64,000 nucleotides of DNA. It comes from Candidatus Thorarchaeota archaeon. Its GTDB lineage: Archaea > Asgardarchaeota > Thorarchaeia > Thorarchaeales > Thorarchaeaceae. The translations under genes were made by a program, and so were the position numbers. The notes under the pieces were generated by a model. That model was not told where the DNA came from and searched no databases. It worked only from the letters and a program-made list of their open reading frames with translations. Shown piece by piece: positions 1 to 64,000 of this stretch (positions are counted from its first letter, which is position 1; every line of letters starts with the position of its first letter). The stretch is taken from contig DXJO01000041.1 in assembly GCA_019057475.1 (NCBI GenBank), forward strand, positions 32,001-96,000, read 5' to 3'.

Positions 1-3000
1 AGTGCCGGAGTACTCAACCCGTAAAGCGTAATAATCAGACGTGTCCCAAGAAACCGGCAGAGTGAATCTGAATCTGTGTTCACTGCTGGTATTGATTGCT
101 GCGACGCCTATTGGGGTACTCTCGAGAAGGGTGTCAAGATAGATGTTGACTACTGCCCCCGGTATTGCATTTCCAAGGTAGTCAGCAAGACTGATGATGA
201 ATGAATAGCTCTCTCCGGGCATAATATCTGGGGGGGTTGAAGGGTCAAAGCGCACCTGTAGGGCCGACTGCGTAAACAATGTGATGATCCATGTGTCCAC
301 ATTGCTGGTGACATCATAGTATCCGGGCACATTTGCGAGACTGAGTACATAATTTCCGAAAGAATAAGCGGAAGTATTAGTCCATGTTCTGGAAAAATTG
401 CCGTCCGATTGTGAAGTAGTTGTGAGAATACGACTGCCATCAACCAAGATGTCTAATGTAATTCCGGGAGCTGGCCCACCTCCATTGGAAACATAGCCAG
501 TCACTATCAAGGATTCACCAATGTTCAGGGCGGTAACTAACTGAACGTTCATGTGCAGTTCGACCGAGTCCCAAATCTCCAGACTTTCGGGAGCGGTCTG
601 AGCATTCTCGATTGCAGGCGTAGGTGATGAGAATAGAGCATAAATGTTGCTTGGGCCAAGCGGATATATCCAAGGTATGGAGTAGTTAACTGAGAAGCTG
701 CCCCCACCGACAGTAGTCGCATTCCTGACCGAGACCCCAGCAAGCATAATATCTACAACATAACCCACCATGGGAGTACCATTGGCAAATGTCAGGGTGC
801 CAGAAATAGTGACTGAAGCCCCCCTATACACTAAGCTCGGAATTGCATTCGCAGTGAGATTGACAGGAATCTGCTGAACCTGAACTGGAATGATAAGCGA
901 TTGACCGGAACTGATGTAGGAGTCTGCCGGTGTACAGTTGGCCCACACCTGTAGTATCCCCACGGGTACCGCTTCGGTGATTTGGACCACAACCCAGAAC
1001 CGTCCGCTGCCATCAGTGACTAATGACTCTATGAAGAAGTCAACGAAATCAATGCTATGGCGACCCCAGATATCAACGGCGGCAAAGGCATATGGAGTGC
1101 CATTGTCAAGGCTGAGAACACCTGAGATGTTCAAGTTCTCCGAGATGTAGACAGGATTTGGTGTTGCATCAAACGGCACCCAGACCAAAGTATAGGCGTC
1201 AATATCAATCGGGATTGGTATTGCTGTATGATTGTCTATCCAGTTCACACTCGACAGATATCGCACAGTGACATCGTAGCTGCCCGGAGTCGTTGATTGA
1301 GGAATCGTCCAAGAGCAAGTGAAGGATCCGTCAGATGCGGTGGTGTCATTGTCAACCACTCCCACGCCCACAACAAGCATCTCTACAATGACGCCTTCAA
1401 AGGGCACACTCGACCCGTACTCCAGTGTTCCTGTAACCACCACGGTTTCGGTGAGATGGAAGACTGTGATTCCACCAGTACTAAATCCAATGAGTGTCGC
1501 CCATCGTTGAAGGGTTAATGATTCGTGAGTGGATTCAACACCCTCAATGAGCTGAGTGCCATTATAGATCCCGTAGACCTGAACAGAGAGATCCGTGTAG
1601 TCATGCATGCCAGAGTAAGGATGACTCGCCTGACCACTCCCATCGGTAGTCACGTTCGTAATCCATGAAATCCCAGTTGAGTTTTCCCACCATAGCGAAA
1701 CCACTGCACCGCTAATATTAGCACTATTGTGAGAGAAGTAGAGATGAACAGTGATTGTGACAGTTTCGTTCAGATAGACTGAATTGACAAAGGAAACGTC
1801 CAGAGTCACAAGGTAGAGCGACAGAGTTACCGTTTCAGTTGCTGATGTGTCACTCTCCACGTACGGGTTCAGGCTTGTGTAGCTTGCCCACATCTGAATA
1901 TCTTCTGCATCATCACTGATAGAGAGGTTGTAGAGGAAGCTATAGCCGCCCGTGCTGTTAGTTGTCTTCTGAAACGTGAATGTTCCAGAGCTGTTTACAT
2001 AATATATAGTGATGATCTCCCCAGCAAGGGGTGTGCCATCCACAAGAGTCAGATTGCCGGAGAACACGATGACCTCGTCGAGGAAGTGAAAATCTGAGTC
2101 GGGGGTGCCAGTTAGTGTTACCTGGTACAACTGAACCGTTAGAGAAGGCGTAAGAGTTGCTGAAGCGTCGCTCTGAGTTGCTATAGTTGAGTTCCACTCA
2201 ACCCATACTGCGACCGTGCTGGTGGAGTCGCTCAGTGTTAGATTGTAGTAGAAATCGTACCAGCCTGTGGAGTTTGTTGTGGCGTTGAACAGGTATTGTG
2301 TCCCATTGTCCCAGTAGATTTGAATGGTCATGTCTACAAATGGAGACCCATCCGAACCGTTTTGGAGCCTACCCCAGATGTGCACGACCTCATCCAAGTG
2401 GTAGTGTGTAGCATTGGAATAGACTGAGACGATGCTGCTTAGCCGCTCGATTGTGACCGAAACCGTTGAAGAGTTTGCACCTGCAAACGGAGATATTTCC
2501 ACAAACTGAGCCCATACAGTCACACTTTCATCTAGATGACTGAATGGCACCTCATGGTCATAGACATACCCACCTGTTGCGTTTGAAATTACATTCGTTA
2601 TGTTGAAGGTGCCCGATGAGTTGGTCCACCATATCTTCACGGAAGCGCCAGCAAGCAGCGCTGGGTATTCAGGGACTATTACAAGTCCCTCGATTCTCGT
2701 GGTTTCGAGTGGATGTAAGGTTGTAGGATTGACTGCTATGGTAAGTACAATGTCCCAGTTCTTCACGGTAATTGTCATGCTTGAGGAGGTCGCATTTAGG
2801 TAGTTGGGATCTGAGGACCCCTCCCACTTCGACCAATAGGTTACAGTCCCCATGTCGCTTGGTAGTGCGGTATACTCCAACTCATAATATCCAGTTGCGT
2901 TGGTGAAAACCGTGCCAATCAAGTGCGGTCCCGTCGAGTTCTGCCAATAGATATTGACCCACTTGTTTGCCAAGCCACTACTGTTGATTGGGTCATAGAG

Positions 3001-5289
3001 CTGTCCGAATATGGTGATGTTTTCCCAAACGTGAAGGCTTTCTGCGGGTGGTTGCGGTACTGAGTCAATGGTTAGCTCCGCTCCCCGAATGGTAACTTGG
3101 ATAGGCACAGTTTCGCTCCAGTTGCCTAGGACATGATCTATCGTGGAACTCCAATTCGCTCGAGCATTATATGTCCCCGGCGCGTGTGCAGCAGGGATTG
3201 TATAGGGGGCATTGAAGCCACCAGTACTGTTTGTAGTGGCGCTAAACAGGAAATTTCCGTCAAAGAAGAGGCCAATATCCTCTCCGATAAGGGGTGTCCC
3301 ATCCAGAAGTTCGACCTGACCATCGTACGTTATTGATTCCCCTCGAAAGACGGGAGATGGAATAACATTCAGTGTGAATGAGATCTTGCCCCACACATCA
3401 ACGGTCGAGTTGTCAATAGATTGTGCCGGAAATAGATGGGGAACTCCCTGTCGGTACTCCCCTGCGTAAAAGGACCATACCTCGTGCATCCCCGTGCCCA
3501 TTCTCGGGTCAGCGGCGTCCACATAGATGTCTAGCTGGTAGGTGCCGTCAGCCTGTATCGTTGCATTTCCAATCCAAGTTTCATCCCACATAATCTGGAT
3601 CTGGTCGTTGATGAGTGTCGTACCGTTCACTGGTTCGCCTTGCACAGTCATCAATCCATGCGCATGAACTGTGTCTGTCCACACAGAAGTGTAATTGTCC
3701 CAACCGAGTTTCAGATTCACATCGATAGTTTCACTGAAACAGAACCTGCCTTCGCCGAGCGGCTCTGGCTGAGCCACCGCAAAGACGTAGGTGAAGTTGG
3801 TGACGCTGAAACTTCCCTGGTCGTACGTTGCGCTTATGTTGTGAAGACCCAGGTCGGCATCCGGTGGAAATGCATAGGTAAAGTTGGCCAGCGGCCATAG
3901 AGTCCCCTGTACTATCGTAGCAGTGCCAAGATGAAGAGACGCAGTTTCGTCACGGAACCGTATCGTCGCACCCTCGCCTGTAGGCAGGCCCTGAAGCAGC
4001 AAAGCAGCACTGAGATCGAATGGGTCCTCGAGTAACGCCCAGGGCTCAGCCAAGTTAGGCCAAACAAGAACCTGAAGATCTCCTTCTCCAACATTCTCAG
4101 GGATATCCCCCCCACCCATATCATCCGGCAGTGGGATTGGAACTACCTGTATCCACTCGCCACCCCCACCCGACATCGGTATGAAGACCTCAGCCCAGAA
4201 CATCATGTGACGTACTCGCACCACACTATGTGTTCCTTCTTGATCTCCCACAGCATAGCCTATTGTCATTCTAGCGGGAATGTCAAGATAGCGCATGTAG
4301 ACACAGTAGGCTGTGGCAAAGTCCATTGGTAAACCACCACCCCTCTCGATGAACCAATCCGTAACCTCTCGGCCTGGCTCGGGGCGCTCCTGGTAGTTAT
4401 CGAGCGTCAGCTCGAATGTAGTGCGGAAGTAAGCATCGACCAACACGGCCATTTCATAGGCATTGTCAGCCGCTCCTAGGAACTGAGAAGCATTGTCTTG
4501 TACGCGTTGTGAGAGCGGTTCAACATCCTCGAGCGCAGTGTAGGTTGTGTAGATATCTTCCGGGGCGAAATTTCCCGGCATCGCATTGCTCGCGACGTTG
4601 GTTAGGTCTTGTTGCCTGTATGTTACCTCGTAACTGATCAGCACATACTCGTCGCTCTCGCCTTCTATAAGGGGGTTGAACAGAAGTGTGTTGTAATCAT
4701 CTGTTTCAAGGGTGTACTGCAGAAGTAAGCCATTCGGATGGCTTTGAAACGAGTCTTGTATGACTTGGATTTGCGGGAACAATGCAGGCAGCTCAACACT
4801 TCCTGTTGCCCCTCCTGCGGAAACATTGATGAAAATCGTGTAAATCGTGTTGCCTTGGGTTACCGCCTGTGCTCTGGTAATGAGCTCTGTGCTGTCAAGG
4901 GGTCCTGTATCCAATTGTGTCTTGGCCCATCCAGAGCCATCATAGCTATCATAGGCGGTACTGCGCCATAACTGAGGTGGATTATACGGGTCTACGATGA
5001 AGAGCACGTTCTCAAGCTGTTCAAGGAGATTGTCGGGAAGGGTCATGTTAAGTGGCAGGTCTTGATAGGTCACGTTCTCGAACCAGTTACTCGTCCAGTC
5101 ATTAAAGTTAACGTTGATTTCCCATTCGTCAGGAGGATATGGCTCGTGTGGATTTTCCAACCTCACCACACCTGCTTGGATGTTGAGAACGCTCCAAGTG
5201 GCCCAAATTATGGTGGCAACTAGGAATAGTGAGCTGATGAGAGTTATTGGGCTTGCCTTGCGGCGAACACCGGTTTTTGTGGCACTCAA
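1..5289 (-). CDS. Giant secreted/membrane-anchored surface protein (>1760 aa, 3' end outside window); TgpA-like transglutaminase-fold domain followed by beta-rich Ig-like repeats
   Basis: Not in the ORF track because it runs off the window. TTG at 5289 is preceded by GGAGG. Translation begins MSATKTGVRRKASPITLISSLFLVATIIWATW (signal/TM), then LWRSTAYDSYDGSGW and DFATAYCVYMRYLDIPARMTIGY...FWAEVFIP. Frame spot-checked as open near 5289, 4380, 4080 and 60, not codon by codon; many N-x-S/T sequons. Confidence 0.8.
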   Translation of the reverse strand, partial: MSATKTGVRRKASPITLISSLFLVATIIWATWSVLNIQAGVVRLENPHEPYPPDEWEINVNFNDWTSNWFENVTYQDLPLNMTLPDNLLEQLENVLFIVDPYNPPQLWRSTAYDSYDGSGWAKTQLDTGPLDSTELITRAQAVTQGNTIYTIFINVSAGGATGSVELPALFPQIQVIQDSFQSHPNGLLLQYTLETDDYNTLLFNPLIEGESDEYVLISYEVTYRQQDLTNVASNAMPGNFAPEDIYTTYTALEDVEPLSQRVQDNASQFLGAADNAYEMAVLVDAYFRTTFELTLDNYQERPEPGREVTDWFIERGGGLPMDFATAYCVYMRYLDIPARMTIGYAVGDQEGTHSVVRVRHMMFWAEVFIPMSGGGGEWIQVVPIPLPDDMGGGDIPENVGEGDLQVLVWPNLAEPWALLEDPFDLSAALLLQGLPTGEGATIRFRDETASLHLGTATIVQGTLWPLANFTYAFPPDADLGLHNISATYDQGSFSVTNFTYVFAVAQPEPLGEGRFCFSETIDVNLKLGWDNYTSVWTDTVHAHGLMTVQGEPVNGTTLINDQIQIMWDETWIGNATIQADGTYQLDIYVDAADPRMGTGMHEVWSFYAGEYRQGVPHLFPAQSIDNSTVDVWGKISFTLNVIPSPVFRGESITYDGQVELLDGTPLIGEDIGLFFDGNFLFSATTNSTGGFNAPYTIPAAHAPGTYNARANWSSTIDHVLGNWSETVPIQVTIRGAELTIDSVPQPPAESLHVWENITIFGQLYDPINSSGLANKWVNIYWQNSTGPHLIGTVFTNATGYYELEYTALPSDMGTVTYWSKWEGSSDPNYLNATSSSMTITVKNWDIVLTIAVNPTTLHPLETTRIEGLVIVPEYPALLAGASVKIWWTNSSGTFNITNVISNATGGYVYDHEVPFSHLDESVTVWAQFVEISPFAGANSSTVSVTIERLSSIVSVYSNATHYHLDEVVHIWGRLQNGSDGSPFVDMTIQIYWDNGTQYLFNATTNSTGWYDFYYNLTLSDSTSTVAVWVEWNSTIATQSDASATLTPSLTVQLYQVTLTGTPDSDFHFLDEVIVFSGNLTLVDGTPLAGEIITIYYVNSSGTFTFQKTTNSTGGYSFLYNLSISDDAEDIQMWASYTSLNPYVESDTSATETVTLSLYLVTLDVSFVNSVYLNETVTITVHLYFSHNSANISGAVVSLWWENSTGISWITNVTTDGSGQASHPYSGMHDYTDLSVQVYGIYNGTQLIEGVESTHESLTLQRWATLIGFSTGGITVFHLTETVVVTGTLEYGSSVPFEGVIVEMLVVGVGVVDNDTTASDGSFTCSWTIPQSTTPGSYDVTVRYLSSVNWIDNHTAIPIPIDIDAYTLVWVPFDATPNPVYISENLNISGVLSLDNGTPYAFAAVDIWGRHSIDFVDFFIESLVTDGSGRFWVVVQITEAVPVGILQVWANCTPADSYISSGQSLIIPVQVQQIPVNLTANAIPSLVYRGASVTISGTLTFANGTPMVGYVVDIMLAGVSVRNATTVGGGSFSVNYSIPWIYPLGPSNIYALFSSPTPAIENAQTAPESLEIWDSVELHMNVQLVTALNIGESLIVTGYVSNGGGPAPGITLDILVDGSRILTTTSQSDGNFSRTWTNTSAYSFGNYVLSLANVPGYYDVTSNVDTWIITLFTQSALQVRFDPSTPPDIMPGESYSFIISLADYLGNAIPGAVVNIYLDTLLESTPIGVAAINTSSEHRFRFTLPVSWDTSDYYALRVEYSGT

Positions 5290-5524
5290 CAGACATTTCC
5301 TCCGATTTTGTGATAGGTAAGATACATTGGGCGCGTGCTAAGGGGGGAGATATGGTCACCCCTCTGACAAACGATTTCGGGCCTAGCAATTAAAGCGTTT
5401 CTCGGATACGCAGGTCATTTATGACATCTTCGCGCATTTTTATGCCACTCAGAACACAGATATGTGGCTTTCTTGTCCGCGCTATTGTTTCATCCTTGAG
5501 TCACATGAGGAGTGCTGTATTCAG

Positions 5525-6115
5525 ATGATGGACGAAAAACTCGATGAGTTCGTAAGGAGTGTGCTTCTCACTTCCGAGAAGGGCGCTCACTCGTATGATC
5601 ACACAATGCGTGTCTATTCGCTTGCGATGTCAATAGGTTCGAAGGCTGGAGCAGATCTCAAGGTGCTTGGCGCTGCAGCTCAACTTCATGACATTGGGCG
5701 ACCACGTGAAGCACAGACAGGTGAATCACATTCAGCAATCTCTGGTGAGATGGGCAGACCCATCCTGCGAGAGGTAGGATACACTGAGCGCGAAATCGAA
5801 CTGGTTGTGCAGGCAATAAGGACACACAGGTTTAGTGAGGGCTTGACACCCACTTCGATCGAAGGTGAGGTTCTTAGTGATGCGGACAAGCTTGATGCAA
5901 TAGGAGCAATTGGCGTGTTTCGAGCCATTGCCCAAGCATCAATGACAGGTGTAGGTATTGACGGTTTTCTCAGTCACGCAGATGAGAAGCTATTGAAGCT
6001 GCGCAAGGTGATGTACACTAAACAGGCGAAGACCTTGGCAGAAAAGCGTCACTTTATTCTTGACAGATTCGTCAATCAGCTACGTGAAGAGATTCAATCC
6101 TATGTGGAGAATTAA
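5525..6115 (+). CDS. HD-domain phosphohydrolase
   Basis: H-x-x-x-H..RV, LHDIG and DADKLDAIG motifs; start placed at ATG 5525. Confidence 0.9.
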   Translation: MMDEKLDEFVRSVLLTSEKGAHSYDHTMRVYSLAMSIGSKAGADLKVLGAAAQLHDIGRPREAQTGESHSAISGEMGRPILREVGYTEREIELVVQAIRTHRFSEGLTPTSIEGEVLSDADKLDAIGAIGVFRAIAQASMTGVGIDGFLSHADEKLLKLRKVMYTKQAKTLAEKRHFILDRFVNQLREEIQSYVEN

Positions 6116-6120
6116 GGGAA

Positions 6121-6699
6121 TCAACCTTGCAGAAAGAGCTCCAAATAGGATGCTCTAATCGATTTATTCGAATCAAGCCCCAGTCGCTCAATGAGGTTGA
6201 ATATTATGTCCAGAGTCGGGTTCATGTCACCCCTCGATGTGACGACACGTTCCAGTTCCAAGAAAAGACCAACGTCCTCCACATCATCGACACTAACAGT
6301 GACAGAATCTACAGTGTAGAACACACGTCGTTTTGAGATGGTGGCCACGTGCTTGAATCCAAGACTCTCTAGGATTGACCGGGCGCTGTTTATGTTGCTG
6401 ATATTTACTGAGAGTTCAACGCGCGATTTGGACCGGGACTCTAGCTTTGGCCCCTTGTAGGTCAGCTCATATGGAGTGGGGATTGTGTTGTCTTTTTCGT
6501 CCCCTTCCACATCGGGATGACGGCTTCTTAGACGAAGAGCCTCGTCGGTTTCTTGAAAAGCCCTTGCAGGATGGTCGAAATAAACATCAACTTGGGTTTC
6601 GCTGTTCATCTTTTGCGCACCAATGCGATGAAGAGCTTCCTCAACGGACTTTCGATTCTCTATCGGTATCTTGACCTCAACCTCAATAGATTCCTTCAT
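6121..6699 (-). CDS. cyaB: CYTH-domain (class IV adenylate cyclase-like) triphosphatase
   Basis: EVEVK N-terminus, ALRLR, LTYKGPK, LGLFLELE. Confidence 0.9.
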   Translation of the reverse strand: MKESIEVEVKIPIENRKSVEEALHRIGAQKMNSETQVDVYFDHPARAFQETDEALRLRSRHPDVEGDEKDNTIPTPYELTYKGPKLESRSKSRVELSVNISNINSARSILESLGFKHVATISKRRVFYTVDSVTVSVDDVEDVGLFLELERVVTSRGDMNPTLDIIFNLIERLGLDSNKSIRASYLELFLQG

Positions 6700-7491
6700 C
6701 TAAAACTAGGCTCCTGTCAGTGCATAGGTAAGAACTGCAAAATGACGGGGAAACAAGTCAATAGGTGTTTCCATAGAATCTATTTCTTACATTTCATGTG
6801 AGTGACACTCAACTGCAAGAAATTCCTGTGTTCCACCCGTCCCCTGCCAGTGTCGCCACCTCCCAGACTCCTATAGAGCCTGAGATTAGCAGGGGCTTTG
6901 TCTGTCATCATCGGGATGAGATCCCTCCCACAGTTATGGCTTCTTCCTCCTGTTTCACTACTGGGGTATCACTCCCAGCCACAGAGAGGCTTTCCACAGT
7001 TCTTGCCACGGCGGGGTCCTTATCAACCATCTCAACCTCGTCACCAAGACTGAGAAGGCTCGTCTGAGCATGGTGAACGGCCGCGGACTCCCCAAGACCT
7101 GATACAAGGCCCTTAGAGGAGAGTAAGGACTTCCCTCGAGAAGAGCTCGTCTTCCCTCGGGCTTTCGGGAGTGAGCGTGGACTGCGTGAAACAGCGCTTA
7201 CCCACTTGCCTAGTCCTATCATAGTATGTGGTGGCTCTCCAGGACTAATAAGGACTCCACGATTACAATTGTCTAACATTTCAAGTACAACATTATTTGG
7301 GGAATGCAAGATTCCAACCTATCTAGACAGAGGAGGAGAAGAAACACTGTGGTCAGGGACGGTCCCGCAAGCTAGAAATTTTGCGAGTTTCCTACATTCT
7401 CAGCTGTAAAGTACTTAGAAGAATGTAGGATTTCACGCATTCCATAACTATCATAACGGAGGCCTGACACGCATTGAAAGCAGGTGTAGCC

Positions 7492-8745
7492 ATGTCAAGA
7501 ATCAAACAGCTCAAGTGTGCCAAATGCGGGAAGGAATACACCGACAAAGATGTGCCGCCCAACGATGGATGCGGGGGAAGAATCGACATATCCTTTGACC
7601 TCGAGGAACTCAAGGAAATCTTCACTAGGCAGAGCGTTGAGCAACGAAAGGGAGGCTTGTGGAAATACTTCGAGCTAATGCCCCTGAAGAAGCGGGAGAG
7701 CGTAGTAACTCTGGGTGAAGGAAATACGCCCTTGTTACGAAGTAGTCGACTTGGGGATCAGTTGAAACTTGGCAATCTGTTCTTGAAGATCGAAACGACG
7801 AATCCCTCAGGATCTTTCAAGGACCGACCGATATGTGTGGGAGTGAGTCGTGCCTATGAGGATGGTGCAGAAACGGTATCTGCAGCATCATCAGGAAATG
7901 CTGCGGCATCCATGTCTACGTACGCTGCTAGAGCGGGAATGCAAGCCGTGGTCTTTGTGCCAGAGGACGCTCCTGCAGGCAAACTCATACATCTCAGGAC
8001 TCTTGGAGCACGCGTATTCAGAGTCCAGAAGGTCAAGGATGGAGTAGATCCCACAACAACCTTGCTCAAAGCTGCTTGTGCAGAACTGGGGTGGACACCT
8101 ACCCCATCATTTGGACCGTTCAATTGCTTTCAGTTCGAAGGCACAAAATCGCTTGGCTATGAGATTGCCGAGCAGATGAACTGGGAGTCACCGGATTGGA
8201 TACTATTTCCCACTGGTAGTGGAGGACTTATGGCCGGGACAATGAAGGGACTATGGGAGTTCCGGCAGATGGGGCTGATAGACAGCCTACCTAGACCAGT
8301 TGTGGTTCAGCCAGAGGGATGTGCACCCATCGTTCGGGCGTTCAAGAAGAATCAAGACCCTCTTGATATCACTCCATGGGACTCGAACAAAACCGTGGCA
8401 GGAGGGCTTGCAGATCCATTCCCGTGGGACGGCGATGCGGCGCTCAAGTATCTGAAGATGGCAAACGGTAGAGCGATTGCAGTACCGGACGATGCCATAG
8501 AGCGGCAGCTTATAGCTCTCGGCAAACTGGAGGGTGTCTTTGCTGAACCGAGTGGTGTTGCAGCATTGGCAGGGCTTGAATCGCTTGTTAACCAAGGGGT
8601 CATCGATAAGTCTGACAGAGTTGTTGTGCCAATAACAGGTTCTGGTTTCAAGGATTTGGTAACGCCTGATCGACTCACACCCCAGGTCGTTCTCATAGCG
8701 CCAGATCTTGACCAGCTGAAAGCTGCACTTGAGAGCAGTACTTGA
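7492..8745 (+). CDS. thrC: Threonine synthase (PLP fold type II)
   Basis: LGEGNTPL, NPSGSFKDR (PLP lysine), ASSGNA, PTGSGG, EPSG, TGSGFKD. Confidence 0.9.
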   Translation: MSRIKQLKCAKCGKEYTDKDVPPNDGCGGRIDISFDLEELKEIFTRQSVEQRKGGLWKYFELMPLKKRESVVTLGEGNTPLLRSSRLGDQLKLGNLFLKIETTNPSGSFKDRPICVGVSRAYEDGAETVSAASSGNAAASMSTYAARAGMQAVVFVPEDAPAGKLIHLRTLGARVFRVQKVKDGVDPTTTLLKAACAELGWTPTPSFGPFNCFQFEGTKSLGYEIAEQMNWESPDWILFPTGSGGLMAGTMKGLWEFRQMGLIDSLPRPVVVQPEGCAPIVRAFKKNQDPLDITPWDSNKTVAGGLADPFPWDGDAALKYLKMANGRAIAVPDDAIERQLIALGKLEGVFAEPSGVAALAGLESLVNQGVIDKSDRVVVPITGSGFKDLVTPDRLTPQVVLIAPDLDQLKAALESST

Positions 8746-8759
8746 AAGGAGTAGTGAAG

Positions 8760-9236
8760 ATGACCAAACATCAACAGTCCAAGCCCACAATGCCAGAGAT
8801 GGTTCGTTTCATGAAAGAGGCGTTAATCGAGGCCAAGAGAGGATTCGTAGACGGTGGTATACCTATCGGATCGGTGTTAGTGATTGACGATGAGATTGTG
8901 GGTCGAGGGCATAACCGCAGAGTCCAGAAGAGCAGTGCAATCCTACATGCTGAGATGGATTGTCTTGAGAATGCAGGACGATTGAAGGCGTCGGAATACC
9001 AAAGGGCCACGATATACTCCACCCTTTCTCCTTGTGACATGTGCAGCGGGGCCATACTTCTATATGGCATTCCTAGGGTTGTTGTGGGCGAGAACAGAAA
9101 TTTCAAGGGACCAGAGGAGTATGTTCGGAGTCGTGGAGTAGAGGTTACGATCATTGATGACAAGGACTGCGTCGAGATCATGCGGAAATTCATCAAGGGC
9201 TACCCAGAACTGTGGAACGAGGACATTGGCGTCTGA
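8760..9236 (+). CDS. Cytosine deaminase (fungal Fcy1-type, zinc deaminase fold)
   Basis: HAEMDCLENAGR, LSPCDMC, C-terminal WNEDIG. Confidence 0.9.
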   Translation: MTKHQQSKPTMPEMVRFMKEALIEAKRGFVDGGIPIGSVLVIDDEIVGRGHNRRVQKSSAILHAEMDCLENAGRLKASEYQRATIYSTLSPCDMCSGAILLYGIPRVVVGENRNFKGPEEYVRSRGVEVTIIDDKDCVEIMRKFIKGYPELWNEDIGV

Positions 9237-10243
9237 ACCTGATTGCAAATGGAAGTGACAGAATCCTGATAGGAAAAGAGCAACGCAAGAGAGCCAAGGA
9301 GATTGCCAAGCAGTATGGATATCTACCGTACATGATTGAAAGATATGCTGCTCTCTGGGGCGAACAGGAAGCAATCCAGTTCCTAAAGGCATGTGAGCAG
9401 CCAATCAAGAAGTCCATCAGACTCAATACACTTCGAGCGACCGCAGAGGAAACACTCAGCAGACTCAAAGCCAAAGGCGTAAGGCTTGAGAGAGTTCCAT
9501 GGCTAGATGCGGGATACACTGCTGATTTCAGTCATATCTCGCCTGGTTCACTCCTGGAGCACATGCGAGGATTCTACTATGTCCAGGGAGTACCATCTAT
9601 GACCGTGGCGGAGGCACTGAGCCCGCAACCAGATAGTCTAGTTGTAGACATGGCAGCTGCCCCGGGCGGGAAGACTACGCACATAGCTCAGATAATGAAT
9701 AATTCCGGCGTTATCATTTCTATTGAACAAGACAGGCTTCGTACTGCAAGTCTTGAGAGTAATATCCATCGTTGCGGCGTGACAAATTCGATTGTGTTGC
9801 GCGGTGATTCTCGCAAGCTTCACCAGCTTGGTATAGCACCAGATTACATACTACTTGACGCACCATGTTCTGGAGAGGGACTCATCGCTCTGGATTCCTC
9901 ACGAAAGCGCAGTAAGAGCATGGCGGACATCAGGTTTTGCGCAACCAAGCAGGATGTGCTACTCGATGCTGCAATCACCTCTCTCGCCCCGGGAGGAACT
10001 CTCGTCTATTCAACCTGCTCCATCGCTCCTGAAGAAAACGAATTCGTCATTGATGATCTCCTGAAACGGCGACCTGAAACGAAGTTAGTGCCCATCAACA
10101 TCGAGTTTGGCATCCCTGCATATCCTAATCCGTACGGCGTTGAATTGCACGAATCACTGACCTTGGCAAGACGCTTTCTTCCCCATAAGCACAACTTGGA
10201 AGGTTTCTTCATTTGCAGAATTGAGAAGGAGGAATCGTCTTGA
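9233..10243 (+). CDS. RsmB/NOP2-family RNA m5C methyltransferase
   Basis: DMAAAPGGKT, LLDAPCSGEG, YSTCS; probable CTG start overlapping the upstream TGA. Confidence 0.9.
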   Translation: MNLIANGSDRILIGKEQRKRAKEIAKQYGYLPYMIERYAALWGEQEAIQFLKACEQPIKKSIRLNTLRATAEETLSRLKAKGVRLERVPWLDAGYTADFSHISPGSLLEHMRGFYYVQGVPSMTVAEALSPQPDSLVVDMAAAPGGKTTHIAQIMNNSGVIISIEQDRLRTASLESNIHRCGVTNSIVLRGDSRKLHQLGIAPDYILLDAPCSGEGLIALDSSRKRSKSMADIRFCATKQDVLLDAAITSLAPGGTLVYSTCSIAPEENEFVIDDLLKRRPETKLVPINIEFGIPAYPNPYGVELHESLTLARRFLPHKHNLEGFFICRIEKEESS

Positions 10244-10782
10244 AACCAGAGTATGTAGACTCGGTACAGTGGGACACGGTGCGGAATCAGATAGATTCGG
10301 ACTTTGGTGCCGGTGTGACAAAGCGCATCTTGGGTACTCTTACACCAGTATCATTACCCAGAGCCAAGGGAATCTCATTCTATCTAGTTCCTACCGGCTG
10401 GCTGCAGATTATTGACCGTGACTTCAAGCAATTCACGCCCCTCTCACTCGGCATGTGGCTTGGAGACCTCGTGGATGGCAAGTTTAGGTTGAGCCTACCA
10501 GCACTGGAACGCGTTCAAGAATTCACTTCCAACCTTCTCATTGTTTCAAGGCGGGGAGCTGAATCATTTACATACGGAAGAAGCATTCTCAAAGAGTCAG
10601 TTATCAAGATTGACCCTTCACTTTTGAGAGGTCAAAAGGTTTTCATCCTCAACGAATCAAACGAGTGTCTCGGTCTGGCAGCGCTCTCAGTGGATGCTGC
10701 CAAGATTGGACGTCTGGCCAAGGATAGACTTGTGGCCAAGAACCTTGTTGACATCGGATGGTACATACGAAGGTTGAGCTAG
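10240..10782 (+). CDS. NIP7-like PUA-domain ribosome biogenesis protein
   Basis: ESFTYGRSILKESV...KNLVDIGWYIRR; coupled to the NOP2-like gene. Confidence 0.8.
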   Translation: MKPEYVDSVQWDTVRNQIDSDFGAGVTKRILGTLTPVSLPRAKGISFYLVPTGWLQIIDRDFKQFTPLSLGMWLGDLVDGKFRLSLPALERVQEFTSNLLIVSRRGAESFTYGRSILKESVIKIDPSLLRGQKVFILNESNECLGLAALSVDAAKIGRLAKDRLVAKNLVDIGWYIRRLS

Positions 10783-11519
10783 ACAAACATGTCAGAGGTC
10801 CGATCGTCGGATTCGATTGATCTGCGCATCTTCTCAAGCCGTTCAATCTCTTTGCTCTCTTCTAGGAGTTGCTCCACATTGGCCTTTAGACCGTATACTT
10901 GGTTCAGCTTCTCCAGCATTGCGGCGGCTGCTCGCGGATCTGGTCTTCCTCGTATTGCATAGGACAGCAGACCGATTGCGGGAGCATCTCGCATCTCTAG
11001 CTCTGCCAGCAGGAGCGCGAGTGGACCAGCCACGAAGAGCCCCTCCTCTAGGAGCGGAACATCCCACTTCTCAATTAAGGGTTCATACTTGCTCGTTGGG
11101 ACGCAACGCATGTTGGCTTCACCTTCCTTAAAGCTTGCATCCAATCCGCCTAGGAGGATGGTTTCTGAGAACTTGCACTTTGCTAGCCACTCAGCCAGTC
11201 TGTCGACAAAATTCCACTGGTCGCTCTGATGTGGCTGGAATCGAGGTACGAGAAAGATCAGTTTCTTTTTTGCATAGGAATAGAGCTCGAACGGAAGTAC
11301 CAACCTATTATTTTCCATCGATACAAATAATGGCAGCATGTCGCTCTTGATGAACCCAACTCGTTTTGCTTCTAATGTTCTGGTCAAATGGGCGGTGCTT
11401 AAGAAGCCTACTTCGCCCAGACCATGAAAGCCGCAGATGAATGTGGAGCCGGGCTTGACTTGGAAGCCCTTCTTCAAGATGATGTCAAAACCAGACTGTC
11501 TCGTTGCAACAAATGCCAT
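10779..11519 (-). CDS. PAC2-family proteasome assembly chaperone
   Basis: GFHGLGEVG, GGLD, PDPRAAA motifs. Confidence 0.85.
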   Translation of the reverse strand: MAFVATRQSGFDIILKKGFQVKPGSTFICGFHGLGEVGFLSTAHLTRTLEAKRVGFIKSDMLPLFVSMENNRLVLPFELYSYAKKKLIFLVPRFQPHQSDQWNFVDRLAEWLAKCKFSETILLGGLDASFKEGEANMRCVPTSKYEPLIEKWDVPLLEEGLFVAGPLALLLAELEMRDAPAIGLLSYAIRGRPDPRAAAAMLEKLNQVYGLKANVEQLLEESKEIERLEKMRRSIESDDRTSDMFV

Positions 11520-11815
11520 TCTCTCATGCCTCTTTGAAGTAGCAAGGGATGTATTTGCCGTTCCTTGCCCTTTCAAATAGCGCTGTGGCTCTGTTCCTTT
11601 TTAACACTGTGTCATAGCAGGATAGGACACCATCATCTTGTCTGCTCAGATTGACAATCGAACCGAAAGGGAAGCGAAGGGCAACTCATCAATATTCCAA
11701 GAAATCGCTGCTGCTGGGTATTTTTGGATAATACTAGCACTTTTTGGTTAACGACAAAGCAAGAGAATGACATATCCTCATATGTTCCATAAGGTTAGCA
11801 TCGGAGCAGATTTAG

Positions 11816-14035
11816 TTGAGCACGCTTAGAGAACTTGAAATCGAGCATGTTTCGCCTCGTCTATTGGAAGTTCTCAGAAGAGAGGGCCTGACTAGTCTAA
11901 CCCAATTTCAGTCTGCTGCGGTTGATGGAGGGATTTTGAGAGGGGAGAGTCAAATTCTGCAGACCTATGATTATGAAGAGGCCTATCAGATAGCGGAGAT
12001 ATCGCTTCTGAATCGCGTAGCGTCTGACTTCAAGACGAGGGCGCTTGTGCTCTGTCCAAACCCACATCAAGCCGAGAAACGATTCCATTCGTTGAGCTAC
12101 AGATGTAAACGACTTGGCATCGAAGCTACAGCAATCATTCGGAGAAGGACAGCAATTGGGGACGCATGGAAAGGGGGACGCGTAATCGTTGCCACCTTCC
12201 GGTCTCTAGACATCGCTCTGCGCGTACATCCTGATGCATTCAAAGGTATCGAGTGTCTCCTAACCGACCGTCTTGACTTGATTGGCCAGCCAAGGCTTGG
12301 TGCGAAGCTGGAAACTGTGCTGGTTACATTAATGGGCATGAACACTGAACTGCAGCATGTCGTGGTAAGCCCCCCGGTCGCAGATGTAGAAGATCTTAGT
12401 TCATGGCTAGGCGCGGGGATTGTAGAGGACACTAAGACTGACATGAAACGCATATTCAGTGTCAAGGCATTCGAAAGCGTCAGCGAGTCTCTCGCGGACC
12501 TCACTGAGTTTGTTCACCATAGGCGTGGACAGGTAGCCATTCTTTGCTCCAACATTCATGCATGCGAAGAGTTGGCGGCTCAGCTTACAGGAGTAGGTGA
12601 TGCAAGCAAGGAGTCAGCTCTTGATCTTAGGCTAGCGCCCGAACATAGGGATGACCTTAGAGGCCTCTCGAGGGATATTATGGGGAGGTACCCAGAATGC
12701 GCGACATCAGTTATGCTGGGGCGAACCATCTCCAGAGGGGTTGCATTCATTCACGAGGGAATTGCACGAAATCAGAGGAGGACCATATCCGGTGCGTGGG
12801 AAGACGGTCTCGTGCCAGTGATTATCATGCCAACGCGCTTTGCGATTGCAAGCGGACTGAGAGCGACTGTAGTCTTTCTCATCGGAGTCTTCATGCAGGA
12901 TCTAATTGGAGACCTGGCAGATGAGGAGGAGTTAACCCAACTCTCTGAATGGCAACTCAATGATGTACTTAGCTCTGTTGGAAGGAGAAGAGTCGACAAT
13001 GAAGCTTTTGGAATAGTCGTTGTCGGCACCCAAACTGAAAGGCACAGAGTTCTTGCACAATACTTCGTCGAGGATTCGGAAGGGAACATCAGTCCCAGGC
13101 TTGGTGAGGTTGACAGCTCGATGGATGATCCAGAGAATGCTCAAGATCTCGTACTTCGACAGCTGTGCAATGACCACACAAAAGAGGAAGACCCATTCTC
13201 GATTATGGACCGTACATTCTGGGCGGCGACCAATCGCGTCACTCAGATATCTCGCGAGGGTTTAATGTTGGCAGACGATGCTGATGTTCAGACACTAATT
13301 TCCCTGCGTACAACGAAATCCACAACCACACGTGCGCGCGAGATACCTGACGAGGATGTGAGGTTGGTAAGCATAAGCCCTAGCAAGATCGAGGGTCTCG
13401 TGCATAGTCGAAGTCGCGACTTGTGGCACCATGTCGTTGTCAGGGCAGGGGAGGGGGTTTCCTGCACCTGCGAGTCATGGAAGTATCAAGGAATCAAGAG
13501 GCACAGGCTATGCAAACACCTGGTTAGATTTTCGGATTTCGCTCTTCAGAACGATGAAACCAAACCATACGCCGCTTCGGTAATTCGACAATCGCTGAGA
13601 GGATTGGAGATTCTTGGCGAATTGGAGAGAGAAGGATTGATGCAGCGGGATGGTAAGGGTTTCAGATGTACTGAACTCGGGCAAAGTATCACTGTTCTGG
13701 GTGTTTCCGTGAAGGATGCGAAGAGATTGACCAAAGCACTGGGACAAGCGAGGAATAAGCTGGCGAATATCCTGATAGATGTTGCAGTGGCAAGAACGGG
13801 AATGCCTAGGAAGGCGATTGCGGGAGTTCTTGATGCGGTACAGACACAAGACGTGAAAAAAGTTGTGAAGTGTGAGCAACATGGACTAGGAATTGTTGAG
13901 AATTGTTTGGAAGAGTTGCACTACATCAACAGCATCCTGATAGGCATCATGGGAAGAAAAGCCGACAAAGAACTGAAGAGAGAGATTCGTAAACTAGACA
14001 AGAATTTGACGGCCACCGTAGACACCATCAGTTAG
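11816..14035 (+). CDS. Hel308/Ski2-like helicase homolog with degenerate ATPase motifs and an inserted SWIM zinc finger
   Basis: Hel308-like scaffold (LTQFQSAAVDGGILRGES, LIGQPRLGAKLE, RGVAFIHEGI, TELGQ); CTC...LCKH SWIM motif; Walker A and DExH replaced. Confidence 0.75.
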   Translation: MSTLRELEIEHVSPRLLEVLRREGLTSLTQFQSAAVDGGILRGESQILQTYDYEEAYQIAEISLLNRVASDFKTRALVLCPNPHQAEKRFHSLSYRCKRLGIEATAIIRRRTAIGDAWKGGRVIVATFRSLDIALRVHPDAFKGIECLLTDRLDLIGQPRLGAKLETVLVTLMGMNTELQHVVVSPPVADVEDLSSWLGAGIVEDTKTDMKRIFSVKAFESVSESLADLTEFVHHRRGQVAILCSNIHACEELAAQLTGVGDASKESALDLRLAPEHRDDLRGLSRDIMGRYPECATSVMLGRTISRGVAFIHEGIARNQRRTISGAWEDGLVPVIIMPTRFAIASGLRATVVFLIGVFMQDLIGDLADEEELTQLSEWQLNDVLSSVGRRRVDNEAFGIVVVGTQTERHRVLAQYFVEDSEGNISPRLGEVDSSMDDPENAQDLVLRQLCNDHTKEEDPFSIMDRTFWAATNRVTQISREGLMLADDADVQTLISLRTTKSTTTRAREIPDEDVRLVSISPSKIEGLVHSRSRDLWHHVVVRAGEGVSCTCESWKYQGIKRHRLCKHLVRFSDFALQNDETKPYAASVIRQSLRGLEILGELEREGLMQRDGKGFRCTELGQSITVLGVSVKDAKRLTKALGQARNKLANILIDVAVARTGMPRKAIAGVLDAVQTQDVKKVVKCEQHGLGIVENCLEELHYINSILIGIMGRKADKELKREIRKLDKNLTATVDTIS

Positions 14036-14202
14036 CATTACTCGAAACTTTAACGAACCTAAACACTCCAACGAAAATTTGCACGGGTCGGATACCAATC
14101 AAAGCATTCCTGCATTTTCAGTTACCTTTTTCTAGCTCAGAGTGTCGGTCCGAGCCTATGCCCGGGGTCGTACAATGAGCCCCAAAGCATGGGAGCATTA
14201 TC

Positions 14203-15348
14203 ATGAAATTACTTGAGCATGAAGCCAAGGACATTTTCCGTGCCTTCAATATGCCTACACCCCCCGGAGGTGTAGCTAAGACGCCTGAAGAAGCGATGAA
14301 TCTCGCAGCCAAGGTGGGTAAACCCGTTGTCGTCAAGGCACAGGTACTCTCAGGGAAGAGGGGGAAGGCAGGCGGTGTGAAGTTCGCAGACACACCTGAG
14401 CAAGCCAAGGAAGTCGCAAAGCATATCCTTGGATTGAAAATCAATAATTTGTCCGTGGAATCAGTCTTGGTTGAGGAAAAACTGGACATTCAACAGGAGA
14501 TCTATGCAGGCATTACCATTGACAGGAATAAGCGAAAATACGTTGTGATAGGCAGTGGAGCCGGTGGGATGTCAATCGAAGAGCTTGCAGAAGAAAACCC
14601 TGAGAAGATTGTGAAGATGCATGTAGATCCGAGCATTGGATTCCTGCCCTATAATGCCCGCGAAATGGCCACAAGGATGGGGTTCCGAGGGAAGCAGATT
14701 AACAAGTTGGCAAGCTTCTTCCTCAAACTGTGGAACATTGTTGAAGCAAACGACGTAGAGCTGACAGAGATTAATCCCCTTATTCTAACAAAGGATGGCA
14801 GATTCCTAGCAGCTGATGCGCGTCTGAATGTGGATGATAATGCACTCTTCAGGCACAAGCAAATAATGGATAGTCTGAAGAGGGACCCAGTAGAGCAAAA
14901 TGAAAGAGAGAAGTTAGCAACAGAGAATGACATGGCCTATGTCGAGCTCGACGGCAACATTGCATGCATCTGCAATGGAGCAGGACTCACAATGGCAACC
15001 CTTGATACTGTGTCGCTGTACGGAGGCAGCGCGAGCACCTTTCTTGACCTAGGTGGCGGGGCAGATGCAGAGAGAGTGGAGAAAGGCATCGAGGTAGCCC
15101 TGATGTATCCCAAGGTCAAAGCCATACTCATCAACATAATGGGAGGAATAACGCGATGCGACGAGGTGGCGAAAGGTATCCTAGCCGCACGTGATGATGG
15201 CGACATAACCGTGCCAATGGTTGTACGCATGGTTGGAACGAATGAAGAAGAGGGACAAGAGATTCTGAACAAGGCAGGAATCCCGTTCCTGAAAACCATG
15301 GAGGAAGCAGCCTCCAAGGTGGTTAATCTTGCAAAGGAGGCAAAATAG
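14203..15348 (+). CDS. sucC: Succinyl-CoA synthetase beta subunit
   Basis: KAQVLSGKRGKAGG, NGAGLTMATLD, GGITRCDEVA. Confidence 0.95.
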   Translation: MKLLEHEAKDIFRAFNMPTPPGGVAKTPEEAMNLAAKVGKPVVVKAQVLSGKRGKAGGVKFADTPEQAKEVAKHILGLKINNLSVESVLVEEKLDIQQEIYAGITIDRNKRKYVVIGSGAGGMSIEELAEENPEKIVKMHVDPSIGFLPYNAREMATRMGFRGKQINKLASFFLKLWNIVEANDVELTEINPLILTKDGRFLAADARLNVDDNALFRHKQIMDSLKRDPVEQNEREKLATENDMAYVELDGNIACICNGAGLTMATLDTVSLYGGSASTFLDLGGGADAERVEKGIEVALMYPKVKAILINIMGGITRCDEVAKGILAARDDGDITVPMVVRMVGTNEEEGQEILNKAGIPFLKTMEEAASKVVNLAKEAK

Positions 15349-15349
15349 A

Positions 15350-16219
15350 ATGGCGATTTTAGCAGACAAGGACACCAGAGTCATCATTCAGGGAATCACA
15401 GGTGGACAGGGAACATTTCACTCACGGGCCATGCTTGAGTATGGAACCAAAATCGTTGCAGGGGTGACACCTGGGAAAGGCGGTCAAGAGGTCAATAGAA
15501 TCCCGGTCTTTGATACTGTAATGGAAGCAAAGGAGGCACATGATGCCACTGCTGCGGTAATTTTTGTTCCTGCACCGTTCGCAGGAGACGCCGCACTTGA
15601 GGCAATTGCTGCACAGCTGAATCCTGTTGTTGTGATAACTGAGCATGTTCCCGTTCGCGATGAGATTAGAGTAATTCATACCGCTAAAAGGCAGGGAATC
15701 ACCGTGATTGGCCCCAATACGCCAGGAGTGATTACTCCAGGAGCAAAGCAGAAGCTTGGCATCATGCCCGGTCACGTCTTTGCTGATGGTCCTGTGGGAC
15801 TCATGTCGCGAAGCGGCACACTAACCTATGAGATTGCAGCTGGGATGACATACGCAGGAATCGGAATGACCACTGCGATTGGTCTTGGTGGGGATCCATG
15901 CGTTGGACTGACGCCCATAGAGGCAGTCAAACTGTTCGAGAACGACAATGACACCAAGGCATTGGTTCTTGTGGGGGAAATAGGCGGTGATGCAGAAGAA
16001 CGCGCGGCAGCATATATCAAAGAAAACTATGACCGACCTGTCGTAGGCTACATCGCAGGAAGAACCGCGCCTCCAGGCAAGAGGATGGGACACGCAGGAG
16101 CCATCATAAGTGGCAGCACCGGAACTGCACAGGCCAAGATCAAGGCGCTGAACGACGCAGGCATACCAGTGGCAGAAAAGCCAAGTGATGTCGCCAGATT
16201 GCTCCAAGATGTCTTGTGA
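15350..16219 (+). CDS. sucD: Succinyl-CoA synthetase alpha subunit
   Basis: QGITG, GPNTPG, SRSGTLTYE, RMGHAGA (phospho-His). Confidence 0.95.
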   Translation: MAILADKDTRVIIQGITGGQGTFHSRAMLEYGTKIVAGVTPGKGGQEVNRIPVFDTVMEAKEAHDATAAVIFVPAPFAGDAALEAIAAQLNPVVVITEHVPVRDEIRVIHTAKRQGITVIGPNTPGVITPGAKQKLGIMPGHVFADGPVGLMSRSGTLTYEIAAGMTYAGIGMTTAIGLGGDPCVGLTPIEAVKLFENDNDTKALVLVGEIGGDAEERAAAYIKENYDRPVVGYIAGRTAPPGKRMGHAGAIISGSTGTAQAKIKALNDAGIPVAEKPSDVARLLQDVL

Positions 16220-16343
16220 GCGGGCTCAGTACATGCAAATGGTGGCGTAGAGAGCATAAGTTTTTTAACGTCACCTAGCGGGGATGCCTGAGCAGACTTG
16301 AGGGGAACCAGATAGTCCGCCGTTAAGGAATGAGGTTATAGAT

Positions 16344-16502
16344 ATGCCAGTAGCAGATATCGAAAAACGCAGACTTGCACAACATTATCTGCTCTACAAA
16401 TCGGTATGCCGTTATTGCGGAGCTACCAACCCGCTGAAGGCGAAGAAGTGTAGAAAGTGCCATACAAAGGACCTCAGGCCGAAGAGGCGGTCTAGAAGGT
16501 AG
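16344..16502 (+). CDS. rpl40e: Ribosomal protein eL40 (L40e), not fused to ubiquitin
   Basis: Manual translation [52 protein letters not shown]; below the ORF-track size cutoff. Confidence 0.92.
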
Positions 16503-16530
16503 TTCCTCCCGAGTGATGAGCCGGCAGTAT

Positions 16531-16607
16531 GGGCCGGTGATCTAGTTGGCTATGATGCCGCCTTCACACGGCGGAAATCGGGTGTTCGAGTCACCCCCGG
16601 CCCACCA
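16531..16607 (+). tRNA. tRNA-Val(CAC), intronless, CCA encoded
   Basis: GGGCCGG/CCGGCCC acceptor, CCGCC-TTCACAC-GGCGG anticodon arm, GGGTG-TTCGAGT-CACCC T arm. Confidence 0.95.
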
Positions 16608-16638
16608 CTGACAAGAAATGATAACAAGGGGCGCAACA

Positions 16639-16854
16639 ATGCCAAAGCAAATCTATGACGCAGAAAAGTTCCTCGAGATGACTGAGAACGCAACAGAGTG
16701 TCGCGTGAAGCGAGGCGCAAACCAGGTCACTCTGAAGCTCCGGACTGGTAGGTATCTTTACACGCTTATCGTTGAACCCCAGAAAGCTGAAGAGATTCTT
16801 CAGCAGGTGAAGTGCCAAATCGTAGAGGCTCGCTCCATTTCCGAAGAGAGCTAG
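16639..16854 (+). CDS. rpl38e: Ribosomal protein eL38 (L38e)
   Basis: MPKQI...KFLE...KLRTGRYLYTL signature. Confidence 0.9.
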   Translation: MPKQIYDAEKFLEMTENATECRVKRGANQVTLKLRTGRYLYTLIVEPQKAEEILQQVKCQIVEARSISEES

Positions 16855-18116
16855 ATCTCGAAACTCTCGCTAACCTCGGGCACATGCGCTCGACGACCTG
16901 ATTTCTTCAACTTCTCCGCCAAGGCGTCACAAGACTCAGACTCGCCGTGAACCACGTAGAACTCTGGGTCTCCGGGTATCTTCTTCAGCAAGTCCAACAG
17001 ACCTCTAGAGTCAGAATGAGATGATAGATGGTGCATCCTTACTTCGGCGTCCACTTCGAAATCACGGTTGCCAACTGTGACCCTATTCTTTGCCAGCAGC
17101 TCTGCACCAGGCGTCCCAGGAATCTGGAAACTGACGAGTATGATCGCATTCTTTGGATTATCATATAGCATCTTAAAGTACAGGTGGGAAGCTCCACCCT
17201 TCAACATCCCTGCTGGAGAAATTATGATTCCGCCCTTCTTGACTGCGCGCTGACGATCTCGTTTGTCATGTATTGCATGTGCCCTCGACACAGCCCGTGA
17301 GAATGCTTGAGGCGAAGCGATGTATTCTGGATGTTTCACCAAGATATCATTGACCTTTCTGGCCATTCCATCCACATAGATTGGGTATTTCCGGGGAATA
17401 TTGCTGGCCTCAAGAATGCACATAATCTCTTGACTTCTCCCAACAGCAAACGCAGGAATGAGGACCGTCCCTCCGCGCTCCAAGGTTTCAATGACGGTGT
17501 CTACTAGATCTATCTCTATCTCTTCCCGATTCGGGTTCATTCTGCGAGCGTACGTGCTTTCGGTGACAACCACATCGTGCTTCGGGAGGTTTTTCCTTGC
17601 ACCCATATTCAGTCTAGACTCTATCGCGTTGAAGTCGCCAGTGAACAGGATTCTCTTGCCATTGCATCGCACAGAGACCATCGCACTCCCGGGGATATGT
17701 CCAGCATTGAACAGCGTCAACTCGAAGTTGTGACCAAGTGGGACCGTTTCCTCGTAGGCTGTAGGTTGACATTGACGCTTCACACGCGGAATCTCATTGC
17801 GACTGAAGGGAAGACGTCCTCTGGAAATCTTATCCATGTCGCGGAGCAGGAGTACGCTCAGATCGCGGGTTGCAGGCGTGCAGAAGAGAGATACATCGGG
17901 ATCTGAGAGGACCATGGGTATTCCCCCAGAATGATCAAGATGTGCGTGAGTGAGTGCGACCCCTTGGAGAGTATCCAACGGTACTGGGGGCGGAAACGCA
18001 GGCGGGTTGAGGAACTTAACACCATAGTCCACAATCACGCTCTCTTTGCCCTCTTCAATGAAGAACCCAGCACGACCTATCTCTCTACAGGAACCGAGGA
18101 ATGTCAACATTGTCAT
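16851..18116 (-). CDS. MBL-fold beta-CASP ribonuclease (aCPSF2-like)
   Basis: THAHLDHSG, AGHIPGS, FTGD, TESTY, AVGRSQE, SSHSD. Confidence 0.9.
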   Translation of the reverse strand: MTMLTFLGSCREIGRAGFFIEEGKESVIVDYGVKFLNPPAFPPPVPLDTLQGVALTHAHLDHSGGIPMVLSDPDVSLFCTPATRDLSVLLLRDMDKISRGRLPFSRNEIPRVKRQCQPTAYEETVPLGHNFELTLFNAGHIPGSAMVSVRCNGKRILFTGDFNAIESRLNMGARKNLPKHDVVVTESTYARRMNPNREEIEIDLVDTVIETLERGGTVLIPAFAVGRSQEIMCILEASNIPRKYPIYVDGMARKVNDILVKHPEYIASPQAFSRAVSRAHAIHDKRDRQRAVKKGGIIISPAGMLKGGASHLYFKMLYDNPKNAIILVSFQIPGTPGAELLAKNRVTVGNRDFEVDAEVRMHHLSSHSDSRGLLDLLKKIPGDPEFYVVHGESESCDALAEKLKKSGRRAHVPEVSESFEI

Positions 18117-18324
18117 CCGTCTTTACTCCGAAGGGTGACCGTGTTCGGTCGCAAGAAAAGGCTTTCGAAGGCGAATGTCCAGAATTTCTTTCTGATGCTC
18201 CAATAGGCGTGACATGCCTGCTCGCGGTTAAATCCAGCAATGTTTCCTAGCATCGGAATCAATATTAGAAGGACTCTACAGAGGGGCTATATTGAATCAG
18301 CGATAGCAAGCGTGGTGACTTCGG

Positions 18325-18639
18325 GTGACGGAGGGAAAGCCTGACAAAGTAGAGCAGACAGACTTCGGGCCTAGAGATGCAGTCGTCCTCGTTGGGTCAA
18401 AGAATGTGATGTCTTACGTGCTAGCATGTGTGACCCTCTTCAACAAGGGTGCCGAAGAAGTTGTGATTAAGGCCCGGGGGCGGCTCATTAGCAGAGCTGT
18501 TGACGTGGCTGAGATAACCCGTCATAGATTCATCACCGATGTTAAGGTCAAGGACATACAGATAGATACAACCACCGTGCAGACTGACAAGGGAAGCGAC
18601 TTGAACGTTTCCACGATCGATATTACGATCTCCAAATAG
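18325..18639 (+). CDS. albA: Alba chromatin/RNA-binding protein
   Basis: [26 protein letters not shown]. Confidence 0.95.
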
Positions 18640-18715
18640 TCTGAGAACAACTGATATTGTCCTCGCCCGAAGCCTGGCTACAGCTGGAGCGTTCTAGATT
18701 GGCGAGGAATAGAAA

Positions 18716-19306
18716 ATGAAAATACCAGTTTGCCGTTTTGATTTGGAGTCGGATACTCTGTGTCCCAATTGTCAGGAGCGATTCGATAAGGGCAAGATTA
18801 CTTCTTTCGATGTTGAGTTCTGCAAATGGCTGCTGGAAAAGGAGAAAGATTACTCAGCTTTGCAGGACCTCAATCTTCAACGAGCCATCAAGGTGGCAGA
18901 CCAGATAATCCTAGTTGTGAAGAAGAGGACCAAGGTCGCCTTGTTATCTGCGGAAGAGCTCATTGGTGATATCACTGAAACATTCGGTGAAATAATAATC
19001 ATCGAAGGGCCCATCAAGCTCCGGAAGATTGTCAGAACATTCATAGACCCTGCAATCGAAGTGGGAGTCAATAGTCTGCACATGCCCGGAGGATATAGGG
19101 AGAGCATAGTAATCTTGAGGGCGGACGATAAAGAACGGATTCCATACACGACTGCTCAACTCAAGGAAATTGTTTCCGCAATCATGGGAGAGGAAGTACT
19201 GTTTGAGTACGACGACGGTCGCCTTGAGAAAGATGATGACGCAACAGAGGATGAGTTCGAAGAGAGTATGCGAAAACTCAGCGAAAAACGGCGAGATATG
19301 AACTGA
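18716..19306 (+). CDS. Archaeal NusA-like KH-domain protein with N-terminal Cys motif
   Basis: MKIPVC.FD....LCPNCQ N-terminus typical of this archaeal family. Confidence 0.65.
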   Translation: MKIPVCRFDLESDTLCPNCQERFDKGKITSFDVEFCKWLLEKEKDYSALQDLNLQRAIKVADQIILVVKKRTKVALLSAEELIGDITETFGEIIIIEGPIKLRKIVRTFIDPAIEVGVNSLHMPGGYRESIVILRADDKERIPYTTAQLKEIVSAIMGEEVLFEYDDGRLEKDDDATEDEFEESMRKLSEKRRDMN

Positions 19307-19307
19307 C

Positions 19308-20660
19308 TCAGATTCTGTTTATGGGATGATTCTTCATTAGCTCGCGCATGACTATAGTTGCGTAGGATCCCTTCCTAAGGTTGAACTGCAGCCAGAGCCC
19401 GTCATCGTCACATCGTGGATTGAGTTCAGGGACCTTGATTGAGATTAGATGCAGACTCCCAGGAGAATCCAGCGCTTTGCTTTCTGTGCTTCTGAAATCC
19501 ATGAGGGTTATCCCTTCATCATTCAGTATTCTCTCAAGCATCTCTGATTGTAGGGATGGAGGCGTTCTCGTGGAATATCCAGGTAATGGGGCAGCCACAC
19601 CATATGCATCGGAACTCACAAGTTCTTTGCGTTGTTCGAGGTTCCGTTCTGTCACGAAAAGCCAGGAATCACGACCCGAATGCGCTTGATCCAATTGCAT
19701 CAGGAAATCGCCTGGTATGGGTGACTGTATGGAAAGCCCGGATCTCAGGCGTTGACTAATCAGTCGATTAAACAGATACGACTGATAAGAGTGCACAAAA
19801 AAGGTCTGAATACGTGAAGGTATCTTAGTGAACGCCCTGCGATAGTCGCCAGGATGTTTCATGAGATGTCTAAGCACGATACGCTCATGTCCCAGTCCCC
19901 TTGGGAAGCAATCGAGTATTTTCTGGTTCACAGTCATATTCTGCGCAATGTCCTGACGAGCTCCTGTGAGCTCTTCCGATTCATACTCACTTGTGACCGT
20001 CAGCATGATGCGAAGAGCCCCCTCGAAATCGCCCTCTACGGCAGTCTTTCCCACCATGTGTGTATCCGGTCGGGTTACACCAAACCGTTGAACGCCAAAG
20101 TAGTTGAGAATGAATTTTCCCGTCAACTCTTGCGCGATGTCCATGGAGTCCGTGCAACTGGATTCGAGTTCCCTCAATAAAATAGCAAACCGGTTTCCCC
20201 AGAGATCACCTATCAGAACGGGTTGTCGCACATACTCCATATCCCTGATTGCCATTTTGAAGAGTTTGAGCTTCGCAAGGGATTGAGATGCTCCAGCGGG
20301 CACTGACATGGATTGCACAGTCAGAGCACGCTTATCCTTCAGGCCAGCATAGGAGACTAGATGCCTTGGGAGGCCCAATTCTGTGGCGAGTATTGTGGAA
20401 ACATCCATCGTGGACAGGCCGAGTTTCTGGACAGTGAATCGAACGTATTTCCTTTTATCCCCGTCAATCGTGAGTTCAACCGCGGCTGCTGGGTCTGACT
20501 CATCAAGCGATTTCTGTAACTCCAGATTCCTCCCGTCTGGCAGTATCTCTTCGACGCGGAAATCCTCAAAGCGCGTCTTCAGCCGTCCTCCGATACCCTT
20601 CGCCTCAGTGCTGTAGAGCTCCATTCCCACTAGGACCTCGAGTGGATGGGGCTCAATCAA
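19308..20660 (-). CDS. truD: tRNA pseudouridine(13) synthase
   Basis: YAGLKDKRALT, LWGNRF, NYFGVQRFG, GSYATIVMRE. Confidence 0.95.
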   Translation of the reverse strand: MIEPHPLEVLVGMELYSTEAKGIGGRLKTRFEDFRVEEILPDGRNLELQKSLDESDPAAAVELTIDGDKRKYVRFTVQKLGLSTMDVSTILATELGLPRHLVSYAGLKDKRALTVQSMSVPAGASQSLAKLKLFKMAIRDMEYVRQPVLIGDLWGNRFAILLRELESSCTDSMDIAQELTGKFILNYFGVQRFGVTRPDTHMVGKTAVEGDFEGALRIMLTVTSEYESEELTGARQDIAQNMTVNQKILDCFPRGLGHERIVLRHLMKHPGDYRRAFTKIPSRIQTFFVHSYQSYLFNRLISQRLRSGLSIQSPIPGDFLMQLDQAHSGRDSWLFVTERNLEQRKELVSSDAYGVAAPLPGYSTRTPPSLQSEMLERILNDEGITLMDFRSTESKALDSPGSLHLISIKVPELNPRCDDDGLWLQFNLRKGSYATIVMRELMKNHPINRI

Positions 20661-20672
20661 GTGAAGTCCTCC

Positions 20673-21044
20673 TCAGAGCAGCTTGAGTTCACTAGTTACA
20701 AGATCGATATCTTCAATCTTCGCGGGGCCTATACCTAAAACTGTGACAGTGCCGGGAGGAAGTTCAGTCATTCCTGCATCTCTGATGAGAGCGATGGGAA
20801 GATTCTTGGATGCTGCTACGATTTCAAGTTTTAGCAGCTCTTCTTCTGAGCCAACTTTGACGGCCACCTTCTTCTGACCTTCATTGAGCCAGCGTTTCCA
20901 GAGCTCAGGCGCTCTAACCCTTGTCCGCTCAGCAGCAGTCACTGCACCGTGAGCCACCTGAACAGATATCTTACCGCGACTCATGCCCAAGTCGGTTCTG
21001 ACTGCGATAACTTGCTTGTATCTGAACTCGCGTTTAGCCATCAT
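20673..21044 (-). CDS. pth2: Peptidyl-tRNA hydrolase Pth2
   Basis: VRTDLGMSRGK, GQKKVAVK, DAGMTE, GIGP. Confidence 0.95.
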   Translation of the reverse strand: MMAKREFRYKQVIAVRTDLGMSRGKISVQVAHGAVTAAERTRVRAPELWKRWLNEGQKKVAVKVGSEEELLKLEIVAASKNLPIALIRDAGMTELPPGTVTVLGIGPAKIEDIDLVTSELKLL

Positions 21045-21121
21045 TTTGACCGCCCAGTCAGCTCTTCGACTCCAACCTAGGCGAGAGATAATAAAGGGTT
21101 GCCCTCAGGATTAATTCGAGA

Positions 21122-22336
21122 GTGGCTATTCTGAACCCCGAAGCGATTGTCATCGGAGCAGGGCCGGCGGGATTGCTGGCTGCAGCCGAAATCGCTCAAA
21201 GTGGTCATCGGGTTCAGGTGTTTGAAGAGCATCCTGAGATAGGGAAGCCTGATCATTGTGCTGGCTTGCTGAGCGCATCCGGATTGAACTTGCTGGGGCT
21301 CAAACCGCCTTCCGATGTTATTCAGAATCGGGTTTCGGGCGCCAGGATATTCGCTCCAGCGGGACAATCGCTATTGATTGAACGTGGTCGTCGTGAGGCG
21401 CTAGTAATCAATCGGTCGCGGTTCGATTCATGGTTGGCAGATAGGGCTAGGGACAACGGAGCAGACATCAATACTCAAGCGAAAGTTCTTGGAATACGAA
21501 CGAGTGAAAGCCATACCAAAATATTGAGCATTAGAGAAGAAGGAATGTCGTCAGAACGCAGTGCTCAAGTCATTATCAATGCAGAAGGCTCTCGGTGTCA
21601 GATCTCCAAAGCATTGAGTCTACCGGTAGTATCAAGGCGGAACAAGCTTCCTGCGTACCAGTATGAAGTGAAAGGTGTCGATATTGATGATGACATTGTG
21701 GAGATGTTCTATGGACGCCAGATTGCGCCTGGGTTCTTCGCTTGGTTGATACCTATGGGCGAGGGGAGGGCAAGAGTTGGTCTTGCAGCCAAGGATAGTG
21801 CGAAACCTCGACTAAGAGCCGCGATTAATCACCACCCAGTCCTACGAGAGCGACTAAAGGGTGCCACTCTAGAGAGAGGATTCGGAGGAATTGTGCTCGT
21901 GGGGTTGCCGGTAAGAAGATCCTTTGCTCAAGGGGTCGTTGTAGTAGGTGATGCTGCGGGTATGGTCAAGGCAACAACAGGCGGCGGTATTATTGTGGGA
22001 GGAATTGCAGCTCAAATTGCAGGAAGGACTGTCACCAAAGCGCTTGATGAGAGGGATTTCTCACACAAATCACTGAGCCGCTACGAATCGGGTTGGCGGT
22101 TCCGAACCTTGAAAGACTTGCGGATGATGTACGTAGCTCAAAGAGCATTGTCCGTTCTCTCAGACAAGGGATTGAACTCCATAATAGAGGATGCGAAATC
22201 TATGGGACTTGTGGAGATTGTGAAGGAAGAGGGCGACATGGACATGCAGCGCAAGGTGATCGCTCGGCTTATGCGGGATCCCAGAACGTTTGTCTTGGGT
22301 CTGAAAGCGTTGAAATACATAGACCCACTTGTCTAG
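21122..22336 (+). CDS. Geranylgeranyl reductase-family FAD oxidoreductase
   Basis: GAGPAG, GKPDHCAG, FAWLIP, VGDAAG..K.TTGGGI. Confidence 0.85.
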   Translation: MAILNPEAIVIGAGPAGLLAAAEIAQSGHRVQVFEEHPEIGKPDHCAGLLSASGLNLLGLKPPSDVIQNRVSGARIFAPAGQSLLIERGRREALVINRSRFDSWLADRARDNGADINTQAKVLGIRTSESHTKILSIREEGMSSERSAQVIINAEGSRCQISKALSLPVVSRRNKLPAYQYEVKGVDIDDDIVEMFYGRQIAPGFFAWLIPMGEGRARVGLAAKDSAKPRLRAAINHHPVLRERLKGATLERGFGGIVLVGLPVRRSFAQGVVVVGDAAGMVKATTGGGIIVGGIAAQIAGRTVTKALDERDFSHKSLSRYESGWRFRTLKDLRMMYVAQRALSVLSDKGLNSIIEDAKSMGLVEIVKEEGDMDMQRKVIARLMRDPRTFVLGLKALKYIDPLV

Positions 22337-22371
22337 TGAATAGCCATCTTTATGTGTAAAGTGCATGCCGG

Positions 22372-23769
22372 GTGACGATGAGGCCCTACTACATGGTGGG
22401 TAGAGAGAAACCAGGGATACTAGACACCGCAGCATCATTGCTCGAGGAATACCCTCTATGTAACAGATGCTTGGGTCGACAGTTCGCCTGGTTGAGCACT
22501 GGCACATCGAACGACCAGAGAGGATATTCAATCAAGCTCATACTCTCAATGAAGGCTGATGAGATAATCAAATCTGATGCGAAGGACGAAGGCAGGAAAC
22601 TACTCGCGACTCTCGCTGGCAACGGCATGTTCTCTCCAGCGCAGATTCTTGCTGAGAAAGAAGCACTAGATCATGAGAAGGGCAAGGTCTGTCACCTCTG
22701 TGCAGTGGATGTTGATTGTGCGTTCGACAAAATACCAGAGATCGTTCAACGGGCGGTGAGGGAAACAGAAGACATCGAATTCTACACCTTCCTCGCAGGG
22801 TCCATACCACACCCAATCCTCGCGGAAAGGGAAGATGAATTGAAAGGACAACATAATCTCATCTACGGAGAAACCATGAGGTCTGACTTCAATAGGGAGT
22901 TCGGGAAACAGGTTAGCGCGGCCTTTGACAAACCCGTTGACTTTGATAAGCCGGAACTGGTTGTAGTCTATGATATGCAGAACGATTTGGTTAGGCTGCA
23001 AATCAACCCGCTGTTTATCTACGGTAGGTATCGAAAGAGGGTGGTGGGAGTCCCCCAAAGCCGATGGGATTGTTCGGATTGCAATGGCAAAGGATGTGAT
23101 GCTTGTCACAACACCGGGAGAAGGTACCCGGACTCCATTTCGGAGTATGTTAGTTTGCCAATCCAAGAAGCCGCCAAAGGCACCCGTTTCAAATTTCATG
23201 CTGCAGGACGGGAAGATGTGGACGCTCTGATGCTTGGGTCTGGACGTCCATTCGTTGTGGAGATTACTAGGCCTCGCGTAAGAACGCTGAATCTTCCTAA
23301 GCTGGAGAAGAAAATCAGAAAGAAATCACGCAAGAAGGTGGAAGTCGAAGGCTTGCGGCCCACTAACAGACAACATCTGCAACGACTTAAGAGTGAATCT
23401 TCTGAGAACATCAAGGAGTATTCAGCCATCATCAAGACGGACCGAGAGTTGACTGATGATGAAGTAAGAAGAGCAGAAAGAGAACTAACAGGTATTGACC
23501 TTGCTCAGAGAACTCCAATGCGAGTGGCACACAGAAGAAGTGACTTGACAAGGAAGAAGCACATCTACGAGGTACGACTGAAGAAGAAGGGAAACCATGA
23601 GCTGGACGGTTACTTCAAGGTTCAAGGTGGCACCTACATCAAGGAATTGATATCAGGAGACGAAGGAAGAACTATACCATCGGTTTCCGATAAGGTAGGT
23701 TCTGCATGCGTTTGCACCGAATTGATTGTTACAGCGATTCACAGCCTAGAAACAGACCATAATCCTTAA
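22372..23769 (+). CDS. pus10: tRNA pseudouridine(54/55) synthase Pus10
   Basis: LCNRCLGR, AAGREDVDA.MLG.GRPF, QRTP.RVAHRR, GGTYIKELI. Confidence 0.95.
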   Translation: MTMRPYYMVGREKPGILDTAASLLEEYPLCNRCLGRQFAWLSTGTSNDQRGYSIKLILSMKADEIIKSDAKDEGRKLLATLAGNGMFSPAQILAEKEALDHEKGKVCHLCAVDVDCAFDKIPEIVQRAVRETEDIEFYTFLAGSIPHPILAEREDELKGQHNLIYGETMRSDFNREFGKQVSAAFDKPVDFDKPELVVVYDMQNDLVRLQINPLFIYGRYRKRVVGVPQSRWDCSDCNGKGCDACHNTGRRYPDSISEYVSLPIQEAAKGTRFKFHAAGREDVDALMLGSGRPFVVEITRPRVRTLNLPKLEKKIRKKSRKKVEVEGLRPTNRQHLQRLKSESSENIKEYSAIIKTDRELTDDEVRRAERELTGIDLAQRTPMRVAHRRSDLTRKKHIYEVRLKKKGNHELDGYFKVQGGTYIKELISGDEGRTIPSVSDKVGSACVCTELIVTAIHSLETDHNP

Positions 23770-23862
23770 GTGGCGACCCAAGAGGAGAGGCTCGGCCTCG
23801 GGTACGTAAGGGAATATCTCTCGCACCAATCGAGGTACTAACGAACAACATGTTGATGCCCT

Positions 23863-24159
23863 ATGGTCAAGAAGAGTCATGGTTACCGTGCTCGCACAAG
23901 AGCTTTGATGAGCAAAAGGGTACGGACGCGTGGTCTTGTCCCTCCGAACAGAGTGCTCGTCGACTTTGAGAAAGGGCAGAGAGTCGATATAGTGATAGAC
24001 CCGGGTTTTCACAAGGGCATGCCTCATCGAAGGTATCAAGGGAGAACGGGTGTTGTCAAAGAAATGCGTGGAAGGGCAGTTGTCGTTGATGTCAGCCTTG
24101 GTAAAGCCATGAAGACATTGATCATAAGACCCGAGCACCTTCAAGTCAGCAAAGGCTGA
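23863..24159 (+). CDS. rpl21e: Ribosomal protein eL21
   Basis: GYRARTR, HKGMPHRRYQGRTG, RPEHL. Confidence 0.96.
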   Translation: MVKKSHGYRARTRALMSKRVRTRGLVPPNRVLVDFEKGQRVDIVIDPGFHKGMPHRRYQGRTGVVKEMRGRAVVVDVSLGKAMKTLIIRPEHLQVSKG

Positions 24160-24169
24160 GTGATACCAC

Positions 24170-24505
24170 ATGCCAAGAGAAGTCTTAGCGGAAGAGGAAA
24201 TAACCCTCCCGCAAGTGAAAAAGGTCCTAGCCAAACGAGCCAAAGAGGGGGAGCTATCATTTCAGCAGACAATCACTCTGGAGCATGCTTCATCGTTCTC
24301 TAAGATGGCACCAGCTGTATCAAGGAAGCTCGTGGAACGCCTCATCAAGAAGTATTCCGTCAAGCGGGTTAAGGCCGTTCAAGTGGCAAATATAGCTCCA
24401 ACAACCAAGGAAGAGCTGAGGACTATCCTTGATGCGCGGTCTACTGACGTGACTGATGAACAGCTGATAGAGATAGTGGACCTTGTTTTAAAGTCAAGAT
24501 CTTGA
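24170..24505 (+). CDS. rpo4: RNA polymerase subunit Rpo4 (F)
   Basis: Position in the conserved rpl21e-rpo4-DUF655-rsmA cluster; ELSFQQ...ANIAPTTKEELR. Confidence 0.88.
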   Translation: MPREVLAEEEITLPQVKKVLAKRAKEGELSFQQTITLEHASSFSKMAPAVSRKLVERLIKKYSVKRVKAVQVANIAPTTKEELRTILDARSTDVTDEQLIEIVDLVLKSRS

Positions 24506-24620
24506 ATTTCGACCAATTGACTGCGACCAGAACTGGTGTGAAGTAAGAGCGCTGCATTTTTATCCACAAACAGCTATTTGCTCATGTAATGCGGCTTGAT
24601 AGTGTCAGGAGTGTAAGAGT

Positions 24621-25223
24621 ATGGAATCATCTCAAGGCAGGATGTACGAGAGTCACGCATATGTCCTGGCAGTCATTCAGCCGAAGCTATACCTGAGAGA
24701 TTCACGACCACGAGGAGACCCCGTAGTACAGGCAGTGGGTGAGTCGCACTTCACTCTTCTTGAACTTGTACCCCGAGGTGGTGCTAGATTCAACCCTCAA
24801 GATCGTGTGTCAATTCAGAAGGACTCCCAGACCAACATCGATCATGTGAAACGGAGAGTCTTCTACGAGGACCTGATTCCTGAAAGCACAGCAGAGCTGT
24901 CATTCGTCATTGAATTAATCGTAACGAAGCATGAACACAAATTCGTGCAGTTCTTCAATGAAGCGAAACCAATCACAACTAGAATGCATTCGCTCCAACT
25001 CCTTCCTGGTGTGGGGAAGACGTTGATGTGGGCGCTTCTTGATGAGAGAAAGAAGGCGCCATTCAAGAACTTCGAAGATATCGCTGCTCGGACCAAGCTG
25101 CAGAATCCAAAGAAGACCATTACTGCAAGAATCATCAATGAGCTGAAAGAGGATGTTAAGCGGTGGATATTTGTTCGTCCGTCTAGGCGAAGCGATGATG
25201 AGAGAAGACAATGGCCAGGGTGA
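24621..25223 (+). CDS. DUF655 putative RNA-binding protein
   Basis: QAVGESHFTLLE, RMHSLQLLPGVGK; cluster context. Confidence 0.88.
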   Translation: MESSQGRMYESHAYVLAVIQPKLYLRDSRPRGDPVVQAVGESHFTLLELVPRGGARFNPQDRVSIQKDSQTNIDHVKRRVFYEDLIPESTAELSFVIELIVTKHEHKFVQFFNEAKPITTRMHSLQLLPGVGKTLMWALLDERKKAPFKNFEDIAARTKLQNPKKTITARIINELKEDVKRWIFVRPSRRSDDERRQWPG

Positions 25224-26098
25224 GATCTCTGTATCAAGAAGAGGTCAAATCCCTGCTTCAGAAATACTCGGTACGACCTAGCAAGAAGGCTGGTCAGAGC
25301 TTTCTCACAAGTCACAGAATTGCCAAGGACATCGTATCGTCCGCGAATCTGACCAAGGATGAATCGGTCTTGGAGATTGGCGGAGGGCTAGGCATTCTCA
25401 CTCAATGGCTTGCTCAGTGTGCTAAGACTGTATATGTTGTCGAGAAGGACGTGGGATTAGTCAGAGCTCTAAGAGAAATCCTGAGTGGACTGGACAATGT
25501 CGAGATCATAGAGGGCGATGCACTGGCGATAGACTTCCCTGAAGCTGACAAAGTGGTCTGCAATCTGCCCTACAGCATTTCTTCTGATATCACCTTCCGA
25601 CTTATTGAGCAAGTGAAATTCGAAAGCGCTACTCTGATGTATCAGAAGGAATTCGCAGAAAGACTCCTTGCAGAACCGGGGTCAGGCAATTACGCACGTT
25701 TGACAATTGGTGTGAGATATCATGTTGATGTGGCACAGATCATGAGTGTGCCAGCAAGTATGTTCTATCCCGTTCCAAAAGTCGATTCAAGTGTTGTTTG
25801 CTTGACACCCAGATTAGCGGGGCCATTCGCGAGAAATCCTGAGGTTTTCTTCTGGCTTATTCATGGCACATATTCCTACCCAAACAAACAGATTGGGAAG
25901 GCACTTCGAATCTGGTTCCGAAATATGAAGTTGGACAAAGCCCTAGCTAACACGCTCCTGGATAGAGCGGGGGCTTCTGTGACTGGCACCGAACGGCTAA
26001 GGAACCTAACACTGGATATCCTGGTTACGCTTGCAGACTGCCTCGTGGAAATGATAGAGGACGAATTAGTACCGGGTCCAAGGGGCAAGAACATGTGA
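25211..26098 (+). CDS. rsmA: 16S rRNA adenine dimethyltransferase (KsgA/Dim1)
   Basis: GQSFL, LEIGGGLG, NLPYSIS, PVPKVDS. Confidence 0.95.
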   Translation: MARVRSLYQEEVKSLLQKYSVRPSKKAGQSFLTSHRIAKDIVSSANLTKDESVLEIGGGLGILTQWLAQCAKTVYVVEKDVGLVRALREILSGLDNVEIIEGDALAIDFPEADKVVCNLPYSISSDITFRLIEQVKFESATLMYQKEFAERLLAEPGSGNYARLTIGVRYHVDVAQIMSVPASMFYPVPKVDSSVVCLTPRLAGPFARNPEVFFWLIHGTYSYPNKQIGKALRIWFRNMKLDKALANTLLDRAGASVTGTERLRNLTLDILVTLADCLVEMIEDELVPGPRGKNM

Positions 26099-26682
26099 GA
26101 GTAGAAGACCTTGATTTTAGGGTTGATTCCGGGGTGTATGCTCCAGTTGAAGACACGTTTCTATTGATAGATGCCATTGATTTTGACCGCGATGATGTTT
26201 TTCTGGATGTGGGCTGTGGTGCTGGGCTTCTGACACTAGGCGCCGCCAGAATCGCAAAAAGAGTTGTAGCGATTGATATCTCCCTGGAGGCTGCTTGGAA
26301 CACGCTAAGGAACCTCGAGCGAAACGGGCTTGATCTCCCGTGCAGTGTCATGCAGTCGGAATTGCTTGGTTCCATTCCTCCAGCCGCATTGTTCTCAGTA
26401 ATCGCCTTCAATCCGCCATATCTTCCTTATGATGGCACCACAACTGATATGGATCATGCGTTGTTGGGAGGGGTTAACGGCACTGAACTCGCCGAGCGTT
26501 TCATTCAACAGGCTGTCAGGCATCTTCAGAAAGGGGGTTCTATCTTCGTCGTCAGTTCATCTCTTGCGAACATCAAAGACTTGAAGAATGTGATGGTGAA
26601 TTGTGGTCTTGATATTGATATCGTAGCGAGTTTGTCAATATTCTTTGAAAAGATACAAGTACTGAAGGGAACTCAGCAATAA
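26095..26682 (+). CDS. HemK2/N6AMT1-like methyltransferase
   Basis: VYAPVEDTFLL, DVGCGAG, FNPPYLP. Confidence 0.9.
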   Translation: MRVEDLDFRVDSGVYAPVEDTFLLIDAIDFDRDDVFLDVGCGAGLLTLGAARIAKRVVAIDISLEAAWNTLRNLERNGLDLPCSVMQSELLGSIPPAALFSVIAFNPPYLPYDGTTTDMDHALLGGVNGTELAERFIQQAVRHLQKGGSIFVVSSSLANIKDLKNVMVNCGLDIDIVASLSIFFEKIQVLKGTQQ

Positions 26683-26759
26683 TACCACAAGGAAACCGTT
26701 TTATTCCACCATCAAATTGGGCGGCAAAATACACATCGAAACGCGTGAGGTTATCGACA

Positions 26760-27569
26760 GTGTCCAACGAAAAGGCCAAGAAGAAGACAACCAAGAAAAA
26801 ACCGAAGTCCACGAAACAGACAACAGGGAAGAGTGCGGCCAAGAAGCCGGTTGCTGAGAATGTTGTTAGCGAAGGCAGTCTCCTGTATGTCGATTACATC
26901 ATTAAAACCAAGAGAGATGGAAAAGTCTTCGATTGTACCATGGAGGATGTCGCGCGGAAAGAAGGCATGTACAAGGAGGATGAGCGGTATGAGCCAATGC
27001 TCGTCGGAATTGGCTGGAACTGGCTTCTCGCTGCTGTCGAGGAAGAGCTAATCGGGATGAAGGTGGGGGAATCAAAAACTGTTGAGGTGCCACCAGAGAA
27101 AGGATCAGGACCTAGAGACCCAAGCAAGATCAAACTATTCGCCAAAACAAAACTGGCCAAACACGGAGTACGGCCCATAAAGGGGGAAGAGGTGAAGATA
27201 GGTCACGAGCGAGGTGTGATTACCCAAGTGCTTGGACGTCGTGTCAGAGTTGACTTCAACAGTCCGCTAGCCGGAAAAACCCTTGTTTTCGATATTACGG
27301 CCAGAGAGCTCGTTACTGACCCCGAGAAGAAGGTCTTGGCAGTCATCAAAAGAAGAATCCCTGCCGTACCAGTAGACCAGTTTGGTGTGTCCATTAAGGG
27401 AAAGACTGTCACTATTGAGTTCCCGCAGGCGAGTCGCTACATTGAAGGAATTCAGTATGCGGAGATTGGCGTGGCTTCTGACGCGCTTAAGGTGATTGAG
27501 AAAGCCAAGAAAGTCAAGTTTGTCGTCAACTACGAACGACCTGAGGCTCCTAAGAAAATCGAAACCTAG
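26760..27569 (+). CDS. Long FKBP-type peptidyl-prolyl isomerase (SlyD-like)
   Basis: VFDCT, VEVPPEK..GPRDP, VDFNSPLAGKTL. Confidence 0.9.
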   Translation: MSNEKAKKKTTKKKPKSTKQTTGKSAAKKPVAENVVSEGSLLYVDYIIKTKRDGKVFDCTMEDVARKEGMYKEDERYEPMLVGIGWNWLLAAVEEELIGMKVGESKTVEVPPEKGSGPRDPSKIKLFAKTKLAKHGVRPIKGEEVKIGHERGVITQVLGRRVRVDFNSPLAGKTLVFDITARELVTDPEKKVLAVIKRRIPAVPVDQFGVSIKGKTVTIEFPQASRYIEGIQYAEIGVASDALKVIEKAKKVKFVVNYERPEAPKKIET

Positions 27570-27699
27570 CTCCACAAGGATTTCAACGCAAGTGAATCGC
27601 AAGAGCGACCACTAAGAAACGTTTTAATACGAATCTCAGGACCAGCTCTTTGTCACTAGTTCTCCTAGGCTATATTTCATTGATACGGAGTTACTCGAT

Positions 27700-28338
27700 A
27701 TGGAACATCAGATGCAGCCACCTGCAGAGGTAACCAAGACAGGAACTACAACTGTTGGCTTGATAGCAAAAGATTGTGTCATCCTGGCTAGCGACCAGAG
27801 AGCGACCATGGGTTACCTTATCGCCAATAAGACAGCCAAAAAGATTTACCAAATCAGCGACAGCATTGGTGCGACAATTGCAGGTTCAGTTGCTGATGCT
27901 CAGGCAATTATGGAACTTCTGAAAGCAGAAGCGAAGCTCTTTGAGATTCAGAGAGGACGACCCATGCGTGTTAGGGCACTAACACGTCTCTTGAGCAACA
28001 TAATGTTCTCAGCTCGAGGAACATATATGCTCCAATGCCTAGTGGGAGGATTTGATGACGAGGGCCCACAGGTCTTCTACACGGACTTCATTGGGTCCGT
28101 CCTGCCCGATAAGTACACATCGACAGGATCGGGATCCCCGATAGCTTTTGGTGTCTTGGAAGCAGAGTACAAGGATGGGCTTGCCAAGAAGAAGGCCATA
28201 GAGCTTGCAGTGCGAGCAATCGCCGCAGCAATCGAAAGAGATGCTGCAACAGGAAACTCGATTCTTGTGAGTGTTATCGATAAGGACGGCTACAAAGAAG
28301 TAGACAAAGACGTCATCACGAAGATCTGGAAACGGTAG
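27700..28338 (+). CDS. psmB: Proteasome beta subunit
   Basis: KTG/TTTVG propeptide junction, AGSVADAQ, TGSGS. Confidence 0.95.
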   Translation: MEHQMQPPAEVTKTGTTTVGLIAKDCVILASDQRATMGYLIANKTAKKIYQISDSIGATIAGSVADAQAIMELLKAEAKLFEIQRGRPMRVRALTRLLSNIMFSARGTYMLQCLVGGFDDEGPQVFYTDFIGSVLPDKYTSTGSGSPIAFGVLEAEYKDGLAKKKAIELAVRAIAAAIERDAATGNSILVSVIDKDGYKEVDKDVITKIWKR

Positions 28339-28453
28339 TAGTAGACATTGTTTTTTGTCAGCTCTATCTGAAACCGTTTCAGCCCAGTGGCTGTGGGTCT
28401 TAGATGAAACCATAGGGGCAAGTAATACGCCTTAAACTACGATGTGATTCTAG

Positions 28454-30364
28454 ATGGGTTCCCGCAACAATGAGCACGTTGACATTCGTGAAGCAATCAA
28501 GGAAGCGCTTCCAAGATCGGCCGCGATAAGCGCTGTTGAGTATGAAGGTCCGGAGATTGCGATATATTCGAAAGCGCCAAAGATACTTCTTGACGACGGG
28601 GATATGATCAAGGCACTAGCCCGCAAGATGAGAAAACGCATCGTAGTCAGGTCGGCCCCGGAAGTGAGAATTTCTCATGAAGATGCTGAGAAGTCGGTAC
28701 GTGAGCTGGTGCCTGCGGATGCGGAGATAACCTCAATTGATTTTGACGATTCAAGAGGCGAAGTCATAATCGAAGCCCAGAAACCGGGCCTCGTGATTGG
28801 CAGAAGTGGAACAACGCTCAGAGAGATTACGAGGCGTACCTTTTGGCGGCCAGCCGTGATGAGAACTCCACCTATTGAAAGCAAGCTGATTAAACAGATT
28901 CGTTACATCATTCAATCGGAGGCAGCAAGCAGGAACAAGTCATTCCGGGAGATTGGGAGAAGGATACATCGGCGGAGTCTGGTGGATAACGGATGGATTA
29001 GACTAACTGCACTAGGAGGGTTTCGCGAGGTTGGAAGACAATGCATGCTTCTTCAGACTTCTGAGAGTAGCATCCTGATTGAATGCGGCGTGAACGTGGG
29101 CACTCCAACTAGAGCTTTTCCTCGTTTGGATATGCCGGAGTTCAGCATTGACAATCTAGATGCGGTGGTCATCACCCATGCTCACCTAGACCACTGCGGC
29201 ATGGTTCCGTTCTTGTTCAAGTATGGGTATCGCGGACCAGTTTACATGACTGCCCCGACACTCAATCTCTCCACGCTCCTTCAGCTAGACTATCTCGATG
29301 TGGCTGAACGAGAAGGGAAGCTTAGACCGTATCGTGATAAAGATGTGAAAGAAGCTATTCTGCACACAATTCCATTGAACTATGGAGAAGTAACTGATAT
29401 TGCTCCAGATGTCCGTTTGACACTTCACAATGCAGGGCATATCCTCGGATCGGCCATTATCCATCTGCACATAGGAGATGGTCGATATAATATGGCATAC
29501 ACAGGCGACTTCAAGTTCGGCCGCACTAGGCTTCTTGAGCCCGCTACGTTCACATTCCCCAGGTTGGAGGCCCTCATCGTAGAGAGTACTTATGGCCACC
29601 CGACAGACAAGATGCCCCCTAGACAGGAGGTTGAGAGAAAGTTTGCGTCGATAATTAAGCGAACGTTAGCGAGAGGCGGGAAGATACTGATTCCAGTCCT
29701 TGCAGTTGGCCGAGCACAGGAGATTATGCTTGTGCTGGAGGACTTAGTTTCCAAGAAGCGGATTCCGAGGATTCCAATCTACATTGAGGGGATGATTGCC
29801 CAAGCCACAGCAATCCATACAACACATCCAGAGGCCCTCAGCAAAAAGATACGGGAAATGGTATTTCACCAGGGGGTCAACCCATTCTTGAGCGATATCT
29901 TTGTTCAAGTGGACAACCCCGACCAGCGCGAGGAGATTGTGGAGGGCGAACCCTGCATTATCATGGCTACCTCGGGGATGCTAGCTGGTGGACCAAGTGT
30001 GGACTACTTCCGACTCCTAGCATCTGATGAGAAGAATACGTTGGCATTTGTTTCATATCAAGGGGCAAATACGCTTGGCAGTAGAATCCAAAAGGGCTGG
30101 AAAGAGGTACGCATGAAGAACCATGAGGGAGAGACGAGGGCGATTCCCGTGAACCTTGAGATTACCACTGTCGAAGGCTTTTCGGGACACTCCGACAGAA
30201 AGCAAATACTGAACTTCGTTAAACGTGTCAGTCCCGTTCCAGAAATTGTACTAACCTGTCATGGAGAAGCGTCCAAGTGCACGAATCTTGCCTCAACAAT
30301 CCACAAAGCGCTAAACATTGACACAATGGCGTTGAGGGTCACAGAAACCGTCAAGCTGAGATAA
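28454..30364 (+). CDS. fttA: aCPSF1/FttA beta-CASP ribonuclease with KH domains
   Basis: YEGPEI, KPGLVIG, HAHLDH, GFSGHSD; directly after psmB, the usual archaeal order. Confidence 0.95.
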   Translation: MGSRNNEHVDIREAIKEALPRSAAISAVEYEGPEIAIYSKAPKILLDDGDMIKALARKMRKRIVVRSAPEVRISHEDAEKSVRELVPADAEITSIDFDDSRGEVIIEAQKPGLVIGRSGTTLREITRRTFWRPAVMRTPPIESKLIKQIRYIIQSEAASRNKSFREIGRRIHRRSLVDNGWIRLTALGGFREVGRQCMLLQTSESSILIECGVNVGTPTRAFPRLDMPEFSIDNLDAVVITHAHLDHCGMVPFLFKYGYRGPVYMTAPTLNLSTLLQLDYLDVAEREGKLRPYRDKDVKEAILHTIPLNYGEVTDIAPDVRLTLHNAGHILGSAIIHLHIGDGRYNMAYTGDFKFGRTRLLEPATFTFPRLEALIVESTYGHPTDKMPPRQEVERKFASIIKRTLARGGKILIPVLAVGRAQEIMLVLEDLVSKKRIPRIPIYIEGMIAQATAIHTTHPEALSKKIREMVFHQGVNPFLSDIFVQVDNPDQREEIVEGEPCIIMATSGMLAGGPSVDYFRLLASDEKNTLAFVSYQGANTLGSRIQKGWKEVRMKNHEGETRAIPVNLEITTVEGFSGHSDRKQILNFVKRVSPVPEIVLTCHGEASKCTNLASTIHKALNIDTMALRVTETVKLR

Positions 30365-30374
30365 CGCTGTGTGC

Positions 30375-30776
30375 TCAGTACTTGACGAACCAGGGTGTTA
30401 CTATGACGCAGTTATCGTTAACTAGAGCAATGTCTGCACTGTAGCTTCGGGTTTCTCCACGAATGCGCTCGATTATGCGTTTCAATTCCAGATGGCTCTG
30501 TTCTTTTCCGTCATTCATTCTTGTGATGTCAAGGAGTATGATGTTGCCATTACGGATTTGATCTACAACATAGGGAACATCATTGAGAGAGTCAAGGCGT
30601 TTTGATCTAATGAATATGGACTCGAGCTCCGCTAGCCTCTTGCATTCATGAGCAGGGTCTGGACTTTCGCCTTTCACAGCGGGCGAGAATACACCTAGGC
30701 CTGCATATGGCGGAATTACCGTCGTTTCATTGTCAGCCTCTTTCTTGTCTCGCTTGCGTCTAAACAGGGAACGCAC
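30375..30776 (-). CDS. sepF: SepF-like cell division protein
   Basis: LNDV..V.DQIRNGNIILLDI...ELKRIIE...VIVTP. Confidence 0.75.
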   Translation of the reverse strand: MRSLFRRKRDKKEADNETTVIPPYAGLGVFSPAVKGESPDPAHECKRLAELESIFIRSKRLDSLNDVPYVVDQIRNGNIILLDITRMNDGKEQSHLELKRIIERIRGETRSYSADIALVNDNCVIVTPWFVKY

Positions 30777-30847
30777 TTAGAATCACCTCGAGTTACGGAT
30801 GCTCTAAACTGGCATAAGAAGAAAAGACCTAGTATTATGAGGTTGGC

Positions 30848-30979
30848 ATAGCCTCATCAAAGAGGAGCCTCGCAAGGAACAGATTCGCCAAGAACTCGGG
30901 ATTGGAACCTGAATTTGCAAAGGAGCTGTACAAGGCTGCACTCAATCATATCCGAGCAGAGATGGCCAAGGATGACTGA
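30848..30979 (+). CDS. Possible 43-aa small protein or gene fragment (ATA start)
   Basis: IASSKRSLARNRFAKNSGLEPEFAKELYKAALNHIRAEMAKDD* fills the gap between sepF and the PUA gene; GAGGT upstream; no canonical start. Confidence 0.3.
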   Translation: MASSKRSLARNRFAKNSGLEPEFAKELYKAALNHIRAEMAKDD

Positions 30980-30984
30980 ACAGT

Positions 30985-31488
30985 TCAAATCTTGAATTCC
31001 CAAAGCTTGTCGCCGATATGGTGTATTGATTGAATTACCTTGCCTGAAGCTGCGCTACGGAGTTCTTCACTTGACATCTTGGAGACCCCAACTGCAAGAG
31101 GTTTTCCATGCCGCTCATCGACTATGGCGACGATTGATCCCGCCTTGATTCCATCCTCTATGTGAGTGATTCCGGGCCGCATGATGTCTGCACCGTTGAC
31201 GACAAACTTGACTGCTCCCATGTCGACTGTCACCTTCGGGATCCTCACAACTTCGCTGAGTAGTGCCCGGAGAGTTGGGAAGAGAACTCCATCGGTTTCA
31301 AAGAAGATAATCTCGCCTTCTACTAGGATGACCCGTGACCCGTCATCCAGCACGCCTTCTTCGAGCTTTGTCTTTTCATCCAGCCCTGTTATACTCGAAC
31401 TCAGAATATCCTCTATCCGCTCCAGCTCCCTCCTCTGGTCGCGTTTCTTCATTGGATGGCGTCTTCTAATACGTTCTATCTTTGGCAT
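30985..31488 (-). CDS. PUA-domain RNA-binding protein (MCT-1/Tma20-like, DUF1947)
   Basis: FPTL, VDMGAVKFVVNGADIMRPGI, HHIGDKLW. Confidence 0.9.
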   Translation of the reverse strand: MPKIERIRRRHPMKKRDQRRELERIEDILSSSITGLDEKTKLEEGVLDDGSRVILVEGEIIFFETDGVLFPTLRALLSEVVRIPKVTVDMGAVKFVVNGADIMRPGITHIEDGIKAGSIVAIVDERHGKPLAVGVSKMSSEELRSAASGKVIQSIHHIGDKLWEFKI

Positions 31489-31657
31489 TAACCATCCCAA
31501 ATGACTATGTCCTTTTGAAACCTATGGCGCGAGAGTGGCTGGAAACGTGACCAGGTTGGCTGGTTTCATCGTCACGTTTTTAAGCCAAACCCAGCGACAA
31601 GACGAAAGCGTCGAGGGCCCGGAGGCTCCGACTATTGTTCTGTGTTGGTGAAGACTG

Positions 31658-31918
31658 GTGAACGCAGGTAGACCTATGGAACTGCTCAAAGAATCAATTG
31701 GCGCTCAGGTGCTCGTTGAGATGAAGGGGCGTAAGAAGGTCAAGGGGAAATTGCTTGGTTATGACCAGCATCTGAACCTCATACTTGAGAACGCCGAAGA
31801 GATAACCTTCGACCCAGAAACCAATACGGAATCTGTTGTGGCTATCGAGAATGTGATTGTGAGAGGAGACAACGTCGTAATCGTTAGTCCGGCACCCAAG
31901 TCAGGTAAGAAGGAGTAG
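31658..31918 (+). CDS. Sm/Lsm protein (SmAP1)
   Basis: GKLLGYDQHLNLIL, IVRGDNV; upstream of rpl37e. Confidence 0.95.
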   Translation: MNAGRPMELLKESIGAQVLVEMKGRKKVKGKLLGYDQHLNLILENAEEITFDPETNTESVVAIENVIVRGDNVVIVSPAPKSGKKE

Positions 31919-31924
31919 ACTGCT

Positions 31925-32113
31925 ATGGGAAAGGGCACTCCAGCCAAAGGCAAGAAGAATAATCCCCACCACATTCGCTGCAGAAGATGCGGCAGACGAT
32001 CCTATCACGTCAGGCACAAGAAGTGCGCAGCCTGCGGCTATGGCGCCTCAGCCAGACTCCGGAAGTTCGCCTGGGCTCACAAGAACATTCAGGGCACTCG
32101 TATTCGGGGTTAA
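31925..32113 (+). CDS. rpl37e: Ribosomal protein eL37
   Basis: MGKGTP..GK, CRRCG, CAACGY. Confidence 0.96.
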
Positions 32114-32160
32114 AACCAGAGTCGGTAGGTCAGCGCCATCACATGCCATGTTTTCTTTTC

Positions 32161-32559
32161 CTACTCTATTTCGTCTATGAGGAAGTCACCGAGTGACACC
32201 ACGCCTCTCGCGAAATAGGGGATAAAGACACGGAAACGCCGGCCCATAATGGCCAGGACTAGGACCTGTCCAGCTTCGTATCTCTGTTCACCGTAGAACT
32301 GACCGTCCTCATCTGTCAGGACAGTTTCACTTGTAAGCTCGTCGGTGGCGAATATTCGAACCTCGACTCCAGCGGCTGGGGTGTAGTTGGACCAGTACAC
32401 GAAACCTTCGACATGGGCATTGTAGCCACTGTAGCCACCGATGAGCAGAGCTGGAGCCGGTGAATACTCGCTGTACATGACTGGAGCGTAGAACAATGGG
32501 CTCACTGTTATGACGATGGCCAGCAGCATCAGGAGGAATACAAGCCCGCGACTAGGCAG
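32161..32559 (-). CDS. Hypothetical secreted protein with carboxypeptidase-regulatory/transthyretin-like beta fold
   Basis: N-terminal hydrophobic helix; PAAGVEVRI...TDEDGQF; probable CTG start 7 nt after GGAGG. Confidence 0.6.
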   Translation of the reverse strand: MPSRGLVFLLMLLAIVITVSPLFYAPVMYSEYSPAPALLIGGYSGYNAHVEGFVYWSNYTPAAGVEVRIFATDELTSETVLTDEDGQFYGEQRYEAGQVLVLAIMGRRFRVFIPYFARGVVSLGDFLIDEIE

Positions 32560-32573
32560 TCTAGCCCTCCTGA

Positions 32574-32840
32574 CTACTCGTTTTTTTGGAGGCTGGCATG
32601 GAGGGGGTAAAGGCGGTCGACCATCTTGTCGATTATGGCAGTAGATATGACAATGCCAATACCTATAGTAATAGTGCCGATAGTGGAAACGCTAACCCAC
32701 TCGACACCAAGCCAGATGATGATGTCCGTGATAAGCGAGCCAATTCCCCACCAAATGATGATGAGGCCCGCCAGCATTACAAGTCGGAGGGCCAACTTCA
32801 CACGCCAGTATTCCGGGGTGTATGTGACTTCTTCACCCAT
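32574..32840 (-). CDS. Hypothetical 2-TM membrane protein
   Basis: Two hydrophobic helices; GAGGT before the ATG. Confidence 0.65.
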   Translation of the reverse strand: MGEEVTYTPEYWRVKLALRLVMLAGLIIIWWGIGSLITDIIIWLGVEWVSVSTIGTITIGIGIVISTAIIDKMVDRLYPLHASLQKNE

Positions 32841-33034
32841 CGATGTTACCTCAGGAATCACCTATGTTGTGCCGTGGTTTCTGACGAAAAAAGCCCGTCG
32901 TGGTTGTTAGGGCGATGTAAGCATATAAGTATGAAGAGATACTCGGATTCGTACTAGAACTACTTCCGGCCATCCACTAGGACAAGTGGGACAACTTGCA
33001 GGTGATTGACAAAATCACAAGTCACTCCACAATT

Positions 33035-33042
33035 CTTTTAAC
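33035..33042 (+). promoter_or_regulatory. Putative TATA box of tRNA-Ala
   Basis: CTTTTAAC about 33 nt upstream; similar TTTTTAA elements precede tRNA-Val(GAC) (~57460) and tRNA-Gly (~61774). Confidence 0.5.
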
Positions 33043-33073
33043 CGTTCTCTTGGGATTTGCGAACTAACAACAT

Positions 33074-33181
33074 GGGCCGGTAGTTCAGCCTGGACGCGAC
33101 TTCACTCGCGAAGCCGCGGGGACCTAGAATGCCTCCTTGGCATGGAGGAGGTCGTGAGTTCAAATCTCACCCGGTCCACCA
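33074..33181 (+). tRNA. tRNA-Ala(GGC) with ~31-nt D-loop intron (~33095-33125)
   Basis: GGGCCGG/CCGGTCC acceptor with G3:U70 Ala identity pair, CCTCC-TTGGCAT-GGAGG, GTGAG-TTCAAAT-CTCAC, CCA. Confidence 0.92.
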
Positions 33182-33187
33182 TTTCTT

Positions 33188-35896
33188 CTATTCCAATGAC
33201 CCCTCTTTCTGAAGTTGCCTTCTTACTCTCTCTACGTCATCAGGTCTTTCCGCTAGCCAACTCTTAACCTTGTCAGATTTCTTCGGGTCGTTGGGTGGAG
33301 CAAGTAATGCCCATCTAATTGCATCATCCTTGGACTTGGTCTTTGCCACCCATTTCAGTGAGATTCTACCAGTTCCTTCATACAATGTAATATTCTCTGC
33401 ATAGATATGTATCTCAATGCCCAATTGCTTTGCCAAAGTCGCTTCATCATCTAACAACTTGCTTCGTTTGGTTTCTACGATTGATAATGCAGTTCGAGCA
33501 ACTTCCGATTCGGATTGCTCCTCAATTCTTGAAATCGGTATGAAGATATGCCCTCTCACCTTATCCCTTCTTACATTTTCCATACCACTCAAAAAATCAA
33601 TCTCTTTCTGCATGAATCCGGGTTCCAGTTTATATTTCACATCGTTACTTCCAGAATTGAGTACAATAGTCCGACTCCATCTGAAACCGGCATAGTGTCC
33701 GAATGATCCGTCCTCTGAAATCAAGTCTTCCAAATATGCTCTACTGGATTCGAGAGTTCCATTCCTCACAGATTCTACAAGCCGTTCATTTTGAATGGGC
33801 TTATCACCAACTGTAAATCCCCAGTAAATGAAAGCCTTGCCCACTGGTCGTGGGAGCAACATTTTGGAACATTCACTCGCTTCATTTGGCACCTGGGTAA
33901 ATGATATGTTTCCGAAGCATTGAAACTGCTTCTCTACTATTCTTATTCTATCAGCATTAGCCTCAGTGTATTGTAGCTGACCATCTGCTCCAAGCCAACA
34001 ATCGCTATTGACAACTGCACCTAACCGAGCTCGCAGAATCTCCAGTTCTTTTCCTCTGAGAAGTTTTGGATGAGGAATTCCACCGCGCCCGTTCTTCCCT
34101 GTGACCTTCTCAATCCCATCCTCAAAATCCCGTGGCGAAGCTCCCAAAATGTTGCATTGTAGATGCAAGACCTCTCCCATTGCACGTGATTGACCGCTCT
34201 TTATCCTAATCTGACTCGCGGAATCATCTGACACCATCTGCCGAATCAGTTTATTGAGATGTTGTAGTCTGGAGTAACTACCCTCATCTAGTTTGAGTCT
34301 ATCTCCAACTCTTTCTACTATGCTCGCAAGGTCTTGGCTTTTGAAGTGGAAGTAATGGTCAGCCCATACATTGATGAGATCATCGGATGTCTTGTTTGGA
34401 GTCCAGACGTAAATTCTGTTGTCCACCACACCCAACCGAATGTTTCGGTCAGATTCACTCAACCCTAGACGGTCCTGCAAAGCCGCTTCAACCTCTGTGT
34501 GGTTGGCTTCTAGAGCTTCTTTGAAGTGCGTCAATCTATCCTTGTTCAATCCCCCGGAGTTGAGTTCCAGATATGACACCTTGACCTTGGTGTCGATTGA
34601 CTCTCTATGCAGTTCCTCAGCAACATCAGTTAGTGTCTTGAGGGAATCTGATTCATTGTCACATCTCGATAGAGCTTCAAGTAGTTTGGTTAATCTAATT
34701 TCATGAACAGTTCTACTTGATAACCCCGGAAATTCTACATGTCCAATATCTCTCACAACCGCTCGCCTTTCTCTCTGTAGGTAGTCATTCAACCTTTCAT
34801 GCGCCCATTCTTTCACGATACGGTCTTCTTCGAGCCTTCGAAGAGTAGCGACGGATTCCGGTTCCTTCCCCGACCTATAATCACTGATCCGTTGTTGAAT
34901 CACTTCATGAGTCTTAGCCAGCTGTTGCTGCGTCTTTGACTTGCTATCCTTGACATCCAAATAGACACCAGCTCGCCTATAGGACTCCTGGGAATTTTTC
35001 CATCCTCGTAGATGCGGATATGTTTCCAGCAATCTGTCAATGTCGGTCATTGTTTCTATTCTGACTTCTGGGGAATGACCAACATCTCTTTCATATGCAA
35101 GATGCAACTCCTTCTTCTCAATGAATGATAGAAGCTTTGGAGTATGTCTTCGACTGCTTTCGTCTGATTCAAAATACTGTCTTATCCTGCTATACTCCTT
35201 CTCGAAGTTCTCCCTATAGCGAAATTCTGGGTATCTCTTGAGCGCTCGGTCAAAATCGTCTATTGAACGAATTACCCTGACTTGTCCGACATCTTTCTCT
35301 CTCTTGGTCATCTTGGATTCAGGTCGTCCCGTTCTCAGCCTGTGATGTTGCTGTTCCTTTGAATCCTTCCGAGTTTCCGACGCCTTTTTGTCTTCCTTGG
35401 CGTCTGTACCTGAAGACCGAAACCGCTTTTCCTGTGCGGACTCAACGCTAGAGGCTGACTCTCGCTTGGTTTTCTTGGTCGGTTTGCTTTGCTCCTCTCG
35501 TTCTTGGGAATCCTTGGTTTTTTCTTCCGAGCTATCAGCACTCCTGCGAGCAACTGAGAATCTGAAGGCTTCAGCAATGGTTCTTAGCAAGTCCCTCCCC
35601 GAGTCCTTCACTTCGGAAGTAGAAAACCGGCTTGGACGTTTTCTATTTCCGTTGGGAAACATATGCTTCCACTCACGTTCAACCCACTCATCGAACTTCT
35701 TCCTGTCGACCAAGCACGCATCTGACACGACAGGCTTGTGGTCTTTGGGAAGGTCACCGTGAAGGTGCTCCTTCTCTCTCTTCTTCAGTTTCTGTTTTCT
35801 TTGGAACTCCTGAGCAGCTTCTGTCAGTTTAGATGCTAGCTCCCTCCTAAGCCGCGCCTTGGTCTTTGATTCAATCCCTTTGAATCGGGATCCCAC
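33188..35896 (-). CDS. 902-aa protein: charged N-terminus, internal repeat, Cro/XRE-like HTH, C-terminal tandem LAGLIDADG-like domain
   Basis: TQQQLAKTHEVIQQRISDYRSGK (HTH); LGAVVNSDCWL and YLEDLISEDGSF (two LAGLIDADG-like helices ~95 aa apart). Confidence 0.6.
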   Translation of the reverse strand: MGSRFKGIESKTKARLRRELASKLTEAAQEFQRKQKLKKREKEHLHGDLPKDHKPVVSDACLVDRKKFDEWVEREWKHMFPNGNRKRPSRFSTSEVKDSGRDLLRTIAEAFRFSVARRSADSSEEKTKDSQEREEQSKPTKKTKRESASSVESAQEKRFRSSGTDAKEDKKASETRKDSKEQQHHRLRTGRPESKMTKREKDVGQVRVIRSIDDFDRALKRYPEFRYRENFEKEYSRIRQYFESDESSRRHTPKLLSFIEKKELHLAYERDVGHSPEVRIETMTDIDRLLETYPHLRGWKNSQESYRRAGVYLDVKDSKSKTQQQLAKTHEVIQQRISDYRSGKEPESVATLRRLEEDRIVKEWAHERLNDYLQRERRAVVRDIGHVEFPGLSSRTVHEIRLTKLLEALSRCDNESDSLKTLTDVAEELHRESIDTKVKVSYLELNSGGLNKDRLTHFKEALEANHTEVEAALQDRLGLSESDRNIRLGVVDNRIYVWTPNKTSDDLINVWADHYFHFKSQDLASIVERVGDRLKLDEGSYSRLQHLNKLIRQMVSDDSASQIRIKSGQSRAMGEVLHLQCNILGASPRDFEDGIEKVTGKNGRGGIPHPKLLRGKELEILRARLGAVVNSDCWLGADGQLQYTEANADRIRIVEKQFQCFGNISFTQVPNEASECSKMLLPRPVGKAFIYWGFTVGDKPIQNERLVESVRNGTLESSRAYLEDLISEDGSFGHYAGFRWSRTIVLNSGSNDVKYKLEPGFMQKEIDFLSGMENVRRDKVRGHIFIPISRIEEQSESEVARTALSIVETKRSKLLDDEATLAKQLGIEIHIYAENITLYEGTGRISLKWVAKTKSKDDAIRWALLAPPNDPKKSDKVKSWLAERPDDVERVRRQLQKEGSLE

Positions 35897-38455
35897 TCAA
35901 ACCCCTCCGCTCTCGGGCAGAGTCAAGCCCGATTGCAAGTTATCACCCACTAGCTTGGCCACCAAGTCACGGTCCGGCGGATTGGAGGGTGCTCCAAGGA
36001 TCTCAACTGAACGTTTCAGGAGAACCCAAGCGAACTCAATCGGGCTCAGGTTGGGAACCTGAAGGCTGGCCGCGTAGAATGCAATCACCTCTTCGACTCG
36101 GTGTGCTGTATCGTCCTGGCCCTTGACGCCTATTGATGCGAGGTACAGTCTGCGAAAATCATCATCCTGAACCACATCTTCAACCAGAAGTGCTAGTTGG
36201 ACTATGTCATCGCCGTTGGTTCTAGGCTCAAGTTGCGGCGCTCTTGGTGTTGCTGCAAAATCTGGATGTGTATCATAGAAGGGCTTCATTCTTCTTCTCA
36301 CATCATCATCTGTCCAATTGTGTTTCATGTCCGGATGAAACTCAGGGTCATAGAACACCTTTACCTTGGTCGGAACATCGTCAGAAGGCAAACGTAGAAC
36401 AATTTCCCCATTCTTCAGAACGCCTATGTGCCTTGCCTGCTCCGGCGTACAGCCTGTTTCCAGACCAAGCAAGTTCCAATCCTCTGGACTCGTTAAACGA
36501 TGTACAATCTTCGTATTGCAGGTCTTGAGAGCATCACGCGATAGACGCGCGGGGTTCTGGTCAGCTATCACAAGCCCGAGTCCAGAACTTCTAGCTTCTG
36601 CAAGCAGGTTCAGCAGCTGGTCCAGAACTTGTCTTCTTGAAACTGCGCCCTCGCTCATGTCGGCAATTCTGGGCAGTTCCTCAAGGAAACTATGCGCCTC
36701 ATCAATCACAAGCAGATTGCGGAGCTTTTTCGCCGGACCAAGCTTGTCAAAGAATTCGTAAACACGGATGATAAGAAGACTAAGCATAAGGGCCTTGAAG
36801 CTAGGGTCACCAATGTGCTTCAGCTCAATGATAGTTGGCTTTGAGAGCAGCTCATCGATTGGTAAGTTCCTTTCAGCGTTGAGAATTGCCGCACGCGATT
36901 GGTCACAGAGATCCTGAGCTCTTGCTACAATAGCGCCTTCGAAGTCTTTCTTGAGTTCCGCACCATATCTGAGATTTCGTGAGTAGGTTTCTGCTTCCTC
37001 TAAAAACATGTCCAGCGTGATGGGTTTTCCTGGACTGTTGTTGAGCAAATCCCATCCATTATGCTTGTACGTCCGATTTATCACCTTGCGTAAATGATTG
37101 GCGAGAATACCGTAAAGTGGCCATGCAGCCAAGAAACATGAATAGAGCAAGTCAATGTGAAGTTGAACTGGCACATTCACGTCAATCAGGAACGGATTAT
37201 GGCGGTAGGGAGCCACATCCTCCCGGCCCACCGTGAAGACGCGCATCTCAGGAATGGCACCCATGAGAATGCGTGCATCGGTTTTCACCGGCTCAATCAA
37301 CAGACTAGGAATTCCGTTCCTCCATGCGTCGATGACAATCCTGTTCTTTGTAGTGCTCTTTCCTGACCCTGACATTCCTACGATGGCCGTGTGGAGTCTA
37401 AGTTGCTCCATCTCAATGAGTTTCGTTCGTGACTTGTCAACAGTGTTGTGTCGGAATACATGACCGAGAGCGATACGACCAGTTTGGAATTCTAGGATCT
37501 CTGATGTCGATTGTGTTGCTTTGGCGCCAGATGTTGAAAATGATGCTGGGCTGCCTACTCTTGTCCCAACTTCGACACTGGGGACCTCAACCAATGAAAC
37601 CGCTTCTTCCGGCAGCAGTTCAGTTGTCATCCTCCTCCTTTCTAGCATGAGCGTCTTTCGAATCACGTTTCGGGCAATCTTACCTGAGAGAAACCTAACC
37701 TTCATCCTGGCGTTTCTGTGGCTGGATGAGAGTGCTGCAAGCAATGCATTCACAGCAGTTCTCAGCTTCTCTTCCGAATCCGGTCGATCCCAGAATGCCA
37801 ATGTGATTTGACATTTCAGAACGCGATTCGAGATTGACCTCCCATAGTTTCTCTCAAGATGTTTGAGGTTCATCTTGGCGTTTACATCAGCTTGTGTCGC
37901 AGTTTCTTGACCCCCCAGCCAAGTCTGAGTCGTTTTTTGCCTTTGGAGGCCCTCCAAAGCAGACCTGTAGCGCTTCTTTGCAAGAATTCGCCTAGCCCTA
38001 CTTGGCCTCGCAGGAACCATCCAGACTTGGTATAATGAATTACCTTCGAAGTTGACCATAATCTCTGTCATTGCCTGCAATGCTTGGACAGCCGGCTGGG
38101 GAACTCCGGTCAATAACGCAGCATTTGCTTGTCCAGCCACCAAAGGGCACCCAACTTCGGATAAGGACTGAACCACGAACTCAGGGAAGTGCGCTGCAAA
38201 GCTCTCCTTGATGACCTCCATATTCGACCTACTACCTCTTGTAACGTAGAGCAATCGAGCATTCCCTCCTGACCCTTGAATCCTGAATCCAGTTGGGACA
38301 TCCGTGTGTGAAAGAGAACTTAGGAATCTCTCAAGCTTGACATGCGTCGGACTGGAAGCCTTTTTCTCAAGATGCTTCATGGCATGCTCGAAGTAGGACC
38401 TAGGAATCTCAGTAATCTCGATTGCATACACTTGGTTCCTGTGGTTCTTTTCCAA
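35897..38455 (-). CDS. HerA/FtsK/VirB4-superfamily ATPase with ~330-aa N-terminal extension
   Basis: HTAIVGMSGSGKST (Walker A), LLVIDEAH (Walker B), EARSSG..LVIADQNP. Confidence 0.85.
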   Translation of the reverse strand: MEKNHRNQVYAIEITEIPRSYFEHAMKHLEKKASSPTHVKLERFLSSLSHTDVPTGFRIQGSGGNARLLYVTRGSRSNMEVIKESFAAHFPEFVVQSLSEVGCPLVAGQANAALLTGVPQPAVQALQAMTEIMVNFEGNSLYQVWMVPARPSRARRILAKKRYRSALEGLQRQKTTQTWLGGQETATQADVNAKMNLKHLERNYGRSISNRVLKCQITLAFWDRPDSEEKLRTAVNALLAALSSSHRNARMKVRFLSGKIARNVIRKTLMLERRRMTTELLPEEAVSLVEVPSVEVGTRVGSPASFSTSGAKATQSTSEILEFQTGRIALGHVFRHNTVDKSRTKLIEMEQLRLHTAIVGMSGSGKSTTKNRIVIDAWRNGIPSLLIEPVKTDARILMGAIPEMRVFTVGREDVAPYRHNPFLIDVNVPVQLHIDLLYSCFLAAWPLYGILANHLRKVINRTYKHNGWDLLNNSPGKPITLDMFLEEAETYSRNLRYGAELKKDFEGAIVARAQDLCDQSRAAILNAERNLPIDELLSKPTIIELKHIGDPSFKALMLSLLIIRVYEFFDKLGPAKKLRNLLVIDEAHSFLEELPRIADMSEGAVSRRQVLDQLLNLLAEARSSGLGLVIADQNPARLSRDALKTCNTKIVHRLTSPEDWNLLGLETGCTPEQARHIGVLKNGEIVLRLPSDDVPTKVKVFYDPEFHPDMKHNWTDDDVRRRMKPFYDTHPDFAATPRAPQLEPRTNGDDIVQLALLVEDVVQDDDFRRLYLASIGVKGQDDTAHRVEEVIAFYAASLQVPNLSPIEFAWVLLKRSVEILGAPSNPPDRDLVAKLVGDNLQSGLTLPESGGV

Positions 38456-38704
38456 GATGGTCTACCGTAGGTTGGTCTGGAGCTGGCCTAAAGAACACCA
38501 CAAAAGGTGACTTGAACGTGCAGGCACGAGAGATGTTCTGGCCTATCCGTGAGTAGTATCAATCCTGCTCATAAGCCCCTGAAAGGGACATCTACCAGTC
38601 TGAGTTATTTACGAGTCGAACCTGACGAGTTCCTCTAGTTCGCCCAGACCATCGAACTCGGAATGAGTTATATCAACCTACAATAGAAATGGAAGGGAGT
38701 AAAA

Positions 38705-39280
38705 ATGGAAGATATCCAATGGGTAGTCAAGCATAGGGATGAGATAAACAACTGGTACTCCGACCTTGGCGTATTTGGGGATGACGCACTCTATGAAGAT
38801 GGAGATAGTAAAGCCTACTATGAAAGCTATGTTGTCAATTATGTAGCAGCGAATGCAGAGAAATTCACAGGAAAGCCGCCCAATCATATCTGGCATGAGT
38901 TGGATGTGCACGATTTCAGATTGAAAGAAATTGAAACAGATCCTAATGTAAAACCCTGGTGGAAGGGTCGTGTTAAACCAGATTTGTTATTGCAGTTTGA
39001 CGATGCGATTTGGGTGATCGAGGTCAAATTCGGTTTCAAAAGCCCTAATCTCGAAGCAGTCCCGACGATGAAGGGTCCGAAGTCCTGCATCGATCAAGTC
39101 AGTATCTACGTAAAGAGGCTTGAAAATATGATGACTCTGGGATGGTTTCCAAACATGGAGATTCATCCGGTTGTAGTCTGGGCTTTTTGGGAAAAACGAG
39201 TACGCCCGTCCGAGATGTACATGGACGCAATCCGGTCAGAGTGGCCCTATTTGCGAGAAGACCCGTATCCGAAACCATAG
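38705..39280 (+). CDS. PD-(D/E)XK-superfamily nuclease
   Basis: KPDLL...VIEVK...QVSIY. Confidence 0.7.
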   Translation: MEDIQWVVKHRDEINNWYSDLGVFGDDALYEDGDSKAYYESYVVNYVAANAEKFTGKPPNHIWHELDVHDFRLKEIETDPNVKPWWKGRVKPDLLLQFDDAIWVIEVKFGFKSPNLEAVPTMKGPKSCIDQVSIYVKRLENMMTLGWFPNMEIHPVVVWAFWEKRVRPSEMYMDAIRSEWPYLREDPYPKP

Positions 39281-39470
39281 AAGGAGGCCACTTGCCCCTA
39301 TGACTGCGGGAATCGAAGTCATAACAGGGTTGATCTACCGGCCCATGTTGTTGGTTCGCAATTCTTGATGGAACGGCTAAAAGAATTGTGAAGTGAAGCG
39401 AGGACCTTGGTCATCGAAACTTAAGGAATCTATCTTTGATGGTTTTAGCTGCTCAATTATGCCTTGGCTT

Positions 39471-40899
39471 CTAGTTGATTTGCTTCTCAATGTGATTTAG
39501 GAATTTAATCAGATTGTTGAGATTCTTTCTGATGTCTAGCAATGAATCCCTATCTGTGAAACTTCCCAAGTGATGAACATCAACGTTGAAATCATTCTTC
39601 AGTTTCTCCAAATCAGCCTTTAGCTTGTCTGTTTTCTTTCTATTTGTAGTGGGAGAAAATTTGATAATCTCGTCAGGGAATGCTATCCAGAAATTGGTAA
39701 GAAGCTCACTAAAGGACTTCGATCTATATTCACCTCGTCGGTCTTTGTATAGGTAAAGGCCGGAATCGTTCTTCCCGAACTTTCGCTGCAGTATCGATAT
39801 CACAAGATTCTCTAGAAGTTTCCGTGATAGAAAAGCCGTGCAGACATAGCATCCAGCACTAAAGGCATTGTTAATCTCCTCTACGAGGTCGTACATCAAT
39901 CCTCCAAAGTCAAGAGGGTTGATATAGAAGAATGTCTGTTTTCGGGATACTGACTCCTTTTCATAAGTGGATTCTTGCACTAATGTGTCAACAAACTTAA
40001 TGTTCCCGAGAAAACGCTGAACCCATTTTGGCATTGGCCTGAAAGATGCATATTTAGCTGATGCCTGTAGCATCACATCGTTATCGATTGAAAGAAGTTG
40101 AAAGTTATCGCAATGAAATAAGGGAGTGATGTCTATCTCCTGAAGCTGGTTATGATTCAGTTTCAATTCTCTCATGAGTTTGCAATTCGCTAAAGGCGAC
40201 AGGTCTATCTTCCGAAGTCGATTGGATGAGAAATCTAGCTTCTCGAGTGAGTGTAATCCTGAAAGCGGTTCGAGTTCAATCGATTCCAACTTATTTGCTG
40301 AACATGATAACGTTCTCAATGTTTTGATATGCCTTAATGGAACAAGGTCAATTATCTTAAGGGAATTGCGTCCAATATTTAGATTCATCAATCTCCTAAG
40401 CTTCGAGAGAGGCTCTAAGTTGACTGTTTCTAATTGATTATTATAGAAATAAAGTGATTCTAGATGAGGTATGTTTCCAAGTGAGTTGAAATCTAAATCA
40501 GTCAGCATATTCTGAATCATATTTATGGTTTTCAGATTAGGATGACCTGCAAGTCCGGATAGATCAATTGCAGTGAGCTTATTCTCAGTGAGATCAAGCG
40601 ATTCAAGCCGATCACATCCATTCAATGAATCCAACTTTGCATCCTTGATTCGATTAAATGAGATATTGAGATGTTCTAACCGTTTGCATTGTTCTATGCC
40701 GTGAAGATAGAGATATTCTAAATAATTGCCACCGAGGTCTATGCTTTTTTAAAAAGCGGAAATTCGAGAAATGATTAAATTCGATTGCTGTGATTTTCAT
40801 CCCCCTTAGAGATATGTATTCCGCACTCTCATCAAACTCTTTAGATTCCTGTTCACCTGAGCTTGTCCGGAAATATACTTTCCACCTAATTACGATCAC
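39471..40899 (-). pseudogene. Leucine-rich repeat protein with C-terminal HEPN/DUF4145-like domain, split by a frameshift near 40745-40755
   Basis: LRR register LxxLxLxxNxLxxIDLxPL continues across ORFs 40654..40899 and 39471..40634 if one A is removed from T5A6G; C-term EINNAFSAGCYVCTAFLSRKLLE...FNVDVH. Confidence 0.75.
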
Positions 40900-40960
40900 T
40901 CCCTATGTTCCCGTAGAATACACTCTATCAACCCTAGTTGTAACTCAGAGGTCATTTTTA

Positions 40961-43798
40961 TCATTTCAATTCCTTAAGAATCAAGTTGTCTATTCGTTTC
41001 TTGGATTCCAACTCAGAGAGCCCCCAGCATTCAATGTAAGTCAAATTCAAGAACTGGAGCGCTTTCATGACATCCCTACGGTGATGTTCAGAAATCTTGG
41101 TCGCAGCTTCATGGAACATTTTGATGGCTTTAACGAAGTTTGCTTCCGCTTCTTTGCATTTGCTCAACCCATGATAGGTTTTTCCAAAATTTGCATATAT
41201 CATGGCCATTTCAACAAGATGGGTTTCTCTTGAGTTTTCAAGTAGCTTCTTCCTAATCTCCATTGATTCAAGTAGGTATTTTCCTGCCGTCCCCCATCTC
41301 TCCAAACAGTGCAGTGCAATGGCGATATTATTCAAGTTCGCTGCAATTGCAGCTCCATAGGCATTTCCTTCCTCAGGAAGTGATCGCCAAATATCTAGTG
41401 CTTCCAAGTGAAGCTCCAATGATTCTGAGCATTTTCCGATATCAGTGTAGAGAAACCCAAGAGCATTAAGTGCATTCGCAAGATTCATTTCAAAGAAACT
41501 GGATACTTCTGCATCTAGTTCTCTATAGATGGCTATGCTCTCTCTCAAGCGTTCTTCGCTTTCGTGTAGAAGTTTTGGATTTCCTGAACTGATTCCTAAT
41601 CTATGACAAGCGATTCCAAGTGCATTCAGAGTGTCAGCAACCGATGAGATATGAATATGAAACGGAAGCATTTCGTCAAGAGTTTTACGTATATCAAGAG
41701 TCTCTGTAAGCATGGAAATACTTGAATTGAGATTGCCAGAATCCTTTAGAAGTAGTCCAAGGTTGTGGAGAATCGTCCCTCTCAAAGAGAGATAGATTTC
41801 AGGGTACTTGTCTAGTTGCTGCTGAACAACATCTAAAGCTCTCCTAAAATGTAACTCTCCTTGTTTGTAGTTGCGTAGTCCATAATAGGATAAACCTAGA
41901 CTGTTATGGACTCCAACCAAATTATAGAAGAACTCTTCTTCTTTTCTGGCTGAAAGGTTTTCAAAAAGATTCAATGATTCATTCAAGGATTTCAGAGACT
42001 CGGAGAATCGACCTAGTCGACGATAGAGATTTCCTAGATTGTTCAGGTTTCCAGCTTTACCTTCCTGAGAAATGTCGGGATGTGAGTCAATGAATTGGTT
42101 GTTGATTGCCAATGCATCTTTCAAGTATGTTTCTGCATCTGTAAGTTGCCCTTTACTTCGGCATAACAATGCGTAATTGTTCAGCACGCCTGCCACATGC
42201 AACAATCTTTCATCTTTTGGTTCAATTGGTTCAGTTTTATATCTGCTAATAGCTTCCACAAATTGCACACTGGCGTCACCCAGAACACCAATGTCCAAAT
42301 AGGATTGACCTAGCATTCCCTTCTGAATTGATTTGAACCAATCTGATCGAAATTCAACAGATTCGAGCAGTTCAGATATTTCTTCATACTTGTGCCGCAT
42401 TCGAAAACTTCGCAGGATTGGTCGAAGCTCTTGCATCGCATGGTTTTCCGAGTATAATGCTGCAGAAGAAACAGCTAGTGACAGAAAAGATAGGTTTCCA
42501 CTCTCTTTGTAGTGTTTCATAAGAATTGAACTTGCTTCTAGGATGATTTCAGGCGTGTCTTCATTGACCATCCTGATGGCAAGCTCGCGTGCAATCTCAT
42601 GCATTCTGAAGTATGGCTCTTCAAAAGTAATGACACTCAATCTAATGAAATCCCTCCAAATCTGCGGGTCTAGAGATGGGCAAATTAGCCGAGCTATATT
42701 TCTGTCAAAATGCGGAATTAGGGCTAATCTACTAGCGATTGGAGATAAATGTCGAAGTCCGTCAAAGAGAAGCTTCCATGATCTCTCATATACTTCTGAT
42801 ATGGTATGTTGTTCAAAATCGGTCAACTCTGAAATGACTAAAGCATCTCTCTCAAAGGCATCACAGAAAGCATGAATTACAAACGGTGACTCGTGACTTG
42901 ATAGTATGATGATATTTCGTATCTCTTTAGGTATTCCTCTTTTTTCAAGAATTTTGTTGCAGCTTTTGCGATCAAGTTGTTGTATTTCTTTGTCCTGCCT
43001 TGATACCCCCAGCACTTGAGGTGGAAGGGGTAGCGTTCTTGCTGCAAGTACTCCTAGACTTCCCTTTACCTTGGTCAGAAATAAATGCCACAGTTCACCT
43101 TCACTTAAACTGACCACTTCATTTCCAACTTTAGAAGGAAAACGCATGAAATCATCCAAATGATCAATGGAGTCCAACATGATTAGGAATGGTAGGTCCT
43201 TCTCCGTTACGGCATTATTCAAATCTTGGGCTAAACCATCAAGAAAAAGTTGAATAGCGAACCCTGGGTTTACTCTAAGAAGCTCTAGGAATCGTCGACC
43301 ATAATCCTTGCCAAGTTGTTCCTTCAACCAAACGCCCACTTCTCCAAAATGCATGTCTACAAGTTTATGCAGTTTCTTTCCGGTAGTAGACATGGCTACT
43401 GCGATTTTGGCAATCTGGCTTAAAGGGGGAATCCAATCCACTAAGTCTTTGATCCATCGCTTGCTTTCAGGCCTATGAGGTTCAATTCCCTTGACTAATC
43501 GAGTTCTAAGATCCAGCAGTCGATTGGATATGCTTGTCTTAATCCCCTTAGCATTGATTTCTCTGACTAGTGCCCTGTATCTTGAGTAGAAATCTCCATG
43601 GTCTCTGAAATTAACTAGAAATGAGTATTCATGCCTATGTACCAATGCCTTGAGAATGGCACTCTTTCCAATTCCTCCAATTCCGAAGATACCAACCATC
43701 GCGGTTTCTCCATCCTTGCAGGCATTCATAGTATCCAATATCCATTCAATCGTGTCCGTTCTACCCACAAAGAAAGTATCCTTTTCTAGTTGGGACAT
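40961..43798 (-). CDS. STAND-like P-loop NTPase with C-terminal TPR array
   Basis: FVGR, GIGGIGKS (Walker A), IMLDSID (Walker B), MHEIARE (MHD-like), repeated A..LNNLG.LY TPRs. Confidence 0.85.
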   Translation of the reverse strand: MSQLEKDTFFVGRTDTIEWILDTMNACKDGETAMVGIFGIGGIGKSAILKALVHRHEYSFLVNFRDHGDFYSRYRALVREINAKGIKTSISNRLLDLRTRLVKGIEPHRPESKRWIKDLVDWIPPLSQIAKIAVAMSTTGKKLHKLVDMHFGEVGVWLKEQLGKDYGRRFLELLRVNPGFAIQLFLDGLAQDLNNAVTEKDLPFLIMLDSIDHLDDFMRFPSKVGNEVVSLSEGELWHLFLTKVKGSLGVLAARTLPLPPQVLGVSRQDKEIQQLDRKSCNKILEKRGIPKEIRNIIILSSHESPFVIHAFCDAFERDALVISELTDFEQHTISEVYERSWKLLFDGLRHLSPIASRLALIPHFDRNIARLICPSLDPQIWRDFIRLSVITFEEPYFRMHEIARELAIRMVNEDTPEIILEASSILMKHYKESGNLSFLSLAVSSAALYSENHAMQELRPILRSFRMRHKYEEISELLESVEFRSDWFKSIQKGMLGQSYLDIGVLGDASVQFVEAISRYKTEPIEPKDERLLHVAGVLNNYALLCRSKGQLTDAETYLKDALAINNQFIDSHPDISQEGKAGNLNNLGNLYRRLGRFSESLKSLNESLNLFENLSARKEEEFFYNLVGVHNSLGLSYYGLRNYKQGELHFRRALDVVQQQLDKYPEIYLSLRGTILHNLGLLLKDSGNLNSSISMLTETLDIRKTLDEMLPFHIHISSVADTLNALGIACHRLGISSGNPKLLHESEERLRESIAIYRELDAEVSSFFEMNLANALNALGFLYTDIGKCSESLELHLEALDIWRSLPEEGNAYGAAIAANLNNIAIALHCLERWGTAGKYLLESMEIRKKLLENSRETHLVEMAMIYANFGKTYHGLSKCKEAEANFVKAIKMFHEAATKISEHHRRDVMKALQFLNLTYIECWGLSELESKKRIDNLILKELK

Positions 43799-43953
43799 CT
43801 TCGGTCACCAGGTGAAGAAACGCTTATCTTTGAGGACGAGTATCAAAATGCATTTCTCTGCAAAACAAGAGAGATGGCAATGCTTGCGAGTCCTCAAGAC
43901 AGTTGCTAATACCGAAAGCATTTCATTCTTCCTGATTTCGGTCTTCTAGTTCC

Positions 43954-44913
43954 TTGATTATTGGTTCTATGCACATCCATGAATCTTTATGTCAATCCAC
44001 TGAAGCAACAAACGAGGGTTATGAATTGCTAACTGACAACCGACAGACGATGTTGGACAGAAATGTGGATTATTGCAGACAAGTAGTGGTTGTTGTAATA
44101 GCTGCAGTTGGAGCATACTGGTCCACAACTCTGGCATCGGAGGTTTTGCTACCATGGACTCTGTTCCTGTTTGGAGGCGCCATTATTTACACTCTCGTTC
44201 TGCCATACAAAAGAGCATCATTGATAGAGGGCCGTTGGGGTCTTCCAGCCAGAGTCAAGGCACTTACTGTTGTCTTGATGGGATCCCCCTTCTACCTGTT
44301 TCCCTCAATTGCAGTACTCTTGGACACTTCTTTGGCGGAATCCCTGCCCATGTTTCACTACCAAATCGCAACATTCCAGTTTGAAACGGCATTCAGCTCC
44401 TTCATACCACTAGTAATGAGTTTCCTATACGGAGGCTTATTCGCGTCAATACTCACTGCGCGTGTTGGTATTCGGTTCATTCTCAGGAAATTTCGCTATG
44501 GAGAGGCAGAAATAAATGAAACGCTTAGGTATGCAACAGACAGAACTGGTCGCATAGAACTTGGCTTTTCTCTTGCGATTGTCTTCGCTGCTCTTTATGT
44601 GATAGCAGGATGGTATCGCCTTGACGTTTCAAGCACGTCACAGTATTACTTCTTTGGTGCTTTTCTTCTAGTGATGATGTTAGTCTTCTATGGGTACTTC
44701 TTTGTAACCTATACACCATCTGTATGTCCCAAGTGGACTCGAAGACTCCTAGAGGCGATTCTTCTTCTCTCAATCTTTGCAACAATTATCGGCTACCTAT
44801 TGGGGATACTCTTCGCATTAGCGGCAATCACTCTTCTCCATTTCCTTTCCAACAAAGGCCGCCGCAAGCTTGAGCTTAGAGCGTTTGTTGAGGAGAAACA
44901 AGAGGAGAATTAG
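43954..44913 (+). CDS. Hypothetical multi-pass membrane protein
   Basis: About 8 hydrophobic segments; start uncertain. Confidence 0.7.
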   Translation: MIIGSMHIHESLCQSTEATNEGYELLTDNRQTMLDRNVDYCRQVVVVVIAAVGAYWSTTLASEVLLPWTLFLFGGAIIYTLVLPYKRASLIEGRWGLPARVKALTVVLMGSPFYLFPSIAVLLDTSLAESLPMFHYQIATFQFETAFSSFIPLVMSFLYGGLFASILTARVGIRFILRKFRYGEAEINETLRYATDRTGRIELGFSLAIVFAALYVIAGWYRLDVSSTSQYYFFGAFLLVMMLVFYGYFFVTYTPSVCPKWTRRLLEAILLLSIFATIIGYLLGILFALAAITLLHFLSNKGRRKLELRAFVEEKQEEN

Positions 44914-45014
44914 ATGAGAAAAAGAAAAGGGAAAGAGACAAGCTTGATCAGGACCGGTGGACGTATTACTTCTACAAACTGTATCCAAGCTTAGAATATG
45001 GCATATACGGTGCG

Positions 45015-45230
45015 GTGACTTTGGGGATTCTTGGCTTCTCAGTTCTTTCACTTGTTGGATACCAAATTGGATTTGTTGAGTTGCTTCTTTTCTTGCTTCT
45101 GATTAGTGGTATCTATTTCGGACTTCCTAGGGCGTACTTCTTACTGAAAGTTCATCGCGGAGAGTTTGATGATATCGTAAGAAGGCTCGAATCCAAGCGG
45201 GTTGAAGGAGCCTTTGACCTGCTCAGTTAG
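45015..45230 (+). CDS. Small membrane protein (frame open back to ~44892; start unclear, possibly frameshifted from ATG 44914)
   Basis: Hydrophobic hairpin; ends 7 nt before repeat 1. Confidence 0.5.
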   Translation: MTLGILGFSVLSLVGYQIGFVELLLFLLLISGIYFGLPRAYFLLKVHRGEFDDIVRRLESKRVEGAFDLLS

Positions 45231-45236
45231 TCATTG

Positions 45237-45284
45237 TCCTTGGCATGGAAGAGGTCCCGAGTTCGAATCTCGCTCGGTCCACCA
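45237..45284 (+). repeat. tRNA-Ala 3'-half copy 1 (attR-like)
   Basis: TCCTTGGCATGGAAGAGGTCCCGAGTTCGAATCTCGCTCGGTCCACCA, 42/48 identical to 33134-33181. Confidence 0.93.
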
Positions 45285-45341
45285 ATCATCTTCATAGTTG
45301 TTTCGGGTTTCATCCACGATTCCTAACATGAAGCCGGGCTA

Positions 45342-46256
45342 TTGCTAGCACTCTTTTATAGTACAATGGGATCAATAGATTGTGAATCAAATCATATCCA
45401 GACAATAAGGGGGCGGCTTCTAATAACGAGTCAACGCGAAAATGATTGGGGAAAAATCGTTGCTAATAAACAGGTCCAGACGTGGTTGAAGAATGATGAG
45501 GAGCATGTACTTCCAATCATGATTAAGGATTTCAGGGGCCTTTCACTTGGACCGGCCAAACTTATTCCTACCTATGACACCAAAGAGATCCCTAAAGCGC
45601 TCAAATCAATAGATGTAGAATTACTACGCAACCAAAAGGGTGGCTGCTTGTTAATCAAGAGGAAAGCTGTTGGCTCGCAGACATTGTTTCCAAAGCTTCC
45701 CACTCCCACGAAATCACATTCCGGACTCCCCTTCCAGTCAATCCCTGAATTATCTGTACTGAGAAAACCAAAATCCCGACTTGTAAATGAAGAAACAGGA
45801 ATACACTTAGCTTGGACCATGGGCATCCTTCAATCTTTTTTCATGGAGGTTTTCTCTCCGTACGAGCAATTTGCAGTTGGGGGAAGATTGAAGACGCGTG
45901 TTAAGGGGAAGTTCATGATATTGGGTCAAGATTATCCCGTTGACGCTCTTGTCGAAGCTGATGGATACTTTGAATCTCGGGATAGAATAATCGTATTGGA
46001 GGCAAAACAATCAGACAACAATCAATTTTGTGCAGACTTTAGCATCCATCAACTCCTACTACCTCTCATGTTGGTAAGAGGAATCACTAAGAAGATGAGT
46101 AGTGGGATGTTCTTAGACTATTCAATTAGCAGAAGTGATGGACGAGCAACAGTAAACTACAGGATTTACCACTATGATATCCCTGGAAGCGATTCATCGA
46201 TTGATCCGTTTAGTTACAGAGCAGGCTCGTCAAAGGAATATTTGATAACCATTTAG
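45342..46256 (+). CDS. Restriction endonuclease-like PD-(D/E)XK protein (DUF6997-like)
   Basis: VEADGYFES...VLEAKQ...DFSIHQLLLP; start uncertain (ATA at 45423 possible). Confidence 0.7.
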   Translation: MLALFYSTMGSIDCESNHIQTIRGRLLITSQRENDWGKIVANKQVQTWLKNDEEHVLPIMIKDFRGLSLGPAKLIPTYDTKEIPKALKSIDVELLRNQKGGCLLIKRKAVGSQTLFPKLPTPTKSHSGLPFQSIPELSVLRKPKSRLVNEETGIHLAWTMGILQSFFMEVFSPYEQFAVGGRLKTRVKGKFMILGQDYPVDALVEADGYFESRDRIIVLEAKQSDNNQFCADFSIHQLLLPLMLVRGITKKMSSGMFLDYSISRSDGRATVNYRIYHYDIPGSDSSIDPFSYRAGSSKEYLITI

Positions 46257-46304
46257 CCTCTTTGGATAACTTAGCACTTGTGACGCACTCTGCGTGCATC
46301 CAAA

Positions 46305-46344
46305 ATGGAAGAGGTTGCGAGCTCGAATCTCGGGTGGTCCACCA
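46305..46344 (+). repeat. tRNA 3'-end copy 2
   Basis: ATGGAAGAGGTTGCGAGCTCGAATCTCGGGTGGTCCACCA, 31/40 to the tRNA-Ala 3' end. Confidence 0.85.
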
Positions 46345-46440
46345 CCTTCTTCTATTTCTAAAGGAAACTGGACGGTTCAAGTTTCCAAGCACCTCGTCAT
46401 TCTTATGGGAACTAATCCATACATGTAGTGGTACTGAATC

Positions 46441-46923
46441 ATGCTCTTCGTCACAGTTGCAGGTCTACTCTCATGGTTTATTCCAAGAAGAAGAGTGCAG
46501 TGGAAATGGTCTCTTGTAGCCTTTCTCCTAGTGACTTTGACAGTTTCATTATGGGTCATAGATGATGTCCGAGCAGCCGGTGTGGTACGTGATGTCACTC
46601 GTTCAGAAGGAGACCTTGTCTACTCCATTGTATATCTCAACAGCACTGCATTGTTCCCGTTTGTACTGCAGAAGCATCACAATTGGACCGCAAGGTCATT
46701 CGTATACTATATTCGGTTCTTGAACCATGATGGTAGCCTAGTTTCTCAGACAAGGCCAGGCCCCGATCAGAGTGAGTTTATGCATATGGCTTTGTTTGCA
46801 ATATCGATTTCCCTCTGCTTTCAAGGATTCATAATAGCTCTGCTTGCAATTCTAGGGGCGGAATTCATCACATGGTGGCGAAAACCGAACAGAATGGATA
46901 TTCTGCGTAGTATTACAGAGTAA
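46441..46923 (+). CDS. Hypothetical membrane protein (cassette 2)
   Basis: N- and C-terminal hydrophobic helices; fills the interval between copies 2 and 3. Confidence 0.6.
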   Translation: MLFVTVAGLLSWFIPRRRVQWKWSLVAFLLVTLTVSLWVIDDVRAAGVVRDVTRSEGDLVYSIVYLNSTALFPFVLQKHHNWTARSFVYYIRFLNHDGSLVSQTRPGPDQSEFMHMALFAISISLCFQGFIIALLAILGAEFITWWRKPNRMDILRSITE

Positions 46924-46942
46924 CTCTCTTATCTTCCAGTTG

Positions 46943-46970
46943 GCGAGTTCGAATCTCGCCCGGCCCACCA
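46943..46970 (+). repeat. tRNA 3'-end copy 3 (intact T arm)
   Basis: GCGAG-TTCGAAT-CTCGC-CCGGCCC-ACCA. Confidence 0.9.
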
Positions 46971-47002
46971 ATCGTTTTCGTAGTCGTTCCTTTCAACGAA
47001 TT

Positions 47003-47425
47003 TCATCCACGACTCCGCTCATGAAGTCGAGTTCGAATTCTGTCAAGCAACAGGCGTATGTCTATTCGGTAGGGCGAGAAGAGATAAAGCAGTCCTAGAG
47101 CAACCCAGACAATCCAGATTCCACAATGTATGAACATTATGTAGAATACCTGGTCAATAAGATATCCATGTGAAAGCGCCTGATACCCCCCGGACGGAGC
47201 TGGAATGGGAAGGAATCTCCCGGGAGGGAGGCTTGACCACATCAACCCCTCTTCGAGGCTCCACCACCAACCACCAATAAACCAAGCGGATATCAAAATC
47301 CAAATGTAGTAGACCAAAATGAGAGCAACCATGACGCGGCGTATCCGGGCAGCCCTGTCCACATGACGCCTCACTAGCAGGTTTTGATTCCGGAACTCCA
47401 CATTCAGAGTATTCGATTCACTCAT
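47003..47425 (-). CDS. Hypothetical 2-TM Trp-rich membrane protein (cassette 3)
   Basis: Two TM segments; ATG at 47425. Confidence 0.65.
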   Translation of the reverse strand: MSESNTLNVEFRNQNLLVRRHVDRAARIRRVMVALILVYYIWILISAWFIGGWWWSLEEGLMWSSLPPGRFLPIPAPSGGYQALSHGYLIDQVFYIMFIHCGIWIVWVALGLLYLFSPYRIDIRLLLDRIRTRLHERSRG

Positions 47426-47531
47426 CGATATCTCACAATTCCAGAGCAATGATACTCTACGAGTCAATTGCCCAGCTTTGGCAATAATCTTCCTATTTCA
47501 GTAATTGATTCCAGTAGACGACTGTATGCAC

Positions 47532-47552
47532 CGAATCTCGGCGGGTCCATCA
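47532..47552 (+). repeat. tRNA 3'-end copy 4 (degenerate)
   Basis: CGAATCTCGGCGGGTCCATCA, 18/21 to consensus CGAATCTCGCCCGGTCCACCA; intergenic. Confidence 0.7.
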
Positions 47553-47592
47553 CACTTTTCAAATCTTGGACATCTGCATGTCTTGAAAAGCC

Positions 47593-48195
47593 ATGAAACA
47601 CAAACTGCTTCTCGAATTGCCAGAAATCCTAGAAACAGATGCACTGGTCATTAGGAAATACAGGAGAGAAGATGGAAAGCAATACAATGATCTGTTTGAG
47701 AGGAATAACAATCGAGATTTGTTGAAAGAACACGTTGATGAGGCTACAGAAATCACTACAACGGAGAAAGCTGAGATCAGGATAAGAGAACATGCTGCAG
47801 AATGGGAAGCACGAACAAGGTTTGTGATGGGCGTATGGTTGAAGAAAGAAGAACTGTATATTGGCCAGATTTGGATTGAGCCCAAGAATTGGGAAGTACC
47901 GTCATTCGAACTCGGCTATTTCTTGGATGACGGATATCAGGGACATGGCATTGCATTTGTAGCAGCTAAACGTTCTCTAAGGTTCCTCTTCGATGAACTT
48001 CACGCTCACAAAGTGATGATTCTGACACGTGACACAAACGAAAAGAGCTGGAAACTAGCTGAACGACTTGGTTTTGTGAGGGAAGGTCATCTAAGGGAAT
48101 GCGGCGTTGGGAGTGGCAAACGTTGGGGTCAGTATCATTATGGAATGCTTGTAGGAGAGTACAGGACAAAGCAAAAGGGTACTTCACAGGGATAG
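47593..48195 (+). CDS. RimJ/RimL-like GNAT acetyltransferase
   Basis: ELGYFLDDGYQGHG, NEKSWKLAERLGFVREG. Confidence 0.9.
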   Translation: MKHKLLLELPEILETDALVIRKYRREDGKQYNDLFERNNNRDLLKEHVDEATEITTTEKAEIRIREHAAEWEARTRFVMGVWLKKEELYIGQIWIEPKNWEVPSFELGYFLDDGYQGHGIAFVAAKRSLRFLFDELHAHKVMILTRDTNEKSWKLAERLGFVREGHLRECGVGSGKRWGQYHYGMLVGEYRTKQKGTSQG

Positions 48196-48342
48196 CATGA
48201 TTCAATCTCAAAGGAATCTGATGCTGGCCATCTTATCGCTGATTCCAATCATGTATTCATTCTAAGGGTCGCTAAATTGAAATCGCAAAGTTGTGAAAAA
48301 CACTATAAGTTTTCATGAGCATTAAGAGATTGAGGAGTTTCT

Positions 48343-48660
48343 TTGCAGCTTGAGATTGTCCCTGAAACCGTTCTCATAAGCGTCTTTGTGGGGACATGCC
48401 TTCTCTTCACACTATACCTGATATTGAAGACATGTTCTGAAAGAAATTTGGTAAGACCTGAACGAAGGGGAGGAACACCGAGGGTTGACGACTTGACCGC
48501 AACACAGAGTGCATATGGGCATGAGGTTTCGTATTCCTCTAGCATCCGTGGGTGTGGATCTTCAGCAGGTCCTTTTCCAATTGGTGGAAGAACAGAAAGA
48601 CTTCCCACAAGGTCGTTTGGAAGCTACACTAAACCGAGAAGGAAATCAAAGAAAAGCTGA
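48343..48660 (+). CDS. Hypothetical small single-TM protein
   Basis: GAGGAG before TTG; N-terminal TM; ends ~30 nt before copy 5. Confidence 0.45.
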   Translation: MQLEIVPETVLISVFVGTCLLFTLYLILKTCSERNLVRPERRGGTPRVDDLTATQSAYGHEVSYSSSIRGCGSSAGPFPIGGRTERLPTRSFGSYTKPRRKSKKS

Positions 48661-48689
48661 CTTGTGACTTGAGGAAATCCTGGTGCGAA

Positions 48690-48711
48690 TCGAATCTCGC
48701 CCGGTCCAGCA
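48690..48711 (+). repeat. tRNA 3'-end copy 5
   Basis: TCGAATCTCGCCCGGTCCAGCA, 21/22 to consensus. Confidence 0.85.
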
Positions 48712-49062
48712 CTCACTCCTAGGAATTATTGATTTTTCTCACGGTTTCTTTACATAAATGGTTGCTATAATGAGAACAACCGCGACACCAGCTCCAACAA
48801 CTAGAAACATTGTTTGCGAAGGGGGGATTGTGGAGGTTATGGGGGTTGTGGTTTCTGTTGTACTAGTTGTGTATGGCCATTATGCATATCTAGTTCTTGC
48901 CGCATTCATGACAATATTCCACATCTGATGATGACACTAGTAGTATCCTCGGTTCTAACTTTGGGAGTAATCGGAATAGTATTACTAGGAAGATGGTTTC
49001 AGAGGGATGGGGCGACTTCTTGATGGATTATGATAAATAGAAGCAACGCCGAAAGGAATTCT

Positions 49063-49836
49063 ATGAACGAGACTTTGAAGACAATTGATGATCGGAAATC
49101 GTTGAGAGGATATGATTCAAGAGAGATTTCTTCAGAACACAAGAAGTGGATTCTCCACAGTGCTTTTCGAGCTCCTACCGCGGGGAATATGATGCTTTAT
49201 TCCATCATTGAAGTAGCAGATCAAAAGATGAAGGATAAACTAGTCAAGACATGTGACAACCAACCCTTCATAGCCAAAGCCCCCCTTGTGTTATTGTTCC
49301 TTTCAGACATGCAGAGATGGTACGACCTCTTCGAATATTCCAGTGTACCAGACCTATGCAAGGAGCGAAGCATCGAATATGTCACCCCAAAAGAATCAGA
49401 CTTGCTGCTCGCTTCCTGTGATGCACTGATAGCGGCACAAAATGCTGTGATTGCTGCTGAGTCTTTGGGCATAGGTTCGTGCTACATTGGCGACATAATG
49501 GAGAACATAGAGATTCACAGAGAGATGTTTAATCTACCTAAGTGGGTCTTTCCAATAGCGCTTCTATGCTTCGGCTATCCCCGACGGGATGACCGGGATG
49601 ACCGTGAGAAGACACCCCGATTCCCTGAACACTTGGTGTATTTCAAGAACAAATACATCCGAACAGATGGTAAAGAATTCGAGTCAACACTCATGGCTCA
49701 AACCAGGGATAAGGAAGCCATCTTCAAAAAGGCCAAGAACATTGGGCAGTTCATCTATTTACGGAAGACCGGTGCAGACTTTACTACCGAGATGCGTCGT
49801 TCAGTCAAGGTCGCAATTACCGACTGGATTGAATGA
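49063..49836 (+). CDS. NfsA/Frp-like nitroreductase (flavin reductase)
   Basis: RKSLRGY, APTAGNMM, AAESLGIGSCYIG, LCFGYP. Confidence 0.9.
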   Translation: MNETLKTIDDRKSLRGYDSREISSEHKKWILHSAFRAPTAGNMMLYSIIEVADQKMKDKLVKTCDNQPFIAKAPLVLLFLSDMQRWYDLFEYSSVPDLCKERSIEYVTPKESDLLLASCDALIAAQNAVIAAESLGIGSCYIGDIMENIEIHREMFNLPKWVFPIALLCFGYPRRDDRDDREKTPRFPEHLVYFKNKYIRTDGKEFESTLMAQTRDKEAIFKKAKNIGQFIYLRKTGADFTTEMRRSVKVAITDWIE

Positions 49837-49893
49837 ATCAAGAATCGGTGCTAGACTGCGGATTACCAAATCGATGTGAAGAGGTCGCCAGTT

Positions 49894-50724
49894 ATGAATT
49901 CAGTTGCTCTGGTGAAGTGCAAAAGCAGCGTCGGCAAAGCCCTACAAGAGGGCCTTGAGCATATTGGTGGTTTCGGGGTTCTAGATTCTCCAGTTCTCAT
50001 CAAACCAAATATCTGCACAATATCAGACGATACAGGATACTCTGTTACTCAGGTAGAGGTTGTCAAAGCTTTAGTCGAGCTGTTATTGCAAACTGATGAG
50101 GACCTATCCATCAAGATTGTTGAGTCTGACAGCCAGAGTAAGTTTGCAGAAGAAGCCTTTGAGAAGTTCGGATACAAACGACTCTGTGATGATATGAAGG
50201 ACTCAGGATTCGATGTAAGGACTGTTGACCTCAGTAAGGACCCCTTGATGGAGCTCCAGTTCGTTGGGGATTACTTCGAGAATCCTGAACTGCCAGAAAC
50301 AGTCCTCAATGCAGGATATTTCATCTCAGTTGCAGTCCCTAAGACACACTATCTTTCCTTTATCACGGGGGCTTTGAAGAATCTCTTTGGAATCCTTCCA
50401 AGAAAAGACCAAGCGTACTATCATTCAAAGATAGATGAAGTGATTGTGGATTTAGCTAGAATCATCAGACCGAACCTATGCATTATTGACGCAAGAATAG
50501 GCGTTGAGGGATGGAATGGTCCTAAAACAAGAAGGCTTGATGCATACATCGTGGGACACGGAGCAGTATCAGTAGATGCAACAATGGCACGAATCATGGG
50601 TTTCGAGCCTGAACAGATTCGTCACATCATGGATTCGCATGATTATGATCTGGGTACGATTGATCCCACTGTTCTTGGTGAATCTATCGAGTCGATCGCA
50701 GTCAATTTCAAACCTCCGAGATAG
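49894..50724 (+). CDS. DUF362-family protein
   Basis: VLIKPNI, PKTH, TGALKNLFG, GPK, VSVDA. Confidence 0.85.
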   Translation: MNSVALVKCKSSVGKALQEGLEHIGGFGVLDSPVLIKPNICTISDDTGYSVTQVEVVKALVELLLQTDEDLSIKIVESDSQSKFAEEAFEKFGYKRLCDDMKDSGFDVRTVDLSKDPLMELQFVGDYFENPELPETVLNAGYFISVAVPKTHYLSFITGALKNLFGILPRKDQAYYHSKIDEVIVDLARIIRPNLCIIDARIGVEGWNGPKTRRLDAYIVGHGAVSVDATMARIMGFEPEQIRHIMDSHDYDLGTIDPTVLGESIESIAVNFKPPR

Positions 50725-50762
50725 AGAGAAATTATGTTTCTGATGCATATCCACATAATTAT

Positions 50763-50792
50763 GGTCGAGGCCAAATCTCACTCGGTCCACCA
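50763..50792 (+). repeat. tRNA 3'-end copy 6
   Basis: CAAATCTCACTCGGTCCACCA (50772-50792), 20/21 to the resident tRNA-Ala. Confidence 0.85.
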
Positions 50793-50948
50793 GTTTCATT
50801 ATGAAGCATTCAGAGAGAGATTGAACGGAACAATGGGATTAAGGGAAATTGGTCAAGACTCCCATTCTTCGAATGTGTGAGAAGATTCTTATCAAAGCTC
50901 GGCAAATCCTAACAGTCTGTGAATAATCGCAGACGGAGTTAGGAAAAG

Positions 50949-51200
50949 ATGAAATTCCTCATAGAATGGCATACTAAGCCAAAACATAGAGAGAAGTTGA
51001 ATAATCTAATCGAAAAGTGGAAGCCTCCAGACGAATTTAAATTCTTGATTCCGCCTTATCACGTGGTGGGTGGTCATCGAGGCATGGCTGTAATTGAAGT
51101 CGATGATGTGGAAATCCTCCAGAAGGGTCTAGGATTCTTCATGGATTTCGCGGATTTCGTGGTCACACCGATCCGTCCTTTGCTTCCTGTTCCTAAGTAG
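50949..51200 (+). CDS. DUF3303-like small protein
   Basis: MKFLIEW...YHVVGGHRGMAVIEVDD...VTPI. Confidence 0.75.
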   Translation: MKFLIEWHTKPKHREKLNNLIEKWKPPDEFKFLIPPYHVVGGHRGMAVIEVDDVEILQKGLGFFMDFADFVVTPIRPLLPVPK

Positions 51201-51284
51201 TCCAGTTATCTATCAACTTGTGCATTGGAACTCTTTCAGTGAGTACGATACCCCATTCAATAAGAGAAAGAAAGAGCCTATCGA

Positions 51285-51307
51285 TTCGAATCTCACCCGG
51301 GCCACCA
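51285..51307 (+). repeat. tRNA 3'-end copy 7 (distal boundary)
   Basis: TTCGAATCTCACCCGGGCCACCA, 21/23 to the resident tRNA-Ala. Confidence 0.85.
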
Positions 51308-51382
51308 CTCTCTTCTCATCATCCCTATCCCATCCAAATGAATCAAATACGTCAATAGAGATGCTCTCATTGGAGAAGTAAC

Positions 51383-51952
51383 TTGCAGAATACCTCAACC
51401 TTTGAAGCCCCGATGCAGAGGATTCGGCTAGACCGACTGCCTCAGGGAGAGCCCATTCTGGATGTAGGAGCCGGGGGAGAGGGATTGGTGTCAAGAATCG
51501 AAGGCGCAAGAGTATGCGCTATTGACATCCGGATGGATGAGATAAGGGAAGCGCGCATTCATGACCCACCTTCCAATTGGTTTGTTGGTGATGGTAGGGC
51601 TCTTTGTTTTCGCGACTCCAGCTTTCAGGTAGCCACACTCTGGTTCTCGCTTGGATACATGAGAGATTGGGAAACCAAGCACCAAGTCATGAAAGAGGTG
51701 CAGAGAGTCCTGAAGCCGGATGGGGTTGTATCAATCATGGCCAGCAAGATAGTATGCAAGGAGGACAGATTCTTATTCAGAGTAGTGTATACTCTCCCTG
51801 ATGGGACCATTTCCCAAACAGGCTACGGAGTCAGAGGGAAACAGGATCAGACGCTTGAGAGTGCTAGTCGATTGCTGGAGGATATGGGCTTCAGACTAGA
51901 GCGTACTCAGGAGCATGAACACTGGTTCGAGATTCTAGCCGTAAAGCAATAG
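51383..51952 (+). CDS. Class I SAM-dependent methyltransferase
   Basis: ILDVGAGGEG, RVLKPDG. Confidence 0.85.
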   Translation: MQNTSTFEAPMQRIRLDRLPQGEPILDVGAGGEGLVSRIEGARVCAIDIRMDEIREARIHDPPSNWFVGDGRALCFRDSSFQVATLWFSLGYMRDWETKHQVMKEVQRVLKPDGVVSIMASKIVCKEDRFLFRVVYTLPDGTISQTGYGVRGKQDQTLESASRLLEDMGFRLERTQEHEHWFEILAVKQ

Positions 51953-52022
51953 TGCATGCTTCGCATCTCCAAAACCTTAAAGTGGACACCTTATGCTGAC
52001 CGAGCCAACCCGCAGTAGGTGA

Positions 52023-52547
52023 TTGAGATTGAGTCTAGCAGTATGGTGGAAACGTGGCAGCAAACCTGGACTCATCATGATATTCTTGGGTATAGCGGGG
52101 CTGGTTCAGATTCCAGTTATGTGGCACGCTCAAGTCTACGTTCAGGTGTTGAGTGCTGAGCTGCAATTGATTGTGAGTTTGGGTGCCATGGTAGTGCTCA
52201 CAGGTGCTTACGTTGTGATGGCAGAAACAATGTATCGCTGGGCGCACATTGTATCCAAAAGGAAAGTACGCAGACGACAGAGAGCGAAATCGAACTGGAT
52301 AACCAAGCTCTCAGCTTTCGCTAGATCTTGGCAGGACCTGCCAGCGTTTGTTGGTGTTGCACTCATCACATGCATCTTCTTCATGCTATACTTCGTGCCA
52401 TTTGGAGTGTCGGACATGACCAATCTCCCCTCCTGGTTAGCCGCACTAGCATTCCTTGATCCTCTCTTTGTGTATCCTCTAGGTGTCAACATCGCTGCTG
52501 TCATTTGCGCAGTCATTGCTAGCTACATGAACCACAAGGTACGGTAG
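52023..52547 (+). CDS. Hypothetical 4-TM membrane protein
   Basis: Four hydrophobic helices with a basic loop. Confidence 0.7.
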   Translation: MRLSLAVWWKRGSKPGLIMIFLGIAGLVQIPVMWHAQVYVQVLSAELQLIVSLGAMVVLTGAYVVMAETMYRWAHIVSKRKVRRRQRAKSNWITKLSAFARSWQDLPAFVGVALITCIFFMLYFVPFGVSDMTNLPSWLAALAFLDPLFVYPLGVNIAAVICAVIASYMNHKVR

Positions 52548-52656
52548 GACACAGCAGTCAAAGGACTTGTTGTGGTTGCTGCAGTCAGTATTTGCTTGGT
52601 ACCATAACTGAGGCCTTAATTACCCGCCGGGCTGTTAACGTTGACGAAGTGATTCT

Positions 52657-53133
52657 ATGACAGGTGGACTCAAAGCAGGTGACAAAGGACCAGACTTCAC
52701 TTTGTGGGAAGCGCCAGGCAAGAGCGTGACGCTCAGTGAGGAACTCGAGAAAGGACCAGTCGTGTTAGCATTCTACCCAGCTGACTTCACGTCGGTCTGC
52801 CAGAAGGAACTCTGTACATTCAGGGATGCACTAGCGGCCTATAATAAGCTGGGAGCGAATGTCCTTGGAATATCGGTAGACAGCATCTTCAGCCACGCGG
52901 CCTTCAAGGAGGCGAACCAGATTCAATTTCCACTCCTATCGGACTGGGAGAAGACGGCTATCAGGGATTACGATATTGTGCATCCAGACCTTGCAGGAAT
53001 GAAGAACGTTGCTAGGAGGGCAGTTTTTGTGATAGGCATGGATGGTAAGATTGCATACTCGTGGGTCGGCGATAGCCCTGGGGACCTACCACCATTCGAT
53101 GATGTGCAAAAAGCAGTTGAGAGCCTAAGCTAA
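52657..53133 (+). CDS. Peroxiredoxin (AhpE/BCP-like)
   Basis: FYPADFTSVCQKE, GISVDS, LLSD, RRAVFVI. Confidence 0.92.
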   Translation: MTGGLKAGDKGPDFTLWEAPGKSVTLSEELEKGPVVLAFYPADFTSVCQKELCTFRDALAAYNKLGANVLGISVDSIFSHAAFKEANQIQFPLLSDWEKTAIRDYDIVHPDLAGMKNVARRAVFVIGMDGKIAYSWVGDSPGDLPPFDDVQKAVESLS

Positions 53134-53186
53134 CTTCGACTGGTGACGCTAGCTTTATATTTCCACAGCAAGGGTCAAGCCACTGA

Positions 53187-53293
53187 GCCGCGGTAGATCA
53201 GCCAGGGAGATCGCACGGCTGAAGACCGTGTTGTCGCCGGTTCAAATCTAGTTGTGATTACCACAACTGGTGAATGTCCGGCCCGCGGCACCA
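53187..53293 (+). tRNA. tRNA-Phe(GAA) with ~30-nt T-loop intron (~53247-53276)
   Basis: GCCGCGG/CCGCGGC acceptor, CACGG-CTGAAGA-CCGTG, GCCGG-TTCAAA[hairpin]T-CCGGC, CCA. Confidence 0.92.
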
Positions 53294-53390
53294 CTTATTC
53301 TATCCAAGCATTTCCTCTCCTGAGTGTAAGAAGATTCAATACAAAGCTGGCGACCAATGTGAATCAATGTGTGTAGGGAGATTATTGGAT

Positions 53391-53624
53391 TTGAAGCAAT
53401 CAGGAAAATGTCCGAAGTGTAATAGTTCGAACATTTGGAATAATTCTCATCTTCAAGTAAATCGAAGTGTTACTGCAAGAAGATGGATTTTGGTCCATAT
53501 CACAGGCATGTTTGGTTTGACTCGTAAATATGCATTCAAAGACGAGTATGTCTGTGTTGATTGTGGATATTCTGAAACGTTTATTGATGAGGTGGGTCTA
53601 GAAACCATCAGAGAATATGGATGA
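53391..53624 (+). CDS. Small zinc-ribbon protein
   Basis: CPKCNS ... CVDCGYSETF; the track's longer N-terminus overlaps tRNA-Phe. Confidence 0.7.
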   Translation: MKQSGKCPKCNSSNIWNNSHLQVNRSVTARRWILVHITGMFGLTRKYAFKDEYVCVDCGYSETFIDEVGLETIREYG

Positions 53625-53635
53625 GGCGATTAGTA

Positions 53636-54304
53636 ATGAATTTGAAAGATTATTTGAATTCAACAAAATTCTGTGATTGCGACAATCAAGAAATAATTGC
53701 TAAGGCGAAGGAACTTACACAGAATGATAAAACATCAAGAGAGATGGCGTTGAGCATCTTTCATTTTGTAAGAGATCAGATAAAATTCATGATGAGCGAT
53801 TTTGTCAAAGCGTCTGAAACTCTAAAGAATGGAATTGGTGATTGCGGCAATAAAACGAATCTTCAAGTTGCATTATTGCGCTCAGTCAATATTCCAGCTA
53901 GATATCATATTGCTTCTCTACGTAAAGAGAGCATCAAAGGCATAGTTTCTGAAATGCTATATCAAGGAGCGCCAGATGAAATACCATTTCATCCTTGGTG
54001 TGAGTGTTATATTTCCGAAAAATGGATTTCTTGCGACACACTATTGGATAAAGCATTGACTGATACTATTTACAAAAAGGGCATTTTCACTAAAGAAGAA
54101 ATTCCAACAATCAATTGGGATGGTGAAAGTAATCTGAATACCATGACCAACTGGATGATAGAGGATAAGGGAACTTTTCCTTCTCTTGATGAATTATTCC
54201 TAGAGGTGCAAAAGCAGTCTGAAGAGAGTCCAATCGATAAGGACCTAATAGAAATGGTGGTTAAGCAATCAAATGAGTATACGGATAGCCTACGAGAACA
54301 ATGA
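53636..54304 (+). CDS. Transglutaminase-like cysteine protease
   Basis: GDCGNK, LLRSVNIPARY, HPWCE, W.SCDT (Cys-His-Asp intact). Confidence 0.88.
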   Translation: MNLKDYLNSTKFCDCDNQEIIAKAKELTQNDKTSREMALSIFHFVRDQIKFMMSDFVKASETLKNGIGDCGNKTNLQVALLRSVNIPARYHIASLRKESIKGIVSEMLYQGAPDEIPFHPWCECYISEKWISCDTLLDKALTDTIYKKGIFTKEEIPTINWDGESNLNTMTNWMIEDKGTFPSLDELFLEVQKQSEESPIDKDLIEMVVKQSNEYTDSLREQ

Positions 54305-54447
54305 TTGTAGATAGCCCCACTTGACCACTGACCTATATTTCAATAACAGGTTCTTTTCAGTGATTGAAATGACCTACTTCAGAATCATATCAAGTTCCTG
54401 GCATTGGTGTGAGTCCGAGTAAGGTTTCTTGTTTTAGTACTAGTTGA

Positions 54448-54521
54448 GGGCCAGTGGTCTAGCGTATGACATCTCTCTGATATAGAGAAGATCGAAGGTT
54501 TCAGTCCTTCCTGGCCGACCA
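54448..54521 (+). tRNA. Degenerate tRNA-Ile(GAT), possibly a pseudogene
   Basis: TCTCT-CTGATAT-AGAGA anticodon arm, GAAGG/CCTTC T stem, ACCA end; G1:G72 mismatch, T loop TTTCAGT, no D-loop GG. Confidence 0.65.
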
Positions 54522-54523
54522 AT

Positions 54524-54602
54524 GGGATGTTGGTCTAGCTCGGTGAATGACATTGCTCTTATATGGCGAAGATTGGCGGTTCGATTCCGCCACATCCCAC
54601 CA
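54524..54602 (+). tRNA. tRNA-Ile(TAT)
   Basis: GGGATGT/ACATCCC perfect acceptor, GTC/GAC D stem with GG, TTGCT-CTTATAT-GGCGA, GGCGG-TTCGATT-CCGCC, A-CCA. Confidence 0.82.
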
Positions 54603-54994
54603 TTTCTACTTCTGTCGGGTTCTCTTTGTGACTGTGATTTTGAGAACGACACCGGATGAAGTCGGATTCGGACAGCGAACAAACTCAGTTGTCACTCCGT
54701 CCTTGTTGATTATTTTCTCGTAAGGAGTTCCTTTGTATGACCAGCCAAGTCGTCCATCATGCTGCAGCACTCGAATCATGTGACTTGCACTATCAATCAG
54801 CCAGTTGCACATCTTACCGGTACCAAAGGGATACTTGAATTTCTAACCTACCTTATGTTTTCGACAACCACTCTCGAATATCTCTAGTTCAATGTTTCTC
54901 ATAGAATACAAACCCGCGTTTTACTATTCAGACTATACAATAGGAGTCTCTATCTGCGCAGGGATTCTTCATAGAATCATGGAATTGTTGTGAT

Positions 54995-55617
54995 TCACTT
55001 CTTAGGGGGTTTCAACATGTCCCAGTGTGGGATGTCAGCAGTTGGAACATAGCCCTTGGCTAGAACTTCAAACCCGTAATGTTCGTAAATTGACACATTA
55101 GACTCACATTGTGCCTTAAGATAACAGGGCAATTCCAGCCTGTCAAGTCGTTCAAGCATTGGACGGATGAGTTTGCTTGAATAACCCTGACCTTGTAGCT
55201 CAGGATTAACAGCAACTGGACCAAGATGCATGTAGGGAGTAACCGCGTACTTCGCTCTTCGTTGATTTGTGAATTGATCCATTTTCATCATCCGATTGAC
55301 TGGATTTCTGCCCATCGCCCTAAGAAGCCCAAACCACCTGCTCGAAGATGTTTCCAGAGAGTACTATCTACTGTGTTCGAGTGTTGCCATATTGCCACTC
55401 CCTCTAATCTTGATGAGGTGGCATATACCTCTCCGTATTGGAGAGGCTGTTTCAACCTGAACTTGAAGAAGACTGGCAATAGCTTCTTTCTCTCCTCTTT
55501 ATTGGGAAAGAAGTGAACACATAGAGGATCATCCCAAAATGCGCGTGTCAACAAATCTACAGCCAGCCCGATATCGGACTTGGAGAGCTCAATCAATCCA
55601 TCAAGAGCAGAAGCCAT
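54995..55617 (-). pseudogene. GNAT acetyltransferase split by a 1-nt frameshift (~55328)
   Basis: LTRAFWDDP...GVAIW in ORF 55288..55617 continues as AVNPELQGQG...NVSIYEHYGF in ORF 54995..55315; adding one G restores GGLGLLRAMG. Confidence 0.75.
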
Positions 55618-55720
55618 CCATATTCTTCAACTCGCTGGAGATAATGAATCAGATGTACATTGAGTACAGTATCAAGAACCGTCACCTATTTCTTGTCGCA
55701 TCAAGTACAGTTTGTTGACG

Positions 55721-56164
55721 ATGAGAAACGACAAGGTCGAAATTCGGGTGAAACGACTCAATCCGGATGCAAGAATACCAGAAACCGCCAAGCCGGGAGA
55801 TGTTGCGTTCGACCTGTTTTCTGTGGTTGACTACGACTTAGAACCTGGCAACCGCTTCCCAGTTCCTACAGGATTGGCGATGGAGATACCTACTGGCTAT
55901 GAAGGACAAGTAAGACCAAGAAGTGGTCTTGCGTTCCGCAAGGGAATAACGACTCTGAACACCCCCGGTACAATCGACAGCGGGTATCGAGGGGAAGTCA
56001 AAGTCATTCTGATTAACCATGGGCATGAAACTTTTCATATAGAGAAAGGTATGCGGATTGCTCAGCTCGCAATCCGGTCCGTACCAGAAGCTAGGTTTGC
56101 TGAGGTAGATGCGCTCGCAGACTCAGAGCGTGGCACTGACGGTTTCGGCAGCACTGGATTTTGA
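55721..56164 (+). CDS. dut: dUTP diphosphatase (trimeric)
   Basis: RPRSGLA, GTIDSGYRGE, RIAQL, RGTDGFGSTG. Confidence 0.96.
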   Translation: MRNDKVEIRVKRLNPDARIPETAKPGDVAFDLFSVVDYDLEPGNRFPVPTGLAMEIPTGYEGQVRPRSGLAFRKGITTLNTPGTIDSGYRGEVKVILINHGHETFHIEKGMRIAQLAIRSVPEARFAEVDALADSERGTDGFGSTGF

Positions 56165-56231
56165 ATGGTAATCTACTAATACCGCACAGCAGTCTAGCAC
56201 GCATTCCGGTTCATCTACCGAGGAGAGAATA

Positions 56232-57443
56232 ATGCCAGACTATGATGTCATCATCGTGGGCGGTGGCCCCGCAGGTTCTACGGCTGCCAGGCGAATCGCT
56301 CAGAGAAACCTGAATGTGCTCCTTCTGGACAAGGCAACATTTCCAAGAGTCAAGCCTTGTGCGGGAGCAATGACAGACCGTGTGAGGAACGTCCTTGATT
56401 TTAGTATTGACGAAGTTGTTCAAAGACGATCATTTGGGCAACGATTCATTTCCCCGTCTGGCACCATTGTGGATTGTACGAGACCTGTTACGACCGGAGA
56501 CTTGCTGATGCGTGACGAATTTGACACGCTGCTCCTGCGAAAGGCCGAGGAGGCGGGTGCCAAAGTCAGAGAAGGAGTCAAGGTGGTCAGCGCTGAACAA
56601 GACGCAGACAAGATTACAGTGACGACGAGCGAGGGGGAGCGGATAGATGCTAAGTATCTCGTCGGAGCAGATGGCATCAATAGTGTAGTAGCAAAGAGTC
56701 TAGGTTTCTACAAACGCTGGTCTGCAAGTGACGCAGCTATCTGCATTGAGATAGAGGCAGAAGTTGGCGAAGAAGCGGTGGAGAGAATCTGTGGTGTGCC
56801 CTATGAAGAGAAGGGGGTTGCCATTCACATCTATTTCGGTCCTGTCCCGTTTGGCTACATCTGGTGTTTTCCCAAGAAATCCATATTGAGCTTGGGTGCA
56901 GGTTGCATGCAAGCCAAAGCAAAGAACATCAGAGGGCTCTTCAACAAATGGTTCGAGGACTTCAAAGAGAAACATGACATTGATCCCAAAATCATTTCCG
57001 ACACAGCGGCTCGTATGCCTTACTCAGGTGCGGCAAAGAAGACCGTGATTGGCAGGACAATTCTCATTGGAGATGCTGCAGGCTTTGTGCCTCCGTTCTC
57101 AGGAGAGGGAATACTGCTGGCAGTTCAGTCTGCTATTATTGCAGCTCCTGTCTTGGAGAGGGCTGTGGCGAACTCCAATCCACGCGTCTTGATTGAGTTT
57201 GAGAAGAGTTGGAAGCAGGCATTTGGAAGCGACCTGAAGGTAGCAAAGAGCATCGCAGACCTGATGTTCAAGAGCGAGAAGAACATGAATACCATTCTTC
57301 GCTTGGCTCATGAGGATCAGGTTATCAACGACGTTATGTACAAGATGATTGCTGGCCTAGACTCCTACAAGAACCTCAAAAGACAACTGGTGAAACGGAT
57401 ACTGACAAAGCACCCACGGGCTGGATTGTCACTCTATACATGA
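56232..57443 (+). CDS. Geranylgeranyl reductase-family FAD oxidoreductase
   Basis: GGGPAG, FPRVKPCAG, GADG, YIWCFP, GDAAG..P.SGEGI. Confidence 0.88.
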   Translation: MPDYDVIIVGGGPAGSTAARRIAQRNLNVLLLDKATFPRVKPCAGAMTDRVRNVLDFSIDEVVQRRSFGQRFISPSGTIVDCTRPVTTGDLLMRDEFDTLLLRKAEEAGAKVREGVKVVSAEQDADKITVTTSEGERIDAKYLVGADGINSVVAKSLGFYKRWSASDAAICIEIEAEVGEEAVERICGVPYEEKGVAIHIYFGPVPFGYIWCFPKKSILSLGAGCMQAKAKNIRGLFNKWFEDFKEKHDIDPKIISDTAARMPYSGAAKKTVIGRTILIGDAAGFVPPFSGEGILLAVQSAIIAAPVLERAVANSNPRVLIEFEKSWKQAFGSDLKVAKSIADLMFKSEKNMNTILRLAHEDQVINDVMYKMIAGLDSYKNLKRQLVKRILTKHPRAGLSLYT

Positions 57444-57493
57444 TAAGCCCGTCGTAACGTTTTTAATTCGCACCCATCGTGATTCGTGAGAAT

Positions 57494-57601
57494 GGGTCGG
57501 TAGTCTAGTTGGCTATGATTCCGCATTGACATAGAATTCTGATTCTTCAGGGTTTTTCAAACGTGCGGCGGTCGGGAGTTCGAGTCTCCCCCGACCCACC
57601 A
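57494..57601 (+). tRNA. tRNA-Val(GAC) with ~31-nt anticodon-loop intron (~57532-57562)
   Basis: GGGTCGG/CCGACCC, CCGCA-TTGACA[intron]-TGCGG, GGGAG-TTCGAGT-CTCCC, CCA. Confidence 0.92.
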
Positions 57602-57607
57602 CTATTC

Positions 57608-57994
57608 TTACACAATGCCTTTGTTAGACAAGAGTTGCAAGAAGCCTCGAAAGAGAGACCGGTCTCTGCTTCTTCGAAACTCATCTAGTGCGTCAGAATA
57701 CGTTTCAAGAAACAAATCAGCGATTTCGTGCAGCTTCGACTTATTCTCCGTAGCATTATCATCGGCTGCGGCAACTGCGAATATCAAGTCCCCCTTAGCA
57801 ACAACTAGAAAGTACAGACTGCCAAGACTGATTTCGCTCACCTCTTCACCGGAGATGGTGGCCCCAAAGCTTCGCAGAGCAACTATGAATCCACTAACAA
57901 CCGCGGGGTCATCTGCAAGCGCTTGAAACCCCCCGACACTGGTTTCGAACAGCGTATTGCCTCCACTGTCGAGGATTACGATATTTCCAATCAT
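57608..57994 (-). CDS. Longin-like domain protein
   Basis: IVILDSGG.TLF...VSGFIVALRSF...LIFAV...KLHEI.DLFLETY, matching the longin beta-beta-alpha-beta-beta-beta-alpha pattern. Confidence 0.7.
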   Translation of the reverse strand: MIGNIVILDSGGNTLFETSVGGFQALADDPAVVSGFIVALRSFGATISGEEVSEISLGSLYFLVVAKGDLIFAVAAADDNATENKSKLHEIADLFLETYSDALDEFRRSRDRSLFRGFLQLLSNKGIV

Positions 57995-58048
57995 CTTGGA
58001 ATGAAGAAAAGACTGAGAGTGGAGATTAAGGTTTCTAGGAGGAGCCTG

Positions 58049-58570
58049 TTAGAAGTACATTCCAGCCCGCATGGGATAGCGCTCTCTGAAGGTCTTCTCA
58101 GCCTCTTTGTCCAGCATGCTCGTCAACTTGGACATCTCAGGGCTGAGAGAGGCAAGGTCAGGCCGTGCAAGGATCGGGCCGGTCAGCAGATGGCTGCTCT
58201 TGATACGATCCAGATCAAGTGGCGATACTGGGGCCCTTCGTATGATGGACTCTAAATTTGGTCGAGCGATACTAGGCTGAGTCAGTGACTTGATTATTCG
58301 CTCAAAGTCACGATTACTCAGGGGTCTCAGACCAAACTCTGGGGAAGACTTTACAGAGTCCAATGCAGCCTGAGGACTAGGAAGCTCTATTCCTGCACCA
58401 GTGAACTCCCATGGATTAAGGGGAATCATCTTCAGCTGAAAAGCAGAATCGGGTCCAAGGACTAGCATGTCTCCACGAGGCGTGCTCATGACCCTCCAGC
58501 CTCGCGGCTTCTCTGCATACCTGTCCTGAATTCGAGAGAGTATCTCCTCTACTGGCTCTGTTTTTATCAC
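58049..58570 (-). CDS. Conserved hypothetical protein
   Basis: Protein-like composition, GAGG upstream. Confidence 0.65.
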   Translation of the reverse strand: MIKTEPVEEILSRIQDRYAEKPRGWRVMSTPRGDMLVLGPDSAFQLKMIPLNPWEFTGAGIELPSPQAALDSVKSSPEFGLRPLSNRDFERIIKSLTQPSIARPNLESIIRRAPVSPLDLDRIKSSHLLTGPILARPDLASLSPEMSKLTSMLDKEAEKTFRERYPMRAGMYF

Positions 58571-58693
58571 GTTTCCTCATTACTAATCTTGCGCCTGAAT
58601 TCATATCATTATTGGTATCTATGAAAAAGACCGTATTGAAGTAGACAGAGTGTATAATCCCATAGAGATCGGAACGCTGCAGTTGGACCTGTT

Positions 58694-59101
58694 TCACGAT
58701 CGCATTGCCAGTGCTTCACCTAGTGAGGTTTCAGACTCGATCTTTCCGCGGATGAGTTCAACTTCTTGGCCGAGGCTTGCTACAATCCCGGTGATCAACT
58801 TGTCAATCTCGTCTACCTGCTCATTCCATGATTTGTCTTTATCTTGAAGACTATCAAGGTCAATCGCATACTTGAATGTCAATGGTACACCCTTGACTCT
58901 AACTCCGATAGCGTATAGAGTCACTCGCCGCAACCTCTTCCGATCGTCAAGGAATGGACTAACGAAATAATCGGGATCGTAAGTCACCAGAGCAGCGCTT
59001 CTAGCATACTCCTTGAAATCCTCATAACGTTCAAGCACAACAGGGGGAATGAATACAGGCCGGGCTTCGCTCATTTTCACCATCTCGACATCTAGACCCA
59101 C
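58694..59101 (-). CDS. Hypothetical protein
   Basis: Full-length ORF filling the gap; no motif recognised. Confidence 0.65.
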   Translation of the reverse strand: MGLDVEMVKMSEARPVFIPPVVLERYEDFKEYARSAALVTYDPDYFVSPFLDDRKRLRRVTLYAIGVRVKGVPLTFKYAIDLDSLQDKDKSWNEQVDEIDKLITGIVASLGQEVELIRGKIESETSLGEALAMRS

Positions 59102-59302
59102 TTACCCCATTACTTCCTGTGGAACCAATGGAGGGCAGTGCATCATGAGAATCTTCTGACTCTGTCTAGTACGTAATTAGTATAATTCTATATAAATATT
59201 TCTATATTTTTATTTTATTCATTTTTCGTTTAGTAATAATGCGTTGGAACACGTGTTCTAAGAACGGGAATAGAATATGCGAGGAATTTGCACTGCAGCA
59301 AT

Positions 59303-59794
59303 CTATTCGTAGCGCCGCTCTGCATCCCCAAAGGACTCGCAGACACGGCGGAGCCTCTCAATATGGCCGCCCTTCAGATATGCAATATACTCAAACAGCC
59401 GACTCACGACCTTTGATTTAGCGCGAGTTGCAATTGAGATGTAAAAATGATAAGCCTTGATATCGCGTTCCAATGCCCCGTTGCAGAGACTCCAACGTTC
59501 AAACTGTAGGCCTGGTGAAGAGGCAGAACCGAAATTGAAGGGTTTCTCATTTGGAGGAATCATCGAATCTCGAAGTTTGAGGACCTCTTCCATGGCGGTT
59601 GTAACTCCGCCTATCATCATACCTTCAATGGCAGCAATCAAGGTTTCTTCTGATTCGGCAAGCACCTTGAGCAAGGCTTTTACCTCAGGTGCCGTCCTGG
59701 CGGCCGCCTCATCCAGATAGAACTGAAGGTCGTTGAGGGCAGTGGCGAGAGCCAGGTTCAACATGTACTTTACTGAATCTTGGGCGTTAATCAT
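59303..59794 (-). CDS. Ferritin/rubrerythrin-like four-helix protein with partly degenerate metal ligands
   Basis: Duplicated AL..E/A...FY...A...V..L...LA..E..H pattern. Confidence 0.65.
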   Translation of the reverse strand: MINAQDSVKYMLNLALATALNDLQFYLDEAAARTAPEVKALLKVLAESEETLIAAIEGMMIGGVTTAMEEVLKLRDSMIPPNEKPFNFGSASSPGLQFERWSLCNGALERDIKAYHFYISIATRAKSKVVSRLFEYIAYLKGGHIERLRRVCESFGDAERRYE

Positions 59795-59848
59795 TAGAGT
59801 AAGGATATGCGGGGTTCATCTCAAGAAAGAGGTTTCGGTAGTCAAAGG

Positions 59849-60568
59849 TCAGGGACGATTCTGGTAGTTACTGGGATCGGCTAGATATCCCGAAACTAGT
59901 TTGTACTCACTTTTGGACATGAGGGGCTTTATGAATGCCAAACCCTCATCTACAAGTCGAATCAGGGAGTGGAGCCTTAGACCCACTTCTGAAGCCCGTT
60001 CCATTGCGCCTTGTTGCCGATCAATGATAACTGCCACATCATTACAGCTCACGTCACTGAGTTCTCGTTTGCTGGCCTCAGCAAGAACTTGGGAGCGGGC
60101 AATCATCTTGCTCTCCATCCCAGTTACGAGGTCATCTACCAAACAGAGTGAGTCTCCATCTTTCAGAACACCCTCCAATATCGAGTGCTGACCATAATCA
60201 GCCAACGCTCTTTGAAGATCCGCCTCAGTCTTCACACCCAGCATCTTTCGGGTATGGCATGCTGGAAGACCCGATTCAATGGATACTGCAGTAGCTATTG
60301 GTATGCCTGAGAACGCAATCCCAACAAGCTTGTCAACGGCGGGGGCAGCCTCCTTAATCATAATCGTCATGGCCTTCCCTACTTTTCGCATTGTTTCAGG
60401 GAAGGAGCTGAGGTTGCGGAGCTGAATGTAAAATGGACTCCATAATCCGGATACCAATCTCCAACCCTCAGGCTGGTCGCGCTCTGATGTAAGGAGCATT
60501 CTGTTCTTGTATATGTTGACCATAATCTCCTTCTTCAGACTCTCTAGTCGAGTGCTGTCCTTCACCAT
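59849..60568 (-). CDS. pyrE: Orotate phosphoribosyltransferase
   Basis: LVSGLWSPFYI, GIP, LVDDLVTG (PRPP motif), IIDRQQG. Confidence 0.85.
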   Translation of the reverse strand: MVKDSTRLESLKKEIMVNIYKNRMLLTSERDQPEGWRLVSGLWSPFYIQLRNLSSFPETMRKVGKAMTIMIKEAAPAVDKLVGIAFSGIPIATAVSIESGLPACHTRKMLGVKTEADLQRALADYGQHSILEGVLKDGDSLCLVDDLVTGMESKMIARSQVLAEASKRELSDVSCNDVAVIIDRQQGAMERASEVGLRLHSLIRLVDEGLAFIKPLMSKSEYKLVSGYLADPSNYQNRP

Positions 60569-60669
60569 CGGAGCCTCCCACCAACTTCAGCTATTTGCTG
60601 TTCTTAAGACTGTCCCCCACGATAGCTGGAGTGAAAATTCATAAACGTGATGAGGTACTCTGGTCGGGC

Positions 60670-61737
60670 ATGGACTCATACGAGCTCACTGAGTGGCTTC
60701 TGAATAACGGAGGCCCCGTAATTCGATTCAGAACAATGGTGGAGATTCAGGAAGAGCAGGACATCGGGAAAATAAGTGGAGCTCTCGACAAGCTCATGGA
60801 CAGCTCCATTATCCAGAAGTGGCTGTCTAGATTGGTTCCGGGAACTGGATTCAATCAGATACATTCAAGCAAGCCAGAGGCCTTCGAGAATGCGATGGGC
60901 AAGCTGACTCAGCTCGGACTTCATGCAGGTCTGCAACCATTCGACAGTCTGACTCTGCCCTTCAGAGTGTGGCTCTCAGAGAGCATCGGTGAGAAGAATG
61001 ATCGGCCGTTCAGTGTCTTTGCTCAAACTCTTGTTGCCGCCTTCCTGGCTCTAGCCAGATATGATGATTTGAATTTCGTCGATGCAGTCCTGAAACAAAG
61101 GTTGAAGACAATCTATAGCTTTGCAGAAGACCCTGATTTCTCAGAGATCTATGATAATAGGGGAGAGTTCGGAACAGTACCAAAGGGACTGGCTCATCAT
61201 AGGCTGGTGAAACCAAACGTCTTCCACGAGCAGCAATTCATGCTGCCATGGATACACGATGTTATGGGGTTCGCAAACTCGAGAAACATCATGGAAGACA
61301 TCGTACTCAGGGACATGGCTGAACGCGTGGTAGGCATGACTCTGTTTCAGGAATACCAAGAGATGCCATCGGACTACGGAGTGATGAGGCATGGCACAAG
61401 GTGCTACGTGATAGGATGGGGAATTGATCTTCCTGGCTACAATGGAGTTGTAGATAATTCGAACTTTGCAAAGCTGTTGTTTAGACTAGAGATGATGGCC
61501 CCATTTCGAGTCGCTCGCAATAGTGATTGGTTCGAGCGGTCAATGGCATTCCTAGAAACCCACCGCATAGAAAAGGGGATTTATCGGTTTCCAAGAGTCG
61601 CAATGCATGAGAAACGTAGCGGGTATTGGGTCAATGGGGCTTACATGGCTATGGAAGAAGAGCGCAAGAGTCAGCTTGCTATTGATATTGAATCAACTTT
61701 CATGATGACCAGAATAAAACGACTGGCTCGGTACTAG
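60670..61737 (+). CDS. Hypothetical alpha-helical protein
   Basis: WLL.NGGPVIRFRT N-terminus; long ORF. Confidence 0.7.
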   Translation: MDSYELTEWLLNNGGPVIRFRTMVEIQEEQDIGKISGALDKLMDSSIIQKWLSRLVPGTGFNQIHSSKPEAFENAMGKLTQLGLHAGLQPFDSLTLPFRVWLSESIGEKNDRPFSVFAQTLVAAFLALARYDDLNFVDAVLKQRLKTIYSFAEDPDFSEIYDNRGEFGTVPKGLAHHRLVKPNVFHEQQFMLPWIHDVMGFANSRNIMEDIVLRDMAERVVGMTLFQEYQEMPSDYGVMRHGTRCYVIGWGIDLPGYNGVVDNSNFAKLLFRLEMMAPFRVARNSDWFERSMAFLETHRIEKGIYRFPRVAMHEKRSGYWVNGAYMAMEEERKSQLAIDIESTFMMTRIKRLARY

Positions 61738-61807
61738 CGAAGTGGTTCTTGTAAACCCTCCCGTTTGGCAATCTTTTTAACGCCCTCCAACGCGGTCAGC
61801 TCCGATT

Positions 61808-61943
61808 GCGCTCGTTGTCTAGGGGCTATGATGGATCCCTGCCAATGTGCGGGGGTTAATCCCTCGGCGCCGTAGAACGGACCGAGACGTATAACTGCTC
61901 GGGTTTAAATCCGGCCCGGGTTCGAATCCCGGCGAGCGCACCA
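61808..61943 (+). tRNA. tRNA-Gly(GCC) with two introns (~61845-61877 and ~61882-61909)
   Basis: GCGCTCG/CGAGCGC, GATCC-CTGCCA[i1]C-GGA[i2]TC, CCGGG-TTCGAAT-CCCGG, CCA; removing both gives 75 nt. Confidence 0.85.
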
Positions 61944-61995
61944 TCCCCTATTCTTCTTCAGCAAGACGCCAAGCTTGTTCATGTCTTGTTCCTAC

Positions 61996-62652
61996 TCATT
62001 CACCGTTTTTTTGTCCAACATATTGAATGATACCTCTAAGCTGTGAGCGGGATTTCGATCGATAGAAGGTTAATCCTTCAGTATAGTAACGGAGCTTCAG
62101 TTCCGGAAAGAGTCCAAGTATCTCATTTCTTGAGAAGAAGTGAAAGTGGTGATTGTACTTAGTAAGGTAGTACGTGTTTTCCTCAACCTTCTCAATTTCA
62201 CCCCAGCTTTCGACGTTTTGAAGATCTTCTACAGAGAACGTGAAGATGTAGATGATACCTTTTGGTTTCAAACCAGCCTGCAACCGCTCTGCAATTATTT
62301 CAATGTCTGATTTTCGAAAAAGGTGCATAATTCTCGCAACTATAATCAATGCATACCTTCTTGGCGGAATTCGGAACTCTCGTATGTCCATCCTGTGATA
62401 TGTAAAATCGAGACCCTCAGCTTCGACCACTTTAGAGAATCCTTTTGCCAGCTTCGAGGTATCAACGCCTTCCACCTTACGACCTAGTTTGGCAAAAAAG
62501 AGAGCATGCCGACCCTTACCCATTCCAAGGTCTAGGACTGGACCTCTAGGGATGCGGCTCAGATATTCTATCAGTTTGAAGTCCGGACCTTGCTTCCTAT
62601 TCTCCTTAACTTCCCTATAGGCTTGTACCCAGAAGGTTTTCTTCTTACTCAT
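61996..62652 (-). CDS. Class I SAM methyltransferase (TehB-like)
   Basis: VLDLGMGKGRHALF, GVDTS, LKPKG. Confidence 0.85.
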   Translation of the reverse strand: MSKKKTFWVQAYREVKENRKQGPDFKLIEYLSRIPRGPVLDLGMGKGRHALFFAKLGRKVEGVDTSKLAKGFSKVVEAEGLDFTYHRMDIREFRIPPRRYALIIVARIMHLFRKSDIEIIAERLQAGLKPKGIIYIFTFSVEDLQNVESWGEIEKVEENTYYLTKYNHHFHFFSRNEILGLFPELKLRYYTEGLTFYRSKSRSQLRGIIQYVGQKNGE

Positions 62653-62939
62653 GAAATGCCCCTCGATACTTTGTAATCAGAAAGCGTTTGCTCGTCAAAG
62701 ATTTTGTCATTAGAGCATAAGACAATCAGGGTCAAGAAGCTCAGGAAAGAAGAGCTGGTAGAGTTAGGCTAATTAATTTCTTGTTTTCTTGCGTTTTTCA
62801 TTTTCTGCAGTATCCTTGAAACTTCACATTGATGTTGGCAAGAAGCCTGGCAGTTCACGCGGATACTGCGGAATTTCTATGAACACATCTCGTTTTCTAG
62901 GTTGCCGCAGAGAGTACTAGAGGAATCTGCAATTCTTGC

Positions 62940-63860
62940 CTACAAAATCTCTTCTTGATTCTCGCCAGAAGATATTCTCCTCTTTAGCGATTCTTCACGA
63001 ATGTATCTCATTTTCCGAATTGGATAAACTAAAACTGTACTCACAATGATAATGGATGGGATTGCAAGCAGGATTTCCGATATTACCTCGACTTCTCTTG
63101 TGTGATTAACAAGAAAATTACACCAGAGTGTGTTTTCTCTCACAGAATGAAATCCTCTCCAATACCGGAGAGGAAATTTCGATTTAACGGCTGATTGTAT
63201 TTCATCCATTGAGATACGCTTGGGGTCCCAGTTAAGTCGGAACGCTATTGAAATAACATCTGCAGCATCCAGATTTACATGAATTGTGAATTCAATTGCC
63301 TGACCGTCAATCATTTCATCTATACACTTTCGAACTGTACGCGATGTCATTCCAAGCATCTTAGTAAGATTCGTAATCGGTTCACGTGGATTTGATAGAA
63401 GGCATCTCAAGATGCGTTTGTGGTTCTTTCGTAGTTCGATACTACCACCACGACTTGCAGGTAGTGCATGAATCTCCACCCGATCCACAGAATCGATACT
63501 CCGAACGTATTGATTAAGCTCATCAATCATTGTCGCATCTGTGCATTCAGCATGGACAATACAAGAACCATAGGAGTCGAAATAGATTCTAGAAACGCGA
63601 GGAAACTCAAATATGCTATCTATAAAATCATTCTTTGAAACACCCTCAGTAGGGTATATCAGAATAAAGACCAGTTCGGATCCAATCATTGCTCTACTTG
63701 GTCTAATGTAATACCTCTCAATGACTCCTTTATCCTCCAAATGTTTTATCCGTTTCCGGATGGCGGAATCAGAAATTCCAAACTTGCGTGCCAATTCCTT
63801 TCGTGAAGCACGACAATTCTCACCTAATTTATGAAGAATGCCCAAATCAATATCATCCAA
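62940..63860 (-). CDS. Lrp/AsnC-type regulator with duplicated wHTH
   Basis: LDDIDLGILHKLGENCRAS..ELA...IRKRIKHLEDKGVI and a second ILRCLLSNPR HTH; TTG at 63860 after GGTGA. Confidence 0.8.
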   Translation of the reverse strand: MDDIDLGILHKLGENCRASRKELARKFGISDSAIRKRIKHLEDKGVIERYYIRPSRAMIGSELVFILIYPTEGVSKNDFIDSIFEFPRVSRIYFDSYGSCIVHAECTDATMIDELNQYVRSIDSVDRVEIHALPASRGGSIELRKNHKRILRCLLSNPREPITNLTKMLGMTSRTVRKCIDEMIDGQAIEFTIHVNLDAADVISIAFRLNWDPKRISMDEIQSAVKSKFPLRYWRGFHSVRENTLWCNFLVNHTREVEVISEILLAIPSIIIVSTVLVYPIRKMRYIREESLKRRISSGENQEEIL

Positions 63861-64000
63861 AGGAATCACCACATACGGGTCATGATAGACATGAAATCGA
63901 ACTAATTGGTTCTTTTTTCTGTTTTGTTCTGCCATTATTAGCAAGAAAGCGGATTGCGTGGAAAGAACGTGCTTATTATTCAAATATCAAATCCGACTGT

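Follow-up and report, generated by a model that had tools for sequence, protein, structure and literature searches.

The window, a stretch of 64,000 nucleotides from a Candidatus Thorarchaeota genome, carries two abutting genes next to a tRNA-Ala gene. The first gene encodes an 852-aa ATPase and the second a 902-aa partner protein, whose C-terminal nuclease domain we refer to as the tip. Homologues carry the annotation Candidatus Thorarchaeota. The following features were assigned in the window:

33074..33181, plus strand: tRNA-Ala(GGC) with encoded CCA; 31-nt D-loop intron at about 33094-33124
33188-35896, minus strand: 902-aa partner ORF, GTG start; basic leader and linker, then two helical repeats with HTH and a double LAGLIDADG tip
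33227..34051, minus strand: double LAGLIDADG endonuclease domain, aa 616-890
34001-34003 (D632), 33800-33802 (K699) and 33710-33712 (D729), minus strand: catalytic-site residues
34874..34930, minus strand: HTH-like helix pair, aa 323-341, in the second repeat (from the model; HTH matches in homologues)
35020..35050, minus strand: tip-swap breakpoint, about aa 285-290, where DNA similarity to the congener G084 breaks
35537..35896, minus strand: basic helical leader, aa 1-120, which goes with the ATPase clade
35897-38455, minus strand: 852-aa ORF, TTG start; VirB4/HerA-superfamily ATPase with N-terminal alpha/beta domain, Walker A at 37355-37378, Walker B at 36698-36712
38705..39280, plus strand: divergent 191-aa PD-(D/E)XK-like protein
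39281..39396, minus strand: foreign tRNA-Ala(GGC) allele, its 5' half in inverted orientation together with the upstream region; it has another D-loop intron and ends at the anticodon loop
45237..45284, plus strand: tRNA-Ala 3' half from the anticodon stem
46297..46344, plus strand: degenerate tRNA-Ala 3' fragment, closing a 13.1-kb segment absent from the congener G082
46923..51311, plus strand: four further tRNA 3'-end fragments (46923, 48690, 50771, 51286) that punctuate the cassette array; a neighbour of the module, not a part of it

The TGA of the ATPase gene touches the GTG of the partner gene, with a GGAGG-like site closely upstream, and in 23 of 25 pairs measured across relatives the gap between the two genes lies between -17 and +14 nt. 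The partner stop codon falls inside a T-rich run behind the tRNA-Ala CCA, 6 nt from the CCA end. ORF and tRNA annotation thus agree with an earlier note on this DNA, which had described both ORFs, their abutting stop and GTG and the short distance to the tRNA. The note had also placed the 902-aa gene outside introns and inteins, and indeed it is a free ORF with no Hint domain in Pfam and no RNA family over the gene. ARAGORN at default settings did not detect the tRNA-Ala(GGC), because the gene is hidden by its D-loop intron. The intron allele is identical in G082, a congener with an empty site, and the orthologue in L005 has no intron. A sigma-70 promoter scan was discarded as being without meaning for archaeal DNA. 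Elsewhere in the focal genome, contig C42 holds a second ATPase-partner pair, behind which lies the 3' part of a gene for methylmalonyl-CoA mutase, and contig C18 holds a solo tip of another family (LAG_B, see below). The 191-aa protein was considered as a third gene or immunity gene of the module and rejected, being absent beside every other module copy fetched; since it is unlinked to the module at all these loci, it is probably cargo.

The ATPase had been called HerA/VirB4-like from its sequence. Structure prediction (pLDDT 87) bears this out, with VirB4 as the best full-length match: the top Foldseek matches are full-length TrwK/VirB4 (E 5e-16, 878 columns), and the N-terminal domain aligns with VirB4 and not with the HerA barrel. 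For the isolated motor domain DndH and VirB4 are tied (Z 32.4 and 32.0) and HerA is close (29.0), so that a role as DNA translocase also fits. Profile searches gave weak CedD and TraC matches in NCBIfam, far under the cut-off, and weak PADLOC HerA matches (E 1e-13) confined to the C-terminal 100-150 aa. The curated HerA cut-off in combination with a NurA, Sir2 or DUF4297 partner was not reached; the partner is a LAGLIDADG protein. The focal ATPase has no membrane helix, and hence no export channel is identified at the focal locus. About half of the ATPases examined have 3-5 N-terminal membrane helices, and one ATPase clade (L196-type) is located behind three membrane genes. The products of these genes had no match in Pfam or NCBIfam, no pilin or VirB6 homologue was recognised, and no homologue of the three genes was found in the focal genome.

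Searches of Pfam, NCBIfam, PADLOC and PDB sequences returned no match for the 902-aa protein, which was resolved by folding only. The model has a pLDDT of about 90 across the C-terminal 400 aa, and residues 616-890 adopt a double LAGLIDADG beta-saddle fold. Homing endonucleases of inteins and introns come out as the closest folds, led by TliVMA (Z 17.6, rmsd 2.3, 186 aligned) and followed by PI-PfuI (Z 17.3), with I-Tsp061I found by Foldseek (E 2.5e-5). The NSDC and SEDG motifs that the earlier note had singled out are therefore genuine LAGLIDADG helices, and its concern that the C-terminal domain might not be LAGLIDADG-like can be set aside. The HTH proposed there fared less clearly: a helix pair is modelled at aa 323-341, but Pfam gives no support for it in the focal protein and only weak to moderate HTH matches in homologues. 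In the homologue alignment position 632 is D in 142 of 143 sequences, position 729 is D or E in 143 of 143 and position 699 is K or R in 142 of 143. With all three residues, two acidic and one basic, conserved in no fewer than 142 of 143 homologues, the focal partner is probably an active nuclease.

A comparison across relatives reveals a constant charged front end joined to an exchangeable C-terminal nuclease from homing-endonuclease families. Among 51 ATPase loci with downstream sequence, a sample biased to the family of the focal tip (LAG_A), 30 partners carry LAG_A, 7 LAG_B, which is a second LAGLIDADG family (Pfam LAGLIDADG_3), 3 a double HNH and 2 a NUMOD3-HNH tip; the rest comprises 4 other charged-leader proteins and 5 other. 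The double HNH tips come with HTH repeats, and some partner tips are domains without assigned family behind a similar charged front. Tip type does not follow the ATPase tree, and the focal ATPase clade (11 rows, support 100) combines LAG_A four times, LAG_B six times and double HNH once. Compared with G084, the focal ATPase is 84-100% identical, while the partner is 70-96% identical up to aa ~290 and 26-58% beyond it; at the DNA level 92.8% identity extends across the ATPase gene and the first ~290 partner codons and then collapses. The breakpoint falls inside a repeated helical module of the partner. Because identity breaks so sharply near aa ~290, the focal partner gene is, on the evidence of this alignment, a chimera. 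The second copy in the focal genome (L001) is 82% alike over aa 1-687 to a partner with a LAG_B tip and 70% alike to one with a third tip type; the three partners are 70-82% alike over about 690 residues and then end in three unrelated tips. These comparisons show at the sequence level that tips are exchanged by recombination inside the partner repeats. Orphan tips are common, with 30 of 57 LAG_A tips lacking an adjacent ATPase, and in the tree of the 57 tips solo and ATPase-coupled tips are interleaved.

The front end goes with the motor. Leaders are basic in 11 of 11 partners of the focal ATPase clade and acidic or mixed in other clades, and the basic leader (aa 1-120) is a candidate for the region that the ATPase recognises. 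A leader profile built from nine clade members scored the focal leader at 4.6 and the best shuffle at 4.4, only composition being common. The two-gene module that the earlier note had proposed thus holds, in that the ATPase family is paired with a charged-leader partner across Thorarchaeia. LAG_A matches occur in 53 of 87 Thorarchaeia genomes, with up to 12 per genome, and form 390 clusters at 50% identity. The ATPase is matched in 42 of the 87 and in 11 genomes from other Asgard families, several of which show the same arrangement of the partner. Viral contigs gave no relative of the tip and only weak motor-domain matches for the ATPase, and carriage of the module by viruses is not backed by this search.

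Behind many LAG_A tips lies a further gene, F2, which defines an acidic 200-aa family with a net charge of -11. F2 was found in 31 genomes, every one of which also has LAG_A, and it stands directly behind LAG_A in 27 of 30 loci; two further loci have it in tandem arrays. It was not found in the focal genome (96% complete) or in the focal clade; at the focal locus the tRNA comes directly after the tip and there is no downstream immunity gene. An ESMFold2 complex was predicted for a relative (L058), rather than for the focal protein, and scored 0.78 for the tip with its own F2 against 0.02 for the best control; the mark used is attained by 58 of 80 solved pairs and by 2 of 110 mismatched ones. 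Between runs at least 80% of the contacts agreed, with a partner pLDDT of at least 86. In the predicted interface F2 contacts the second catalytic motif, both beta-saddles that bind DNA and the loop surrounding the general base. In the model F2 would plug the active site of the tip and its DNA-binding saddle and is thereby predicted to be an immunity protein; this is the appearance expected of an immunity protein that mimics DNA. An atlas search with F2 gave no match at 0.9, and to our knowledge no protein inhibitor of LAGLIDADG enzymes has been known.

We therefore consider, with moderate confidence, that the pair is one copy of a polymorphic nuclease-effector system which Thorarchaeia share with a few further Asgard lineages and whose tips also home. 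The ATPase would recognise the leader and move the partner protein into a neighbouring cell. Inside the recipient the tip would cut a conserved gene, either a tRNA gene or the end of a housekeeping gene, and the recipient would die or repair the break from donor DNA. Such repair might copy the tip beside its target, and this would lead each tip clade to abut one particular gene. Copies that lack F2, the focal one included, may be protected by an altered target, whether through the insertion beside the CCA, a changed allele or an intron. The earlier note had offered a motor-nuclease conflict system as one of two options, and this branch is now the better supported, in a form that the note did not foresee, with swappable tips and a cognate inhibitor gene. 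Against a role as effector stand the absence of F2 and of the three membrane genes from the focal genome and the lack of any recognised pilin or VirB6. Rare-cutting LAGLIDADG enzymes are moreover weak killers, the motor domain would suit a DNA translocase too, the complex model comes from a relative, and about half of the LAG_A genes have no ATPase beside them.

Much of this is shared with polymorphic toxin systems, above all with those of the type VII kind (LXG/WXG leaders), which likewise combine a constant N-terminus with a C-terminal nuclease swapped by recombination, orphan tips, a small downstream gene in tandem arrays and an FtsK/HerA-superfamily ATPase in the locus. At the family level a swapped C-terminus, orphan cassettes and a downstream F2 gene, whose binding is predicted, are all found here. 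In contrast to those systems, the tips are homing-endonuclease types that track fixed target genes, the module has no known leader or secretion channel, and the focal locus has no immunity gene. The parts seen of the polymorphic toxin survey of Zhang et al. 2012 (PMC3482391) make no mention of LAGLIDADG, VirB4 or homing endonucleases. In its workings the module is comparable to a polymorphic toxin system, and the behaviour of its tips is that of free-standing homing endonucleases; it cannot so far be assigned to any named secretion system.

The target sites of the tips bear on a competing explanation, which holds that they are selfish free-standing homing endonucleases that spread by cutting empty alleles, with the ATPase as a conjugation- or Ced-like DNA pump by which donor and recipient alleles meet, a relaxase-like partner, F2 only timing the activity and no killing. 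In the tree of 57 tips, clades map to particular sites, among them tRNA-Ala(GGC), tRNA-Asn(GTT) and the 3' end of ahcY. Six of eight focal-clade tips sit at tRNA-Ala(GGC), and a tip is present at 7 of about 51 loci of this tRNA; all seven intact ones adjoin a whole tRNA. At tRNA-Asn a tip lies within 1.5 kb at 23 of 56 loci. The target site is tracked by the tip clade and not by the ATPase: tips without ATPase also abut tRNAs, whereas within the focal ATPase clade the end of most of the six LAG_B partners lies at a gene for acyl-CoA dehydrogenase and that of the HNH partner at a tRNA-Leu. In G082 the same tRNA-Ala allele occurs without the 13.1-kb segment and represents an empty allele. In G084 what is left of the focal tip lies displaced, 25 kb further along the array, and is still joined to its own tRNA end; tip and tRNA 3' end thus move as a unit. 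Fixed conserved sites and empty alleles in kin are what is seen with free-standing homing endonucleases, and vertical inheritance with loss is compatible with them as well. The retained catalytic residues fit this explanation too, intronless homing is established (PMC3984707), and CedB/TedB are VirB4-like DNA pumps (PMC9905601). By itself, however, it leaves unexplained why unrelated nucleases share a constant leader and why F2 occurs in tandem arrays, which mirror poly-immunity loci, and no CedA/VirB6 or pilin was identified beside most copies. We regard homing without killing, the main rival, as somewhat unlikely. In this reading and in the effector reading alike, the tip is a mobile nuclease with site specificity.

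The module shares with free-standing LAGLIDADG homing endonucleases the double fold, the catalytic residues, conserved-gene neighbours, empty alleles and a position outside introns and inteins. It differs in that the tip is fused to a long leader and HTH repeats, is coupled to an ATPase, can be exchanged with HNH and has a predicted protein inhibitor. Both intronless and collaborative homing have been described for free-standing endonucleases (PMC3984707), and the Heimdallarchaeum element HeimM2, which bears an endonuclease, lies between 16S rRNA and tRNA-Arg (PMC8813620). The ATPase is a full-length structural match to TrwK and belongs beside VirB4/TrwK and the archaeal CedB/TedB (PMC9905601), but unlike those systems the module has no recognised VirB6/CedA or pilin and has an obligate nuclease partner.

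Intracellular defence, in which the ATPase feeds invading DNA to the nuclease as in HerA-DUF4297, Sir2-HerA or HerA-NurA systems, appears quite improbable to us. The ATPase-nuclease pairing and the motor domain do resemble these systems and DndH, weak PADLOC HerA matches exist, and restriction and HEPN genes are frequent neighbours of module loci. Yet the N-terminal domain is of the VirB4 and not the HerA kind, many family members are membrane-anchored, the nuclease is polymorphic and site-specific, an inhibitor gene is present, and the matches stay below curated cut-offs. We know of no site-specific tips, solo tips or downstream inhibitors among HerA-type defence systems.

The other option of the earlier note, that the pair takes the place of an integrase and drives the tRNA-fragment cassette array, is very unlikely. 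The pair does head the array both here and in G084, no tyrosine recombinase was found on the focal contig (C21), homologous insertion would be favoured by a break at the 3' end of a tRNA, and the fragments show ragged 5' ends as well as foreign alleles. Against this, eight tyrosine recombinases on other contigs of the genome could act in trans, the tip occupies only a minority of tRNA-Ala(GGC) loci, and LAGLIDADG enzymes cut DNA and do not join it. The note had expected the pairs to be associated with tRNAs and arrays; a link to tRNAs is found for certain tip clades, and most pairs lie away from both tRNAs and arrays. Only 3 of the 11 closest ATPases are demonstrably at a tRNA, and the abutment follows the tip. 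Since tRNA-Ala fragment arrays occur in genomes in which neither gene was found (G018, 91% complete; G033, 80%; G062, 73%), the pair is not the required engine of the arrays. Cassette gain might nonetheless be fed by the breaks that such tips would make. That the partner is a domesticated, non-cutting DNA binder like WhiA deserves hardly any credence. WhiA is among the fold matches (Z 16.2) and HTH repeats are present, but the acidic catalytic residues are near-invariant, tips interchange with HNH nucleases and the spread is patchy and multicopy.

Makarova et al. 2019 on archaeal polymorphic toxins aside, we found no description of the ATPase-partner module in the open-access literature. If the effector reading is true, the closest prokaryotic relatives of eukaryotes harbor a widespread conflict system that would join two classes usually kept separate, homing endonucleases and polymorphic toxins. 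F2 would be a candidate for a natural protein that inhibits LAGLIDADG meganucleases, and the nuclease clusters, about 390 in number, would become available, with genomic neighbours that suggest their targets. In a more far-reaching and rather unlikely version, the module would be a transmissible gene drive: the ATPase would deliver a homing endonuclease to neighbours, kin would be spared by the DNA-mimic inhibitor or an altered target, and non-kin would die or be converted by repair from donor DNA. The breaks in tRNA genes would in this case supply the cassette arrays as well, and would exert selection for introns, of which some Thorarchaeia tRNAs have 3-5.

The module would also make testable the long-standing question whether nuclease pressure drives intron gain in archaeal tRNA genes. 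At tRNA-Ala a D-loop intron accompanies 6 of 7 loci with a tip and 20 of 44 without (hand tally, Fisher p 0.10, not significant); collaborative homing with this intron is not supported by that value or by the G084 tip, which lies beside an intron-less tRNA. For tRNA-Asn, the median number of introns, estimated from gene length, is 3 beside F2-less tips (n=15), 2 beside F2-bearing tips (n=8) and 2 without a tip (n=33), and the comparison of F2-less tips with no tip gives p 0.008 among kin that are not independent.

The 82-nt inverted repeat consists of the resident tRNA-Ala gene and two halves of foreign tRNA-Ala alleles, and cargo genes of the 13.1-kb segment, which is absent from congener G082, lie between these halves:

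39281-39396, inverted: 5' half of a foreign tRNA-Ala, terminating at the anticodon arm
39471-43798: cargo genes for an LRR protein and an NB-ARC/TPR (STAND-like) protein
45237-45284, direct: 3' half of a foreign tRNA-Ala, beginning at the anticodon arm

Inversion was also seen in the genomes G074 and G075, where the block of tRNA and nuclease tip is flipped with respect to the LSM flank. The focal genome carries a second tRNA-Ala fragment array on contig C9 (L002), which includes an inverted 5' half; neither the ATPase nor the LAG_A tip is present at this array.

A comparison of tRNA-Ala(GGC) genes alone (L253-L280) found numerous compensatory variants of the T stem within a single family; they possibly reflect escape from a nuclease. 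In the window, two tRNA-like genes stand in tandem:

54448-54602: tRNA-like genes separated by 2 nt, one with the anticodon GAT and one with TAT, both for Ile

The second ATPase-LAG_A pair of the focal genome (L001, contig C42; see also L195) is directly followed by part of a third methylmalonyl-CoA mutase gene:

L001 15409-16509: 3' part of the mutase gene, aa 206-557

Two full-length copies of the mutase are found at other places in the genome, and a search for the 5' part of the third gene did not find it. An uncharacterised family of proteins of 640-720 aa that have no Pfam match is encoded repeatedly, either close to the ATPase gene or in the interval from that gene to the tip (L001 3741-5732, L196, L197, L202).

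One ATPase clade (L196, L198, L200, L202, L038) is located after three conserved membrane genes, whose products have about 105, 220 and 270 aa with 1, 3 and 3-4 helices, respectively. Those of the three proteins that were tested gave neither Pfam nor NCBIfam matches; together, the three are a candidate export channel. A distant paralogue of the ATPase is encoded near tRNA-Glu(CTC) on contig C54 of the focal genome:

L186 8311-12063: membrane ATPase, 1250 aa

The tRNA-Asn(GTT) genes of three genomes (L303 in G053, L295 in G038 and L305 in G056) are 219-226 nt long and contain about five putative introns each, in the D loop, the D/anticodon junction, the anticodon loop, the variable region and the T loop. 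The usual archaeal maximum is three introns per tRNA gene. Many relatives contain four putative introns.
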